From positions 32,001 through 96,000 of IMG/VR virus record IMGVR_UViG_3300030330_004956: a DNA stretch of 64,000 bases, one strand, 5' to 3'. The notes beneath the pieces were generated by a model that was not told where the DNA came from, ran no database searches, and saw nothing but the letters and a program-made list of their open reading frames with translations. Shown in pieces: positions 1 to 64,000 of this stretch; within the stretch, counting starts at the first letter, position 1, and every line of letters starts with the position of its first letter. The DNA is from a virus (lineage: Duplodnaviria; Caudoviricetes). A program made the position numbers and the translations under genes.

Positions 1-1702
1 CCTTTCTGAATTGAAAGCGGATGACACAATAACAAAAGAATTGTTGGGCGTCAACACAATCATAACAAACAATAATAAAACTAAAAAGAGCTTCAAGTCA
101 TTAAAGAAAGTTATTTCAATGCCTCCTGCTGGCTTGAAAAAGCCTAAATCTGTCGGAGACTTCCAAGTTGGCGGATTCACGGGAGTCACAAAGAAATTTG
201 ATCTTATTCCACCGCGCCCCGCTGTACAAACTCAGCCTAGCACCGCTTCATATACTCAGTTTGAACCAATGTTCGTCCGCGCAGCAATCAGATTTAACCA
301 AGGTGCCCCAACACAATCTGCTAATCAACTCTATAATACTGATAACTTTGCCAGTATGAGCCAATACGCTCCACAAAATGAAAACAATATTGCAGGTAAT
401 GCATCAACTGTTAGATGGGGACAATACATGCATACTGAAGGGGTTCACCAGTTAACTAAGTCTTTAGCTGATCTAGTTGGGTTCAGTCAGCAAAAAGTTA
501 AAATGGGCGTTACCGCCGAAGCAAGAATTATCAGAGAAGCTGTAGTTGCAATTCCATACGTACAAGAAGGCGGAGTGAGAAATTATCTTAATTTGAATAA
601 GCCGGCGGTAGATAAATATCTTTTCGCCAAGGGCTACACGCGCTTTGACAGAACAACAGAGCGAGGGCAAAAGATGGATCCACCAGTAGGAGCCGATGTT
701 ATTGATGATATCGAAACAGCTTTGGGTGGTGATACATCTCCAGATTCCTTTAGTGATCCAAGAGACTTGGTGCATTCATCTGTGAAAAGACAGATTTCCA
801 AAATGAGACAATATAGTTTACCGCCACATTTGGATTTCGTCAAATTTAATATTAACCCAGTCGCAATGTATTTCTTTGAATTTAAGAAAGAACTAAACAG
901 GCAAGAACTAAATGACTTGTGGCAAGGCGTGAGATCAAAATCTCTAACGTCTGTAAAATTTGATACTAAGAGTGTCACCCACATTCTACGTCCAGAAGCG
1001 CTTCTGGGTTCTTTGAATGGGCAAGGAGTCGGCAGAAATGTATATGCAGACGCTGATAAACTTAAAAACTTAAAATGGTTGGTGTTCAAAGTCAAAGAAA
1101 AGGCAAATACCAGCTACACCAAAAAGATGGAATCCGATCTTGGTGATCCTAGATTCAAGTTTGATTTACAAAACAGTGAACAGGAAGAAGTCAACTATGG
1201 ATATAACTGGCCGTATGATTACTTCTCGTTGGTAGAAAATGCGAAACTATCTGTCGAGATTGATATGAGATACATACCAGATACCACACCCGGTAAAGAG
1301 TTTACTCCACCAAACCCGGATGATTATGATGATGATATTGAACAACAATATGATGGAATTATCGAAGATCCAGTTGCGCCACTGGAAGATTCAGAGACTC
1401 CCTATAAAGGCTATCAGGTTGAAAGCGTAGAGGACGATACGCCAACAGGCACCCTGCTAGCCAGCGGCATGGAGTATGGTACCGTAAATGATCTCTATGG
1501 TGATCCTGAAGATGACACCGGTGGCGGAGGTGGCACCGGAGGTGGCACAACTGTAGGATTCCGTAGTTTAGTTGACATTGAGATCGATGATCCGGCGAGT
1601 ATTACGCCATCAGTGCAGGGCTCTGGCGGAGGCGCTGGTTACGGTGGCTCTGGTGGTGGTGGCGTAGGACAAGGCTCAGATGGCGTTGATGATGATTACT
1701 AG
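1..1702 (+). CDS. Large virion/baseplate-region protein, 5'-truncated by window edge
   Basis: Frame is open from the window start; C-terminal YGYNWPYDYFSLVE block followed by an acidic/Gly-rich tail; sits in a structural cluster. Confidence 0.5.
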   Translation, partial: LSELKADDTITKELLGVNTIITNNNKTKKSFKSLKKVISMPPAGLKKPKSVGDFQVGGFTGVTKKFDLIPPRPAVQTQPSTASYTQFEPMFVRAAIRFNQGAPTQSANQLYNTDNFASMSQYAPQNENNIAGNASTVRWGQYMHTEGVHQLTKSLADLVGFSQQKVKMGVTAEARIIREAVVAIPYVQEGGVRNYLNLNKPAVDKYLFAKGYTRFDRTTERGQKMDPPVGADVIDDIETALGGDTSPDSFSDPRDLVHSSVKRQISKMRQYSLPPHLDFVKFNINPVAMYFFEFKKELNRQELNDLWQGVRSKSLTSVKFDTKSVTHILRPEALLGSLNGQGVGRNVYADADKLKNLKWLVFKVKEKANTSYTKKMESDLGDPRFKFDLQNSEQEEVNYGYNWPYDYFSLVENAKLSVEIDMRYIPDTTPGKEFTPPNPDDYDDDIEQQYDGIIEDPVAPLEDSETPYKGYQVESVEDDTPTGTLLASGMEYGTVNDLYGDPEDDTGGGGGTGGGTTVGFRSLVDIEIDDPASITPSVQGSGGGAGYGGSGGGGVGQGSDGVDDDY

Positions 1703-1713
1703 GAGGGGTTACA

Positions 1714-2727
1714 ATGACATTTTTTGATAAAAAAGAAGAAGTATTAGAGATTAAACTTAGTTCCCATGGGAAACAAAAATTAGCAGCCGGCACTTTTAAG
1801 CCAGTTTATTATGCTTTTTTCGATGATGATGTGCTATATGATGGCGCCCGAGGTGGCATCACAGAAGATAATAATAATATTGAGCCAAGGATCCAAGAAA
1901 ATACACCCTCCACAAGAGTACAAACGAGCTTTGTAGATTTAGAGGAATTAGTCATGAGACAAACCCATGACTTAACAGCGGCTGGAGTGTATCACGAATC
2001 GAATGTTTCCGACTTAAAATTGGATCCAACGGTGTTTAAGGATTACGATGGATTAAGAAATGTTTTGCCGTTAGGAAATTCTCAACTAGGAAATAGAAAT
2101 GTAGCCTCTTGGAGAGTTGAGTTTTTAGAAGGAAATTTTCATACTTCCAAGGCTTTGATAAATGACGACTTGGAAAAGAAACCAATCGTCAATATACCAC
2201 AAATTGAATCTAATCTTACCGTACAGCCTTTTTTGGTAGAAAAAGATTTTACAGGAGTCGTCGATCCGGAAACAGGTAGATATGTTGTGTTAAACAGCGA
2301 GAACAATCATTTTATAAGATTGGAAAATGATTATATATTACTAGACGTCTCAGAAGCAAATGTAGATTTGTTAAATGATTCTTTTACGTTAGAAATTTAT
2401 GAAGTAAAAACAGAAGATGGTAAAGAGGTTTTATCTCCAAAATTATTTAAAAAAGAGGTACAACAAGTTGTAAATGACTTGCTGATCGATCCCGATGAAC
2501 TTATGCAACAAATAAACTCTTTCAATGTTCCGATAGATTCAAATTTTGCAGAATATTATTTTTCTATAGCAAAAGATGATGAAATCGATGGTAAAACTAA
2601 ATTTGACAAAATAGTATCCAGAGAATCCAAGGGCAACTTGTACGATAACACTGTTGGATATGAAGAGTTCACACAAAAGCCCGGCGGAGAGCTATATACT
2701 TCTGATAATGATGGAGATAATTGTTAA
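1714..2727 (+). CDS. Putative baseplate/virion structural protein
   Basis: SD aggagg; N-terminal 'IKLSSHGKQKLAAG...YAFFDDDVLY' resembles the N-terminus of 7592 (tail-collar/DUF3751-like). Confidence 0.5.
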   Translation: MTFFDKKEEVLEIKLSSHGKQKLAAGTFKPVYYAFFDDDVLYDGARGGITEDNNNIEPRIQENTPSTRVQTSFVDLEELVMRQTHDLTAAGVYHESNVSDLKLDPTVFKDYDGLRNVLPLGNSQLGNRNVASWRVEFLEGNFHTSKALINDDLEKKPIVNIPQIESNLTVQPFLVEKDFTGVVDPETGRYVVLNSENNHFIRLENDYILLDVSEANVDLLNDSFTLEIYEVKTEDGKEVLSPKLFKKEVQQVVNDLLIDPDELMQQINSFNVPIDSNFAEYYFSIAKDDEIDGKTKFDKIVSRESKGNLYDNTVGYEEFTQKPGGELYTSDNDGDNC

Positions 2728-5618
2728 TGGCTAGATGTACGTTAGATGATTTGGTACCTTCCGTTAGGTGTAACAGGGTTTTTCTTGAGCCAATTTCTTC
2801 AATTAGTGAATCAGAAACACAATCTTTTGTTTCTGGGGTTTACAGTGTTTCGTTTGATCTGTCGGTTTATGATATTGTAGATGATGAAAACGGAATAGCA
2901 AACTACTTGTTGACGGATAAGTTCAAAAACCAAATTAAATATAAGTTAATATATTGTAGAGATGACTCTTTTAAAGAATTATGTGATTTGTTTAAGTCAA
3001 ATAGAGCTATACCTCCATCCATTCAATCGTATTTATTGTCACAACTAGCTTTTAACGAAGCAGTCGAAGCTGTAAAGTCTAAAGAAGCAGACACACGAAC
3101 AATGCTTAATTATATAATGGATAACTTGACTCTGCCCGGAAAAGATTATCTCAAAGAAACTTCATTTTATAATAAAGTGGTAGAAAAATTAACAGCATTT
3201 TATAATTCTGATTGTGACATTAAGCCGGGATTTACGGACATTCCTTCGGAATCACATGGTGCAAGATTTTTCAACGACAAAGGACAGATTGAATATGATC
3301 TTAAAATACCTTTAGGATCCGTCGTATACGAAAATAGCACTAGTGTTAAAGATTGTTACTTGTATATAATTCCTTCATATGATCTAGTGGAGGCATATTC
3401 TGAATTAGGCTTTGAACAAGCGATTTTCGAAAACATGATCGACGAAGAAGCAATGAAATTTTTCTTCAAAGAAGTCCATCGCTGCCCCGTACTGATAAAT
3501 AAAAAGCCAGCAAACGACACCGTACAAGATTTCAGACTCGTGGAGAGAATAGCAGAAATAATGGACATTGACAGAATTACTGATTACGATGCTACCGTTG
3601 ATAAAATTTCTTCTGTGTCTGATTCTTATAAGACTAATCAAATTAATATAACAAGTCAGTTGTTCAATTCTTTTGTTGGTAGCTCCAAGGAATTATATAT
3701 CATAAGTTCATTTTATTTGAATACAAAAATGTTGTTAATACAAAATTCAAAATTTCCTTTTATATACAAAAATTTATATGAGCCAAAAGAAGGATCCGCA
3801 TTGTCAGGACAATCGGAAGAATCTCAAACCATTCGAGCGCTTATGGCAGAGTTGGTGTCCAAATATTTTAATATTGATAAAATGTCGATATTTAGAGAAA
3901 GAGTTGACGAACCCGGCGAGTCTGTAAGGATTGCATTCGACTCACAGATTTCTGCAATGGAGATAATGGATGACAATGTTGGATATTCATTTGTAGACAA
4001 CGATTTTAAAAACATTGATTCTGGTGAATACAAATACAGAATGGAATTAGAACTTCATGATCCAATGGAAAATGTAGTCGAAGAGTTGGTTTTAGATGTT
4101 AAGAAATTTTCTAATCGCTTCAAAAAAGCATTAAAGTATATCAATAATTCAAATAGTACAAATAACCAAGGAATTAAAGCTTCTTACAATGAAATGAGAG
4201 ATGAACTGAGCCAACATACTATAAACGAAATACTATCTCAAAACCCACCAACCAGTGCAGAATTGAAAAAAGAATTTCTTTCTTTCCAGACATTGTTTGC
4301 ATTTTTTACAGGAGAATTGTTTAGTACGGTGTCAACTGCAATGATTGATTTACAAAAAGTTTTTAGAAGCAGAAAGCTTATGGTAAACATTCATAGGGTG
4401 GTTGAAGACATGCTTTTTGAGGTTCAGAAATATTATGAAACAAAAGATGTCACAAATGCTTCATTAAGTTCAAATAAGCCATCATCGTATATTTTCGTCA
4501 ATAAAGTGTGGAGTAACACAGTAAAAGCTAAACAACAAACTAAAATGATTCTGGATTTAATTGGAAAAGATCAATATGTTTTAAACGAAAGTGCATATGC
4601 TGAACAAAACCATCGCGAGGCATCGGCACACTACGGAGATCAAGTTGGTAATGAATTTGGTAGAACCAAAAATATTGGATGCTTTACGCCTAAAATGTTA
4701 GATGATCAACCAATTTATCAAGGAACAACGCAAAATGCATTTTTAGCTAAATTGTCATTAGATCTTTTGGAGATGCCAATTACAAGCCCTAGGCACAAAA
4801 AAGTAATTGAAGATTTCTTTGGCGGCACAAAGCCAGAGTATTCCGAAGAAGAAATGAAAAATAATTATGGAGCCTTCGAGACAATGTTGACAAATTTGGG
4901 AGTAACAATTACAAATACAACATTGAAAAAATTTGAGTTTCAAAGTAAAATGCGAGGCGAAACAGCCCAAAATCCAGCATCTTATGGTATTGAAGATGGC
5001 TCAAATGTTGATACATCGTTAGAGATCGGAGGCATTGCTGAGTTTGAGCCAACTATTATACCAGCCGATGAAGAGCTTCTGGCTGAACAAGATACTGGCA
5101 ATACCGCAGTTTCTCATGCATTCTACAGTGAGTTTTTGAAAAAAGAAGACTTAGCGTCTAAAATTGTATGTAGGGGAAGTGGCTATAACGCGTTTGATAG
5201 ATTAGAGTTTACTCAGGGCGCCATTAGAAAATCTTTTCAGCCTTCGTATATTTCTTTCTATACTCACTTTCATGAGGCACCCAGAAGAGCCCAGCCACTA
5301 CATTTTGAAGGAGAAAGAATAGTCAACTTGATGCTTCAATCTCACGCAAACGAAACAGAACCTATTGTGTCAAAAGTAAAAAGTAGATTATTATTGGATA
5401 ATACCTTTTTGGTGTATTACTTACATAGCTTTGATAAGAATATGCAACCTCAATGGCGCCATCTTGTAGACTACTCCATGTTTGAAAATCAGTTTGAGAA
5501 AGGGAGAGAAAGAGTACTTTGCAAATTAAAGAGGTATCAATCTTCTATGGCAAACATTGGACAAGGCGCTTTATCTGATCGAGACATATTTTTAGAATAT
5601 TTTTATTTGCGAAGATAG
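2727..5618 (+). CDS. Large hypothetical protein, probably virion-associated
   Basis: ~963 aa ORF; ATG overlaps the upstream stop (TAATG). Confidence 0.45.
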   Translation: MARCTLDDLVPSVRCNRVFLEPISSISESETQSFVSGVYSVSFDLSVYDIVDDENGIANYLLTDKFKNQIKYKLIYCRDDSFKELCDLFKSNRAIPPSIQSYLLSQLAFNEAVEAVKSKEADTRTMLNYIMDNLTLPGKDYLKETSFYNKVVEKLTAFYNSDCDIKPGFTDIPSESHGARFFNDKGQIEYDLKIPLGSVVYENSTSVKDCYLYIIPSYDLVEAYSELGFEQAIFENMIDEEAMKFFFKEVHRCPVLINKKPANDTVQDFRLVERIAEIMDIDRITDYDATVDKISSVSDSYKTNQINITSQLFNSFVGSSKELYIISSFYLNTKMLLIQNSKFPFIYKNLYEPKEGSALSGQSEESQTIRALMAELVSKYFNIDKMSIFRERVDEPGESVRIAFDSQISAMEIMDDNVGYSFVDNDFKNIDSGEYKYRMELELHDPMENVVEELVLDVKKFSNRFKKALKYINNSNSTNNQGIKASYNEMRDELSQHTINEILSQNPPTSAELKKEFLSFQTLFAFFTGELFSTVSTAMIDLQKVFRSRKLMVNIHRVVEDMLFEVQKYYETKDVTNASLSSNKPSSYIFVNKVWSNTVKAKQQTKMILDLIGKDQYVLNESAYAEQNHREASAHYGDQVGNEFGRTKNIGCFTPKMLDDQPIYQGTTQNAFLAKLSLDLLEMPITSPRHKKVIEDFFGGTKPEYSEEEMKNNYGAFETMLTNLGVTITNTTLKKFEFQSKMRGETAQNPASYGIEDGSNVDTSLEIGGIAEFEPTIIPADEELLAEQDTGNTAVSHAFYSEFLKKEDLASKIVCRGSGYNAFDRLEFTQGAIRKSFQPSYISFYTHFHEAPRRAQPLHFEGERIVNLMLQSHANETEPIVSKVKSRLLLDNTFLVYYLHSFDKNMQPQWRHLVDYSMFENQFEKGRERVLCKLKRYQSSMANIGQGALSDRDIFLEYFYLRR

Positions 5619-5643
5619 CCTATTTACTGAAAAGGACAATATA

Positions 5644-7536
5644 ATGAAAACAGCTACTTTCAATGACATTGATACCATTAATTTTGTAGACAACAAATTA
5701 GTGGAATATAAAATTAGAAATCACCGGTATCCTTTGCCCACACCCAGATCTGAATTGTACAGTAAACTTTTGGTAGAGCGTGATGCTAGAAATCCCGAAT
5801 CATTGTTGGAGCCAGAGCAAGGTAGTATTTTGTCGGCAGATGTAGATTACGAGTATAATTATTACGTTCCAAGATATGAACAATTGGGTGCAATACCCGG
5901 TGTTTCTAGGGCAACTCAAATACTACCAGATTTGAATATGTTTCTTGCCTATGAAGAAGATTATCTAGATATAGATCAGAGAAAAGACTTTAATACATTG
6001 TTTACTGCGTTTAATACATTGCCCGATGATTTCACGGGACGCCATCTTTTGAGTAGAGACTATTTTGTAGATTTTGGTTTCGCCGTTTCTAAACTGTCTG
6101 ACGATGAACGAATTATCCAATCAACTCGAAATACTACGTTTGTTAATAAAAAGATGAGAGATTTGTATCTAGATAACGAAAATAAAAGAGAGATGTTTCC
6201 ATATTTTGGCAAAATTTCCATTGAAGGATTTGCAGATTCTGAGGTAGCTAGCATATTACAAACTCACAAGCTTGATAAAAGGTTTTGCGAGTATCTTGCG
6301 ATGCACAGAGAAGATCACTCTAAAGACGCTACATATGTAATAGTGCCTTCTGACAAGCCAACCCCGATTGTTAGAAATGTAAAATATTACTCTCTGCTAG
6401 ATTTATATACTCATCTAGATGATAATCATGGCGGCGGACAAACTTATGAAGTAGCGCAAACCACAGATAGTACCTGTGCATACTTTGAAAATTTTCTATT
6501 GGGTACCATGGCAAGAAATAGATTTGAAAAATACATTGAATCTAGCGAAGTTGGAACATCTACCCCGGTTGCTTTTAGGTTGGAAAAGTATGACAAAAGT
6601 ACTTTTATTTCATCTCACTATTTCTTCAATTATGAAGAAATGTCAAATTTTAAATTCTTTGATACACAGGTTCACTACGATCATGTATATGAATATAGAG
6701 TAAATATAATAAACTCAGTGGTAGCCGAAGAAGCGTCTACGGGCAAAAAGCATTTGATATTTTTAGAAGAATTTTTCTACAAAGATGATTTTTACATTCT
6801 TGATTCTCCGCCAATTCCGCCGGATATAGAATTAATAACTTATCGCGGCGTAAGTGATAAGCTGCTGATACTATTTAATCAAATGATAGACAAGCGGGCA
6901 ATGGTACCAATCTATATAAACGAATCAGATCTCCTAACATTTGAGCGACAGTACCAAGCTCAAAAGATAGATAAGCCAGATCCGATTGTGTTTGAGAGTG
7001 ATGATCCAACTAACTTTGAACTTTTCAAATGCATGAAGCACCCATCAAGCTATTCAGAGTTTGCAAATCCGTTTTACAAAATTATATATTCTGATGAAAT
7101 GACTGCTGCATCCTATACAGATACGATTATTCCTAACCAAACGTACTATTACATGTTTAGGGCTTTGGATATGCACGGATTTTGCTCAAATCCTTCTCCT
7201 ATTTATGAGTTTACTCTAATTAAAGAGGGAGAGACAATGTATCCAAGAATTAGAACAGTTGAACTTGCAAAGCCAGATCCTCCAGTACAGAAATCTAAAG
7301 ATTTTAAAAAATATATTAAGATCGGCTTTGCACCAGAGCAAATGCAATTAGATCCAGATAGCATTAGTCTGACAGCGGCTACAAATATAGTTGGCAAACA
7401 TATAGCCATCGGCACTAGAGAAGAAAGAATAGTTGGTTCTAATAGAAAGTTTAAATTTAGAATCAGAAGTAAAAATACTGGTAAATTGATTGACATTAAT
7501 GTAACTTTTAAAAAGAATAAGGTAATTAAAGCATAA
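5644..7536 (+). CDS. Hypothetical virion protein, possibly with FnIII/Ig-like C-terminal domains
   Basis: 630 aa; 'YEYRVNII' and 'YTDTIIPNQTYYYMFRALD...SNPS' resemble FnIII patterns; late-promoter motif upstream. Confidence 0.45.
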   Translation: MKTATFNDIDTINFVDNKLVEYKIRNHRYPLPTPRSELYSKLLVERDARNPESLLEPEQGSILSADVDYEYNYYVPRYEQLGAIPGVSRATQILPDLNMFLAYEEDYLDIDQRKDFNTLFTAFNTLPDDFTGRHLLSRDYFVDFGFAVSKLSDDERIIQSTRNTTFVNKKMRDLYLDNENKREMFPYFGKISIEGFADSEVASILQTHKLDKRFCEYLAMHREDHSKDATYVIVPSDKPTPIVRNVKYYSLLDLYTHLDDNHGGGQTYEVAQTTDSTCAYFENFLLGTMARNRFEKYIESSEVGTSTPVAFRLEKYDKSTFISSHYFFNYEEMSNFKFFDTQVHYDHVYEYRVNIINSVVAEEASTGKKHLIFLEEFFYKDDFYILDSPPIPPDIELITYRGVSDKLLILFNQMIDKRAMVPIYINESDLLTFERQYQAQKIDKPDPIVFESDDPTNFELFKCMKHPSSYSEFANPFYKIIYSDEMTAASYTDTIIPNQTYYYMFRALDMHGFCSNPSPIYEFTLIKEGETMYPRIRTVELAKPDPPVQKSKDFKKYIKIGFAPEQMQLDPDSISLTAATNIVGKHIAIGTREERIVGSNRKFKFRIRSKNTGKLIDINVTFKKNKVIKA

Positions 7537-7549
7537 ATGGTGACAATTC

Positions 7550-7558
7550 ACTATTTAT
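7550..7558 (+). promoter_or_regulatory. Late promoter motif ACTATTTAT
   Basis: Intergenic, before 7592. Confidence 0.65.
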
Positions 7559-7591
7559 GATAAAACACGATAAACTTGAGAGGAACGAAAT

Positions 7592-8494
7592 ATGGGTTTT
7601 TTAGATAATTCTGGCGACATAATTTTAGATGCCGTCTTGACAGATACAGGCAGAAAGAGATTAGCCAGAGGTGATGGAAGCTTTAAGGTTTCTAAATTCG
7701 CTTTGGGCGATGAAGAAATTAACTATGGGCTTTACAACAAGGCTCATGCAAGTGGTTCTGCGTTTTATGATTTAGAGATTTTGCAAACTCCTGTGCTCGA
7801 AGCGTTTACAAACAACACCAGTACTATGAAATCAAAATTGATTACCATTTCTAGAACAAACATTTTATACTTACCAGTGGTTAAGCTGAACGAATCCCTC
7901 GCAGGAGCTACTAGAAATACCACTCACGGCAGTTATTTTTTAATCGCCGTCGATGAACTTTCCAGAAATCAATTGATTAATACGGATAGCGTCGGCGGAG
8001 TAATCGATGGATTTGAACCAAATCAAGACTCTTCTCATGTTGTGTTTGATCAGGGACTAGACACTACAGAAATCAGTAAGGACAGAGCAATTGATCCAGA
8101 CTTAGTTGAAACGCAATATATTATTCAGATGGATCACCGCTTAGGGAGATTGACTTCAAAAGATGGTACTCAGATGGCTCACTCATTTATTGACGATGAT
8201 AACATAGCAACATATTATGTTACAACTACCGCAGATCTCGTCACCACTATGAACGAAGGACAATCTGATTCTAGCCTTGGCGGCCCGAGAGGCACCAGAC
8301 TGTCATTAAAAATTAGAGCCTCACAAGAGTTAGAAACAAGCGTCTTTTTGTTCAATCAGATTGGACTATCAAGTAATATAAACTACGGCGCATCAGCGAC
8401 TCCCTATCGGGTAATCGACACAAACATTAGAATTATGGGAGGAACAACAGGCTATTCGTTGGATCTTCCAGTTAGATATCTCAAGAAAGCATAA
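7592..8494 (+). CDS. Baseplate/tail-collar-like structural protein
   Basis: 'DAVLTDTGRKRLARG...KFALGDEEINY' resembles the N-terminal half of DUF3751-type tail-collar proteins. Confidence 0.55.
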   Translation: MGFLDNSGDIILDAVLTDTGRKRLARGDGSFKVSKFALGDEEINYGLYNKAHASGSAFYDLEILQTPVLEAFTNNTSTMKSKLITISRTNILYLPVVKLNESLAGATRNTTHGSYFLIAVDELSRNQLINTDSVGGVIDGFEPNQDSSHVVFDQGLDTTEISKDRAIDPDLVETQYIIQMDHRLGRLTSKDGTQMAHSFIDDDNIATYYVTTTADLVTTMNEGQSDSSLGGPRGTRLSLKIRASQELETSVFLFNQIGLSSNINYGASATPYRVIDTNIRIMGGTTGYSLDLPVRYLKKA

Positions 8495-8509
8495 AGGGTA
8501 AAATAAACT

Positions 8510-9610
8510 ATGGCTACAACTTATAAATCACTATCAACAAATGATATTGTCACCACAAAAACTTTGCTTCACGAAGCAATTCCAATTACTGGAACAATAG
8601 TTACTGGAACTTACGGCGCCGCAGGTGCCGAAAAGAATATTAAAAACTATACTCATGGCATGTTTCAGTCCGTATATGATTATCCGTTCCTAAGTTCTTC
8701 AGCGAATCATATTTTTGATATGACTGTGGGAATGCATGCAACATCAGGGCTTAGTTCTTCAACGAATACCCAGCAGGCAAAGAAGCAAAACATTTATAAC
8801 CAGATGGCTCAAGTACTTATGGGCTATGATGAAAATGGAAACATTAGGCTCTTTGATGAAGATGGAGATTTGTCTGGCGGCACAAAAATGAGATCTGTGT
8901 TTTTCATGAATTTCGCCAGATTGCTGACTAAAGATGAGATTAAAAAAGGCTCTTTTGCTATAGAAATAGGTGTTAACAGAGAACATACAGCATCTAACTC
9001 GCCAAATAAATTTAGAGTTCAGTTGGCTGATACAAATGCCCAAAACGACTATAGAGTAAATTCTCCAGCAGGAGATTACGGTATTTTGTATGCAACCGAA
9101 GCTTCCGGAACGCAGGTTCTGAAAGTAGATGATGGAACTCAAAAAGCTGGACTTATCTTTTATCAAGCTGGGATTGTTGTTATAACCGGATCACTTTTTA
9201 GTTCTGGATCGTTCACCGGCGGACTCTTGGGGAATGACTGCGATCACCCTAGGATGGATTTGGACTTCGGCCTTCGTACCACAATGGCTTCCTCATCGAT
9301 ATCCGCATCATGTGACGCTTTTAGACGCAGAATATATAATGTACAATTCAACAACACGACTGAATTAAATTCTACAGTATATTTTTGCCGCGCCCACCAC
9401 AATGAATTCAATTATTCAACGAACCCAACATATCTTTCAAGCTCCAAGATGGTTGTTAAGAATGTAGCATCAGATTCGCCTGTTAGCTATATTTCTACAG
9501 TTGGTTTATATTCATCCGACAATGAATTGCTCGCTGTTGCAAAGCTGTCCGAGCCCCTAAAGAAAGATCCATCTAACGAATTAACACTTAGGGTACGTCT
9601 AGACTACTAA
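8510..9610 (+). CDS. Baseplate/tail-collar-like structural protein
   Basis: C-terminal 'YISTVGLYSSDNELLAVAKLSEPLKK...RVRLDY' module. Confidence 0.55.
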   Translation: MATTYKSLSTNDIVTTKTLLHEAIPITGTIVTGTYGAAGAEKNIKNYTHGMFQSVYDYPFLSSSANHIFDMTVGMHATSGLSSSTNTQQAKKQNIYNQMAQVLMGYDENGNIRLFDEDGDLSGGTKMRSVFFMNFARLLTKDEIKKGSFAIEIGVNREHTASNSPNKFRVQLADTNAQNDYRVNSPAGDYGILYATEASGTQVLKVDDGTQKAGLIFYQAGIVVITGSLFSSGSFTGGLLGNDCDHPRMDLDFGLRTTMASSSISASCDAFRRRIYNVQFNNTTELNSTVYFCRAHHNEFNYSTNPTYLSSSKMVVKNVASDSPVSYISTVGLYSSDNELLAVAKLSEPLKKDPSNELTLRVRLDY

Positions 9611-9616
9611 TTCCAT

Positions 9617-9625
9617 ACTATTTAA
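9617..9625 (+). promoter_or_regulatory. Late promoter motif ACTATTTAA
   Basis: Immediately before ATG 9629. Confidence 0.55.
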
Positions 9626-9628
9626 AGC

Positions 9629-10195
9629 ATGGGGTTAAAGTTACGAGTAAATAAATATATCAAAAAGCTATCTTTTGTTAGGGCAGATTTAGAGTGGCAC
9701 AGAGAAGAGCATCAAAAAAGACTACAAACATTCTTGGATGCTAGTGTGGAATATCTTTCTGGCTCAGAATTAGAGTACAGCCATGATAAGGCTAGCAAAA
9801 ACATGATTGATGTTTATAAGAAAAAGCCAGTTGTGCAAACTCCAGACATTCAAGCGCAAACAAAAAAATTATTAAAAAAAATCTCTAGAGAAACCCACCC
9901 AGATGTAACTAAAGATGCAGAAAAGCACGCTATCTTTAGAAAAGCATTTGATGCACAGAAGCAAGGAGACTGGTTTACGATTTATGAGATATCGTCAGAC
10001 TTAGGACTAGAGCCGGTAGATTTCTCAGAAGAGCACATCGAGTGGATTAAGTTTGAAATTGACAAAGTTGTTTCTATAATTAAAGGAATTAAAACAACTC
10101 TAGAATGGCTATATGGAGAGCCAAATGCAAACAAAGAACAATTGTTGACTACTTACTGTATGGCGACGTGCGTTTCCAATAAAAAAGATGAATAA
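9629..10195 (+). CDS. J-domain (DnaJ)-like protein
   Basis: 'KKLLKKISRETHPDVTKDAEKHAIFRKA' = basic helix, HPD, helix. Confidence 0.55.
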   Translation: MGLKLRVNKYIKKLSFVRADLEWHREEHQKRLQTFLDASVEYLSGSELEYSHDKASKNMIDVYKKKPVVQTPDIQAQTKKLLKKISRETHPDVTKDAEKHAIFRKAFDAQKQGDWFTIYEISSDLGLEPVDFSEEHIEWIKFEIDKVVSIIKGIKTTLEWLYGEPNANKEQLLTTYCMATCVSNKKDE

Positions 10196-10214
10196 TTAAT
10201 GTATATTATTCGTA
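10189..10214 (+). promoter_or_regulatory. ECF-like promoter TGAATA-N16-CGTA
   Basis: Exact spacing; 15 nt before ATG 10230. Confidence 0.6.
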
Positions 10215-10229
10215 TTATTAAAGAAAATT

Positions 10230-11402
10230 ATGAGTATTTATAAATTTAAAGAAGAAGAGGTGTTTGTTAATAGCTTGCGTATGTACCCTAAATACGAGTT
10301 TACATTCTATTCGGGCACTGTGTTTATTAACAACGAACAGCCGGATTCTGGTTCCTTAACGGCTAATAGCCTTAGTATTCCATCCGGCTACATATCTTTG
10401 AATGAAATTAATATTGATCGTGACGGTACTAATAGTCCATACATTTATCCGTTTATTACCAAGAATGGCTCATTAGCTTCTTTCGCTACGGTAAGCACAT
10501 CTCAGTTTGCGCAATCATTTGCATACGGCGATGAGATCACTGGCTCATATCCAATGTCATCGTCTTTATACAGAAACTATTATTCTGCATCTTCTAACCG
10601 CAAGCACCTAAACGCAATCAAGAACACATTGAACCATTATACCACACTATCGCCACGTTATCAGTTTAGCGCATCGTTTGGAGATAAATCGACGATGGAA
10701 GCAAACCTCATCAGCGTGCCTTCAATATTTTATGGAACTAGGATAAAGAAAGGTACTGTGGATCTTAAATTTTATATAACTGGTACTTTGGTTGGACAGT
10801 TGCAAGATTCTAAAAGGAATGGAGAGTTAATACAAGTCGGCCCTGCCGGCTCAACAGGTTCTGGTTCTTGCGCCGGCGTTGTGTTGTATCAGGAAGGTTT
10901 TGTGCTATTAACAGGTAGTTGGGATCTACATGGAACACAACTGAACTACATAAACGATATATCCCTAAAGAAAAGAACACAATGGGTATATTGGGGCTCT
11001 GGGATCGCAGGGTTTGCTAACGATCCTATGACTGGCTCACATGGAAGTATTTCGTTTAAAGGTGAGACAAACGTCCCAACAATTACGATGTATGCCCACG
11101 CACCCAAAGCGCAACTTAATCACTCTAATAATCCAACATTTATAGAGTCTGGGCAATCTTTGTATACATCTTCGCTTGTACAAACTGGTACCTTGTTTTT
11201 AGAAAACAGGGAGGCAAAGATTAAGAATACAGTTTTTAGTCCATACGACAACAACACAGAAACTTTTCAAAAGCACACATACATAACCAAGATCGCCATA
11301 TACGACGAAGATATGAATATACTTGGCGTTGCAAAAGTAGCTAAACCCGTAAAGAAGACTGAAGAAAGAGAGTTTAGCTTTAAATTAAAATTAGACATTT
11401 AA
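10230..11402 (+). CDS. Baseplate-like structural protein, paralogue of 8510
   Basis: C-terminal 'NHSNNPTF...YITKIAIYDEDMNILGVAKVAKPVKK...KLKLDI' matches 8510. Confidence 0.55.
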   Translation: MSIYKFKEEEVFVNSLRMYPKYEFTFYSGTVFINNEQPDSGSLTANSLSIPSGYISLNEINIDRDGTNSPYIYPFITKNGSLASFATVSTSQFAQSFAYGDEITGSYPMSSSLYRNYYSASSNRKHLNAIKNTLNHYTTLSPRYQFSASFGDKSTMEANLISVPSIFYGTRIKKGTVDLKFYITGTLVGQLQDSKRNGELIQVGPAGSTGSGSCAGVVLYQEGFVLLTGSWDLHGTQLNYINDISLKKRTQWVYWGSGIAGFANDPMTGSHGSISFKGETNVPTITMYAHAPKAQLNHSNNPTFIESGQSLYTSSLVQTGTLFLENREAKIKNTVFSPYDNNTETFQKHTYITKIAIYDEDMNILGVAKVAKPVKKTEEREFSFKLKLDI

Positions 11403-11405
11403 ATT

Positions 11406-11957
11406 ATGACATCAAATATATTAGGAATAGACATTAGTACTTCCGTGATCGGATTGGCTGTGATGAACACAGATTACAAACTTGTGACTTATGACAAGAT
11501 CAAGTTCAAGTCTGATATGCCACTTGAGCAACGCGCAGATTATTTTGCAAATAAAGTAAAGCATCTAGATGATTACTATTATATTTCTGAGGTTTACATT
11601 GAGCAGCCTGCTATGATGTTTGGTAGAGGAAAGACAACAGCAAATACAATGTCTAAACTTCAGAGATTCAATGGAATGTGTTGTTACGCAGTATATTCCG
11701 AATTAGAATTGGTACCCAGTTTGGTTCACGCAAATACAGCTAGAAAAAAAATGAATATTTCTGTGCCCCGAAACGTATTAAAGAAGAAGCACTTTATTAT
11801 TGAGCGAGTAAAGGAGAGATACCCAAACTTCAATTACAATATCACAAGGCATGGCAATCCGCAACCCGGTACGGATGACATAGCAGACGCAATTGTAGTT
11901 GCATACGCAGGGGTAACTCTAATCAAAGAGGGGGAAAATGAGGGGCGAGAAACTTAA
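11406..11957 (+). CDS. ruvC: RuvC-like Holliday junction resolvase
   Basis: ILGIDISTS, YIEQP and DDIADAIVVA catalytic motifs. Confidence 0.8.
   Translation: MTSNILGIDISTSVIGLAVMNTDYKLVTYDKIKFKSDMPLEQRADYFANKVKHLDDYYYISEVYIEQPAMMFGRGKTTANTMSKLQRFNGMCCYAVYSELELVPSLVHANTARKKMNISVPRNVLKKKHFIIERVKERYPNFNYNITRHGNPQPGTDDIADAIVVAYAGVTLIKEGENEGRET
11752..11777 (+). promoter_or_regulatory. ECF-like promoter TGAATA-N16-CGTA
   Basis: Inside ruvC, upstream of the primase. Confidence 0.55.
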
Positions 11958-12873
11958 TCTGATAACTAACATCTTGGGATACTACAGGAAGCAAGGTTCT
12001 GAATGTCTTTTTACTTGCCCATTTTGCAAGCATCACAAGAAAAAGTTTTCTGTCAATGTGGATTTGAACGTATACAAGTGTTGGATATGTGATACACGCG
12101 GCAGAGATATCCGCCGTCTTGTACGTCGTTTTGGAGGCTTTACTCAGCTAAAAGAATGGGATCGACTCTCTGGAACTATTGATTTTTCGTCTCAAGAGTT
12201 TACTTTGTTTGAAACAGAAGAGGTTGAAACACAGCAGAGGTTGTCTTTGCCGCCAGAATTCAAAACATTGACTGGCAAAATAACCCCCGCCGATCTCCGT
12301 GCTTTCTCATATTTGCAGAATAGAGGACTTACAAAGCACGACATATTGAGAAACAAAATAGGATATTGTAGTGAGGGCGAATACGAAGGTAGGATCATTA
12401 TTCCATCATTTGACTTGGATGGTTATGTAAACTATTTTATCGCCCGAACTTATAATGATCACTGGATGCGGTATAAGAATCCCAACGCATCTAGAGATAT
12501 CATATTCAATGAATTGAATATTGATTGGGATTCAGATGTAGTATTAGTAGAAGGAGTATTTGATGCTATTTTCGCAGGAAACGCTGTTGCTTTATTGGGT
12601 TCAACTTTACGGGAAGAATCGCGATTATTTCAGCACATAATTAAAAATGATTCTAGTGTTTTCATTGCCCTTGATCCGGACGCCGAAGAGAAGGCTATGA
12701 AGATTACTAGAACGCTTTTAAAGTACGACGTTGAGGTTTGGAAGGTTGACATGCCTGAAGACTCAGACGTAGCTTCACTGGGCTCTGAAGCCTTTCGGGG
12801 GCTAAAGCAAAATGCAATCTTGATGAAGGATAATCATGATTACATATTGCAGAGAAAAATAATGTCCATTTGA
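11938..12873 (+). CDS. DNA primase (Zn finger + Toprim)
   Basis: CPFC..H...CWIC Zn finger; RIIIP, YKNP, VEGVFDA and ALDPDA Toprim motifs. Confidence 0.85.
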   Translation: MRGEKLNLITNILGYYRKQGSECLFTCPFCKHHKKKFSVNVDLNVYKCWICDTRGRDIRRLVRRFGGFTQLKEWDRLSGTIDFSSQEFTLFETEEVETQQRLSLPPEFKTLTGKITPADLRAFSYLQNRGLTKHDILRNKIGYCSEGEYEGRIIIPSFDLDGYVNYFIARTYNDHWMRYKNPNASRDIIFNELNIDWDSDVVLVEGVFDAIFAGNAVALLGSTLREESRLFQHIIKNDSSVFIALDPDAEEKAMKITRTLLKYDVEVWKVDMPEDSDVASLGSEAFRGLKQNAILMKDNHDYILQRKIMSI

Positions 12874-12889
12874 TCAATAGGGAGGATTA

Positions 12890-15800
12890 ATGATTAAAAT
12901 AGCACACATTGCAGACACGCACATTAGAAACTTGAAGTACCATTACGAATACAAAATTGTATTTGCTCAGATGTACGAAACACTTAAAAACGAAAAGGTT
13001 GACTACATTGTACACTGTGGGGATATAGCACACACCAAGACGCAAATCTCGCCAGAGTTTGTGGAAATGGCAAGTGATTTCTTTGCTGGCTTGGCAGAGA
13101 TTGCTCCAACCTATATTATATTGGGAAATCATGATGGTAATCTCAAAAACAGTTCACGGCAAGATGCTATTTCGCCAATCATTCAAGCCCTAAATCACCC
13201 CAACTTACATTTGTTAAAAAATTCTGGAGAAACAGATATTGGTGATAATGTTTGTTTAAATGTTCTATCTGTGTTTGACGAAGACAATTGGGTGGCTCCA
13301 TCTGACGATTCTAAGATTAACATTGCATTGTATCATGGCGCAATCTGGGCATCAAAAACTGACACTGGCTTCAGTCTGATGACTGGAGATCATGATATAA
13401 ACATATTCAATGATTTTGATTATGCTATGTTGGGTGACATTCATCAACGACAAGCACTGGATCCAGACGAAACTATTTGGTATGCCGGCTCAACTGTGCA
13501 ACAGAACTTTGGAGAAACAGACGATAAAGGAATTTTAATCTGGGAAATTAAAAACAAAACCGAAAAGAAAATCATCCCAGTTGTATTCAAGAATCCACGC
13601 CCATTTATTTCTTGGAATATTCAACTGGATGCATCAGGAAATATTGACACAACAGGGTTTGCACCACCCGAAGGCGCCCGCCTCCGATTAATTGCTGATA
13701 GTTCTTTATCAATCGATATAGTTCGTAAGGCAACAGAAGTTGTAAAGCACAAATTTAAGCCCGAGTCGGTTACGTTTTTAAATCGTGTTATAGAGAGGAA
13801 TTCAGTTGATGTTGAAAATTCCGATGTAGAAAAGCTGGATCTCCGTAACATCGATGTTCAGCAAGATTTGATTGAAGAATTTCTTGAGCCATTTAATTTG
13901 TCACAAGATGAGTTAGACAATGTTTTGCGACTTAATAAAAAGTATCATGACATAATTACGCAAACGGAAGATGTATCTAGAAACGTTAATTGGAGACTAG
14001 ACAGAATCCGTTGGAGTAATCTTTTTAATTATGGCGAAGATAACGAAATCAATTTTAACAACTTAAATGGCATTGTAGGAATTTTCGGTAAAAACTTCTC
14101 TGGAAAATCTTCAATTATTGATTCTATTTTGTATGGAATGTTTAATTCTACATCAAAAAATGAGAAAAAGAATTTGAATATTATTAATCAAAATAGAGAC
14201 AAAGCAATTGCAAAGCTTGATGTTAGCGTTGGAGAGCACACGTATACCATCGAAAGAGAATCAGAAAAGTATCAAAAAAAGCTTAAAGGTGTGCAGACAA
14301 CGGAGGCGAAGACGAATGTATCATTTTTTAGACAAAATGCAGTTAGTGGCGAAATAGAGCCCCTTAATGGATTGACTAGAAACGACACTGATAAGGCTAT
14401 CCGAAATCACTTTGGTTCTCTTGATGATTTCCTTCTCACATCTATGTCTTCTCAGAATGGAGCCCTTAATTTTATTTCGGAAGGAGCTACTAAGAGAAAA
14501 GAAATTTTTGCTAAATTTTTGGACTTAAACCAGTTTGAATCTAAGTTCAAGCTAGCCAAAGAAGACTCTGCCGAAGTCCGCGCTATCTTGAGGAATTTAG
14601 AAGCCAGAGATTTTGCACAAGAAAAGAAAGAGCAGATAATTGAACTGGCTAAAATTACTAAAAAACTCAATGGACATGAAGAGGATTGTGTAAATCTCTC
14701 AGAACAAACTGAAGAGATCACTTCTCAGCTTCAAGAATTAGATAATAAGATTAGCTCTATCCCGGCAGAAATAATAGATATAGCAAAAGTTAGAAACAAT
14801 ATTGTTACAAAAAATTCACAATTAGCACAAATTGTAGAGCATTTAGAGGAACTTAAGTCTGAGCGAGAGAAAAATAATGTGATATATGAGAAATTAACTG
14901 CTTTCGTAAACTCGTTTAAAATCGATGACTTAAGAGACAAAAAGGCTAAAATTGATGAAACTCAACATAGCATTGACGAATTGGCAAATTCTTTAAAGGC
15001 AAAGCAAAAGGAATATAATAATTATGCCAGCAAGGTAGAATTACTGCATGATCACGAGTATGATCCTAATTGCAAGTATTGTTCTGAGAACAAGTTTGTT
15101 AAAGATGCTGAGACTGCAAAGACAAAAATCCCTAGCATACGCTCTAAGATTACAGAGATTGAAAACGGCTTAAGAATCTTAGAAGGGATTCAAATAGATC
15201 TAAACCCAGAAAAGGTGAACGATCACTTAGAAAAGTACCAACAAGTATTGAATAAGAAAGTCAATACTTCTAGTCGCTGTACAGAGATTGGGCTTCTGAT
15301 CGAGAGGGACGAAAGCACGATCAAGTTGTTACTGAAAGAGATAGAAGAGCTTGAAGCCAAAGAGGCGATATATGAAGAAAATAAGGAAGCTATCGAAAAT
15401 CTTGAAACACTTGTAGCCGAGAAAAACAAGCTTAACAAAAATCTTAAAAGTGTCAAGCGCTCTCTGTCTAAGTGCGAAAAGGCAAAGTTAGAATTTTACA
15501 AGCAGACAGGCTCAATCGAAGAAAAGATTAAGGTACTAGAAGAACAGCAAGAGCAGCTAGAGCTATATAGAAGTGAATATTCTGCTACCGATTTATATAT
15601 GCAATGTATGCATGCTAATGGAATCGCATTCGATATTATTAAAAAGAAACTACCAGTAATCAATGATGAAATAGCTAAAACTATTTCGAATATTGTAGAT
15701 TTTGAAATATTTTTTGAAGTTGACGGATCTAAGTTTGAAATATATATCAAGCATCCAAAGCACGATCCACGTCCATTAGAAATGGGCTCAGGCGCCGAAA

Positions 15801-16057
15801 AAACAATTGCTGCCATGGCAATCCGAATGGCGCTACTAACAGTATCTTCTATGCCGAAGGGAGACATTTTTATTCTTGATGAGCCGGGCACTGCTTTAGA
15901 TGAAGAAAATATGGAAGGGTTTATTCGTATGTTGGAACTAATTAAAGTGAACTTTAAAACAGTTCTGCTCATTTCCCATCTAGATTCATTAAAGGATTGT
16001 GTTGACATGCAAGTCGTTATTGACAAGATTGATGGATATGCGCAAGTTAAACAATAA
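12890..16057 (+). CDS. Fused Mre11/SbcD nuclease - Rad50/SbcC ATPase (gp47-gp46-like)
   Basis: HIADTH, GD, GNHD and GDIH phosphoesterase motifs; Walker A GKNFSGKS; coiled coil with CKYC hook; GSGAEK signature; Walker B ILDEP; ISH. Confidence 0.9.
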   Translation: MIKIAHIADTHIRNLKYHYEYKIVFAQMYETLKNEKVDYIVHCGDIAHTKTQISPEFVEMASDFFAGLAEIAPTYIILGNHDGNLKNSSRQDAISPIIQALNHPNLHLLKNSGETDIGDNVCLNVLSVFDEDNWVAPSDDSKINIALYHGAIWASKTDTGFSLMTGDHDINIFNDFDYAMLGDIHQRQALDPDETIWYAGSTVQQNFGETDDKGILIWEIKNKTEKKIIPVVFKNPRPFISWNIQLDASGNIDTTGFAPPEGARLRLIADSSLSIDIVRKATEVVKHKFKPESVTFLNRVIERNSVDVENSDVEKLDLRNIDVQQDLIEEFLEPFNLSQDELDNVLRLNKKYHDIITQTEDVSRNVNWRLDRIRWSNLFNYGEDNEINFNNLNGIVGIFGKNFSGKSSIIDSILYGMFNSTSKNEKKNLNIINQNRDKAIAKLDVSVGEHTYTIERESEKYQKKLKGVQTTEAKTNVSFFRQNAVSGEIEPLNGLTRNDTDKAIRNHFGSLDDFLLTSMSSQNGALNFISEGATKRKEIFAKFLDLNQFESKFKLAKEDSAEVRAILRNLEARDFAQEKKEQIIELAKITKKLNGHEEDCVNLSEQTEEITSQLQELDNKISSIPAEIIDIAKVRNNIVTKNSQLAQIVEHLEELKSEREKNNVIYEKLTAFVNSFKIDDLRDKKAKIDETQHSIDELANSLKAKQKEYNNYASKVELLHDHEYDPNCKYCSENKFVKDAETAKTKIPSIRSKITEIENGLRILEGIQIDLNPEKVNDHLEKYQQVLNKKVNTSSRCTEIGLLIERDESTIKLLLKEIEELEAKEAIYEENKEAIENLETLVAEKNKLNKNLKSVKRSLSKCEKAKLEFYKQTGSIEEKIKVLEEQQEQLELYRSEYSATDLYMQCMHANGIAFDIIKKKLPVINDEIAKTISNIVDFEIFFEVDGSKFEIYIKHPKHDPRPLEMGSGAEKTIAAMAIRMALLTVSSMPKGDIFILDEPGTALDEENMEGFIRMLELIKVNFKTVLLISHLDSLKDCVDMQVVIDKIDGYAQVKQ

Positions 16058-16071
16058 ATGTAGGAGTTAAC

Positions 16072-16281
16072 ATGACAATGGAAGAATTAAAAGCAAAACA
16101 AGAAGCACTGGTTGACAGTTGGTTACAAAAAATCACCAGTAGAAAACTCATGGTTTGGACAGCCGCAACAGTTCTTATGGGCTGTAGTGTCATCGAATCA
16201 GCAGACTGGGTAATGATTTCGGCTTTATATATTGGTGGGCAGTCTGTCATTGACGCCATCGCAAAGATGAAAGGTGCCTAG
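16072..16281 (+). CDS. Small membrane protein, holin-like
   Basis: 69 aa, two hydrophobic segments following 'SRKL'; SD aggag. Confidence 0.45.
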   Translation: MTMEELKAKQEALVDSWLQKITSRKLMVWTAATVLMGCSVIESADWVMISALYIGGQSVIDAIAKMKGA

Positions 16282-16670
16282 TGGGTAAAGCAAAAGAAAT
16301 AATTTTAAAATTTGTTATTAAGCATTGGAAAGAGATATTGTTGGTAATCCTTTCTGCCGGTATTTTTATCAAAGGCAAAATGGATTACTCAGCATTATAC
16401 AAGTTACACATAGAGTCAGTAGAGCAATACAAGACTCGAATTGACGAATTAAATTTAGCACACAAGGAGCAGTTGAGAAGAAAAGATGAAGCTATCGAAC
16501 AGTACATTCAACGAGTGGAAGATCTTAGGATTCAATACGATTCGGCAAGGGAAGAAGTTGAAACAACCACAGAAACCCGCCGAGAAGAATACCGGAGAAC
16601 CCTCGAAGAAAAACCAGAAGAATTAATTGAAGAAATAGAAAATCAATTTGGATTTAAATATGTTGAATAA
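16281..16670 (+). CDS. N-terminal TM + coiled-coil protein (i-spanin-like?)
   Basis: One N-terminal TM followed by a long charged helix. Confidence 0.35.
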   Translation: MGKAKEIILKFVIKHWKEILLVILSAGIFIKGKMDYSALYKLHIESVEQYKTRIDELNLAHKEQLRRKDEAIEQYIQRVEDLRIQYDSAREEVETTTETRREEYRRTLEEKPEELIEEIENQFGFKYVE

Positions 16671-17097
16671 AATACTAACATTAATCGTATTATTAGTAAT
16701 GCCATCTGTCGCCATGGCGCAAGATGGTAGATTTACATATTTGGAGCCGGGTATGCAAGCACCCTTTAGGGGTACATTATTTGACAGTGCAGCGACAGCG
16801 CATTTGCTATCTCTGCCAGAATACTATCAAATGCAATGTGATTTGGAGCTTGAGTATCAATTGGGCTTGCAAGAAGAGAAATTTAGTTTCGAAAGAAAAG
16901 ACTTGCAAGCTCAAATAATATTCTTGCAAGATGATAGGCAGAGCATCATAACACAGACAGATGCCAGAATTGCACTACTAGAAGAGCAAGTTAAGAAAAA
17001 CACCCGCAATGATCGTCCATGGTATATTGCAGCAGGAGTTGCTATCGGAATCGGACTAACTATAGGCATGATGAAAGCAACGGAGAGCAGTAGGTGA
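16660..17097 (+). CDS. Signal peptide + coiled coil + C-terminal TM protein
   Basis: 'MLNKILTLIVLLVMPSVAMA|Q' signal; C-terminal WYIAAGVAIGIGLTIG. Confidence 0.4.
   Translation: MLNKILTLIVLLVMPSVAMAQDGRFTYLEPGMQAPFRGTLFDSAATAHLLSLPEYYQMQCDLELEYQLGLQEEKFSFERKDLQAQIIFLQDDRQSIITQTDARIALLEEQVKKNTRNDRPWYIAAGVAIGIGLTIGMMKATESSR
16664..16689 (+). promoter_or_regulatory. ECF-like promoter TGAATA-N16-CGTA
   Basis: Inside the start of 16660, upstream of 17094-terL. Confidence 0.5.
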
Positions 17098-17480
17098 AGA
17101 TAAAAAATCCAGACAAGATTGCACAATTTGAAAAAGCAATAAAGAAAAAGTATGGATATGATGCTATAAAAAATCCAAACGCAGGATGGGATGACGAAAA
17201 AGAACAAGAGTATCTTGAGTCTACCAAGAAATTTCAAACTAAAGTCTCCAAGTATCATGAAGACAATGATTTAGTAGAAGTTGATGGATTTTTAATGCCA
17301 AAAAGACTACTTAATAGTGAAAGTAATAGAACTTGCCCAGTATGCTCAACATACTCATTCGACAAAGGAGACGACTTTTATATGAACAAATTTGATTGTT
17401 GTCAAAATTGTTTTATTAAATACGTTGATGGAAGAGAAGAAAGGTGGCAAGCAGGCTGGCGCCCCAACAAGGAGAAATAA
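17094..17480 (+). CDS. Hypothetical Zn-finger protein
   Basis: CPVC...CCQNC. Confidence 0.5.
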   Translation: MKIKNPDKIAQFEKAIKKKYGYDAIKNPNAGWDDEKEQEYLESTKKFQTKVSKYHEDNDLVEVDGFLMPKRLLNSESNRTCPVCSTYSFDKGDDFYMNKFDCCQNCFIKYVDGREERWQAGWRPNKEK

Positions 17481-17481
17481 A

Positions 17482-18033
17482 ATGGCTACAACATTAGAAA
17501 TAGTAAGAGGAATTCATCAAGCAGCAGCTAATGCTTATGATGGTTCACACGATGAAAGGTTTGCAGGTGAAGACTTGGCAGCAAAAGCTGGGCTTCGTAG
17601 GGAAGAGGGTTGTGCAATTAAGGACTCTCGCGTTATTGACGGCTTTAATGTAAAGATTTCTGGAAATGAGTTGCACATTATTTACCACACAGAGTGTACA
17701 TCAAAGAATGCTCACCGCACCTCTTTGGTTTCTGATATTGAGCAAAACATTGCCGATATTGTAAAGTATCTTAAATCAGAATATAAGAAAGTAGCAGAAG
17801 GAACTTTGTCCTTGTCAAACGCTTCAGAAGTTGATATTGATATGCAATATATCTCCAGACAAAGAGTTTCAATTATCGCAAGGCAATCATTTGAGTTGGG
17901 CGGAACTGATGCAGAACCTAACACACCAGAGTCTTCTGAGGATAGGTTGGATAAATCCATTAAAGACTTTTTATCTATGGGCAGAGAAGACGCCAAGAAG
18001 CCGTCAAATTATACAGCAAAAAATGAGAGCTAA
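17482..18033 (+). CDS. Hypothetical protein upstream of terminase
   Basis: SD aaggag before ATG 17482; stop overlaps the terL start. Confidence 0.5.
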   Translation: MATTLEIVRGIHQAAANAYDGSHDERFAGEDLAAKAGLRREEGCAIKDSRVIDGFNVKISGNELHIIYHTECTSKNAHRTSLVSDIEQNIADIVKYLKSEYKKVAEGTLSLSNASEVDIDMQYISRQRVSIIARQSFELGGTDAEPNTPESSEDRLDKSIKDFLSMGREDAKKPSNYTAKNES

Positions 18034-19628
18034 TGTTAACAAAGGATCAAGCACTAAAGGAAATTCTCAGATCTGGGAAGGATCAAGAATATTTTGTAAA
18101 TAACTATTGCCGAATACCTCACTCGGTTCATGGCTTGGTTCGGTTCGACACATATACATTCCAAGATCAACTACTCATTGATCTTGAAAGGCACCGCTTC
18201 AACGTGGTTTTGAAAGCTAGGCAGATGGGTATTTCGACAATTGTCGCCGCCCACATCGCTTGGCTTATGATGTTTCATAAACATAAGAACGTTCTTATTC
18301 TGTGTACCAAGCTGCAAACTGCAACCAACTTGGTAAAGAAGGTTAAAGAGATGGTTAAGAACCTTCCAGAATGGATGCAAATAGCCAAGATCATCGTAGA
18401 CAATAGAACTAGCTTTGAGCTTTCTAACGGCTCTCAGATCAAAGCCTCGTCCACTTCTGGAGATGCTGGACGTTCTGAAGCATTGTCGCTTTTGGTTCTA
18501 GATGAGGCTGCTTTTATTCCAGATATGAATGATCTGTGGACAGGTATTTATCCTACGATCTCAACTGGTGGACGCTGCATCGCTCTATCGACGCCAAATG
18601 GCGTCGGTAATTGGTTTCACACAACGTATGTTGATTCCGAAGCAGGTGTCAATATGTTCTTTCCAACAAAGTTACATTGGAGTCTCCACCCAGACAGAGA
18701 TCAGGATTGGTTTGAAGTTGAGACTAAAAACATGTCACAACGACAAATTGCACAAGAGTATGAGTGCAACTTCAACGCATCGGGAGAAACTGTAATAGCC
18801 CCAGATGATATTGACAGGATTGAAAACATGGTATGCGAACCTAAGCATAAAGTGGGATATGATAGAAATTATTGGATATGGGAGGAATGCCAAGATGGAA
18901 AAAAATATATATTGGTTGCCGACGTGGCTCGTGGCGATGGAGCAGATTATTCTGTTTTCCATATACTTGATGTTGACGACATGAACATTGTTGCTGAGTA
19001 TAAAGGAAAGCCTAACATCGATGACTTTGCAAATATACTTTTTTCAGCAGGTAGAGAATATGAAAATTGTTTGCTAGTTGTTGAGAATAACAATATCGGA
19101 TACTCAGTTTTAGAAAAGTTAATAGATTTAGAGTACCCAAATTTGTATTACAGTGTAAAGGGAACAAACGAACATATAGATCAAATTGCAGCAATTGGTA
19201 ACAACAGTGCAATCGCCGGCTTTACAACATCTATGAAAACTCGCCCTCTTATTATTGCAAAAATGGAAGAGTTCATAAGAAATAAACTAATTAATGTTAA
19301 ATCTATTAGATTAATGAATGAATTAAAGACTTTTATATGGTACCATGGCAAGCCACAAGCTATGAAAGGTTACAATGATGACTTGGTTATGGCACTTGCT
19401 ATCGCATGCTGGGTAAGAGATACTGCAATTATTTCAGCAAAAAGAGGCGAAGAATTACAAAAAGCAATGTTAAACTCAATGGTTTACACTAACACCAAAC
19501 TAAATACTAATATTAGAGGACAAACAGGCTTTGATAAAAATATGTCTGTCTTTTCAAAACCTCGCGATGGCGATTTGGAAAAGCAAAAACAAAATATGGA
19601 TAAATTTGGTTGGATATTTAAAGGATAA
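18033..19628 (+). CDS. terL: Terminase large subunit (gp17-like)
   Basis: KARQMGIS Walker A, LVLDEAAF Walker B, STPNG, ADVARGDGADYS nuclease motif, DDLVMA. Confidence 0.95.
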   Translation: MLTKDQALKEILRSGKDQEYFVNNYCRIPHSVHGLVRFDTYTFQDQLLIDLERHRFNVVLKARQMGISTIVAAHIAWLMMFHKHKNVLILCTKLQTATNLVKKVKEMVKNLPEWMQIAKIIVDNRTSFELSNGSQIKASSTSGDAGRSEALSLLVLDEAAFIPDMNDLWTGIYPTISTGGRCIALSTPNGVGNWFHTTYVDSEAGVNMFFPTKLHWSLHPDRDQDWFEVETKNMSQRQIAQEYECNFNASGETVIAPDDIDRIENMVCEPKHKVGYDRNYWIWEECQDGKKYILVADVARGDGADYSVFHILDVDDMNIVAEYKGKPNIDDFANILFSAGREYENCLLVVENNNIGYSVLEKLIDLEYPNLYYSVKGTNEHIDQIAAIGNNSAIAGFTTSMKTRPLIIAKMEEFIRNKLINVKSIRLMNELKTFIWYHGKPQAMKGYNDDLVMALAIACWVRDTAIISAKRGEELQKAMLNSMVYTNTKLNTNIRGQTGFDKNMSVFSKPRDGDLEKQKQNMDKFGWIFKG

Positions 19629-19631
19629 GAT

Positions 19632-21614
19632 ATGGCTGATAACAAGAAAAACCCAAGAAACCCGCAAAGCAATCTCTATAAGAGATTGACTAGATTACTA
19701 TCAACACCGATTGTTAATAGGCGCACTCAACTACAAAGACGCTATCGTCGTGCAGACATGGATAAGTATAACTTCAATTCTGCTCAAGGGTTGGACTTTA
19801 AGAAAACATCATACAACCCATACGACAACATGACTGCAAATATTATGCAGCAGCAAAATCGTTATGAAAGGTATATTGATTTTGATCAGATGGAATATAC
19901 TCCAGAGATTGCCTCTGCGCTAGACATATATGCAGACGAAATGACGACATCAACCAATCTTTCACCTATGTTGAAAATCAAATGCTCAAACGATGAGATA
20001 AAATTAGTTTTAGATAATCTATACAACAACATCTTGAACATCGATGCCAATTTGTTTGGCTGGAGTCGTTCACTTTGTAAGTTTGGTGATTTCATGCTTT
20101 ACTTGGATATTGATGAGACGACAGGGATCAAAAACGTGATCTCATTGCCAATTGATGAAGTTGAGAGACTGGAAGGTGAGGACAAAACAAACCCAAACTA
20201 CATTCAATATCAATGGAACTCAGGCGGTTTGACTTTTGAAAACTGGCAGGTTGCTCATTTTCGAGTGCTTGGCAATGACAAATATGCTCCATACGGCACA
20301 TCAATTCTTGAGCCCGCCCGACGAATCTGGCGCCAACTGACTTTGCTTGAAGATGCAATGATGGCATATCGCATTGTGAGATCCCCAGAACGCCGAGTGT
20401 TTTATATTGATGTGGGTAACATCGCACCTCAAGATGTTGAGCAGTTTATGCAGAGAGTTACCACACAAATGAAAAGAAATCAACTAATTGATTCTTCTAC
20501 CGGACGCGTCGATTTGAGATACAATCCGCTTTCGATTGATGAAGACTATTTCATTCCTGTTCGCGGCGGAAACTCATCAAGAGTCGAGTCCCTTCCCGGT
20601 GGTTCATATACCGGTGACATTGACGATGTAAAATATTTGCGTGATAAATTATTTTCTGCACTCAAGATACCAATGTCTTACCTGTCAAGAGGTGATGGAC
20701 AGACGGAAGATAAAGCCACGTTAGCGCAGAAAGATATTCGCTTTGCAAGGACTATTCAAAGACTTCAGCGCTCTGTAGTTTCAGAACTCGAAAAGATAGG
20801 TTTGGTACATCTTTATACTCTAGGTTATCGAGGCGATGATCTGATATCTTATAAATTAGTTCTAAACAATCCCTCAAAGATATCTGAACTTCAAGAGCTT
20901 GAACATTGGAAACAAAAATTTGATATTGCTGGTGCAGCCACAGAAGGCTTCTTCTCTAAACGTTGGATCGCAGAGCATGTTCTTGGCATGTCTGATGAAG
21001 AGTTCTTGCGTAATCAAAGAGAAATGTTTTATGATAAGAAGTTTACTTCCATGCTTGAAAAAGCCGCAGAAGAGGTACCCGCTTCTTCGCCTGATACTGG
21101 CGCCGCCGGCGGACTTGGCGGCGGAGGCGGCTTAGATCTTGGTGGGGGTGATGATGCTGGTGGGGGCTTAGATCTCGGCGGCGCCGATGACAAGGGCGGA
21201 GGCTTAGATCTTGGTGGCGATACCGCTGCCGGTGGCGATGACAAGCCTGCTGATGCTGGTGCCGACGACAAGCCCGATACGGCTCTCTTGGCAGCACCCG
21301 GTAATCGTCCCGAAAATCCCAAAATGGATAAGTACGGCGACATAAAGAAAAAACGTGGTGACGGCAAAGGACGCAGAAAAGTTAAAAGAACTAAAGATTC
21401 TGAAGCTGGACGCGCCGCCAGAACAAATAGTACAAGAGCGGTGACGGATCCAATTAAAAGAATGTTTCAAGATCCAGCCGGCTCAATTATGAGAACGGTA
21501 TACGAAGGCGAAACAAATGATATGTACCATAAAGAAGAAAAGCAACTATTTAATGTTAGCCATGATTTAAAAATACTATTAGAAAGTATGGAGCCTAATA
21601 AAGATGAAGTATAA
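19632..21614 (+). CDS. Portal protein (T4 gp20-like)
   Basis: 'LLEDAMMAYRIVRSPERRVFYIDVGN', 'EDYFIPVRG', 'DDVKY...LFSALKIP'. Confidence 0.93.
   Translation: MADNKKNPRNPQSNLYKRLTRLLSTPIVNRRTQLQRRYRRADMDKYNFNSAQGLDFKKTSYNPYDNMTANIMQQQNRYERYIDFDQMEYTPEIASALDIYADEMTTSTNLSPMLKIKCSNDEIKLVLDNLYNNILNIDANLFGWSRSLCKFGDFMLYLDIDETTGIKNVISLPIDEVERLEGEDKTNPNYIQYQWNSGGLTFENWQVAHFRVLGNDKYAPYGTSILEPARRIWRQLTLLEDAMMAYRIVRSPERRVFYIDVGNIAPQDVEQFMQRVTTQMKRNQLIDSSTGRVDLRYNPLSIDEDYFIPVRGGNSSRVESLPGGSYTGDIDDVKYLRDKLFSALKIPMSYLSRGDGQTEDKATLAQKDIRFARTIQRLQRSVVSELEKIGLVHLYTLGYRGDDLISYKLVLNNPSKISELQELEHWKQKFDIAGAATEGFFSKRWIAEHVLGMSDEEFLRNQREMFYDKKFTSMLEKAAEEVPASSPDTGAAGGLGGGGGLDLGGGDDAGGGLDLGGADDKGGGLDLGGDTAAGGDDKPADAGADDKPDTALLAAPGNRPENPKMDKYGDIKKKRGDGKGRRKVKRTKDSEAGRAARTNSTRAVTDPIKRMFQDPAGSIMRTVYEGETNDMYHKEEKQLFNVSHDLKILLESMEPNKDEV
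21129..21236 (+). repeat. 36-nt (12-aa) tandem repeat, GGLDLGG core, in the portal C-terminal tail
   Basis: GGCTTAGATCT at 21129, 21165 and 21201. Confidence 0.85.
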
Positions 21615-22392
21615 TAAAAAAAGAAACACAGCATTTTTGTATGAATCGTTGGTGCTGGAAATGACAAAAGCAATTGTTAACAATGACAACAAAAGAAGAG
21701 ACATTGCTTTGGATATATTGAAAGAAAATTTTCACTCAAACTCTCTTTTGCACAAAGAGCTAGATGCATATAAAGCAGTCCTAGAAACTAAAAATGTAGA
21801 CGTTACTACTGCAAATGTAACTCTCCGCGAAGCTACAAGAACTTATCTTTCTCTTCACCCGGGACATGTGTTTCGAGATCAAACTCATGTAATAAACAGA
21901 GTGAACAAGGAATTGGGAAAAGATACATTTAATATTTTTACGCCAAACTATAAATCTTTGGCAACCATATCTCAATTGTTCAGCGTGAAGACACCAGTAA
22001 AGCGCCGCGTCATTTTGGAAAAAAACTTAATTGACGAAATGACTAGTACCGATTCTGGCATGGACATGCAGCCGATCGACAATGTGGTTTACAATGTGTT
22101 TGTGAAAAAATTCAATGAAAAATATGATGCTCTCTTGGAAGAACAAAGAGACTTGTTATATAAATATATCTTTTCTTTCGCAGATGATGGGTATGGATTG
22201 AAAATAGCGATGAACGAAGAAATTTCTAGAATGAAAAAAGTCATCACTACCAACAAACAAGAAGTACCAGAACTTAAAGAAAAGTTTGAATCATTAGAAG
22301 GGTTACTTAGTTCTTTTTCTAAGAAAAGTATAGATGACGACATGGTACTGAAAGTGTTGCAAACACAAGAATTTTGCAAGGAATTAGAATAA
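21604..22392 (+). CDS. Hypothetical head-module protein
   Basis: 262 aa helical ORF after the portal; late motif at 21545. Confidence 0.5.
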   Translation: MKYNKKRNTAFLYESLVLEMTKAIVNNDNKRRDIALDILKENFHSNSLLHKELDAYKAVLETKNVDVTTANVTLREATRTYLSLHPGHVFRDQTHVINRVNKELGKDTFNIFTPNYKSLATISQLFSVKTPVKRRVILEKNLIDEMTSTDSGMDMQPIDNVVYNVFVKKFNEKYDALLEEQRDLLYKYIFSFADDGYGLKIAMNEEISRMKKVITTNKQEVPELKEKFESLEGLLSSFSKKSIDDDMVLKVLQTQEFCKELE

Positions 22393-22962
22393 ATGTCTAT
22401 TAATGTTTTAGTTGGCGATAAGGCGATCAAGAGAGATGCTAATCAACTTAGAGATTACACTTTCTCTCTAGATATTCGTCAAACTTTGGGTGGTGATTAC
22501 GTTATATACGATCACCCAGACATTGATATTGTTGTTATGCCTAAAATGAAAAAAGTTGTTGCTTTCCCGAAAGACAAAATATCAGAAGTAACTTATGACA
22601 CAGAGTCTAGACTTTTTGACTTTCTGACTAAAAAGGGAGTTATTGCAAGAGATTCAGTACAATCTGGAAATGTATACGCATCTTTGCAGGGACTTTTCGA
22701 AGAGCCGAAAAAGCCGCAAGAAGGTGAGCCAGTAGATCCGATTCAACCTGTTATATTCACTATTGCTAAATTTATAGAAAACGAGCGCCCCCGCTACGAA
22801 TATGTGAAAAAGATGGAAGAAGAGGAAGAGGAATATTACACTCAAGCAACTGATGATAACTCAACTGAGTTGGGGGAAGTTCCGCATGCCAGAGAAAAGG
22901 GCAGCATTCGCCCCGGTATTTACTATCAAAATTATATGCACCACGGCTATTACAACAGATAG
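22393..22962 (+). CDS. Hypothetical protein
   Basis: 189 aa ORF, tightly packed. Confidence 0.5.
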   Translation: MSINVLVGDKAIKRDANQLRDYTFSLDIRQTLGGDYVIYDHPDIDIVVMPKMKKVVAFPKDKISEVTYDTESRLFDFLTKKGVIARDSVQSGNVYASLQGLFEEPKKPQEGEPVDPIQPVIFTIAKFIENERPRYEYVKKMEEEEEEYYTQATDDNSTELGEVPHAREKGSIRPGIYYQNYMHHGYYNR

Positions 22963-22970
22963 GAGTAAAA

Positions 22971-23279
22971 ATGCAGTTATTATGGTTTGTCCTAGCATCC
23001 TATGGACTAACTCAGATTCTAGTTTATGGATCTATTTTTAAGTGGCTTAGAAATCGTACTGGTAAAATTGGAGAATTATTTAGCTGTCCAATGTGTACAG
23101 GATTTTGGGTTGGCGTTCTTTTATTCTTCCTAAACGGTTTTACAGAACTATTTACTTTTGATTATAATCTAGCAAATTTATTAATTTGTGGCTGGCTGTC
23201 ATCTGGCACATCATATATATTCTGTACTGTATTCGATGACAACGGAATCAAAATCGAGAGGAAGAAAAATGAATATTAA
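22971..23279 (+). CDS. Membrane protein, DUF1360-like
   Basis: Three hydrophobic segments; 'GELFSCPMCTGFWVG' motif. Confidence 0.6.
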   Translation: MQLLWFVLASYGLTQILVYGSIFKWLRNRTGKIGELFSCPMCTGFWVGVLLFFLNGFTELFTFDYNLANLLICGWLSSGTSYIFCTVFDDNGIKIERKKNEY

Positions 23280-23406
23280 AATTTCTAAAAAGAGAGCTAG
23301 AAAGATATTCCAAGAAGAGATCGAAAAGTTTTTACTGGAAAACAAAAACGTTGATCCTAAAATTCTGAGAGAATATGTAGAGAACCACATCAAGGAGAGT
23401 AAGTGA
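23269..23406 (+). CDS. Small hypothetical protein (45 aa)
   Basis: SD-like gagg upstream of ATG 23269; MNIKISKKRARKIFQEEIEKFLLE. Confidence 0.5.
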   Translation: MNIKISKKRARKIFQEEIEKFLLENKNVDPKILREYVENHIKESK

Positions 23407-23407
23407 T

Positions 23408-23461
23408 ATGTTTAAAAGATGGATGATACAGCCTGTTAGGCGATGCAAGAATGGATGTTGA
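23408..23461 (+). CDS. 17-aa micro-ORF MFKRWMIQPVRRCKNGC
   Basis: Fills the gap exactly between 23406 and the protease ATG at 23464; aaggag upstream. Confidence 0.4.
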   Translation: MFKRWMIQPVRRCKNGC

Positions 23462-23463
23462 CT

Positions 23464-24075
23464 ATGAGTAAAGTTTTATTAAGAGAATATTATGAATTGT
23501 GTGAAGGTGGGCAATGCCAAGATCTTCTGACAGAATCCGAAAAGAAATATGTTGCTAATGGTGGCATGATTCTTGTTGGCAAGCTTCAAGAAGCAGAAGT
23601 ACAAAATGGAAATGGTAGAGTATATCCTAGAAAAATTCTAGAGAGAGAAATGAAAAATTATCAAATGCTTGTGAAAGATAGAAGAGCATTAGGCGAACTC
23701 GATCACCCGGATGACTCGATCATTAATCTCAAAAATGCTTCACATATGGTTACGGAGGCATGGTGGGATGGTAATAATGTTATGGGTAAAGTTAAAGTAC
23801 TTAATACTCCGAGTGGTAAAATCCTTAAACAACTTGTCGATGATGGTGTCAAGCTCGGTATTTCTAGTCGCGCTCTTGGTTCCGTCAATGAATCTGAAGG
23901 GCAAACCGTTGTCCAAGAAGATTTACAGCTTATTTGTTTTGATTTTGTTAGCGAGCCTTCTACTCCTAATGCTTTTATGGCACTTCAAGAAGCCAAAAAC
24001 ATACGAATCGAAACAGACATATTCGATAAAAAATACAAGCTAAACAGAATGTTGAATGAGATTTTAGAGGATTAA
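23464..24075 (+). CDS. Prohead core protease (T4 gp21-like)
   Basis: NGNGRVYP, ALGELDHP, GISSRALGS, DFVSEPST. Confidence 0.92.
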   Translation: MSKVLLREYYELCEGGQCQDLLTESEKKYVANGGMILVGKLQEAEVQNGNGRVYPRKILEREMKNYQMLVKDRRALGELDHPDDSIINLKNASHMVTEAWWDGNNVMGKVKVLNTPSGKILKQLVDDGVKLGISSRALGSVNESEGQTVVQEDLQLICFDFVSEPSTPNAFMALQEAKNIRIETDIFDKKYKLNRMLNEILED

Positions 24076-24513
24076 ATGAATAAAAAAGAACTAAAAAAGC
24101 TTATGAAGCCAATTGTAGAAGAGTGCATCCGCGAAGTATTACTTGAAGAGGGTGTGCTTTCTACTATTATATCAGAAGTTGTAAGGGGTACTTCTGGGCT
24201 GGTTGTGGAACAAAAAGCGCCCCCACAAAACACAAGGCAGTTGCAATCTGAGGATGAGACAATGCTTAGGTTACAAGAAAGAAAAGCCCAAACAAATCAA
24301 CGAAGAAAGAATTTGATGGACGCAATCGGAAAAGATGCCTACGGCGGTGTTGATTTGTTCGAAGGAACTCAGCCCCTAACACGTCATCAGGCTGAATCTT
24401 CTGGTGCCGAGTCTGGACAAGGTGCTCTTTCGGGTTATGCACCAGATGACGCGGGCGTTAATATTGACGGATTGTTAAATATTGCGGGCGGCGCATGGAA
24501 AAAAATTAAATAA
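24076..24513 (+). CDS. Hypothetical head-module protein
   Basis: 145 aa; SD gagg. Confidence 0.5.
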   Translation: MNKKELKKLMKPIVEECIREVLLEEGVLSTIISEVVRGTSGLVVEQKAPPQNTRQLQSEDETMLRLQERKAQTNQRRKNLMDAIGKDAYGGVDLFEGTQPLTRHQAESSGAESGQGALSGYAPDDAGVNIDGLLNIAGGAWKKIK

Positions 24514-24546
24514 TTGATAATTATAAAGGAATAGAGGAATTAAATA

Positions 24547-25023
24547 ATGTCTTTAACAACATCACAGCATATCTATTCTTCCAGAGGAAGAACGAGACAA
24601 CCAAAAAATTTATACAAGCCATACCACGAATCGGTAGCAATCGCAAAAGCTAGTGGATCAGTTACCATAGTTTCAGCAGCCAATAAACTAAGTGACACTT
24701 TAGATACTGGCTCGGCTGGCGGAAATGGGTACGACACTCAAAACCAAGATAATTTACATTTATGTATCCGCACAACTGGCTCATCAACCGGCTCATTTCA
24801 AGTATATGCATATAATAGAAGTTTCGGAACTTGGGGATTATTAAAAGTGCCCGTAGCAATCGGAGCATCAGCAAAAACAGAAGCCGCATATGTACCAGTT
24901 GAATTTACAGGTTCAGCCTCAACTACGGAGTATGTGGTGGTTCCAATTCATGGTATTGACAGGGTAGCCTTTGTTGGCACACCAGAAGACACTATTCTCT
25001 ATGCCGCCGGCAGCACACTATAA
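24547..25023 (+). CDS. Hypothetical, probably virion protein
   Basis: 158 aa, Ser/Gly/Thr-rich beta-type composition. Confidence 0.45.
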   Translation: MSLTTSQHIYSSRGRTRQPKNLYKPYHESVAIAKASGSVTIVSAANKLSDTLDTGSAGGNGYDTQNQDNLHLCIRTTGSSTGSFQVYAYNRSFGTWGLLKVPVAIGASAKTEAAYVPVEFTGSASTTEYVVVPIHGIDRVAFVGTPEDTILYAAGSTL

Positions 25024-25034
25024 TAGGATTTTAA

Positions 25035-25247
25035 ATGGCAAAAGGAAGTAACATCAAAGTGACTCCAAGAAGGAGAGAGTCACAAGACAGAATGATCAGA
25101 AGGTTCATTAAGAAATGTAAGAAATCAGGCATTATTGATGAAGCAAAGGAGCGCCGCTTCTATAAGAAGCCGTCTGAAAAACGCAACGAAAGAAACATTA
25201 AAAGACGCAGAGCTTTATCAAAAGCAAAAGAAAAAGGCAAAAGATGA
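25035..25247 (+). CDS. rpsU: Phage-encoded 30S ribosomal protein bS21
   Basis: 'IKV...ES.DRMIRRFIKKCKKSGIIDEAKERRFYKKPSEKR' matches the S21 pattern; 70 aa, highly basic. Confidence 0.9.
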   Translation: MAKGSNIKVTPRRRESQDRMIRRFIKKCKKSGIIDEAKERRFYKKPSEKRNERNIKRRRALSKAKEKGKR

Positions 25248-25256
25248 ACTATTTAT
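25248..25256 (+). promoter_or_regulatory. Late promoter motif ACTATTTAT
   Basis: Intergenic, before the fibre cluster. Confidence 0.65.
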
Positions 25257-25286
25257 TTCTGAAAAGTATAAATGAGGAAATAGTTC

Positions 25287-26111
25287 ATGTCAAATACTAA
25301 AAATTATGGTTGGGCATATGTCCACCCAACTGCTTCTCAGGCACAAGCCAGAGGCGTAGACAAATCAATTCAATTTTTAACTGGTGCAGTTGACTCAAAT
25401 GGTATTGGACTCGGCTCTGGTTCAGCCAAACTAACATTTGATTACGCACCCGCAACCCCAGTGCTAAGGCTAAGTGGAAACATGACAGCCAGTGGACACG
25501 TTTCAGCATCTGCGTTTTTTGGAGATGGCACTGGTTTGGAAGGGGTATCTTCTTTTCCATTTAATGGGAATGCCGTGATCAATGGAAACTTAAATGTAAC
25601 TGGCTCTATCACGGCTTCTAACTATATTATACAAAACACTCTAGAGTTGAACAATGCTGGCTCATCACAGTTTGGTAATACTGCTGGCGATACTCATGTA
25701 TTTTCCGGATCCGTTTCGGTACATTCTGGCACATTCACTATACTGAGTGGAAACGTACCAAGTGTTAGGTACAACAACTTAACAGAGCAACTTAAGATTG
25801 TTTCATTACGCGTAGGTTACAAGCCAGTAGCTGCCACAACTTACACAGCCAGTGTGAGTGATTATATCATAGGCGTTCAGAACACTAATGCTGTTACGAT
25901 TAGACTTCCGAATGCCGCAACGGCTGGATCGGGCTCTATTTTGGTTATCAAAGACGAGGTAGGAAACCCTAGAGCCAACCCAGATGAAATAACCGTTTCT
26001 GCAAGTGCTGGACAAACTGTTGATGGTGCTGCCCATAATACACTTGGTGTTGGTACATTGGTGTCTGCAAAATTGTTCTCAAATGGTAATACGAAATGGT
26101 TTATAATTTAA
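25287..26111 (+). CDS. Fibre-like virion protein
   Basis: Beta-rich; C-terminal domain shared with 29854 and 31092. Confidence 0.55.
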   Translation: MSNTKNYGWAYVHPTASQAQARGVDKSIQFLTGAVDSNGIGLGSGSAKLTFDYAPATPVLRLSGNMTASGHVSASAFFGDGTGLEGVSSFPFNGNAVINGNLNVTGSITASNYIIQNTLELNNAGSSQFGNTAGDTHVFSGSVSVHSGTFTILSGNVPSVRYNNLTEQLKIVSLRVGYKPVAATTYTASVSDYIIGVQNTNAVTIRLPNAATAGSGSILVIKDEVGNPRANPDEITVSASAGQTVDGAAHNTLGVGTLVSAKLFSNGNTKWFII

Positions 26112-26120
26112 GGTGGTTTT

Positions 26121-29100
26121 ATGTCTTACAACACTCTCAGCGGTACAATTCAAGGCCCAAACAAGATAATAGCAAAAAAAGATGGCACTTTCACACAAAT
26201 AACAGGATCGGTATCCGGTTCATTTGTTAATGCAAGTGGCACATTAGTTTCTTTTGCTTCAATTGGTACTGTTGGGGGATCCGGCGGAGCAATCGGAGAA
26301 TCCGAAGATGGCTCATATGCAGATGGACTTTTCACAGATTTTACAACTGGCACCATGGTTGGCGTTGTGCTGGACAGATACAACGAAATATTTAAATCTC
26401 TAGTCCCACCACCAGCGCCAAATCTTAGCAGAGCATTTACTGCACAAGACGGAACTGATGTGCGCTTATCTTTCGGTGCATCTAATGATATGGAGTCTGA
26501 TGGCACTCCATATTATTCTGTAACCACATCAGCAGGCGGTACCGCCGTGGACAAAGGTGAATTATATGGAACCCAGACTTTTGGAAACAATTTTAGAATA
26601 GCAGCATTCCAAGGTACCACTGCGATCACCGGCGTCATCAATGATCAAGTCACTGCTTCAGTCTTGGGTTCGTACACAAATTATGTTGCTAATGCTTTCG
26701 GCAACGCCAACACCGGCACATTAGCTCTTTACATTAATAGCACTTCATCCGCAGCACATACTTTAAATTTAGCCACAGCAACAGGGACAGGGAACCCGGG
26801 CTCTGGTAATAGCTCATCGCTGAATGCAGACGGGAGCGGCTTTATAAAGGTGTCAATAGCTAAAAATGCAACCGATGCCAACAATAATAGTTTTGATATC
26901 TTTAAACACAGGACTGCAAACTTTGTTGTAAATCCTGCATCGCAGAGAATGGGATGGAATTATGCATATGTTAAACACACTGTTGGATCCGCAAATTATA
27001 CATCCAACTTTATTGAATGGGTTAATGATGCAAACGCCGTTACCCCAACCATAACCAGCCAAGCAATTACGGGAATTACTTTAAATGGCTCAAGGTATTT
27101 ATCAGGAGTGCAGTACAATTTAAGCGCGTCAGCAGATTATTCTTTTTTGATATCGCATTTTTATAAAAATGTCTATCTCAATGCAAGTGTCATTTGCGTC
27201 GATCTCAATGGTAGAGCTACTATTACCGACACAACTATGCCGCACATAGGAGCCGACGATGAAAATAAAACAGTTGCCCTTACACAATCATTGGAAACCA
27301 ATGTGCCTACAATTTTAAATGCCACTGTTGGCGCCCAAGCATCTGTAAGTCATATTTTCAAAGGAACGGCGAATGCAAATACGAGCGTATCCGGGTTTTT
27401 AATTTATACGCCCACGAGTAATAATCCTACTAACACTGTAGAATACTTTAGAAACGAAAAATACAGATTACCTTCCGGCTCACACGACGCTCAGGGAACA
27501 ATCGCAACGAGTAGCTGGACAAGCGCAACCCATATGACTGGCTCCGGTACACACGCAGACGGGCTAATTATTTACAACGAAGCTCTCAGATCACCAAAAC
27601 AGGGAGCAAACGGAGGAAACTTTGCAGCAATTGCAAACACAGAATCTGGTAATCCGGATTACTCTTCTGTGACTGGTGTGAGAACATTTTACAGAGCATT
27701 TAAAAATACTGGCGCCGCCAAGCAAGATGTTTCCATAACAATCAACGGCACCGGAACAATTGTTTCAAACGGCGCTGAATTAGGAGCCAATAATAAGATT
27801 AGAGTTCTGGTTAAAACACCCGGCAAAACTGGATGGATGAATTTGGCAGACGCATATAGTCATCCTAACTTATCTGACGGTGCTGGCGCCAGAGAGACTA
27901 ATTTTGATTCTTCCTTAAACGCTACAAATATTGTTACTTTGGGCGCAAAAGCGGTTGCAACTAATGAATGGTTTTTGGTTAAAATTGAAGCGCATGCAAA
28001 CTGGACAGGAAATATATCCCAAATCTCTGTAACTTTTGGCGCTGGTACTGGAGGAATTACCAATCCCTCAAATTTGAGCCAGCTAGATGAAACAATGGCA
28101 AACAATGGCTCCAATGCTGATTTATCTTTTGGAGCCAGCAAGCCAATCGCTGGTTATACATCTGCTACAGGCACTCCTAGCATCAATGGTGCTGTAGATC
28201 TCAACGGATTATGGGAGCCAAACACTGGATTTGATAACCAGAGGTTGGGCGTTTATGATAAAACATTTAATATAACTGGAAAGTTAAATTCTGTCATCAC
28301 ATCTGCTAGACTTTCCGATGCGCATACTGGTTCATTGGAATTATACATCAATGGCGCTTTACGACACACAGTAAACTTAAACTCTTATGGCGACGGTAAC
28401 ACACTAAACTCTTCTGGTTCAGGCTTCCAAAGCTTATCTGCTGTCAAGTATCCGAAATTCGGAAATCAAGTTAGCGATTATACTAAGCCATACAGAACAG
28501 GATCTGTGATAGTAGATGCTGATGATCAGCGAGACGGCTGGAATTTTGCCAGAGTGAAACATAGCGGTACTTTTGGGGAAAGAACTTCAACATACATTGA
28601 GTGGATGAACGATAGTAATGCCTCTACCATTTCTGTCGCCGGCGGTAACATTTCCAATTTTAATAATTCTAATGTCTTTTATAGTTCTGGCATCAAAAGT
28701 TTCAGAAATCCACCGACTGCATCTTTTACTTTAACTTCTTCTAATAATTATCTAAACACTTATGACGGAGATCCCGCTAATGCAATAGACTTCAATGATA
28801 GTTTGACAAATGTGACAATATCTGCAATGACTGCCTCCGGCGCCGGTATCAATGATTTGACAGATTCGAATGGAGTATCAGGATATCCCACTCTAAACAC
28901 TACAACTAATTCACAAACTGCTAGTGTAAATTACAATTTAACTTTATCTTTTACTCCTAGCTTTTCTTTGGTAGGCGCCTTCGTAGGTGGCGCAGCAATT
29001 CACACTGCCAGTATTGGCTCCGCTAAGTTCCTACAGCCACCGGTGAATGGCAACAACAATACTTATTCTACATTCACAACTTCTGATTTTACTAGTTTTT

Positions 29101-29852
29101 CTAAAGCCGGCTTCTTGGTTTTTAGTGGCTCTGGGCTAACTACCAATTCTTCATCCATTGAAGCGTTTACTAGTGAAGAGTTTAGATTACAAAACAAAGG
29201 TAAAACATACGACGCACAAACAGATACAACAGCCTCAGAAAATAAGTGGAATGCTCAATACTCAGTAAATGATGGCACCTATCCATCACACCAAGATGGC
29301 TTGGTGGTTTTTGGAGAAAAGCTACTTGCACCCCCAAAAGCAGGAGTTAGTGGTGATTGTAGAAACATAGCAGACGGCGGCACACTTCAGGCACCATCTG
29401 GAAACCCAAATTATGCTTTATCCGGCTTGACGGACGCTACGAGAACATATGTTAGATTCTTCAAAAACACCACAGGCGGAGACAAAACTAATATTCAAAT
29501 ACAAATTTACGGTTCTGGTACTTTAGATGATCTCGGCGCATCGTATGCCAATGGTAACTTTAAATTAGAATACAAATTCCCAAGCTCAGATGCCAGCGTA
29601 AATACTGCATGGCTTGATGCTGGAAAGAATTCTCAAAGCGGAAACAAAAATGTTGACGGTGAAGGTGGAGTTACGGGCGTTGGCTCAGGTTATTTTCCAT
29701 TAACTATTAGCGCAGAAGGAACAACTATTGGCGCATCACCTAATTATGTTACCTTGTTGGGTGGCGCATGGGAAAATAATAAGTACTTATTAATTAGAGT
29801 AAGAGCCAGTGCCAGTTGGAATGGGTGGATAAGTAGAATAGAGGTAACATAA
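26121..29852 (+). CDS. Large virion surface protein with internal tandem duplication
   Basis: 1243 aa; two homologous ~550-600 aa modules. Confidence 0.6.
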   Translation: MSYNTLSGTIQGPNKIIAKKDGTFTQITGSVSGSFVNASGTLVSFASIGTVGGSGGAIGESEDGSYADGLFTDFTTGTMVGVVLDRYNEIFKSLVPPPAPNLSRAFTAQDGTDVRLSFGASNDMESDGTPYYSVTTSAGGTAVDKGELYGTQTFGNNFRIAAFQGTTAITGVINDQVTASVLGSYTNYVANAFGNANTGTLALYINSTSSAAHTLNLATATGTGNPGSGNSSSLNADGSGFIKVSIAKNATDANNNSFDIFKHRTANFVVNPASQRMGWNYAYVKHTVGSANYTSNFIEWVNDANAVTPTITSQAITGITLNGSRYLSGVQYNLSASADYSFLISHFYKNVYLNASVICVDLNGRATITDTTMPHIGADDENKTVALTQSLETNVPTILNATVGAQASVSHIFKGTANANTSVSGFLIYTPTSNNPTNTVEYFRNEKYRLPSGSHDAQGTIATSSWTSATHMTGSGTHADGLIIYNEALRSPKQGANGGNFAAIANTESGNPDYSSVTGVRTFYRAFKNTGAAKQDVSITINGTGTIVSNGAELGANNKIRVLVKTPGKTGWMNLADAYSHPNLSDGAGARETNFDSSLNATNIVTLGAKAVATNEWFLVKIEAHANWTGNISQISVTFGAGTGGITNPSNLSQLDETMANNGSNADLSFGASKPIAGYTSATGTPSINGAVDLNGLWEPNTGFDNQRLGVYDKTFNITGKLNSVITSARLSDAHTGSLELYINGALRHTVNLNSYGDGNTLNSSGSGFQSLSAVKYPKFGNQVSDYTKPYRTGSVIVDADDQRDGWNFARVKHSGTFGERTSTYIEWMNDSNASTISVAGGNISNFNNSNVFYSSGIKSFRNPPTASFTLTSSNNYLNTYDGDPANAIDFNDSLTNVTISAMTASGAGINDLTDSNGVSGYPTLNTTTNSQTASVNYNLTLSFTPSFSLVGAFVGGAAIHTASIGSAKFLQPPVNGNNNTYSTFTTSDFTSFSKAGFLVFSGSGLTTNSSSIEAFTSEEFRLQNKGKTYDAQTDTTASENKWNAQYSVNDGTYPSHQDGLVVFGEKLLAPPKAGVSGDCRNIADGGTLQAPSGNPNYALSGLTDATRTYVRFFKNTTGGDKTNIQIQIYGSGTLDDLGASYANGNFKLEYKFPSSDASVNTAWLDAGKNSQSGNKNVDGEGGVTGVGSGYFPLTISAEGTTIGASPNYVTLLGGAWENNKYLLIRVRASASWNGWISRIEVT

Positions 29853-29853
29853 C

Positions 29854-31002
29854 ATGGCAAACACCAATCAAGCGCAAACTATATCCGCTTTCAAAAGATT
29901 GGCTGGTAGAGCTAATACCTCCGCCGCCAAAGCCTACTATGAAGAGAACATACCATCTGCACTACAAACCACAACCACTACTGTATTTGCTGATACCGTG
30001 CCACAATCTGCCGCTGGCATATCTTCTTCGGCAGACTTTGCTTCTAGATATGCAATCTTTACAGGAAGTTCTGGCAACAATGTAATGGAGTTGGTTCCTT
30101 TTGTTGTGGAGACTATCGGCGGTACCCTGTATGACGACGATCAGTTATCAGATCGCGGTGGTGAAGGATCTCAAAACTCAGGATATCATGGCTATCAATT
30201 AAAATTACCATCGGACTATGAATCAAAATCTAATAACCCTGCTGCTGGCACTGGAGTTTTTGTAAATAATCAAGTAGTTCATGCATCGAATGGGTTGTTA
30301 CAGCTTGTCGGGCCGACACTCGCCCCAAATACACGCCCAAAGTTAAACATGTCTATATGGACAAATACTGGTACTTTTTCGTCCTCAACTGCGGCAAGCT
30401 ATACAGGAGTCCCAGCTACAGATCCTATTGATTGGGTTCCGGACTACTTTAATGGAACTATCTTTATGCAAGATTTTGATTCCACTAAAGTGCCCACAAT
30501 TGCAATGGGGTACGTTTACATTGGCAAAATGGCTGGAACTGCAATTTCAGACGCAGCTAATTCTGGCTCTGGGCAGCAGATCACAATTAAAGATGAAGGC
30601 ACGAACAGGACTACAAATTTATCTTCTATAGACTTTGTTGGTGCCGGAATTACTGCCACAACTGTTGGAGACAACGTAACTGTCACAGTTCCCGGTGTAG
30701 CCGGAATGGGAGGTGTCACATACGGAAGAACAGTCGCCGCCGCTAACATGACTTCTTCAGCATCTGATAAAATAATAGGCGTAACCGCTACTGCCTCTAT
30801 TGAAATTAGACTCGCCGCTGCAAGTACATTGTCTGTAGGGCAATATGTTACGATCAAAAAAGAAGTGAGTTCTTCTAATATTATTACGATTTCTGCGTCT
30901 GGATCAAACAAAATTGATGGAGTTGGGAATATAAAACTTGAGTCTCCCTTCGCTGCTGTAAATCTATACTCAGATGGTACTGGCAGCTACTTTGTTTATT
31001 AG
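29854..31002 (+). CDS. Fibre-like virion protein
   Basis: 'ITIKDEGT...SIDFVGAGITAT' fibre motif; shared C-terminal domain. Confidence 0.55.
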   Translation: MANTNQAQTISAFKRLAGRANTSAAKAYYEENIPSALQTTTTTVFADTVPQSAAGISSSADFASRYAIFTGSSGNNVMELVPFVVETIGGTLYDDDQLSDRGGEGSQNSGYHGYQLKLPSDYESKSNNPAAGTGVFVNNQVVHASNGLLQLVGPTLAPNTRPKLNMSIWTNTGTFSSSTAASYTGVPATDPIDWVPDYFNGTIFMQDFDSTKVPTIAMGYVYIGKMAGTAISDAANSGSGQQITIKDEGTNRTTNLSSIDFVGAGITATTVGDNVTVTVPGVAGMGGVTYGRTVAAANMTSSASDKIIGVTATASIEIRLAAASTLSVGQYVTIKKEVSSSNIITISASGSNKIDGVGNIKLESPFAAVNLYSDGTGSYFVY

Positions 31003-31091
31003 TGCTTTTTCGTCTTACACATACTATATAGGTGTAGAGAGAGGGTACGCCTTTTCTCTTGCTTTATTAACAATTAATGGAGGGTTTAATA

Positions 31092-32783
31092 ATGGCTTAT
31101 AAATTTCAATTAGGGACTGCTCGTCTGAGTGGCTCTATTATACTTGAAGATGAAATGTTTGCATCTTCTTCGAACGGCGTCTCTGTATCAGGCGACGGCG
31201 CAAAAGCTAAAGTCGTCAAAATCGATGTTGTCAACAGCAACAAAGATGGACGCATTCAAGTTTACGGATCCGGTGCAGTAGGTACTGCTTCTGTCCAAAT
31301 CGGAATCGGTGGCTCACAAGAGGGTGAGGTTTTCATTCGTAACAATGCTGGTGCTGATCAGATCTTGCTTCAGGGCAACAAAGCGACTATCATGGGTTCA
31401 ATCGAACTTGGACACGCATCTGATAACACTCTTACCGCTGCTAGTGGTGATTTGAGTATTGAAGGTAATCGCCTTTTCCGTGCTGGTGGTGCTGATATTC
31501 CAGTTGCTGACGGCGGAACTGGTGCTTCAAATGCATCTGGTGCTCGTACAAACTTAGGTGTTGCAATCGGCTCTGACGTTCAAGCACATGACGATATCTT
31601 GGATGATATCGCTGGTGTAACTCAGGCTGCAAATAAAGGTGTATATTTTGATTCAAACACCAGTGCTGCAACTTTTGACTTGACTGCTGCTGGTAGAGCA
31701 CTTCTTGATGATGCTGATGCTGCCGCCCAAAGAACAACTCTTGGTTTGGGATCTGCTGCCCTTGCGGCTTCTGCTGATTTCCAGCCGGCTGATGCAGAAT
31801 TAACTGAACTTGCCACAATGGCGACTGCGACTGCTGAAGCTTTGGCTGACTTGTCAGACGCTGAAGTCGCCGTTCTTGATGGCGCTACTGCTGGTACCGC
31901 TGTTGCTTCTAAGGCTCTAGTTGTTGACTCTGATAAAGATCTTACTGGTGTTAGAAACCTTACTCTTGCTGGTAACTTGACTGTTAATGGTACTCAAACT
32001 ATCATGAACGTTGCTACAATGTCTGTACAAGATGCTAACATTGAAATTGCAAACAATGCTAACAAGGCAGATGGAATGGGTTTAACAATTGGTTCTGGTT
32101 CTGCTGCACAAACGGTTCGTTTCCAATTATCTGACAGTGCTGCTAACTTGTCTTCTTCTGCTCCTTTGAAAGCTCCGGGTTTCTTGGGTAACGCAACTAC
32201 TGCTACTAGTTTAGCAACTGGTAGAGAAATCGGTGGTGTTTCGTTTAATGGTACAGCCGATATCGATCCAAAAGACTTGGATCTTACGGCTCTGACTGCC
32301 AACTCATCACATCATGTTCTTATGGCTGCTGGTGCCACTGGTGTCCAGACTATCGGTACTGATAACTTGTTGACTTACAACCCAACCACAAACGTTCTTT
32401 CTGCTGGTAAGTTCGATGGTGACGGTTCGTTGTTAACTGGTGTTGCTGCTTCTGGTATCAGCATCAACTCACCGCTCAACGTTGGCGCGACTGTCCAGAA
32501 TCTCTCTGGCGCTTCGGGTGTTCACTTGTTCTCCGCTGCTTCTTTGACGGCTGGAACTAACGTAACACTTCACTTGTCTGGTACCACTGCTGGTGCCACC
32601 GGATGGGCGAATGGTGCGGAAGTTCGCGTTAAAGCTCCCGGTGAGCTTAGTGGAAGTCACATCGTCATCCGCGCTTCTGGCTCTCAGACGATCGATGGTG
32701 TTTCTAGCATTATCTTGGAATCTCCTAACGCTGCTGTTTCGTTAGTTTATTCACAGGTTGCTGGCGAGTGGATGATTTTCTAA
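31092..32783 (+). CDS. Fibre protein (head or tail fibre)
   Basis: 'PVADGGTGASNASGARTNLG', 'AAAQRTTLGLG' and 'REIGGVSFNGTADI' fibre motifs; SD ggaggg. Confidence 0.7.
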   Translation: MAYKFQLGTARLSGSIILEDEMFASSSNGVSVSGDGAKAKVVKIDVVNSNKDGRIQVYGSGAVGTASVQIGIGGSQEGEVFIRNNAGADQILLQGNKATIMGSIELGHASDNTLTAASGDLSIEGNRLFRAGGADIPVADGGTGASNASGARTNLGVAIGSDVQAHDDILDDIAGVTQAANKGVYFDSNTSAATFDLTAAGRALLDDADAAAQRTTLGLGSAALAASADFQPADAELTELATMATATAEALADLSDAEVAVLDGATAGTAVASKALVVDSDKDLTGVRNLTLAGNLTVNGTQTIMNVATMSVQDANIEIANNANKADGMGLTIGSGSAAQTVRFQLSDSAANLSSSAPLKAPGFLGNATTATSLATGREIGGVSFNGTADIDPKDLDLTALTANSSHHVLMAAGATGVQTIGTDNLLTYNPTTNVLSAGKFDGDGSLLTGVAASGISINSPLNVGATVQNLSGASGVHLFSAASLTAGTNVTLHLSGTTAGATGWANGAEVRVKAPGELSGSHIVIRASGSQTIDGVSSIILESPNAAVSLVYSQVAGEWMIF

Positions 32784-32816
32784 TCATTGCTTCAAGTATA
32801 CAAGATTTTTTCTTGG

Positions 32817-32844
32817 AGGGTTGGACGAAAGTCCAACCCTTTTT
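32817..32844 (+). terminator. Rho-independent terminator
   Basis: AGGGTTGGAC-GAAA-GTCCAACCCT then TTTT. Confidence 0.85.
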
Positions 32845-32871
32845 CTATTTAATCTATAATGGAGGAATAAC

Positions 32872-34635
32872 ATGTCTTATAAATTTTCAAAAGGGTTTAC
32901 AGTCCAAGGAGATATCAAAGCAGAGGACGACACTGAACGCAATACTTTGATTGATTTTGGAGAAGATAAAATTGATTTACAAACCAGCGGCACAGTTAGA
33001 ATTACTATCGACAACGATGGCGTTTATATACCACAGCATATTTCAAATACAACTGTTTTAAAAGTTTCTGGCAATGTTGAGATTGGAAATGGCTCCGATT
33101 TGTGTTTTCAAAAAGGAGCAGATGATATCGCTTTTATTAAATTCAGAGAAGGTACCGATGGAACTTCTTACAACGGGTACCTTGGCTACAGTGCCGCAGA
33201 AGACATTTACATTTCCCCCGGTAGAGGTGCGGACTTTTTTGTCCAATCTAGAACGAACCCCGGTGGCGATCACGGCGGTGATCAAACTTTTCCTTTTATC
33301 ATTATGGATGATGGAACAGTTAAATTCACAAAAGGGCTGACAGATACAGCAGTTAGATCTGCTGATCTGTCATCAGATGTTGCCTTCTATGTCTCCGGAA
33401 CAACAGACGGACAAAACAATGCTGTATTTCAAGGAAATGTTGTGATGTCTGGCGCTGTAACAGCCGAAGACAATCTTATAGTAGATGGCAGGATAGGCAT
33501 TGGAGTTGATAGTCCCAGCTATAAGTTAGAGATTGGCGGTAATATGTCAGTTGGGCAATACATCTACCACAGAAATGATACTGACACATTCATCAATTTT
33601 ACTGATAATAGGATAAGACTTAAAGCTGGCGATGTGGGTATGATTGGGTGCCATAAGAAAAGTTCCGCTCCCCACCAAGTCACGATCAACAATGGGAACA
33701 ACAATGTTGATTTTCATATCAACAGCAACAACAATACCAATGATCCAATATTAATGTCTGATGCCGATACTGCTAGAATAGGAATTGGAACAGACGCTCC
33801 TGATGAAAAACTTACCATCAACACACCAAACGATAGCGATCAAGTTTTTATACAATTTCAAGAAGCAGGGGCTGACAGAGCAAAGATTGGAATTAATGAT
33901 TCAAATAATTTAGTGTTCCATCAGCAGTTCACAAACAAGCATATCGTTTTCAAAGTTAATGATCAAGGTGTTACACGAGAAGGATTAAGAATTGATGGTG
34001 CTGTTCCGGAAGTGGTTGTCAACGAAGGATCATCTTCCTTGGTAGATTTTAGAGTTGAGTCATCTGACAGTACTCATATGCTATTTGTAGACGGCGGAAA
34101 TAATAAAGTTGGAATCGGTACATCAGTCCCAGAGACAACACTGCATATACATTCAGATACAATTAACAATGGCGCCGTCACCATAAGCCAAGCAGATAAT
34201 TCAGGTGATGCGTCTCAACTTGATCTGTCAAAAGCAAGAGGTACTGGGCAATCACCGGCTGCTGTACAAAATAATGATTTCTTGGGGCAAGTTAGGTTTG
34301 TGGCGTATGACGGAAATAGCTATGATAATTTTTCTGATATATTTGTCCAAGCCGCAGGCACTATTAGTACCACTTCTCATCCAACAAAAATGGTTTTCAG
34401 AACAACTAGGCTAAATGCCACCTCTCCGGTTACTGCTATAACAATTGATGAGAATCAGAATTTGATAGCAGAAGGTAATTTAGAGGCGTTTGATACTATA
34501 ACAATCAGAAATCAAAATGCCCCCGCCAGCGCCACCTCCAATGGGTTTAGAGGTGAGATCAGATATGATAGCAATTATATCTATGTATGTGTTGCGGACA
34601 ATACATGGAAAAGAGTTCTGTTGAGCACTTGGTAG
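32872..34635 (+). CDS. Fibre protein
   Basis: Repeated '[RK][IV]GIG.(D/S).P...L.I' units; C-terminal 'GEIRYDSNYIYVCVADNTWKRVLLSTW'. Confidence 0.65.
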   Translation: MSYKFSKGFTVQGDIKAEDDTERNTLIDFGEDKIDLQTSGTVRITIDNDGVYIPQHISNTTVLKVSGNVEIGNGSDLCFQKGADDIAFIKFREGTDGTSYNGYLGYSAAEDIYISPGRGADFFVQSRTNPGGDHGGDQTFPFIIMDDGTVKFTKGLTDTAVRSADLSSDVAFYVSGTTDGQNNAVFQGNVVMSGAVTAEDNLIVDGRIGIGVDSPSYKLEIGGNMSVGQYIYHRNDTDTFINFTDNRIRLKAGDVGMIGCHKKSSAPHQVTINNGNNNVDFHINSNNNTNDPILMSDADTARIGIGTDAPDEKLTINTPNDSDQVFIQFQEAGADRAKIGINDSNNLVFHQQFTNKHIVFKVNDQGVTREGLRIDGAVPEVVVNEGSSSLVDFRVESSDSTHMLFVDGGNNKVGIGTSVPETTLHIHSDTINNGAVTISQADNSGDASQLDLSKARGTGQSPAAVQNNDFLGQVRFVAYDGNSYDNFSDIFVQAAGTISTTSHPTKMVFRTTRLNATSPVTAITIDENQNLIAEGNLEAFDTITIRNQNAPASATSNGFRGEIRYDSNYIYVCVADNTWKRVLLSTW

Positions 34636-34683
34636 TGATGTTGCCTTAAGAATCACAATAATTTTCCTTTTCTTGTCAAGAAC

Positions 34684-34692
34684 ACTATTTAT
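34684..34692 (+). promoter_or_regulatory. Late promoter motif ACTATTTAT
   Basis: Before scaffold-MCP. Confidence 0.7.
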
Positions 34693-34725
34693 TAACGATA
34701 AACGTTTATTTAGGAGTTTTACATA

Positions 34726-35811
34726 ATGTCATTACTGAAACAAGCTATTGTTGATGCTGCCAACTTGAAAGAAGCAGCACTCAAGAACGCAGAGCAATTA
34801 ATTCTTGAGAAGTATTCAAATGAAGTAAAAACTGCCATTGATTCTCTTTTGGAGCAAGAAGAAGCTCCCGCAGCCGGCGCAGAAGCCGCTGCTGGTGAAG
34901 AAACAGAAGCAGAGCCAACTACATTTGAAGAAGAAAACACAATTACACCGTCTTATATGGAAGGTGAAGCCATTACATCTAAAGATGGTAATTTAGAATT
35001 AGAGACTCCTGATGAGGGAGATACGATCGATATTAACATCAGCCCCGAAGAGTTGGCACAGTTCTTGCGTGATGCAGAGCAAAACGATGTTGGACAATAT
35101 GTTGATACAAATTTAGATGATCTTCGTGTCGATGACGACGATGAAGTTGAAGTTGATCTCACTGCTCTCGCAGATTTAGACGACGAAGATGATTATGGAA
35201 TTGAGGATACCGATCAAGATATCGAACTCCCCGATGACTTAGAAGGATTAGAAAGAATGGTTGCAGAAGCCTTAAGTGTGGACTATGAGCCACAACCGCA
35301 CGGTGACGTCGGTGGCGGAAAAGATATTGATTATGAAGCTGCAATCGATATGGCATTGGCTAAAGCAATGTCTGATGAGATGGAAGAAGAAAACGAAGAA
35401 CTTCAAGCTTCTTTGGAAGAATTAGAAGAAGAAGTTAAAAATCTCAAAGAAGAAAATCAAAAATTTAAGAGCGTGACTCTTCAGTTAAAAGATAAATTGG
35501 AAGAATCAATTATCACTAACGCGAAGTTGTTGTACTCTAACCGTGTACTAATCAGTGCCTCCCTGAATGAGCGACAAAAGAATAAAATTGTCGAAGCGTT
35601 GACAAATGCACAAACCGTAGAAGAAGCAAAGACTATCTATGAAACACTTCAAAGCACAGTGAACGGCAACAAGCGTAGCCCTCAAACACTGAGCGAAGCA
35701 GTTAATAGACAAGCTGGGCGTTCATCTACACTTCCGAGACGAACTCCCGAAAGGGAAACTCTCAATGAAGGTGCCTTAACAAGAATGCAAAGACTTGCAG
35801 GCATCAAATAA
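34726..35811 (+). CDS. Prohead scaffolding protein
   Basis: Very acidic with a coiled-coil C-terminal half; immediately upstream of the MCP; ends RMQRLAGIK. Confidence 0.75.
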   Translation: MSLLKQAIVDAANLKEAALKNAEQLILEKYSNEVKTAIDSLLEQEEAPAAGAEAAAGEETEAEPTTFEEENTITPSYMEGEAITSKDGNLELETPDEGDTIDINISPEELAQFLRDAEQNDVGQYVDTNLDDLRVDDDDEVEVDLTALADLDDEDDYGIEDTDQDIELPDDLEGLERMVAEALSVDYEPQPHGDVGGGKDIDYEAAIDMALAKAMSDEMEEENEELQASLEELEEEVKNLKEENQKFKSVTLQLKDKLEESIITNAKLLYSNRVLISASLNERQKNKIVEALTNAQTVEEAKTIYETLQSTVNGNKRSPQTLSEAVNRQAGRSSTLPRRTPERETLNEGALTRMQRLAGIK

Positions 35812-35838
35812 GACAATTAATTTTTGGAGGATATAAAA

Positions 35839-37611
35839 ATGTCTATCGTTGAAAAACTTACAGAAGGTATTGTCAGAAGAGATCTCGCTAAGGAAGGTGC
35901 TGCACTATTAAACAAGTGGGAACGCACTGGACTTCTCGAAGGGCTTGATTCTGATTATGCCAAAAACAACATGGCTTCTCTCTTAGAGAACCAAGCCAAG
36001 GAACTTCTCCGCGAAGCTTCCTTGATGAGTGCTGGAGACGTCGAAGGTTTCGCCGCTGTAGCATTCCCAATCGTGCGCCGTGTATTCGGTTCACTTATCG
36101 CTAACGATCTTGTTAGTGTTCAGCCCATGAGCTTGCCTTCTGGACTGATTTTCTTCCTTGACTTCCGTTTTGGATCTGAAGGCTCTAATATGCCACGCGC
36201 TGGTTTTAAAGCAGATGAATCGATCTACGGACAAGGGGTAATTGGTTCGGAGCTTACCGGTGGTGTTGACATGAACAACCTTACTGAAGACAAGCAGCCG
36301 TTTGGACTTCAAGCAGGTTACACGCATGCTTCTGGTAATATTGGCGCTAATACTGCTAACTTGACTAACGTAGCTAATGGTACTATTGGTAACGGTACTG
36401 CTGGTGCAACCGGTGGTGCGGATATCGACAAGCTGGTTCGTTACGATCCTGATCTTGCTAGCGGAACTATCGTTTCTGTTCTCAAGGTTCAGCTTTCGGA
36501 TCTTGATCAAGCAGATGTCACTGAAGAAGGATTGAGACACATTACGATTCAATCTGGTTCAGCACGTCCCGGTTTACTTAGCGCATCGCTGATCACCAAC
36601 TCGGCTGTGAATCAATCGCAAGTTCGTCGTCTTACTAGATTCTCTGGATCTACCAAGACTCACGCACTGCTTTTCTTCACAGGTTCGTCTGCAATTAGTG
36701 GTACCGCAGGTTCTGCTTCTGAAGTAACCAGCGCTAACGCTAAGATTCAATACCGCGCAATGGATGATTTTGTTAGCGGAAGCGGACTTGGTTCGGTTGT
36801 CGGACGTTCCTTCTGGGAGCTTGAAGCGCAAACCGATATCCCTGAGATCGAGATCCAAGTTGACTCGGTAAGCGTCACGGCGCAAACCAAGAAGCTGAAG
36901 GCTAAGTGGAGCCCTGAGTTGGGACAAGATCTTAACGCATACCACAACCTTGACGCTGAAGTTGAGTTGACTTCGATTCTTTCTGAGCAAATTGCTCTTG
37001 AAATCGATCGCGAGATCCTTGCTGATCTTATGGGTGGAGCAACTGCTGCTACCTACTACTGGAGTAGATCTCCCGGCTTGTTCGTGAACAAGGAAACTGG
37101 TGCTGAACTTGGTGCTGCTTCTGCTGCCCCTGACTTCACCGGTACTGTTAGCGAATGGTACGAGACTTTGATCGAAACGATCAATGACGTATCTGCTCAA
37201 ATCCACAGAAAGACTCTTCGTGGCGGCGCCAACTTTGTTGTCTGCGGCCCAGAAGTTGCCAACATCCTTGAGTTCACCTCTGGATTCCGTGCAAATGTCT
37301 CTCATGCGGATGAGAAGGGCACGATCGGTGCTGTTAACGTTGGATCTCTTTCTAAGAAGTTCGATGTTATGGTTGATCCATACTTCCCAAGAAACGTAAT
37401 CTTGGTTGGACGTAAGGGTAACTCTTTCCTCGAAAGTGGATATGTGTACGCTCCTTATGTACCTCTTCAGGTTACTCCTACGATCTTCGGCACCGAAGAC
37501 TTCGTACCACGTAAGGGCGTCATGACTCGCTATGCGAAGAAGATGGTTCGTCCTGACATGTACGGACTCGTTGTCTGTAGAGGACTTCTTGGCGAGGAAG
37601 GTTCTAGCTAA
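35839..37611 (+). CDS. Major capsid protein (T4 gp23-like)
   Basis: 'VSVQPMSLPSGLIFFL', 'KLKAKWSPELGQDLNAYH..DAE.ELT.ILSEQIALEIDREIL', 'YAPYVPL', 'GVMTRY'; SD ggagg. Confidence 0.95.
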   Translation: MSIVEKLTEGIVRRDLAKEGAALLNKWERTGLLEGLDSDYAKNNMASLLENQAKELLREASLMSAGDVEGFAAVAFPIVRRVFGSLIANDLVSVQPMSLPSGLIFFLDFRFGSEGSNMPRAGFKADESIYGQGVIGSELTGGVDMNNLTEDKQPFGLQAGYTHASGNIGANTANLTNVANGTIGNGTAGATGGADIDKLVRYDPDLASGTIVSVLKVQLSDLDQADVTEEGLRHITIQSGSARPGLLSASLITNSAVNQSQVRRLTRFSGSTKTHALLFFTGSSAISGTAGSASEVTSANAKIQYRAMDDFVSGSGLGSVVGRSFWELEAQTDIPEIEIQVDSVSVTAQTKKLKAKWSPELGQDLNAYHNLDAEVELTSILSEQIALEIDREILADLMGGATAATYYWSRSPGLFVNKETGAELGAASAAPDFTGTVSEWYETLIETINDVSAQIHRKTLRGGANFVVCGPEVANILEFTSGFRANVSHADEKGTIGAVNVGSLSKKFDVMVDPYFPRNVILVGRKGNSFLESGYVYAPYVPLQVTPTIFGTEDFVPRKGVMTRYAKKMVRPDMYGLVVCRGLLGEEGSS

Positions 37612-37639
37612 TCATTAGTTAGCAATCGCTAAAGATAAT

Positions 37640-37678
37640 AGGCTCCAATCTCTTTGAGATTGGGGCTTTTCTTTTTTC
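37640..37678 (+). terminator. Rho-independent terminator after the MCP
   Basis: GCTCCAATCTC-TTT-GAGATTGGGGC followed by a T-rich tract. Confidence 0.85.
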
Positions 37679-37683
37679 TAGAA

Positions 37684-37692
37684 ACTACTTAT
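37684..37692 (+). promoter_or_regulatory. Late promoter motif ACTACTTAT
   Basis: Right after the MCP terminator and right before the structured RNA. Confidence 0.65.
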
Positions 37693-37693
37693 T

Positions 37694-37798
37694 ATAACTT
37701 GAGTTTATTCTCCTTGGGTGAGGCCACTACCCTAGAAAGAGAGTGTTCCGAAGTGGCTGGAATACGATCATTGACTAAAATCAGGTTATTGCAATAAC
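37694..37798 (+). ncRNA. Candidate structured RNA: three-way junction with kissing loops plus an alternative hairpin
   Basis: P1 37694-37707/37776-37789; P2 37709-37719/37729-37742; P3 37743-37750/37758-37765; loops GCCACT (37723-28) and AGTGGC (37752-57) are complementary. Confidence 0.6.
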
Positions 37799-37822
37799 AT
37801 AATTTTAAGGAGGAAATTAATT

Positions 37823-38404
37823 ATGGGAAATCGAAGAATTGGACGTAAAAGACTTTACGGCGTAGAAAAGGCTGGACAAAGAATTAATCTTGATTCCGGC
37901 GCAGGAATGAAAGATAATATTAAAAGTGCTAGTCAGCACAGACAAGGACAGGAGCTTATCACTGAAATCGCTGTTGACTTGCAAGGGTTGACATGTGCGG
38001 CTTCCGATAAGGGTATTATTGGACACGCTTCAAAGCCATCTTATATTACTCAACTCACTGAAGCTAACTATGGTATCGTTACTGAAATCAGAGTTGTGGT
38101 TGCTGAAACAATTACTAACACTGCTGATGATATTGGTGCAGAGGGAGTAGATGTTGAGGTTGGTGACGGCGCAGCCGGTATTGCCAACAACACCGGCGGA
38201 TCCGCTAACGGTGGTGGAACCCGTGTCGCCCTTACCCACGATGTACGTGTCAAAGGGGCAGATGCCAGCGCAACCAAGGATGCAAATGAATTAGCTGACG
38301 GCTATCTTTATGTAGTAAATGCCGAGTCTGCAACCAGTGACACAATGACTGCTGGTAAGCTTCTCATCTACATTCACGGATTTGTAGCACCTGCTGACAT
38401 CTAA
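37823..38404 (+). CDS. Putative capsid-associated protein, paralogue A
   Basis: Strong SD aaggagg; MGNRRIGRKRL...GKLLIYIHGFVAPADI. Confidence 0.55.
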   Translation: MGNRRIGRKRLYGVEKAGQRINLDSGAGMKDNIKSASQHRQGQELITEIAVDLQGLTCAASDKGIIGHASKPSYITQLTEANYGIVTEIRVVVAETITNTADDIGAEGVDVEVGDGAAGIANNTGGSANGGGTRVALTHDVRVKGADASATKDANELADGYLYVVNAESATSDTMTAGKLLIYIHGFVAPADI

Positions 38405-38438
38405 TCAATTAATATTATCATATAAGGAGGAAAATAAA

Positions 38439-39401
38439 ATGGGAATTAGAAGATTAGGAAGAAAAAGATTAGCTGCTATTGAAAGCCATGGTATCAGAAA
38501 AGATATCAGCCCAAGCGCAGCAATGAAGAATGCAATCGTGTCTGCCGATCAACATCGCGAAGGGCATAAGGTTGTCACTGATATTGTTTTAGATCTCGGT
38601 GCCGCCAATGGTGGACTTAAAACTTTGGCTCTTGCAGATAAAGATCCAATTGGAACAACTGCCGCGGCAACTGCGCCATCATATGTTTGTCAGGTTACTG
38701 ATGCTGTATTTGGTACTGTTACATCTGTCGAAGTAATTTGCTTAGAGGCTATCACTGATGGCACTTTAACAGATTATGATGTTATGTTTGGTGATGACGA
38801 TGGATTTCTGGGAAGTGACGCTAGCAATGATACTGCAATCAAGACTGGCGTTGGAGCCAAAGGATATCACGAAATCGCTGAGTATGATGCTGAGAACCTT
38901 AAAAATAAGTATATCTACATCACGGCTGGAGCAGCAACAACACAAGTTGCAACTGCGACAATTTCAACTGCTGATGCCACTATCACAAACATGGTTAGTG
39001 GAAGCACCACAATTAGGCTGAAAGACTCATCCGGCGGCGCCGTCAACTTTGTTGCTGGCGCAGGTAATCATGATCAAGCTGGTGCAGATGGCATTATCAA
39101 GATTGGAGGCATGGTTTCTAAGGCAGATTTAGCCCAAGCTATTTCCAGAGGTATCAATGCTAATGCAGCTTTTAGTACCGATAGTGATAGCCAAGCCGGC
39201 TCATCTGAGACAGTAACTGTTTCACATGCTGCTGTTACGGCAACTAACAACCAGACTAACTTTCTCGTCAATGACGATCCAGAAGCATCTACCGGAATTT
39301 CCGTTGGTGCGTTCACTGGTGGGATTGATGATGGTGTAGCAATTTCTGGCGGTAAACTGCTTTTGAGATTCACAGGCTTTATGGAGCCAGACGATATCTA
39401 G
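38439..39401 (+). CDS. Putative capsid-associated protein, paralogue B (with inserted domain)
   Basis: MGIRRLGRKRL...GKLLLRFTGFMEPDDI; SD aaggagg. Confidence 0.55.
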   Translation: MGIRRLGRKRLAAIESHGIRKDISPSAAMKNAIVSADQHREGHKVVTDIVLDLGAANGGLKTLALADKDPIGTTAAATAPSYVCQVTDAVFGTVTSVEVICLEAITDGTLTDYDVMFGDDDGFLGSDASNDTAIKTGVGAKGYHEIAEYDAENLKNKYIYITAGAATTQVATATISTADATITNMVSGSTTIRLKDSSGGAVNFVAGAGNHDQAGADGIIKIGGMVSKADLAQAISRGINANAAFSTDSDSQAGSSETVTVSHAAVTATNNQTNFLVNDDPEASTGISVGAFTGGIDDGVAISGGKLLLRFTGFMEPDDI

Positions 39402-39426
39402 ATTAATATTTGGATATATCACAATC

Positions 39427-39456
39427 AAAGTCACTACGGAAGTAGTGGCTTTTTTT
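39427..39456 (+). terminator. Rho-independent terminator
   Basis: AAAGTCACTAC-GGAA-GTAGTGGCTTT followed by a T tract. Confidence 0.85.
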
Positions 39457-39466
39457 GTTTTTGTTG

Positions 39467-39475
39467 ACTATTTAC
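39467..39475 (+). promoter_or_regulatory. Late promoter motif ACTATTTAC
   Basis: After a terminator, before 39510. Confidence 0.7.
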
Positions 39476-39509
39476 TAAGAACATTTATTAAATAAAGGAG
39501 ACTATTTTT

Positions 39510-39740
39510 ATGTCCGGAAGAAGAAGAATGTTGGCTCTCAAAAGAAAACTGCAAGCCGCTGAATCGGCACAAAGTGCTGCTGAATCTAGAGCAGCCGCCG
39601 CTGAAAAGGCACAAAAAGAGGCAGAAGCCCGCGCAGCAGCAGCCGAAAAGGCACAAGCCGAAGCTGAAGCTGCCAAAGCCAAGCCGGCTCCAAAAAAGAG
39701 AGCACCATCCAGAACTAAAAAGGCATCACGCAAAGATTAA
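39510..39740 (+). CDS. Small basic Ala/Lys-rich protein
   Basis: Own late promoter and SD aaggag; RAAAAEKAQ twice. Confidence 0.6.
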   Translation: MSGRRRMLALKRKLQAAESAQSAAESRAAAAEKAQKEAEARAAAAEKAQAEAEAAKAKPAPKKRAPSRTKKASRKD

Positions 39741-39758
39741 ACTTTTCTCTTTTGTCTA

Positions 39759-39767
39759 ACTATTTAT
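39759..39767 (+). promoter_or_regulatory. Late promoter motif ACTATTTAT
   Basis: Before the neck genes. Confidence 0.7.
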
Positions 39768-39786
39768 AGTATCGGAGGGATGATGC

Positions 39787-41076
39787 ATGTCGAAGCCTAC
39801 ACTTACACCCAAACAGCAGACGTCAGCTATAGTGCTACCAGCAACGGGCACTGCAACTGACGTCAGTTCTGTATTGCCACTTGGAATTTATGCAGCAGAG
39901 ACAGACTTTTTATCTGGCGCCGCAGATCAAGTTGCCTATACTTATAAAAAATTAGGTGGAGATGTACTAGACATTGAAATAAAAGCTGAAACCATTTACG
40001 CCAACTATGAAGAAGCGGTTTTAGAATATTCTTATATTGTTAACACACACCAAGCAAAGAATGTGCTTTCTGACTTGCTTGGAACTTCAACTGGTTCTTT
40101 TGATTCCGATGGGCAGCTTAAAGCCGGCACCCTGTCGTCTTCTTTATCAGGTACAGGTGTTCAACAAAGATTCCCTCGCTTCGAATTCGCATATGCCCGC
40201 CGTATTGCAGATGGTGTTGGCGTTGATGCTGGTGTTGGTGGTAACGTGACAGTCTATTCTGCATCTTTTACCACAACAGAAGGCGTACAAGATTACGATT
40301 TACAATCGATCATCGAAGCTGCATCTACAGCAGGAACAGATAACGGAACAGGAAATGCAGTAGATTGGGCTGGCTTGGTTGGTAACAAGAAGATTGAAGT
40401 AAGAAAGGTGTATTACAGAACGCCAAACTCAATGTGGCGTTTTTATGGATACTATGGCGGACTTAATACCGTTGGTAACTTGTCTAATTATGGGCAATGG
40501 AGTGATGATTCAACATTTGAGGTTATTCCAACTTGGCAAAACAAGATGCAAGCTACAATGTTTGAAGATGCCATCTATACCAGAAACTCACACTTTTCAT
40601 ATGAGCTAAGGAACAATCAGATAAGATTATTCCCGGCACCAAATAGCGTGACGGCACCGAAGTACTGGATTGAGTTTACAATCCCAACCGCGCCTTACTT
40701 AGATAATGATCCAGATATTGGCATCTTGGGCGTGAACAACATGAATACACTTCCATTTGAAAACATACCATACAAGAACATCAATGCTATAGGTAAGCAG
40801 TGGATTAGAAGATACTCACTTGCACTGTCAAAAGAAACTCTTGGACAAGTACGTTCTAAGTTTGGTAACTCAATTCCAATCCCCGGTGAATCTGTTAGCC
40901 TAAATGGTGACGCTTTGCTATCTCAGGGTAAGGAAGAACAACAGGCTCTAAGAGAAGAGTTGATCAAAGTGTTGGATGAACTTACTTACTCCAAGTTGGC
41001 AGAGGATGATAAGAACTTTGTTGAAAATGCTGGCGCATTACAAAAAGCAATTCCGTTGACAATTTTTGTGGGGTAA
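39787..41076 (+). CDS. Neck/head-completion protein (gp13-like)
   Basis: 'KQWIRRYSLALSKETLGQVRSKF...IPGESVSLNG..L...G.EE'; position between MCP and sheath. Confidence 0.75.
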   Translation: MSKPTLTPKQQTSAIVLPATGTATDVSSVLPLGIYAAETDFLSGAADQVAYTYKKLGGDVLDIEIKAETIYANYEEAVLEYSYIVNTHQAKNVLSDLLGTSTGSFDSDGQLKAGTLSSSLSGTGVQQRFPRFEFAYARRIADGVGVDAGVGGNVTVYSASFTTTEGVQDYDLQSIIEAASTAGTDNGTGNAVDWAGLVGNKKIEVRKVYYRTPNSMWRFYGYYGGLNTVGNLSNYGQWSDDSTFEVIPTWQNKMQATMFEDAIYTRNSHFSYELRNNQIRLFPAPNSVTAPKYWIEFTIPTAPYLDNDPDIGILGVNNMNTLPFENIPYKNINAIGKQWIRRYSLALSKETLGQVRSKFGNSIPIPGESVSLNGDALLSQGKEEQQALREELIKVLDELTYSKLAEDDKNFVENAGALQKAIPLTIFVG

Positions 41077-41080
41077 ATAA

Positions 41081-41578
41081 ATGTCGAAAAAAGATAACAA
41101 ATGGACTCAACCAAATACTCCCCCGCCACCACTCTTTACTGGCAAGAAAGAAAGAGATCTTGTTAAGCAAGTAAATGATGAACTTATAGAAAGAGTGATT
41201 GGGCAAACGGTGGCTTATTACCCAGTTGATTATGATACTACAAAGTTTCACCCTATTTATGGCGAAGCGCTTGAAAAGAATTTTCTGCCGCCAATTAGAG
41301 TTCAAGCTTTAATCGAGTGGCATGGTATTGAGTCGGCATACACAGATAAAATTGGAATCGACAAACAATCCACTATAACAATTCATTTTCACAAAAGGCG
41401 ATTAACAGAGGATCAAAACTTGTTTGTTAGAGAAGGTGATTTTGTTTTGTATGGAGATTTATTTTATCAAGTAGTTAGTTTAATGGAGCCAAAAAGACTT
41501 TTTGGACAAATAGAGCACAGAATGGAAGTTAGTGCCAAGTGCGTTAGAGCAAGAGATGGAGTATTCAATGCCGAGTAA
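41081..41578 (+). CDS. Neck protein (gp14-like)
   Basis: 'ELIERVIGQTVAYY...IYGEA.EK.F', 'REGDFV.Y'. Confidence 0.65.
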   Translation: MSKKDNKWTQPNTPPPPLFTGKKERDLVKQVNDELIERVIGQTVAYYPVDYDTTKFHPIYGEALEKNFLPPIRVQALIEWHGIESAYTDKIGIDKQSTITIHFHKRRLTEDQNLFVREGDFVLYGDLFYQVVSLMEPKRLFGQIEHRMEVSAKCVRARDGVFNAE

Positions 41579-42491
41579 AGGAGAAATTGGGGTAAACTTT
41601 AAGCCCTCTACTATAGAAACGATCGATTCAGCAATTTTTAAGTTCCTGCAAGACATGAATTTGCACGCCAGAACGAATAAAGGCTTCATCCCGGTGCCAA
41701 TTATTTGGGTTGGCGCAGAAAGAACATACCAAATCAAGAATGATTTAACTTTAAGAGATTCTGAAGGGCTTTTGAAGTTGCCACTTTTAACAATTGAAAG
41801 AAAAGATATTACAAAAGATCCTACCAAATCTCCAATTCCGGCAAATGTGCCTGATTTTGGGGATGGGGGCTTCATTCCGGTACGCAGAAGAATAAATCAA
41901 GAGAAAACTACCGCTTTCAAAGCAGCACAGAATGCTAAAAAATCAGGCGTTGACTTAGATGTTGGCAACACACAAGAAGAGTACCCCAGAAATCGTAAGT
42001 TTCCTAGTAAATTTACTCCTATGTTTGATGTACGCCCACCAAATTTAAGAGAAAAGGTGGTTTATGAGACAACTTACATACCAATTCCTGTCTATGTGAC
42101 TGTAAAATACGAAATCCACATCAGAACAGAGTACCAACAGCAGATGAATCAGTTATTGACTCCGTTTATAGCATCTCATTCAAGAATGGGTAGAAATCAT
42201 AAGTATTTTACAATGAAATATGAAAATCACAGCTTTGAGGGGTTCATAGATCCTAGTTTTTCTAATGATAACAACGCTGCAAAGCTTGAAGAAGAAGAAA
42301 GAATTTTCAATACTGTAGTCAATGTCGATGTGTTAGGCTACTTAGTTGGTGGCGATGCCAATGAAAATTCTAATATAGAGAAAGTTTATGAAAACATTGT
42401 AGAAGTTAAAATTTCTCGCGAAAGGGTTGTACTGGCTGACGAATTTGATCGCTCAAATCCTTCAGGCTCAAACCCTTTCTACAAAGAATAA
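41568..42491 (+). CDS. Tail completion/sheath terminator (gp15-like)
   Basis: 'IPVPII...ER', 'LPLLTI.R', 'IPVYVTVKYEI.I.TEYQQQMNQLL'. Confidence 0.65.
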   Translation: MPSKGEIGVNFKPSTIETIDSAIFKFLQDMNLHARTNKGFIPVPIIWVGAERTYQIKNDLTLRDSEGLLKLPLLTIERKDITKDPTKSPIPANVPDFGDGGFIPVRRRINQEKTTAFKAAQNAKKSGVDLDVGNTQEEYPRNRKFPSKFTPMFDVRPPNLREKVVYETTYIPIPVYVTVKYEIHIRTEYQQQMNQLLTPFIASHSRMGRNHKYFTMKYENHSFEGFIDPSFSNDNNAAKLEEEERIFNTVVNVDVLGYLVGGDANENSNIEKVYENIVEVKISRERVVLADEFDRSNPSGSNPFYKE

Positions 42492-42521
42492 CTTCTTTTA
42501 GTTCTTTTGGAGAAAGGAATA

Positions 42522-42530
42522 ACTATTTAT
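42522..42530 (+). promoter_or_regulatory. Late promoter motif ACTATTTAT
   Basis: Before the sheath gene. Confidence 0.7.
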
Positions 42531-42583
42531 TATGAATGTTTTATGGATAAACCATCGACTGTTTATAAAGGAGAATTAAAGAC

Positions 42584-45514
42584 ATGTCAATTGATAAATT
42601 TAGATTTGTATCTCCGGGTGTACAGGTGGCTGAAATTGATCAGTCACGCCGCGCACGAGACGCTGCGGATCCCGGCCCAGTAATTATTGGACGTTTCGAA
42701 CGAGGGCCTACAATGCAGCCCACCAAGGTAGATTCTCTCAACGAGTTAGAGGAAATTTTTGGTAGAACTATTACTGGTAGAGAGTCAGGCGATATCTCTC
42801 GTAATGGTAACTTTTCTGCTCCTTCGTATGCAGCTTTTGCAGTTAATGCATGGCTAGCAAACAATGGCGGCGCAACTATTATGAGGCTTGTAGGTAAGCA
42901 ATCCAGTAATGCCGAAGTTGGCTCTGGAGAGGCTGGATGGACTAGAAGCACCACTGGATCCGCAGGATCTGGTAGAGGTGGTGCATGGGGGCTCTGGGTT
43001 ATTCCTTCGGCTTCAACCTTTCAAGGATTGACTGGTACACTCGGTGCTGTTTTCTATTGCGCTGCTGACACAGGAATTGTTCTATCTGGCACTCATTTAG
43101 TAACAGGCGGCTCCACTAAGAATGGACAAGCTGCCGCATCACTCATGAGATTCGATGACGGAAACATTAGAGCTAAGGTTATAAAGGGCATTTCCGATCA
43201 GACTTCTTCTGTTGGCGGTTCTGAGGACGAAGATGTACTTTTCAACTTCAACCCTGCTTCTAGACAGTTCATTAGAAAGGTTTTCAATACCACGCCTCAC
43301 AACACTAATAGTGATGTCGTCGCATCTTCGCACGCAAATTATAAAACTTACTGGCTTGGTGAAAGTTTCGAAGATAGAGTTGCACAGTTGGATTCACAAA
43401 CTGACGGCACCTCCGCACTATTATGTTTCACAGCGCCTCTGGTTTCTGGAACTGTTAACTATGCAGATCACGCCTATGATGCGCAGCCAAGTAAGACTGG
43501 TTGGGTTATCTCTCAGGACGTTTCACTGGATTCTGGTTCATACTCTCCAGCAAACATGCAGAAACTTTTCCGCTTTGTTTCTCTGGAAGAAGGTGAATGG
43601 ACTCAAAGAAACTTGAAGATCTCTATCAGAAATATCAGACTTCCGAATGCAGCATCTGATGCTGATGCATACGGCTCTTTCGATGTTCAACTTAGGGCAA
43701 TTCAAGATACCGACGCTGCACCAGAAGCTGTTGAAACATACACTAATGTCAACTTGAACCCAGCATCTCCAAACTACATTGGAGTTAGAATTGGTGATCA
43801 AAGAGCAGTATGGAACGATGCCGAGAAAAGATATCGCTACTTTGGAGCTTATCCAAACATGTCGAAATATATTCGCGTAGAAATTGCATCAGAAGTCGAT
43901 GAAGGCGCTATCACACAAGAACTGGTGCCATTTGGATTCTATGGTATTCCACGCCCACCAATAGTCACGCTTGAGGGCTCTGGTTCCGCCGGCACCGGCG
44001 ATCAGGCTTTCATTCAAGATGCCATCTCAAGTGCCTTCACGGTTGATGGCGTAAACGTCGAATCTGTTAATTGTTTCGTCAATGTTTCTGGAACCGCTGG
44101 TTCCGGTGCCAAAGCTATCACTGCTTCTCTTGAGTGGCCGACTCACAAGCTTGTTGGCTCTGCCTCTCTGGCTTCATTAGCAGATCCAACAGATCGTTAC
44201 TTCGGTGTTGACTTTACTAGATACAACAGCGATACTTTGTTCGATCCCTCGGTATATGATCTTTCTAGAGCCAGAGTTTCTAACTTATCTTCAGATTCTT
44301 GGGATAAATCAGGAAACATGGTAGATTCATTCATCTTCTCGTTGGATGATGTATCTGGCTCTGCAAACAACGCTGCAAACGGATTCGTATACGTATCAGG
44401 CTCTAGAGCCGCCACTGATGGATCAAGCTCTTGGACTGCTGTTAGCGGTACCGAAGCTATCCTTGACGCTGGTTACGATAAGTTTACTATGCCACTTTAT
44501 GGTGGATTCGACGGACTCGATGCTACACAAATGGAGCCTCTGATCAACAATGGACTAATCAATGGGAAAACCACTACTAACTGCTATGAGAAGTACACTC
44601 TTATAAGAGCCATCGACACAGTTGCAGATGCTGAGTTGGTTGATATGAACTTGCTGGCACTCCCCGGTATCACCGATCATGGTGTCACCGATCACATGAT
44701 CAATACATGTGAACGCAGAAGAGATGCCATGGCACTTGTCGATATCAAGTTTGCATACACTCCGCGCCACGAAAGCAACGAGCCTTCCGAAGCTGTGAGA
44801 AACGCTGCAACTGGTAACAACAAGGTTTCTACCGCTGTCACCACTGTCAAGCAGAAGGGTTACAACTCTTCTTACGCGGCATGCTACTACCCATGGGTTC
44901 AGGTTAGCGCTCCAGTAACTGGATTGCCTACTTGGGTTCCACCTTCGGTTGTAGCCCTAGGCGCAATGTCTTACAGTGAAGCAACTCAGGCAGTTTGGTT
45001 TGCTCCTGCTGGATTCACCCGCGGTGGATTAAGTGAAGGACGTGGTGGACTTCCAGTATTGGCAGTGTCTCAGAGACTTTCTTCGAAAGAGAGAGACAGC
45101 CTTTATGAAGTCAACATTAACCCAATTGCTCAGTTCCCAGCAGAAGGTATTGTAATCTTTGGACAAAAGACACTTCAAGCCACGCCATCAGCGTTGGATA
45201 GAATTAACGTAAGAAGACTTCTTATCTTCATCAAGAAGAGAATTTCTAGAATTGCTTCTACCCTGTTGTTCGATCCAAACGTTTCGCAAACTTGGAACAG
45301 ATTTATATCAGAAGTTGCACCGTTCCTTGATGGAGTTAAGTCGGGATTTGGACTGGACGATTTCAAGATTGTCTTGGACAGTTCAACAACGACTGCCGAT
45401 CTAATCGATAGAAACACAATGTACGCTAAGATCTTTGTCAAGCCTACAAAAGCTATCGAATTCATCGCAATTGACTTCATCATTACGAACTCTGGAGCAT
45501 CGTTTGATGATTAA
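42584..45514 (+). CDS. Contractile tail sheath protein (gp18-like)
   Basis: SPGVQVAEID, YYPWV, WFAPAG..RG, INPI, GQKTLQ...SALDRINVRRLLI, KPTKAIEFI. Confidence 0.95.
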   Translation: MSIDKFRFVSPGVQVAEIDQSRRARDAADPGPVIIGRFERGPTMQPTKVDSLNELEEIFGRTITGRESGDISRNGNFSAPSYAAFAVNAWLANNGGATIMRLVGKQSSNAEVGSGEAGWTRSTTGSAGSGRGGAWGLWVIPSASTFQGLTGTLGAVFYCAADTGIVLSGTHLVTGGSTKNGQAAASLMRFDDGNIRAKVIKGISDQTSSVGGSEDEDVLFNFNPASRQFIRKVFNTTPHNTNSDVVASSHANYKTYWLGESFEDRVAQLDSQTDGTSALLCFTAPLVSGTVNYADHAYDAQPSKTGWVISQDVSLDSGSYSPANMQKLFRFVSLEEGEWTQRNLKISIRNIRLPNAASDADAYGSFDVQLRAIQDTDAAPEAVETYTNVNLNPASPNYIGVRIGDQRAVWNDAEKRYRYFGAYPNMSKYIRVEIASEVDEGAITQELVPFGFYGIPRPPIVTLEGSGSAGTGDQAFIQDAISSAFTVDGVNVESVNCFVNVSGTAGSGAKAITASLEWPTHKLVGSASLASLADPTDRYFGVDFTRYNSDTLFDPSVYDLSRARVSNLSSDSWDKSGNMVDSFIFSLDDVSGSANNAANGFVYVSGSRAATDGSSSWTAVSGTEAILDAGYDKFTMPLYGGFDGLDATQMEPLINNGLINGKTTTNCYEKYTLIRAIDTVADAELVDMNLLALPGITDHGVTDHMINTCERRRDAMALVDIKFAYTPRHESNEPSEAVRNAATGNNKVSTAVTTVKQKGYNSSYAACYYPWVQVSAPVTGLPTWVPPSVVALGAMSYSEATQAVWFAPAGFTRGGLSEGRGGLPVLAVSQRLSSKERDSLYEVNINPIAQFPAEGIVIFGQKTLQATPSALDRINVRRLLIFIKKRISRIASTLLFDPNVSQTWNRFISEVAPFLDGVKSGFGLDDFKIVLDSSTTTADLIDRNTMYAKIFVKPTKAIEFIAIDFIITNSGASFDD

Positions 45515-45515
45515 T

Positions 45516-45566
45516 AGTAAATTTGTGAGAGTATTGGGCTGAATACTGATGCTCTCACTATTTACT
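45516..45566 (+). promoter_or_regulatory. Long imperfect hairpin between sheath and tube, overlapping a late-promoter motif
   Basis: AGTAAAT..GTGAGAGTATTGG / CTGATGCTCTCAC..ATTTACT. Confidence 0.55.
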
Positions 45567-45597
45567 TTGAATAAACATTTATTTGGAGGATTTATAA

Positions 45598-46248
45598 ATG
45601 GCTCAATTTTGGAATAATAGCATACTCGAACCGAAAAGAAAGTTTAGATGGCTTTTGCAGGTTAACGGGATACCATACTGGACAATTAAGAAAGTACAAC
45701 GTCCGCAGTATACTGTCGGTGAAGCAGAGCACAAATACATCAACCACACTTTCTACTTTCCCGGTAGAGTTACTTACAATGAGATTGACTTTACCATTGT
45801 AGATAGTGCTGATCCTGATGCCGCTGAAACCTTAAGACAAATCTTGGGAGCGTCTGGTTACAGACTGCCTAAGAGCGAAGATATTGCAACCCAATCAATC
45901 ACTAAACACGCCGCAGTCCGTGCCCTTGGTACAGTGCAGTTAGTTATGATGACTGGTGGTGGTAACGCATCTTCTACTGGTGGCGATGGTACCGTTGCAA
46001 ACAATCAGAAGGCTGGTACTTTAGTTGAACAGTGGAACTTGCATAACGCTTGGGTTAAAGACATTTCATTTTCGGAATTAGATTATGATGGTGATGATCT
46101 CACTGAGATTACTGTCAAGCTTCGCTACGACTACGCTGAACTTAATAACAGTTCTAACTTCCCATCCGGCTTCGGTAGCCTTGATGTTGAAAACCCAGAT
46201 CTGTCTTACGGCGTATCCGCAGGTTCTGATCCTGACAGACAAGACTAA
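45598..46248 (+). CDS. Tail tube protein (gp19-like)
   Basis: EPKRKFRW, 'EQWNLHNAW....FSELDY......EITVKLRYD'; follows the sheath. Confidence 0.88.
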   Translation: MAQFWNNSILEPKRKFRWLLQVNGIPYWTIKKVQRPQYTVGEAEHKYINHTFYFPGRVTYNEIDFTIVDSADPDAAETLRQILGASGYRLPKSEDIATQSITKHAAVRALGTVQLVMMTGGGNASSTGGDGTVANNQKAGTLVEQWNLHNAWVKDISFSELDYDGDDLTEITVKLRYDYAELNNSSNFPSGFGSLDVENPDLSYGVSAGSDPDRQD

Positions 46249-46277
46249 AAAAATATTCTCTATACTTTGGAGGTTAA

Positions 46278-47147
46278 ATGAGAAACAATGATGAGAGAAC
46301 GGGCGCTGTCCAACAACCGGACAGCCCCGCCCCTGCTCAAGCACAAAAGGGGCTAAACTTAAACTTTGTTGCACCAACAGAGTTTGTCGAAATTCCCTCA
46401 AGAGGCAAATTTTATCCACAGGGGCATCCCCTGCATAATAAGCACACTGTAGAGATCAAGCATATGACTGCTAGAGAAGAGGATATTCTTACTAGCCAGA
46501 CTTTGCTTAAACAGGGTGTCGCACTGGATAGATTCTTGCAATCTGTATTGTTGGATAAGGCAATCGACATTAATACTTTGTTAGTTGGCGACAAAAACGC
46601 TTTGATTGTTGCAGCTAGATGCACAGGCTACGGCGATGATTATGAAACTACTCTAACTTGCCCATCATGCATGGCGCAAGTAAAAGAGACTCTAGACTTA
46701 TCAGAGTGTAGAGAGATGGTTCATGGGTATAACGAACAGGATGCAGAAGAGCCACTGCCTAATGTTGTCGGCCCATCAGCCGCTGGGACATATATGATCA
46801 CATTGCCTACGACAAACGCTGTTTTCGAAGTCAAGCTAATGAATGGGCGAGATGAAAAAGCATTCGCCAAAAGAATGGAAACCAGAAAGAAGAAGAAACA
46901 AGGCGAAGCTCTTATGACTGATCAGTTTAAGACTTTCACAGTTTCTATTAACGGTGTAGACATTCCGCGGCAAATGTATTCTTTTATCGATAATTTGCCC
47001 GTAAAGGACTCTAGATTCCTTCGAACGGCTTATAACGCCCTCACGCCTGCTGTAAATCTTAAGCACGATTTTGCGTGTACTGAGTGTGCTTATGAGCAGG
47101 AGGTAGAAGTGCCTATTACGGCGCAGTTTTTTTGGCCTGACGCATGA
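46278..47147 (+). CDS. Tail assembly chaperone / gp26-like hub assembly protein
   Basis: 'VEIPSRGKFY', 'MTAREEDIL', two CxxC motifs, ends FFWPDA; lies between tube and tape measure. Confidence 0.75.
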   Translation: MRNNDERTGAVQQPDSPAPAQAQKGLNLNFVAPTEFVEIPSRGKFYPQGHPLHNKHTVEIKHMTAREEDILTSQTLLKQGVALDRFLQSVLLDKAIDINTLLVGDKNALIVAARCTGYGDDYETTLTCPSCMAQVKETLDLSECREMVHGYNEQDAEEPLPNVVGPSAAGTYMITLPTTNAVFEVKLMNGRDEKAFAKRMETRKKKKQGEALMTDQFKTFTVSINGVDIPRQMYSFIDNLPVKDSRFLRTAYNALTPAVNLKHDFACTECAYEQEVEVPITAQFFWPDA

Positions 47148-47328
47148 GTATATGGAGGGAGTTTATGAACAATTCTTCCTCCTTAAATATCATGGCGGTT
47201 GGAGTTTCATGGAAGCATACAACCTGCCAGTTGGACTGAGAACATGGTTCCTAAGACGACTATCAAAACAGCTAAACGATGAAGCAGAAGCAAATCGTAA
47301 AGCAATGAATAAAGCTAAAAGAAGGTAA
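47128..47328 (+). CDS. Frameshift-accessed extension / gp51-like small chaperone (internal ATG at 47152; not in the ORF track)
   Basis: +1 frame reads FFGLTHEYMEGVYEQFFLLKYHGGWSFMEAYNLPVGLRTWFLRRL...KRR; T7 run at 47127-47133. Confidence 0.7.
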   Translation, partial: FFGLTHEYMEGVYEQFFLLKYHGGWSFMEAYNLPVGLRTWFLRRLSKQLNDEAEANRKAMNKAKRR

Positions 47329-47356
47329 AGCAGTTGGAAACAACTGCTTTCTTTCT
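47327..47356 (+). terminator. Rho-independent terminator
   Basis: AAAGCAGTTG-GAAA-CAACTGCTTT followed by CTTTCT. Confidence 0.8.
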
Positions 47357-47362
47357 ATTTAC

Positions 47363-47371
47363 ACTAATTAT
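47363..47371 (+). promoter_or_regulatory. Late promoter motif ACTAATTAT
   Basis: After a terminator, before 47394 and the tape measure. Confidence 0.6.
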
Positions 47372-47393
47372 ATTTGTATTCTGGTGACTTTAA

Positions 47394-47723
47394 ATGAAAA
47401 CAATTGAAATTGACTTCTCTAAGCTAAGGGCTTTGGACGAGAACATACGAAAAGGCTTCATAGGCACTTTCGGTATTACGCTGAAAGATCTTCTGCAAAA
47501 GATGTTTGGTGGGCAAAAAATACCTCTTATTGTGAAAGGCACTCCCAAAGAAGTGCGCGCATTCGCCAAAGCACTAGTTAAAGAGAAGGATTACTACAGG
47601 TTTTATAAGCAATATGGCTTGAATGATCCTAGAACATATAGATCAAAGTTTGCACTGAAGGCTGCAATTAGAGAGTTTGAGAGAAAAACTGGAGTCAAGT
47701 GGCCGTTACAGTTTCGTAGGTAA
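47394..47723 (+). CDS. Hypothetical basic protein
   Basis: 109 aa; late motifs upstream. Confidence 0.5.
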   Translation: MKTIEIDFSKLRALDENIRKGFIGTFGITLKDLLQKMFGGQKIPLIVKGTPKEVRAFAKALVKEKDYYRFYKQYGLNDPRTYRSKFALKAAIREFERKTGVKWPLQFRR

Positions 47724-47730
47724 ATAATTT

Positions 47731-50700
47731 ATGGCAAAGTCGTTTAAAGAACTATTAATAGAATTTAGAAAAAACGCTGCGTTGAGCCCAGATGATGCAA
47801 CGTCATTAGATAATATTATCAAAGAAGTTGGCGATAAGTCAATGGCTGGCGCAGCCAAGGTACGAACTGCCTCGCAAGAACTGACAGCAATGTTGGGCGA
47901 TGTAGCTAAAACGACTGAAGAGCATGCAGCCACCTATCTGAGTAGTACTGATGAGATGATCTTGAAAGCCATCGAGATGGCTGAAGCTACTCTTGCCAAC
48001 AAAGATGCAACTGAAAGTCAAATAACCTCTGCACAAGCAGTGGTTAGCATGTATAAAGAACAGGCTAATGCAATCAACATTGCAACCAAATCAGCCTCCA
48101 AGATGACTACTGAGATTGATAGGTTCGCCCGGGCAAAAGGGCTTGCAAAATCAGCTTCAGATTCATTCTTTGGAAACTTAATGAACTCCGGCCCACTGGG
48201 CTTTGCAATGCTGAAAGATCAAATGAAGCAATACGCTTCAATACAGAATATTGCGAATGTTTCAATGTTCCAGTTTCAGAAACAGACACTTGAGTTAGCA
48301 CAAGCATTTGACGGCTCACAGGCTGAATTGTCAAAGGCTACGGGTACCACGGGCGAATATAATGACTTGTTATATGACGCACAAGAACAAAATAAAGCAT
48401 TTGGCGTCGGAATAGAAGAAGTTCAAAAAGCTATTTCTAACTTACATAATGAATTAGCAGTATTCAATCAGATGAGTTCTGAAAGCCAAATGATGCTTAC
48501 GGAGACTACGGCTAGAATGGAGCGCTTAGGTGTTGAAGCCGGCGTTGGTGCAGAGCAATTTGATAACCTTATAATGGGTATGGGAATGGGCGCCGTACAA
48601 GCCAATAATGCCTCTTTAGAGCTTGTTGCTCTAGGTGACGCAGTAGGTATGGCAGCAGGTGTCATATCGAAGGAATTTAACGCCGCAGCAAGCGAATTAG
48701 CCAAGTACGGCCCACAAGCAACACAGGTGTTTAAGGGCATGGCAGCAGCCGCCAAGGCAACTGGTATAGAAATTGGAAACTTGATGAGTATCACAAAACA
48801 ATTTGATACTTTTGAAGGTGCCGCAGTAGCTGCTGGAAAGTTAAATGCTATTTTAGGTGGCGGAGTGATGAACTCCATGGAACTTTTAAATGCCACCGAA
48901 GAAGAACGAATCAGATTGATGATCCAAGGAATGCAAGCATCTGGCAAAAACTTCGCTTCTTTGAACCGGTTTGAAAAGCAAGCCATCGCTAGCGCCGCTG
49001 GTATTCAAGATATGACTGAAGCTAATAAGATTTTCGGCATGTCCTTGAGTGCTTATGATCAGATGCAAAATAAGGCAAGTGCAGCCGCAGCCGCAAATGC
49101 AAAAATGGAAGAGCGAGCAGCAGCCGCAACGAAAATGTCAGAAAAATTTAAGTTAATCATGCAAGGCTTCGCCGTTGCATTCATGCCAGTATTAGATGTT
49201 CTACATGCAGGTGCAAATCTTATATTGCAATTAAACGATGCAACCGGCGGATTCTTGATTCCAGTTCTCGGTGCAGCTTCTATAGCATTCATGATGTATG
49301 CAAAATCAGTTGGAGCAGGCAATGCAGCCACAGGGGCTAGTATAGCCTTGAAACAAGCCGCCTTCGCCATAGGAAATACAGAATTTATGCTAAAAATCCG
49401 CTTGGCTATGATGGACAAGCAGGAAGTGGCAATGAAGGGAATAAAAAATGCCCTGTCCAGCAAAGAAAACTTCCTCGGAGCGATGAGGAACGTTCAGGAT
49501 GCGGCATCAGTGAAATTACAAGCAGCCAAGAATGCCGTGATGGCACCCGGTGTCACATTGAAAAAAATCGGATTCGCTATATCGAATAGTGAACTGGGAA
49601 TCAGGGTTCAATTATTTGCAATTGATGCAAAAGATTTTGTACTTCAAAAAGCTAAAATTGCACAACAAGGTATTAGCAATTCCATGATGGCTGTAAGAAC
49701 TACTCTTGGAAAGTCAGATCTTCTAGTGAGATCAAAGGGTGTAATTGTTAGTGGTTATCAGTTGGCGATGTCTAAAATGAAAAACCTCTCTATGAAAGAA
49801 GGGGTTCTGCTTCAGATGAAAGAAAATATTGCGACAAAAGGTGGATTAGTGTTCACTAAAATCAAAACACTTTTAACTGGTGGACTGGCATTGGCAACTA
49901 AATCAAAAGCAGCGGCAGATGCAGCCTCTGTCGGCCCTCAAGCCGCCGCAACAGGCGGTTTAGCCGGCTTTATCTCCGTAGGTATGTCAGGGTTACCAGT
50001 CTTACTGGCAGTAGCACAAGCAGCCCTAGGCATCGGTATGGCATTCTTAGGAATAGGATTGGCGATCGCCGCACCATTTATTGCAATTGCCATGATTGTC
50101 ACAGCATTCAAAGATCTGTTTATCGCAATGATGCAAATGTCTTCGAAGATTGCAGAGGCTGCTGGAGGACTAATCTTATTTGGAGCCGCAGCAGCAACAG
50201 CCATGGTAATGATAGGAATTGCACTAATTCCGTTTTCGATTGCTCTTGCAATTGCCACGCCGTTCTTGGTTGTAGGCGCAATTGGTATTGCAGCGATCGG
50301 AGTAGCGATGTTGCTAGCAGCACCCGGCTTCTTGATCTTTGGAAAAGCTATGGAAGCAATGAGTTCAGGACTTGGAAAATTCCTAAAACTTAAATTTTCT
50401 AAGCTGGTTGCGGCACTGGGTAACTTTGCCCTCTTTATTACAGGCTTGGTACTTATGTCGCCACTTGTTCTTGCGGCAGGTATCTTAACAGGAATTCCTT
50501 TATTGATTATTGGAATGGGGCTTGGCAAATTCTCTAAATCTTTGAAATTGTTTATGAAAACTGGAAGAAAAAGTATGGTAGGAGCCGTAGCTAATCTATT
50601 GATCTTTAGTTTGGGACTTCTTGCTGCATCTCCATTTATTCTAGCTGCTGGTATTTTGGCTGGTATTCCATTATTGATTATCGGACTTGGATTACTGAAC

Positions 50701-51696
50701 TTTGCCAAAGGAATACTTAAATTCCAAAAAATTGGAAAACAAGGAATGTTTGGAGCGATCGCAAATCTTATGTTCTTCTCTGTTGCTATGCTTGCCATGT
50801 CGCCACTGCTTTTGGCTATAGCGATCTTAGCAGGAATTCCAATGTTAATCATTGCAACTGGATTGCTTAAGTTCTCTAAAGCCTTGAGAAAATTTTCTAG
50901 ATTAGGTAAAAAAGATATCGACGGTGCCATCGGTAATTTAGCGTACTTCACGCTAAGTATGATTTTTCTTTCTGTCCCGCTCGCTGCTATCGGTGTTCTT
51001 GTAGGAATCCCACTGATGTTGTTGGGTATGGGATTGATGGGATTTGCTAAGGCAATGAGGCAATTTGGGAAAATAGCAAACTCCGATATTCCTGCCGCTG
51101 TGGACATGCTATCGTACTTCGTGGGGCAAATGTTGCTTCTTTCTATTCCCTTGATGCTACTTAGCGTCTTAGCGCCATTCATGATCGCCGGAATTATTGT
51201 GATTGCAGCCGGCTTGGCAGCGCTTGGCGCCGCACTTGCTCTTATACAAGATAATATGGGCGGTATCATGGCTCTAGATTTCCTATTCCAGTCATTGTCT
51301 AGTACGGCTCAAGGTATAGCTGCCGTAGCAGGAGTTATGGCTGCTTCGATCTTTGGAATTGCCATGGCGCTGATGTTTATTCCGGAGAAAAAGACTCTTG
51401 CATTCGGAATTGCAATGGAAGGATATGGTGCCGCAATGCATGCTGTTGCTCAACTAACGCCAGAATCGGTTGAAGCGGCAGATCAGATAGTTGAGGCTGC
51501 TGGTAGATATGTTGAATTACAAGCAGAAATGAGATTGCCAGATCAGGACTCTTTTGTGCAAGCTATGAGGCAAGTTCTCGGCGGTGGAGACTCTGAAGGC
51601 GGCGGACAAGATATCATTCTTGAGCTTAACGGTAGAGAGTTTGGTAGAGCAGTAGACGCAGCCCTCAATAGCCGTCATTCTCTGAGCATTGACTAA
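47731..51696 (+). CDS. Tape measure protein
   Basis: 1321 aa, Ala/Gly/Met-rich and helical, many TM-like segments; follows the chaperone; C-terminal 'IILELNGREFG'. Confidence 0.85.
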   Translation: MAKSFKELLIEFRKNAALSPDDATSLDNIIKEVGDKSMAGAAKVRTASQELTAMLGDVAKTTEEHAATYLSSTDEMILKAIEMAEATLANKDATESQITSAQAVVSMYKEQANAINIATKSASKMTTEIDRFARAKGLAKSASDSFFGNLMNSGPLGFAMLKDQMKQYASIQNIANVSMFQFQKQTLELAQAFDGSQAELSKATGTTGEYNDLLYDAQEQNKAFGVGIEEVQKAISNLHNELAVFNQMSSESQMMLTETTARMERLGVEAGVGAEQFDNLIMGMGMGAVQANNASLELVALGDAVGMAAGVISKEFNAAASELAKYGPQATQVFKGMAAAAKATGIEIGNLMSITKQFDTFEGAAVAAGKLNAILGGGVMNSMELLNATEEERIRLMIQGMQASGKNFASLNRFEKQAIASAAGIQDMTEANKIFGMSLSAYDQMQNKASAAAAANAKMEERAAAATKMSEKFKLIMQGFAVAFMPVLDVLHAGANLILQLNDATGGFLIPVLGAASIAFMMYAKSVGAGNAATGASIALKQAAFAIGNTEFMLKIRLAMMDKQEVAMKGIKNALSSKENFLGAMRNVQDAASVKLQAAKNAVMAPGVTLKKIGFAISNSELGIRVQLFAIDAKDFVLQKAKIAQQGISNSMMAVRTTLGKSDLLVRSKGVIVSGYQLAMSKMKNLSMKEGVLLQMKENIATKGGLVFTKIKTLLTGGLALATKSKAAADAASVGPQAAATGGLAGFISVGMSGLPVLLAVAQAALGIGMAFLGIGLAIAAPFIAIAMIVTAFKDLFIAMMQMSSKIAEAAGGLILFGAAAATAMVMIGIALIPFSIALAIATPFLVVGAIGIAAIGVAMLLAAPGFLIFGKAMEAMSSGLGKFLKLKFSKLVAALGNFALFITGLVLMSPLVLAAGILTGIPLLIIGMGLGKFSKSLKLFMKTGRKSMVGAVANLLIFSLGLLAASPFILAAGILAGIPLLIIGLGLLNFAKGILKFQKIGKQGMFGAIANLMFFSVAMLAMSPLLLAIAILAGIPMLIIATGLLKFSKALRKFSRLGKKDIDGAIGNLAYFTLSMIFLSVPLAAIGVLVGIPLMLLGMGLMGFAKAMRQFGKIANSDIPAAVDMLSYFVGQMLLLSIPLMLLSVLAPFMIAGIIVIAAGLAALGAALALIQDNMGGIMALDFLFQSLSSTAQGIAAVAGVMAASIFGIAMALMFIPEKKTLAFGIAMEGYGAAMHAVAQLTPESVEAADQIVEAAGRYVELQAEMRLPDQDSFVQAMRQVLGGGDSEGGGQDIILELNGREFGRAVDAALNSRHSLSID
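50407..51261 (+). repeat. 171-nt (57-aa) tandem repeat, about 5 copies, in the tape measure
   Basis: Units start at 50407, 50578, 50749, 50920 and 51091 (xGAxxNL...SP...GIL.GIPLLIIG.GL..F.K...F). Confidence 0.8.
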
Positions 51697-51700
51697 TTAG
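51692..51700 (+). promoter_or_regulatory. Late promoter motif ACTAATTAG
   Basis: Before the baseplate genes starting at 51720. Confidence 0.55.
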
Positions 51701-51719
51701 TATATAGGAGGATTGCAAA

Positions 51720-52583
51720 ATGGCTAGAGAGGTATACGGATATACATCAGAAAACGGGCGTGATAAAACCCAAATGAACTCTGATGAAAGAGCCGCGATC
51801 AACGCAGATCCGGCAACTCAATTGGCGATTAATCGCGGACAAGAGTTACAAATTTACCACATTCCTTCTGGAAAGTTGTTGAAGTTCAAAGCATACGTCG
51901 AAGACTACCAAGACAAATACACTACTGAGTGGACAAATGCAGATGTTTATGGTAGAATGGACTCGATTCATCAATATCAGGGCACAAAAAGGATTATTAC
52001 ACTTGATTGGGTTCTTCCGGCAGCGTCTGTTGCAGAAGCTAGATGGAATCATGAAAAGCTAGCTCTTCTTTTTTCCATGTTATACCCGCACTATGATGCT
52101 GTCGGCCCTAGTAATCCCTCCAGTGCAACGCAAATTAGTACAGCCCCAATTTTTAAAATAAAATTCGGCAATCTGATACAAGATCCAAGATTTGGAGAAT
52201 CTTCTGGCGATGCTGATGAGGGCGGATTGGTGGGCGCCATCGACGGTTTCATTTACGCTCCAGACTTTGAACAGGGATTTGTTGACGATATGTCTGCTGG
52301 CGCTTTCGGCATACCGTCGCCAAATGGAACACCTCGTAGTGGTGGTGGTGCTGGCGGTGCTGGAGTAGACGGGCATGGTGTTATGTATCCCAAGCTTTCA
52401 AAGTTATCAATGGAATTGACAATATTTCATACCTTTCCTCTGGGCTGGGAAGGCTCTAGCAAAAGGACGCCTTCTTTCCCATACGGTTTATTACCCGGCG
52501 CAGCTGGCGGCGCCGGCGGAGTGGGCGCAGGAACTACAGACGAAGCCGACGAAGAAGCCGAAAACTCAACATTAGATCCATAG
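51720..52583 (+). CDS. Baseplate/tail tube initiator-like protein
   Basis: 'FKAYVEDYQD....W....YGRMD...YQGTKR.I.L.W', 'LYPHY', 'APIFKIKFGNL'. Confidence 0.6.
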   Translation: MAREVYGYTSENGRDKTQMNSDERAAINADPATQLAINRGQELQIYHIPSGKLLKFKAYVEDYQDKYTTEWTNADVYGRMDSIHQYQGTKRIITLDWVLPAASVAEARWNHEKLALLFSMLYPHYDAVGPSNPSSATQISTAPIFKIKFGNLIQDPRFGESSGDADEGGLVGAIDGFIYAPDFEQGFVDDMSAGAFGIPSPNGTPRSGGGAGGAGVDGHGVMYPKLSKLSMELTIFHTFPLGWEGSSKRTPSFPYGLLPGAAGGAGGVGAGTTDEADEEAENSTLDP

Positions 52584-52600
52584 AATAGGAGAAACAGAAA

Positions 52601-52939
52601 GTGTCTAGATTTACAAACAGAAGAATATTTCGCAATAAAAACGAACTGTATGAAGAAATGCTTGAGGAAAGAGAAGCAAAGTATTTCAGACAATACGTGA
52701 CTCCTGATTTTACTTATCCAACAGTAGAGCAGATGAAAGAAATTAAAAGACTTAAGCATCGATGGAAAAGGGGAGATAGATTTTATAAATTAGCTTTTGA
52801 GCATTACGGAGATCCGAATTTGTGGTGGGTTATAGCTTGGTTTAACAAGACACCCACAGAATCTCATGTCGCAATTGGTTCTATCGTACTAGTTCCTAAG
52901 CCACTTGAAAAGGTACTTAAATATTTGGGGAATAGATAA
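52601..52939 (+). CDS. LysM/gp53-like baseplate wedge protein
   Basis: 'GDRFYKLAFEHYGDPNLWWVIAWFN...G..VLVP'. Confidence 0.75.
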   Translation: MSRFTNRRIFRNKNELYEEMLEEREAKYFRQYVTPDFTYPTVEQMKEIKRLKHRWKRGDRFYKLAFEHYGDPNLWWVIAWFNKTPTESHVAIGSIVLVPKPLEKVLKYLGNR

Positions 52940-55515
52940 TGGCTTTTGGAGACGTAATAGAAGGCGAAACAGAAGACGGACAAGAAAAACCATTTGCTAA
53001 ATTCAGCGATGCATGTTTTTTGATGGACTATATTGATGTAATTGCTAAGAAAGGAATTCAGGCAAATCCAAATGGATTTAAGAATTTTAAGGTAGTAGAT
53101 GCTAACTCCGATCGTGGCGGTGGCGCTCACTATATTATTGCGAAATTAACTTCTAGAACTGGGCTGGAAAAGTTTATCGATATAGCCCCAGCGGCTCTCT
53201 CTGCGCTCCAGCCACGAGTTAGATTGTATAAGTTAATTTATGAAAACGGGCCGGGCGCTGCCCCAACATCAAAAGAATTCATATTTCATGATTTTTATAG
53301 CCAAGACAAAGTTGAAGCAATTTTAGATGGAAACTCTAAAAGAATTGGTGGGGTAGGCTTGAAAGAGTGCTCTTGGATCCTTGACGGAACAAACCCAGCA
53401 GAAGCAGAAAAAGTAATTAAAGTCAGCATGGGATTTGAATTCCAATCTGCCGCAGATCTACTGGGTGAAAGGTTTAATCCAAATGATGGATCTATTTTGT
53501 CTCCAGAAGACAATCCTGCACTAGAAAATCAGGCGAACATGATCGATCTCATTTTACATCCACCTAAGAGACAAGATGCAGAAGGTACAAATGCTAATTT
53601 GAACGCTTCAGAGGGAAAATATGTTCCCACGTTCTACAGAATAAAATTAGAAATTGGGTGGGCAACTCCAAACTTAGACGAAGGTAGGCTACCCGGGCTA
53701 ACCACCGAAGAGACGATCGATCTTACAACAGAACTCAGAAAGCAAAGAATGTCTTTGATATTGAACTTGGTTGATCATACGCTAGATATCAAAGAAAATG
53801 GTGCTGTATCTTTGACTGTGGAATATGTTGGCGCCTTAGAAGAGACTATTAACGGAAATGCTGCCAATATTCTTAATTTGATTGATCGGGCAAAAGCCAC
53901 GCCCGCAGCAGAAAACTTGGCAGAAGAAATAGAACTTAAAAAGAGGCAAATTGCAGATATCGAACAACAAATTGAATGCCTAAATTTGGTTAACCCCAAC
54001 GGATCGGCAACTGCTGAAGATTTACAAGATGATATCGAAGATCTGCGCGAAGATGTGGCAGATTTCGAAGAAGAGATGCACGAATTCACGTCGGGTGTCA
54101 AGGGGCAGGTTTATAAACAATTTTTAACTAGATTGTTTGAACAAAGAGGAATATACGGGTTTGACATTGACGAAGGACAAATCGAAAATTGGCTAGAAAG
54201 TGTCGAACCCGGCAAAACACGCCCAGCTTTTTCAGACGTCGCCGGCGATATAGAGAGAAGTGAAGCCCCAGACTCCGCAGAAGAAGCAGTTGAGGCTATC
54301 GAGGATGCTGCCAATGAAACCGCTGATGCAGAACCTGCCGAGCAACAAAATGCAGTAGAAGAAGAAACAGCAGGTGTCATCGAAGATGCTAAAGACGCAG
54401 CCACTGATCCGGACAAGGGTAGAATAAACTTTTTATTCTTTGGAGATATTTTGGAAACTGCATGCGAAGTTATGTCCACCGGCGGCGGGAACCCACACCT
54501 AGACAACATGAGAATCCTTACCGGCCCAGTCGTGATCAACCACCCCAGAGGCAGTAAATTGCATTTTAACTTGGCAGACTTGCCAATACCATTTCATGAT
54601 TTTCAGCAATTTTTCTTTGAAGTTGTTGTCAGGAAACAACTGTCTTCTTATCCTTTGAGGCAATTTGTCAAAGATGTTATAGAGAGGTTAGTCAAGAAAG
54701 TACTTCAGCCATCTGAGTGTTTTCCCGGCGATAAAGAAGGTAGGGCAATTAATATAAGTGTCAATAATTTTCCAATCTCCGAAGGCACTGCCACCAATGC
54801 TGGTATTGGGGGGAACGGTGGAGGTAATTGCCAAGGAAGGCTTGTGATGGACGCCTTCCCCAATGCGTCCATTGAGCCATTAGGAGAAGATGCACGCCCA
54901 ATGAATTGTATGTTGTTCTACATGAACTCCTACAAGGCAGCAGAACTAAAAGCCAACGATATTGATGATAGAAACAAAGGTATATACCACTACTATATTG
55001 GGCTAGATAGGGGGCTAATAAAATCAATCAATTTCTCAAAAGCAGATCAACAAGGACTTCGAGAAGCACGCCAAGGCGAAGACGGTAATTTAGGACAAAT
55101 CAGGGACGTATATAACGCTAAAGTTAAAATGGTTGGAAACAACTTATACTACCCGGGAATGAAACTGTTCTTAAACCCACCAATTGGATTTGGACGCCCA
55201 GAAGTCGATGCTTTTGGCGGCGGATATGGCACATTAGCTAATTTGTTGGGCATAGGCGGATATTATGATGTAATTACTGTGGACTCTGTAATTAATAGGG
55301 GTGGACAGTATGAGACTGAGTTGGACTGCGTGTTTGCACAATCTGGAGGAAAGAGGGACAGCATTGAAGCTAGGTGCGACAGTGTGATCACCTCTTTGGC
55401 TGCTCAAATGGCAGCAGACGAGAACAACAGTTTTGCTGGACAAGCTGCCCAGTATGTTGGGGCAGATCCGGCAACACCATCCGGCACAGAAGCGGATCTT
55501 AGGAGTGGAGAATAA
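52939..55515 (+). CDS. Putative baseplate hub protein
   Basis: 858 aa; C-terminal 'YNAKVKMVGN...PGM.....GYY.V..V......YETEL' resembles hub/GpD-type ends. Confidence 0.5.
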   Translation: MAFGDVIEGETEDGQEKPFAKFSDACFLMDYIDVIAKKGIQANPNGFKNFKVVDANSDRGGGAHYIIAKLTSRTGLEKFIDIAPAALSALQPRVRLYKLIYENGPGAAPTSKEFIFHDFYSQDKVEAILDGNSKRIGGVGLKECSWILDGTNPAEAEKVIKVSMGFEFQSAADLLGERFNPNDGSILSPEDNPALENQANMIDLILHPPKRQDAEGTNANLNASEGKYVPTFYRIKLEIGWATPNLDEGRLPGLTTEETIDLTTELRKQRMSLILNLVDHTLDIKENGAVSLTVEYVGALEETINGNAANILNLIDRAKATPAAENLAEEIELKKRQIADIEQQIECLNLVNPNGSATAEDLQDDIEDLREDVADFEEEMHEFTSGVKGQVYKQFLTRLFEQRGIYGFDIDEGQIENWLESVEPGKTRPAFSDVAGDIERSEAPDSAEEAVEAIEDAANETADAEPAEQQNAVEEETAGVIEDAKDAATDPDKGRINFLFFGDILETACEVMSTGGGNPHLDNMRILTGPVVINHPRGSKLHFNLADLPIPFHDFQQFFFEVVVRKQLSSYPLRQFVKDVIERLVKKVLQPSECFPGDKEGRAINISVNNFPISEGTATNAGIGGNGGGNCQGRLVMDAFPNASIEPLGEDARPMNCMLFYMNSYKAAELKANDIDDRNKGIYHYYIGLDRGLIKSINFSKADQQGLREARQGEDGNLGQIRDVYNAKVKMVGNNLYYPGMKLFLNPPIGFGRPEVDAFGGGYGTLANLLGIGGYYDVITVDSVINRGGQYETELDCVFAQSGGKRDSIEARCDSVITSLAAQMAADENNSFAGQAAQYVGADPATPSGTEADLRSGE

Positions 55516-57059
55516 TGGCAGGTAGAAGAAAGAGCAGAAGAAGAAGAGCAGTAGACTATAACAAGCCTATGAGAAATAGGCATAACAAGAAAAGATACGA
55601 ACTCAAAGAAAAGATACTAAATCAGGTTGATAAGAAGTTCGAAGAATCATTAGATAATCCAGTCACGCTATCAGAAGAACAAATAGACAACATTGTTGAG
55701 GCAATCGTCCGCACAGGACAGGCAACAGACACTAATGAGCCTTTTGTAAAAGACATCATTCCTTTGGGATCTAATAACGATAAGTCGAAAAAGCTTTTTC
55801 ATCGTAGAAAGTACTATAAAGACTACGCATGGCCGAAGCCAGCACAATCTCAAAACATCATGGATGAAGACATTCCAGATGATAACTCAAAATATCAAGG
55901 AAACGCTCGCAAAATTTTTGCGCCATTTCAATTTGAAGATTTGATGTATAATAAGACATTTTATGGCAGACTAGATACAAATAACTATTCTGTATATCCA
56001 ATAAACAAGTTTTTGAAAGGAGTCAGGGGCACAGAAGACAAAGTTATGCTGCTTGATTTTGTTGCGGATGCTGCAAATGGAATGATTAGGAAAATTGAAA
56101 CCTTAAAAGAGACTGGCAAGATGTCAAACACTAGTACATATTATGAATTTAAGGTTAAAAGAGGATTTACTGATTTTGTTAGCGATCATCACACTACTAT
56201 GAAAGCTTTTTTCGACACATTTGTTATAACTTGGGCAAATGATCCAAGAAGGTTCACTAGAATAATTGATTTTGATTCTTTTTGTAGAGAATTCACTTAT
56301 TTTTTAGGCTTGGTGCTTCCAAAGTTTCCCCTGAGCAGAACAAATTTACTTCTCAGAAAAACAACCTCTCCTATGACAACCGGAATTATGTTTGAAATTT
56401 CAAAGGCAAAGCACGATCAAGATAAAAAGAAGTATAATAACTTTATCTTAGACGATCACTTTTTGCAAATACAGAGCATAGCAAACGGCTTTGGGTTTAT
56501 GGTTGACAAGAACGCGCCATGGCGATTTATAGCTGATTTGGAGTCTATTCCGATGAAAAAAAGAATGGAAAATTATGGATTCATGAATTTGCAGCAAATG
56601 TTTGACAGAAGATTTTACAAATGCCATCTTTATGAAGCTAACTCTATTAGAGAGTACTTCTTGTCATTTTACGACTCTTTTGTTGAGGCGTACCCATACT
56701 ATACCAAAGTAGAGAGATGTACAGATCACACTTCAAAAGCAAAGCTTCTATATAGGACGCAAAGACAGAGAAATCCATTTACCGACAGAAAACTTTTAGA
56801 ATATTATTATTTTCTTAGAGCCAAAGAGGCGAGAATGGACTGGCAGCAGGAAACTTTTGATATTGAGGTTCAAACAGCCCAAAGTATTTTTAACGAGTAT
56901 GGGTTTATTGCCGCCTTAAATTATGTAAATGATAAAACTAGCTTGATCGTCGGAAGAGGCGCCAATTTTGGAAATAAAATAAAAAATCAAGATGGAAAAC
57001 GAATAATTTACAACCATCAGCCGTCTTATAAGAGAAGTAATTTTACTATGACGTTCTAG
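55515..57059 (+). CDS. Hypothetical protein
   Basis: 514 aa with an Arg-rich N-terminus. Confidence 0.45.
   Translation: MAGRRKSRRRRAVDYNKPMRNRHNKKRYELKEKILNQVDKKFEESLDNPVTLSEEQIDNIVEAIVRTGQATDTNEPFVKDIIPLGSNNDKSKKLFHRRKYYKDYAWPKPAQSQNIMDEDIPDDNSKYQGNARKIFAPFQFEDLMYNKTFYGRLDTNNYSVYPINKFLKGVRGTEDKVMLLDFVADAANGMIRKIETLKETGKMSNTSTYYEFKVKRGFTDFVSDHHTTMKAFFDTFVITWANDPRRFTRIIDFDSFCREFTYFLGLVLPKFPLSRTNLLLRKTTSPMTTGIMFEISKAKHDQDKKKYNNFILDDHFLQIQSIANGFGFMVDKNAPWRFIADLESIPMKKRMENYGFMNLQQMFDRRFYKCHLYEANSIREYFLSFYDSFVEAYPYYTKVERCTDHTSKAKLLYRTQRQRNPFTDRKLLEYYYFLRAKEARMDWQQETFDIEVQTAQSIFNEYGFIAALNYVNDKTSLIVGRGANFGNKIKNQDGKRIIYNHQPSYKRSNFTMTF
57000..57025 (+). promoter_or_regulatory. ECF-like promoter variant CGAATA-N16-CGTC
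   Basis: Same spacing; upstream of the polA-like gene. Confidence 0.55.
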
Positions 57060-57067
57060 GAGGTTGG

Positions 57068-58249
57068 ATGATTTTTCAAGCACTTGATGATAAATCTGAG
57101 TGTGTTGGTATATACTGCGATGGCAACTTGTCGTTTGATGAAATACCCAGTAATTTGACTAAAACATGGAATTATTCTAATTTTTTATCAGAATACGACA
57201 TTGAATATGCTAGTATATATTGCCATGGCAAAAGTTTGGAAGAAGTTTGTCCTTCCCACCTTGTTGACAGGTGGGAATTTATATCTAACAGACTCAGAGC
57301 TTTTGTGAGGGCTAATCAAATAGCAAAAGTTAGTCTAGACGACAACTGCTTTTTTGACGTCACACCCGCACGATTCATGAAAGAATTTTGCCAAATGAAG
57401 AATGAAATCTGTGAATGGGTTTTTTCTAAGTACGATCGCCCTGACAATTACGATCATTTGGTAAATGTACAGAAAGTTCTGTCTGAAATGAAATATCAAA
57501 AGTTAAATATTGATGTGAAGCCACTTCGTGCGTACTGGACGGACAGGAGAGCCAAAATTTTGTATAAAAAATATGAAAGCAGAGCCGCATACTGCGATTA
57601 CAACTTATTTGGCTCAGTGACAGGGCGCCTTTCTACAAATAAAAACTCTTTCCCTCTTCTTAATCTTAAGAAAGAGTATAGAGAAATAATCAAACCAAAT
57701 AATGACTTTTTCATAGAATTAGATTACAACGCAGCAGAGGCAAGAGTTGTGCTTTCCTTGTTGGGACTTGAGCAGCCTGATATGGATATTCACGAGTATC
57801 ACGCAAAAAGCCTTTACAGGTGCTCTAGAGACGATGCCAAGAAGAGGTTTTTTGCATGGCTGTACAATCCTAATTCTGAAGATAAAATCTCTAGTGGGCA
57901 ATATGATAGAGATTTGTTGTTGAGCAGATACAGATGTAACGATTCGATTGAAACAATATTCAAAAGAAAAATTAAATGTGACGATTTTCATGCTTTTAAC
58001 TACCTTATTCAAAGTACATGCGCTGATATGGTTCTTGACAGACTAGTGGCTATACACAACATTCTTAAGGGCAAAAAGAGTTGTGTTGCATTCACTTTGC
58101 ATGATAGCGTAATCTTAGATTTTTCTTCAGATGATAAAGAACTAATAAAATTAATTGTAGAAGAATATAAAAATACAGAATTAGGTAATTTTAAAACTAC
58201 AGTTTCAGCAGGTAAAGATTTATATAATCTAAAATTAATTAATATATAA
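57068..58249 (+). CDS. Minimal family-A DNA polymerase-like protein (no recognisable exonuclease domain)
   Basis: TGRLS; motif A ELDYNAAEARV; motif B RDDAKKRFFAWLY; NYLIQSTCAD; motif C LHDS. Confidence 0.75.
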   Translation: MIFQALDDKSECVGIYCDGNLSFDEIPSNLTKTWNYSNFLSEYDIEYASIYCHGKSLEEVCPSHLVDRWEFISNRLRAFVRANQIAKVSLDDNCFFDVTPARFMKEFCQMKNEICEWVFSKYDRPDNYDHLVNVQKVLSEMKYQKLNIDVKPLRAYWTDRRAKILYKKYESRAAYCDYNLFGSVTGRLSTNKNSFPLLNLKKEYREIIKPNNDFFIELDYNAAEARVVLSLLGLEQPDMDIHEYHAKSLYRCSRDDAKKRFFAWLYNPNSEDKISSGQYDRDLLLSRYRCNDSIETIFKRKIKCDDFHAFNYLIQSTCADMVLDRLVAIHNILKGKKSCVAFTLHDSVILDFSSDDKELIKLIVEEYKNTELGNFKTTVSAGKDLYNLKLINI

Positions 58250-58259
58250 GAGGTATAAG

Positions 58260-59111
58260 ATGAATATTATAGGTTTAGGAAAAGCGGGGTGTAATATTGC
58301 AGAACTATTCAAGCAGTATCCTCAATATACTGTCTTCAAGATCGATTCAGATGAAAAGCTGAAAAGAAAAAAGAACTGTATGTACATTCCAAAACAATCC
58401 TCAGTGGAATTATATGACGCCAACCCAGTCGATCTTAAGAGACTATTAAAGAATTTAGACGAAGACGAAGAATGTTTTCTGATAGTGTGTGGATCTGGAA
58501 AAATCTCTGGTTGTGCATTGTGGACTTTGAGGCAACTAAAAGAAGCTGGACAAGATATAAGAATAATTTACATAAAGCCAGAATTAAGCACCCTAGACAA
58601 CATAGCTAAATTGAGAAATAGAGCACATTTCCACATTCTCCAAGAATACACCAGATCTGGTGTTTTTAGTAAAATTTTCTTAATTGATAATGCCAAGATG
58701 CCAGAAATTGTCGGAAAAGCACCCGTAATTAACTATTATAGCAAGACAAACGAGTTTATCGTATCAACCATACATTGGTACAACATATACAGAAACACAG
58801 ATCCTGTATTTGATACCTTTCGTGATGAATATGTAAGTTCTAGAATCTGTGCATTTTCTTATATCGACATAGAGGAACAAAAAGAGACAAAAACTTTTTC
58901 TATAGAAAATTGTAACCAAATTAAATATTTTTATGGCATCAATCGTATAACAATAGAAGATGACGAAACTTTGCTTGATAGACTAACAGCCATCAGCTTA
59001 GGAGAAGGGAACTCTCCAGCATCTATTTCTCATGGAATATATTCTACAGATTTAGAGACTGGATATTCGTTTGCAGTGCATTCATCATCAGATATTCAAG
59101 AACAGGAATAA
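58260..59111 (+). CDS. Tubulin/FtsZ-like (PhuZ/TubZ-like) protein
   Basis: N-terminal IIGLGKAGCNIA loop; degenerate signature GSGKISG; 'IFLIDN'. Confidence 0.65.
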   Translation: MNIIGLGKAGCNIAELFKQYPQYTVFKIDSDEKLKRKKNCMYIPKQSSVELYDANPVDLKRLLKNLDEDEECFLIVCGSGKISGCALWTLRQLKEAGQDIRIIYIKPELSTLDNIAKLRNRAHFHILQEYTRSGVFSKIFLIDNAKMPEIVGKAPVINYYSKTNEFIVSTIHWYNIYRNTDPVFDTFRDEYVSSRICAFSYIDIEEQKETKTFSIENCNQIKYFYGINRITIEDDETLLDRLTAISLGEGNSPASISHGIYSTDLETGYSFAVHSSSDIQEQE

Positions 59112-59112
59112 A

Positions 59113-59634
59113 ATGTCAAAATTCAAAACAGTTTTATTAGATCCGCCATGGAACGAACGTGGCGGTGGCAAGATAAAGAGAGGCGCCGACAAGCACTATG
59201 AATTGCTTAAAACGCCTGATATCATTAGAGTCATTCTTCAATCAGAATGCTGGAATGAATTAGAAGACAACGCGCACATGTACTTGTGGGCTACTAACAA
59301 CCACCTAGAAGATGCTTTGTATGTGATGAAGTCATTAGGATTTCGATATGTAACAAACATTGTGTGGGTAAAAGACAGAATTGGGCTTGGGCAATATGCT
59401 AGAGGCAAGCATGAACTTTTATTGTTTGGCACCAGAGGCACTAAGCATACCACAGTTAAAAAAGAAAACAACACTTTAGCTTCTGTTATCGAAGCAAAGC
59501 GTGATAAGCATTCTAAGAAGCCAGAAGCTTCATTTGAATGGATTGAAAATAGATCTCACGGGCCGTACCTAGAAATGTTCTCCAGAGACGAAAGAGAAGG
59601 ATGGACAGTTTGGGGAAAAGAAGTGAATAAATAA
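59113..59634 (+). CDS. MT-A70 family N6-adenine methyltransferase
   Basis: DPPW, LWATN, GFRY...VWVK, HELLLFG, HSKKPE, LEMFSR, GW.VWG. Confidence 0.88.
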   Translation: MSKFKTVLLDPPWNERGGGKIKRGADKHYELLKTPDIIRVILQSECWNELEDNAHMYLWATNNHLEDALYVMKSLGFRYVTNIVWVKDRIGLGQYARGKHELLLFGTRGTKHTTVKKENNTLASVIEAKRDKHSKKPEASFEWIENRSHGPYLEMFSRDEREGWTVWGKEVNK

Positions 59635-59649
59635 GCGTCGTCAGACGTA
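59624..59649 (+). promoter_or_regulatory. ECF-like promoter TGAATA-N16-CGTA
   Basis: Upstream of 59680. Confidence 0.7.
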
Positions 59650-59679
59650 TTAATAATAACCATAAAAAAGGAGTAAACA

Positions 59680-59952
59680 ATGGGGAATATTAAATATTAT
59701 CGTGGAACTTTCACGAAAGCAAATGGTGAACTTCGGACTATGTTTTTTGTCCGAGCAGGCGATCTGCCTGATACGTTTATCACAACCAACACAAAGGGTA
59801 CTGGGCGTACTCGCAATCTCAAGGAAGGTTTGGAGACTGTTTGGGATCTTCAAAGTAAGTCTTGGCGTACTTTCAACTGGCGAACTTCTAATCCAGAGGA
59901 AACCACTATTTTTGAAGCAGACGAAAATATTCTGAATAATTTTGGAAACTGA
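59680..59952 (+). CDS. WYL_2/DUF2693-like SH3-barrel protein
   Basis: 'FTKANGELRTM...VWDL....WRTF'. Confidence 0.6.
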   Translation: MGNIKYYRGTFTKANGELRTMFFVRAGDLPDTFITTNTKGTGRTRNLKEGLETVWDLQSKSWRTFNWRTSNPEETTIFEADENILNNFGN

Positions 59953-59958
59953 GACGTA
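59933..59958 (+). promoter_or_regulatory. ECF-like promoter TGAATA-N16-CGTA
   Basis: Upstream of the ssb leader. Confidence 0.7.
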
Positions 59959-60031
59959 CTATGGATAGCGGCAAAGCAGATCAGCTTTGTTGACTATAGA
60001 CAACAGTCAAATAACAATAAGGAGAAATATT

Positions 60032-60790
60032 ATGGCTATTGATTTTGCAAAAATGAAAGCGAAACTTGATGCACTTCAAGGTAACGGCTCTTCCAAGAGT
60101 AATATCTTTTGGAAACCGCAGGACGGTGATCAAACTGTTCGAATTGTTCCAACAGCGGATGGAGATCCGTTTAAGGAAATGTGGTTCCACTACAATGTAG
60201 GTAAGAACCCCGGCTTCCTTTGCCCCAAGAAGAATCACGGAGACGATTGCGCTGTGTGTAACTTTGCGTGGCATATCATGAAGGAGGCAAAGCAAAATGA
60301 TGATGCAGAAACTTTGAAACTTTCAAAGTCACTGCTTCCGAAGCAACGCTTCTTCTCGCCAGTGGTAGTACGCGGCGAAGAGGAATCTGGCACCCGACTT
60401 TGGGGATATGGAAAGATGGCGTATCAGGAACTTATTCAATTGGTTCTTAATCCAGACTATGGCGATATCACTGATGTTGATGGCGGTACTGATCTTGTTA
60501 TCAACTATGGTAAGCCTCCCGGCGCCTCTTTCCCAGTGACGAAGATTCATCCTCGTCGCCGCCCATCTGCCCTTGCAGAGTCTAAGGAAGATGTTCAGAA
60601 TTTCTTGGATGGCATTCCATCTTTCAAGGAAAACTTCAATGTCAAGTCTAGCACTGAGATTGAGGAAATGCTTTCCAACTTCCTTTCGGGAGAATCTACC
60701 GACGATTCCGGAGGATCAGAGACTACGAAGTATCAAAACAACGAAACCTCTGATGTAGATGAAGCATTCAAAGAGTTGCTAGGAAATTAG
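60032..60790 (+). CDS. Single-stranded DNA-binding protein (gp32-like)
   Basis: FWKP, VRIVP, Zn ligands H..C...C..C, 'DYGDITD', acidic C-terminus; SD aaggag. Confidence 0.8.
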   Translation: MAIDFAKMKAKLDALQGNGSSKSNIFWKPQDGDQTVRIVPTADGDPFKEMWFHYNVGKNPGFLCPKKNHGDDCAVCNFAWHIMKEAKQNDDAETLKLSKSLLPKQRFFSPVVVRGEEESGTRLWGYGKMAYQELIQLVLNPDYGDITDVDGGTDLVINYGKPPGASFPVTKIHPRRRPSALAESKEDVQNFLDGIPSFKENFNVKSSTEIEEMLSNFLSGESTDDSGGSETTKYQNNETSDVDEAFKELLGN

Positions 60791-60857
60791 ACATAATGTT
60801 CTAAACCGCAGGTAGGCATGGGTTACAGATGCCTTATTTTTCAAACAAAGGTGACAA

Positions 60858-61994
60858 ATGGCTAGAAAATTAAAGAAAGTACAAAGCAAAGGTAAGTTGA
60901 GCCGCAAAGATAAGCTTAAAATGATCAACAAATTGGCAGGTAATGACGTAGCTCATGATCTGACACAAGAAAACCCAACAGATGTATATGATTGGATTCC
61001 CACTTCTTCCACATGGCTTGACTCTATTGTGTGTCGAGGTAAGTTGGCTGGAATCCCTGTTGGTAGAATTACAGAATTGGCAGGACTGAGTGGCACAGGA
61101 AAGTCTTATATGGCTGCTCAGATTTCTGGAAACGCCCAACGAAAGGGCTATAACGTTTATTATTTCGATTCAGAATCGGCAATTAGTTCTGATTTTTTGG
61201 AAAAGTGTGGGTGTATCATTGAGGATCCCGGTGCAGACGATGGAGATTTTGTCTATATTCAGGCTCAAAATGTTGAGTTTGTTCTGGAGACAATTGAAGC
61301 TATTTTAGCATCTGGAGAGGAAAACAATCTCTTCGTTTGGGACTCTTTGGCACTAACACCAGCAATTGCTGATTTGGAATCGGATTTTAATCCTCAAAGT
61401 ACAATGGCTGTAAAGCCACGTATTTTGTCGAAGGGATTGGCTAAACTTCTCCAGCCAATCTCAAATTCCAACTCCGCTCTACTGGTACTAAATCAGTTGA
61501 AGGATAACATCACGAGATCCCCCGCCGAAGCGATGACGACTCCCTATTTCACTCCCGGTGGTAAAGCGCTAATATATTCATATTCCCTCCGAATTTGGCT
61601 AACTGGGAGAAAAGCCAAAGCCTCTTTCGTCTATGACGATAAGGGCTATAGAGTCGGTTCAGAAGTAAAATGCAAATTAGAAAAATCACGCTTCGGAACA
61701 CACGGCAGGACATGCAACTTCAAAATCTTGTGGGGCGACGAGGTAGGTATTCAAGACGAGGAATCTTGGTTTGATGCTATCTCACCTTCTGATTGTATCA
61801 GTAGTAGCGGAGCTTGGTTCACTCTTGCGCGAAATGGCTATGAAAAGCGGTTTCAGAAGTCTAAATTTGCACAAATGGCAAGAGAAGATCAGGAATTTAG
61901 AAAACAAGTTTTAGAAATTATTGATGAAGAAGTCATCATGAAGTTTGATAAAAGATTGGGTGAGGCATCCCAATATTATGATGAAGAGTCATAG
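60858..61994 (+). CDS. recA: RecA/UvsX recombinase
   Basis: GIPVGRITELAGLSGTGKS, FDSE, WDS, LNQL, TPGGKAL. Confidence 0.9.
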   Translation: MARKLKKVQSKGKLSRKDKLKMINKLAGNDVAHDLTQENPTDVYDWIPTSSTWLDSIVCRGKLAGIPVGRITELAGLSGTGKSYMAAQISGNAQRKGYNVYYFDSESAISSDFLEKCGCIIEDPGADDGDFVYIQAQNVEFVLETIEAILASGEENNLFVWDSLALTPAIADLESDFNPQSTMAVKPRILSKGLAKLLQPISNSNSALLVLNQLKDNITRSPAEAMTTPYFTPGGKALIYSYSLRIWLTGRKAKASFVYDDKGYRVGSEVKCKLEKSRFGTHGRTCNFKILWGDEVGIQDEESWFDAISPSDCISSSGAWFTLARNGYEKRFQKSKFAQMAREDQEFRKQVLEIIDEEVIMKFDKRLGEASQYYDEES

Positions 61995-62022
61995 TATAAA
62001 AGTCTCCTTTGTTTGTTTGGTT

Positions 62023-62054
62023 AACTCCCGCCATTAATTTGGCGGGAGTTTTTT
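62023..62054 (+). terminator. Rho-independent terminator after recA
   Basis: AACTCCCGCCA-TTAATT-TGGCGGGAGTT followed by TTTT. Confidence 0.88.
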
Positions 62055-62079
62055 GAATAAACAAGGTGTGTTGATCGTA
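62054..62079 (+). promoter_or_regulatory. ECF-like promoter TGAATA-N16-CGTA
   Basis: Directly after the recA terminator, upstream of the exonuclease. Confidence 0.75.
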
Positions 62080-62098
62080 TAATATTTCAGAGGGACTT

Positions 62099-63070
62099 AT
62101 GAAAAAAATATTGATTATTGATGCATTGAACATGTTTTTTCGATGCTATGCTAGGGATCCTAGTATTAATTTACAAGGGCATCCATCTGGAGGTTGCGTA
62201 GGCTTTTTAAAGAGCTTACAAAAGTCTATTCGTCTTACAAAGCCAGATGATGTTGTGATAGTTTGGGACGGCGGTGGAGGCTCACGAAAGCGCCGCCTCA
62301 TAAACAAAGACTACAAATCAGGAAGAAAGGTGGTTCATTTACCAAAAGATATGAACTACAATTTTACACACGAAGAAGAGGCATCTAACAAGGCATGGCA
62401 GCAAACTAGATTGTTTGAATATTTAGATAATTTGCCAATTTGTCAGTTTATGTATGAAGACGTCGAAGCAGATGATGTCATCGCCGCGATTACTCAATCA
62501 AAAGTTCTCAAAGATTGGCATAAGGTGATCTTATCAAATGATAAAGACTTCATGCAATTGTGTGACGATAAGACGATTTTGTGCCGCCCTGCGAAGAAGC
62601 CATGGGAAATATTAAACACAAATAGGATTGTAGAAGATCTAAATGTTCATCCCATCAACATGGCACTCGCCAGAGCAATTGTGGGGGATAAATCTGATAA
62701 TTTGCCGGGAGTCCCTAATGTCGGCTTCGGTAGGGTAAATAAATTTTTCCCTTTCTTAAAAGATGAGGACGAGTACAGCGTTAAGGATCTAATTAAAATA
62801 ACCGAAGAGTTGGCTACCGAAAACAACAGCAAGTTTCTTACATCAATTCTAGAACACGAAAGTGTCATTGAAGAGAACTACAGGATAATGCAACTATATC
62901 AGCCATCACTTTCGTACCAAAGGAGAAATGCAGTAGAAAACTGCTTAGATGACAGAGAAAAACACTTTAATATGACTAATTTTAGACTTTTGTTAGCAGA
63001 AGATGGGTTTATGTCTTTAAGGTGGGACACGATGGAGCAATGTATGAAAAGAATTATTAATTTTGAATAA
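62099..63070 (+). CDS. 5'-3' exonuclease / flap endonuclease (T4 RNase H-like)
   Basis: IIDALN, VWDG, YKSGR, EADDVIA, SNDKDFMQL, GDKSDNLPGV. Confidence 0.9.
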   Translation: MKKILIIDALNMFFRCYARDPSINLQGHPSGGCVGFLKSLQKSIRLTKPDDVVIVWDGGGGSRKRRLINKDYKSGRKVVHLPKDMNYNFTHEEEASNKAWQQTRLFEYLDNLPICQFMYEDVEADDVIAAITQSKVLKDWHKVILSNDKDFMQLCDDKTILCRPAKKPWEILNTNRIVEDLNVHPINMALARAIVGDKSDNLPGVPNVGFGRVNKFFPFLKDEDEYSVKDLIKITEELATENNSKFLTSILEHESVIEENYRIMQLYQPSLSYQRRNAVENCLDDREKHFNMTNFRLLLAEDGFMSLRWDTMEQCMKRIINFE

Positions 63071-63089
63071 AAAAGGACAAACAAGCGTA
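63064..63089 (+). promoter_or_regulatory. ECF-like promoter TGAATA-N16-CGTA
   Basis: Upstream of the helicase. Confidence 0.7.
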
Positions 63090-63109
63090 TTACTAAAGCG
63101 GGAGGGAAT

Positions 63110-64000
63110 ATGAACATGAGAAAGTCTAATGAAGATTTCTCTAGGTTTGGCAAGCACTTTCAAGAATCAATGGTACAGTTGATGTTGGAAGATCGAGCCT
63201 ATTGCGATCAAATCACTGAAGTGCTAGACGTCAGCTTTTTTGAGTTGTCGTACCTACAAGTTTTTGTGGGCAAGTTGCTAGATTACAGAAAGAAATATAA
63301 AGTACACCCAACTTACAAAGCAATGATCACAATTTTGCGCACTGAGTTGGAATCTGAGAATGAAGCATTGCAGATGCAAGTGAAGGACTTTTTCTCTAGA
63401 ATTCATACGGCTGAAATTACCGATCGTGAGTTCATAAAAGATACCAGTCTAGATTTCTGCCGAAAACAAAAGTTGAAAGCAGCCCTTATGAAGACAATTG
63501 GGCTCATGAAGTCTTCTTCGTATGATGAAATAAGCAAGGTTATTAACGATGCCCTAACTTTGGGCATGGGCAATGAGGCAGGGTACGAATACCTTACAGA
63601 CTTCGAAGAAAGATATCAATTAAAAGCCCGCAATCCACAAACTACGGGCTGGGATGAGATTGACAGTATTACCGCCGGCGGACTTGGGCAAAGCGAGCTA
63701 GGAGTCGTTGTCGCCCCTACTGGTGCTGGTAAATCAATGGTTTTGACTTGTCTTGGGGCGAAAGCGATACAACAAGGAAAAACAGTGGTGCATTATACAT
63801 TCGAATTATGTGATAAAGTCATTGGCAGACGCTATGATTCTTGTATCACACAAATTCCATTGGGTGATTTGAACAGTTTTAAGGAACAAGTTTACGAAGA
63901 AATTAGTGAATTAACTGGTTCGCTTATAATTAAAGAATACCCCACAAAGTCTGCATCAACTCAGACTTTGAAAACCCACCTAGAGAAACTTAAGAAAAGA
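63110..64000 (+). CDS. dnaB: Replicative helicase (DnaB/gp41-like), 3'-truncated by window edge; not in the ORF track
   Basis: Hand translation gives TTGWDEIDSITAGGLGQSELGVVVAPTGAGKS, HYTFEL and LIIKEYP; SD ggagg. Confidence 0.88.
   Translation, partial: MNMRKSNEDFSRFGKHFQESMVQLMLEDRAYCDQITEVLDVSFFELSYLQVFVGKLLDYRKKYKVHPTYKAMITILRTELESENEALQMQVKDFFSRIHTAEITDREFIKDTSLDFCRKQKLKAALMKTIGLMKSSSYDEISKVINDALTLGMGNEAGYEYLTDFEERYQLKARNPQTTGWDEIDSITAGGLGQSELGVVVAPTGAGKSMVLTCLGAKAIQQGKTVVHYTFELCDKVIGRRYDSCITQIPLGDLNSFKEQVYEEISELTGSLIIKEYPTKSASTQTLKTHLEKLKKR

Follow-up and report, generated by a model that had tools for sequence, protein, structure and literature searches.

In the leader of the maturation gene of MS2, an upstream complement of the SD closes a three-arm cloverleaf, the formation of which is delayed by a metastable 5' structure, and translation of the gene is possible only before the closing helix has formed (PMC4615214). 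The RNA element described here, which follows the major capsid protein (MCP) gene of a T4-like phage, resembles this Levivirus leader in that a complement of the SD lies about 80-100 nt upstream of it, that the long-distance helix of the closed state is predicted to enclose three hairpins (in the subtype to which the present sequence belongs), that a competing structure at the 5' end is proposed to keep the ribosome site open at first, and that the output of a low-copy virion protein would thereby be limited. However, the two are not related in sequence or evolution, the one being part of the mRNA of a dsDNA T4-like phage and the other the 5' end of an RNA-phage genome. Moreover, two of the three arms are locked here by a co-evolving 7-bp loop-loop helix that is lacking in MS2, the long-distance helix covaries in MS2 but not here, and a GC-rich subtype of the element has no nested alternative fold, unlike MS2.

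A three-way junction closed by a helix P1, with P2 and P3 joined via their loops, is also the architecture of the purine riboswitch (RF00167), and like the translational adenine riboswitches the element lies in a 5' leader, shortly ahead of the ribosome-binding site. Yet, while purine riboswitches have 7-nt loops with two G-C pairs and base quadruples, the loops here comprise 9-13 nt and 6-7 contiguous Watson-Crick pairs, and the junction, with its pyrimidine-rich J1/2 and its variable or absent J2/3, is unlike the ligand pocket of the riboswitch. The gene context consists of structural proteins and includes neither a purine-related gene nor a candidate for a ligand. The RF00167 covariance model does not match the element, either at the gathering score in the 64-kb window (that is, the whole stretch of 64,000 nt analysed here, taken from a virus record of 185 kb in IMG/VR) or locally at E up to 10. 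A purine riboswitch was therefore rejected, given the missing model match, the longer contiguously paired loops and the unrelated junction. The pRNA of phi29 (RF00044) likewise comes from a phage and combines a three-way junction with a pair of loops that are complementary to each other, but it is a separate, abundant transcript of phi29-like podoviruses whereas the element most likely is an mRNA leader of a T4-like phage, and its loops pair over 4 nt between molecules to form a ring on the connector, as compared with seven complementary bases here; the RF00044 covariance model gave no match to the element.

Loop-loop helices of 6-7 Watson-Crick pairs whose loops have unpaired purines at their 5' side are further known from the HIV-1 DIS, from ColE1 RNA I/II and from the kissing loops of the lysine (L2-L3) and cobalamin (L5-L13) riboswitches, the latter of which control access to the ribosome site through the kiss; all of them are comparable as a tertiary motif only. 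In sequence, junction and gene context the element is unrelated to all four. To our knowledge, few structured regulatory RNAs have been described for the late structural genes of dsDNA phages. Structured-RNA candidates were collected in bulk from IMG/VR by Fremin and Kyrpides in 2023 (PMC10690425), 8,495 of them unnamed. This catalogue draws on the same source, IMG/VR intergenic regions, and holds the same kind of object; its text describes no motif after the capsid gene of T4-like phages, and the element may be among its unnamed candidates.

Position of the element between the capsid gene and a two-gene unit

The MCP encoded upstream of the element is of the gp23 type and 36-52% identical to the capsid proteins of distant T4-type phages. 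An analysis of this DNA from its letters alone (hereafter the sequence-only reading) had placed a terminator of the MCP gene and a late-promoter motif at 37684-92 ahead of the element, and both are present (Table 1). In nearly all relatives, too, a GC hairpin followed by a T run, equivalent to the terminator at 37640-78, is found upstream of the element.

Table 1. Coordinates of the element and of the surrounding features in the window.
Feature	Position	Strand	Remarks
MCP gene	35824-37611		matches PHROG 138 (major head protein), E = 1e-71
Intrinsic terminator of the MCP gene	37640..37678	+	13-pair stem, then T run
Late-promoter-like motif A-C-T-A-Y-T-T-A-Y	37684..37692	+	from motif enrichment; putative promoter activity
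Copies of the motif	7550, 10148, 23147, 25248, 34684, 37684, 39467, 39759, 42522, 45557	+	
P1, 5' strand	37696..37707	+	conserved core 37696-37701, one mismatch, then second 4-bp segment
J1/2 strand with CUCCU core (anti-SD)	37708..37715	+	complementary to 37808-37815
Hairpin P2	37716..37732	+	4-bp stem 37716-19/37729-32; 9-nt loop L2 37720-28; 37722-28 pair with L3
Hairpin P3	37743..37765	+	7-bp stem 37743-49/37759-65; 9-nt loop L3 37750-58; 37752-58 pair with L2
P1, 3' strand	37776..37787	+	conserved core 37782-37787
Palindromic hairpin P4	37785..37798	+	14-nt palindrome; overlaps last bases of P1 3' strand
SD region and start codon	37807..37825	+	SD core 37809-13; ATG 37823-25; conserved in all relatives
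First gene of the putatively regulated unit, 193 aa	37823..38404	+	Arg-rich N-terminus and beta-sandwich/jelly-roll body (predicted)
Second gene of the unit, 320-aa paralogue	38439..39401	+	BLASTP 38% identity, E = 2e-25
Terminator closing the two-gene unit	39427..39462	+	

The motif occurs ten times in the window, always on the plus strand, as compared with 2.2 copies expected on both strands. Eight of the ten copies are intergenic and lie directly upstream of ORFs, the other two being located inside ORFs. It looks like the late promoter of the clade and is unlike the T4 late consensus. The distance from the motif to the start of the ORFs, which belong to late structural genes, is 28-82 nt and mostly 28-62 nt, and the leaders of the other late genes are unstructured and only about 20-50 nt long after the motif; at 37684, in contrast, the distance amounts to 139 nt, the surplus length being the element. 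If the spacing is T4-like, which we take to be the case, the transcript would start at about 37697 and hence at P1. Among the matches listed in a blind search for relatives (see below), 113 of 114 distinct elements have the motif, ending 5-6 nt before the core of P1. At its other side the element ends about 25 nt upstream of the start codon, with SD and ATG so placed in every relative, and terminator prediction gave no terminator-like site between the element and the ATG; terminators on both sides (37640-78 and 39427-62) bound the two-gene unit. Since only 5-6 nt separate it from the motif and about 25 nt from a start codon, the element should be regarded as part of a messenger and not as a free RNA; most likely it is the 5' leader of a late message comprising the two genes downstream of the MCP gene. 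Of the two roles offered by the sequence-only reading this is the first, a leader of the genes at 37823 and 38439 (there proposed as a ligand- or protein-responsive switch), and it agrees with the absence of a terminator before the ATG as well as with the presence of the same gene family downstream in all cases. Short contigs from RNA libraries span 37641-37791 and 37801-37949, and one metatranscriptome contig also covers the terminator and the motif; these contigs are devoid of information on start or strand and may reflect DNA carry-over, and gaps in their coverage carry no meaning.

A small ORF at 37654-37797 was considered as a coding sequence and rejected, as it spans the terminator, as the length differences among relatives are not multiples of three, and as the substitutions are pairwise compensatory. 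Just behind the terminator of the unit, at 39467-39540, a further copy of the motif is followed by a short leader and a small ORF, the first residues of which (M-S-G-R-R-R) are basic in character.

The 193-aa and the 320-aa protein have no match in Pfam or PHROG. Both paralogues have a nearly invariant basic N-terminus in front of a predicted jelly-roll body, with an extra insert of about 125 aa in the second. In the AlphaFold model of the 193-aa protein (pLDDT 79) a beta-sandwich lies behind a disordered or helical basic N-terminus. An exhaustive structural comparison has phage jelly-roll cement proteins among its top rows, namely those of cyanophage Pam1 (Z = 7.0), Helicobacter phage KHP40 (6.9), Ralstonia phage GP4 (6.6) and Bordetella phage BPP-1 (6.1), although unrelated folds, too, can attain Z scores of 6-7; a Foldseek search of the PDB returned weak cupin-like rows only, and BFVD only unnamed relatives. 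A capsid-accessory, cement-like role of the two proteins would fit the location of the unit beside the capsid gene. Conserved I/V-T-E-I motifs in the 193-aa protein (residues 46-49 and 86-89) resemble, speculatively, the sites of T4-type prohead proteases. Elsewhere in the head module, at 25035-25247, a gene for ribosomal protein bS21 is found (Pfam PF01165, E = 7.7e-13), and the late genes of the phage carry strong SD sites. This combination recalls the bS21 phages of Bacteroidota (PMC9723584) and the SD-blind ribosome of the Bacteroidia (PMC7797042).

Conservation and covariation of the folded element

Among the GenBank phages, neither megablast of the region nor tblastn of the 193-aa protein revealed a close relative, or a cultured phage carrying the element or the gene. 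On viral and metagenome contigs, however, 94 loci with homologues of this protein were found, mostly marine and including Tara, and the same leader is located upstream at every one of these loci with enough upstream DNA. A blind pattern, which prescribed nothing but the palindrome, the final bases of L3 and the pairs closing P3 and left L2 and the central bases of L3 free, retrieved at least 118 IMG/VR viral contigs, with 114 distinct elements among the matches listed. An earlier and looser DNA pattern had given 117 loci, most of which were chance matches and were sifted with the covariance model. On marine viral and metagenome contigs, the fold is retained in at least 136 distinct leaders homologous to the present one, and the gene behind each true instance encodes the same basic N-terminus. 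Judged from these sequences, the element belongs to a clade of uncultured marine T4-like phages. It is present as a single copy in the phage genome, in which a second copy was looked for and not found.

The element folds into a three-way junction of P1, P2 and P3 over 37693-37798 (about 105 nt), with L2 complementary to L3. Two main subtypes can be distinguished, the AT-rich one of the window, which has the palindrome, and a GC-rich one without it, in which P1 is a stronger two-part helix, P2 has 5 bp, L3 comprises 11-13 nt and the J2/3 spacer is missing; the linker between P2 and P3 measures about 10 nt in the former and 0-5 nt in the latter. Besides these, two rarer loop types exist. Two outlier members of the RNA family are found at L204:2043-2146 and on L233 (minus strand, near 1384): in one of them the palindrome is shortened to 12 nt and still perfectly self-complementary, and in the other the sequences of P1, P2 and P3 are altered and a rare version of the loop pair is present; the two would be of value in a seed alignment.

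The significance of the structure derives from comparison with relatives and not from the single sequence. Taken alone, the sequence from the window has an MFE of -31.3 kcal/mol as compared with -25.8 +/- 3.5 kcal/mol for shuffled versions (z = -1.58), 13 of 200 shuffles fold as well, and its unconstrained MFE structure does not contain P1, 37708-15 being paired with the SD instead. When 43 distinct leaders were folded singly and free of any alignment, the same three-way junction was obtained in most of them, and RNAalifold predicts P1, P2 and P3 unaided. In MAFFT alignments of each subtype 95-96% of the cells that should be paired are paired, as opposed to 33-46% with the partners slid by 1-3 columns (30-47% over all alignments counted), and 6-8 pairs change on both sides. 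In a 35-sequence alignment of the more divergent members, which were aligned cleanly by a model from the subtype of the window, 11 pairs change on both sides, and none of 500 shuffles reaches the observed value in any of five measures. A covariance model built from the GC-rich subtype alone finds all members of the other subtype over the full model length. Two alignments were excluded from these counts, that is, a joint MAFFT alignment of both subtypes in which P3 and L3 were misaligned, and the one from the GC-rich-derived model, which had put many P3 hairpins of the other subtype in insert columns. On this comparative evidence the element is a genuine and strongly conserved folded RNA. The sequence-only reading had suggested covariation in relatives as a check, and P1 to P3 as well as the loop-loop pair all co-vary in these alignments.

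With respect to the individual helices, the P1 proposed from the sequence, 37694-37707 with 37776-37789, is present with 13 pairs and one G/A mismatch. Its outermost three pairs (37694-96/37787-89) are specific to this genome and not conserved in relatives, the conserved core beginning at 37696/97. Covariation of P1 is strongest in the GC-rich subtype, where six pairs have changed on both sides with up to three pair types each. The core of P2 likewise holds (37716-19/37729-32), its stem being paired in 100% of cases with three of four pairs changed on both sides in the 35-sequence alignment. The lower extension that had been drawn below it (37710-15/37734-42) does not, as it is paired in 60% of cases only, without compensatory change and no better than the slid controls; the CUCCU strand is thus not kept by the relatives as part of P2. 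P3 was found as proposed, with five of seven pairs changed on both sides, and shows the strongest covariation in the subtype of the window. P4, which is absent from the GC-rich subtype, is nearly invariant, with 99% of cells paired. The relatives show no compensatory change in it but only changes that are wobble-compatible on the plus strand (GC/GU, AU/GU), which favours RNA over DNA as the level at which it acts, and P4 is best described as a candidate RNA structure. At the gathering score no Rfam family matches in the 64-kb window, and among Rfam matches near the element at E up to 10 the only one overlapping it is a 17-bit match to an unrelated family. Accordingly, the claim of an undescribed structured RNA of a late phage gene still stands after the Rfam search that had been proposed along with it.

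The complementarity of the two loops, which had been noted for this one sequence, is conserved and covarying. It extends to seven pairs including a terminal G-U, and all seven positions are paired in 100% of the sequences in the 35-sequence alignment. For the two central pairs, four Watson-Crick versions exist, namely C-G/A-U (the version of the window), C-G/C-G (that of the GC-rich subtype), G-C/G-C and C-G/G-C, and the terminal pair alternates between U-A and U-G. Among the matches listed, all seven positions are complementary in each of the 114 distinct elements retrieved by the blind pattern. To explain the four versions, a minimum of three separate double substitutions is required, and a non-complementary intermediate was not seen. 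As demonstrated by compensatory change, L2 and L3 form a 7-bp loop-loop (kissing) helix, with predicted duplex energies of -10 to -12 kcal/mol. The 9-nt loops consist of two unpaired 5' purines and seven paired bases, as do the loops of coaxial kissing complexes, e.g. the HIV-1 DIS. Covariation as such cannot separate pairing within a molecule from pairing between molecules. A coaxial kiss requires a linker that spans the stack. In the GC-rich type the short linker between P2 and P3 goes together with a longer L3 (11-13 nt, that is 2-4 nt extra), and this trade-off is a weak hint, based on a single evolutionary split, at an intramolecular constraint.

The anti-SD strand, proposed translational control and competing explanations

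The CUCCU at 37710-14 in J1/2 is complementary to the SD core at 37809-13, about 95 nt downstream. It is found in about 111 of the 114 blind-retrieved elements among the matches listed and in all subtypes, while the flanking helices vary. The anti-SD:SD duplex is predicted at -9.3 kcal/mol in the window and at a mean of -10.4 kcal/mol over 129 distinct leaders, and in the window as well as in about ten relatives the unconstrained MFE structure pairs CUCCU with the SD. Its flanks show no co-evolution (-10.43 kcal/mol observed as compared with -10.45 kcal/mol permuted, in the 129 leaders) and its core is invariant; since there is thus neither variation in the core nor co-evolution of the flanks, the arguments for this pairing are conservation and complementarity.

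For the 129 full leaders, the best nested fold with the SD free was compared with the best fold in which CUCC:GGAG was enforced. The SD-paired fold is the more stable one by a mean of 1.8-2.6 kcal/mol in the type of the window and the two rarer loop types, where it wins or ties in about 80% of the sequences; in the type of the window the mean difference (SD-paired minus SD-free) is -1.9 kcal/mol. For the window itself the outcome depends on the 5' end, with -30.9 (SD-free) and -29.5 kcal/mol (SD-paired) from 37693 and -27.2 and -29.5 kcal/mol, respectively, from the predicted start at 37697. Hence the two states lie within about 2 kcal/mol of each other in this subtype. In the GC-rich subtype, in contrast, where P1 is much stronger and P4 missing, the nested SD-paired cloverleaf is unfavoured by a mean of +8.1 kcal/mol. 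In this subtype CUCCU may either contact the SD in a pseudoknot with P1 intact, for which the 11-19 nt from P1 to the SD would leave room, or have some other function in the junction. As a further and weak feature of the region, an AU-rich complementarity (C-A-U-A-A ... U-U-A-U-G) brackets the SD at 37797-37825, with the start codon in its 3' arm, and is found in both subtypes, e.g. at L004:2240-2269.

The reading that we prefer, and to which we would give about an even chance, is that the leader exerts cis-acting control over the translation of the two genes by SD sequestration, in the manner of the MS2 maturation leader. Transcription would start at the conserved upstream motif, and P1 would then hold the 5' end of the message. 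As P1 would be complete by the time the polymerase reaches the SD, the open form would be expected to precede the closed one. In the subtype of the window, a second and nearly isoenergetic fold would then become available in which P1 is open and P4 formed, P4 overlapping the end of P1 and possibly starting its displacement, and in which CUCCU pairs with the SD about 95 nt downstream, so that P2, P3 and P4 become the arms of a cloverleaf that is closed by the anti-SD:SD helix and hides the ribosome-binding site. The message would therefore begin in a translatable state and subsequently relax, or be driven, into a closed form that limits the output of two putative capsid-accessory (cement-like) proteins. 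The kissing P2-P3 module would be a rigid core in both states and the likeliest site for any factor. The built-in switch that had been seen in the mutual exclusion of P1 and the palindrome is thus borne out by the predicted folds as far as their competition goes; the palindrome, however, would be only a part of it, and the pairing of anti-SD with SD is the more telling competitor. Besides the lack of covariation in the anti-SD:SD pair and the unfavoured nested fold of the GC-rich subtype, what counts against SD sequestration is that it does not explain the role of the kissing helix.

As a rival reading, the leader might be a factor-responsive operator or riboswitch, in which junction and kissing loops bind a trans-acting partner that shifts the balance between P1 and anti-SD. 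Such a reading, which appears possible but tentative, would refine the explanation by SD sequestration and not exclude it. The partner might be the Arg-rich N-terminus of the proteins themselves, resulting in autogenous repression as long as they are not yet on capsids, or else a small molecule or ion. In line with this, the bases of loops and junction show a conservation far beyond what a simple stem-loop would require, both paralogues open with the basic N-terminus described above, for which a short helix separate from the folded body is predicted, and the folds are poised within about 2 kcal/mol as would be expected for a switch tipped by a ligand; a precedent exists in T4, where autogenous translational control is established for gp32 and RegA. 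On the other hand, any ligand or protein partner is only putative, variants of the N-terminal peptide do not visibly covary with loop variants on inspection, a late structural operon would be an unusual place for a metabolite sensor, and the basic N-terminus could equally serve in capsid targeting or in contacts with DNA. The bolder version, in which the junction is a true sensor that either binds the Arg-rich N-termini of its own products, thus coupling synthesis to assembly, or kisses a second copy of the message, thus rendering translation concentration-dependent, must be regarded as doubtful.

Alternatively, the fold might be a passive stabiliser at the 5' end that protects the late message from 5'-end-dependent decay or fixes the efficiency of its translation without any switching. 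The position of P1, which begins 5-6 nt past the motif in 113 of the 114 elements listed and would leave the 5' end base-paired, is consistent with such a function, and so is the GC-rich P1, which is very stable and has no competing fold. Nevertheless we consider it rather unlikely, as protection would require neither P2 and P3, joined by a loop-loop helix of 7 bp that co-evolves, nor an invariant J1/2 complementary to the SD, and as the short leaders of other late genes after the same motif do without structure.

That L2 and L3 pair between molecules, so that the leader or a processed fragment forms dimers or rings that serve in assembly, packaging or concentration-dependent control, as in phi29 pRNA or the retroviral dimer initiation site, seems highly improbable. 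The 9-nt loops do match the coaxial kissing geometry known from, e.g., the HIV-1 DIS, and the linker of 0-5 nt in the GC-rich subtype looks short for an intramolecular coaxial kiss. However, this short linker goes with the longer L3, as would fit an intramolecular constraint. Also, the element is single-copy and not a separate transcript with a terminator of its own, the SD and ATG of one gene family always follow it (the ATG about 25 nt on), and the Rfam model of pRNA does not match. The phage, moreover, is T4-like with a gp23-type capsid protein, and we know of no packaging RNA in T4-like phages. The second role offered by the sequence-only reading, an oligomerising RNA of the virion or of packaging, is therefore not supported, and a function like that of pRNA is unlikely. 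Finally, it is barely credible that the palindrome at 37785-98 and the conserved blocks are protein-binding sites on the DNA, since for all the near invariance of the 14-nt palindrome and its lack of compensatory change the variation keeps G-U wobble on the plus strand only, and the dozens of compensatory changes in P1-P3 and in the loops have no rationale at the level of DNA.

Implications for marine T4-like phages

The element is an uncatalogued structured leader RNA, absent from Rfam, with an exceptionally well-supported kissing helix, for which control of translation is a plausible mechanism. It represents an RNA family that is abundant in the ocean virome, with at least 118 IMG/VR contigs in addition to Tara and other metagenomes. 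Its covariation is of textbook quality, and a loop-loop helix proven by compensatory change is a rare case. With about 105 nt, the compact and well-defined fold lends itself to probing, structure determination and reporter assays, and could enter Rfam. If the proposed anti-SD switch is true, the phage would meter an accessory capsid protein independently of the MCP, and if a protein or a second copy of the RNA acts on the leader, it would represent a class of RNA switches, new among dsDNA phages, that sense assembly or dosage.
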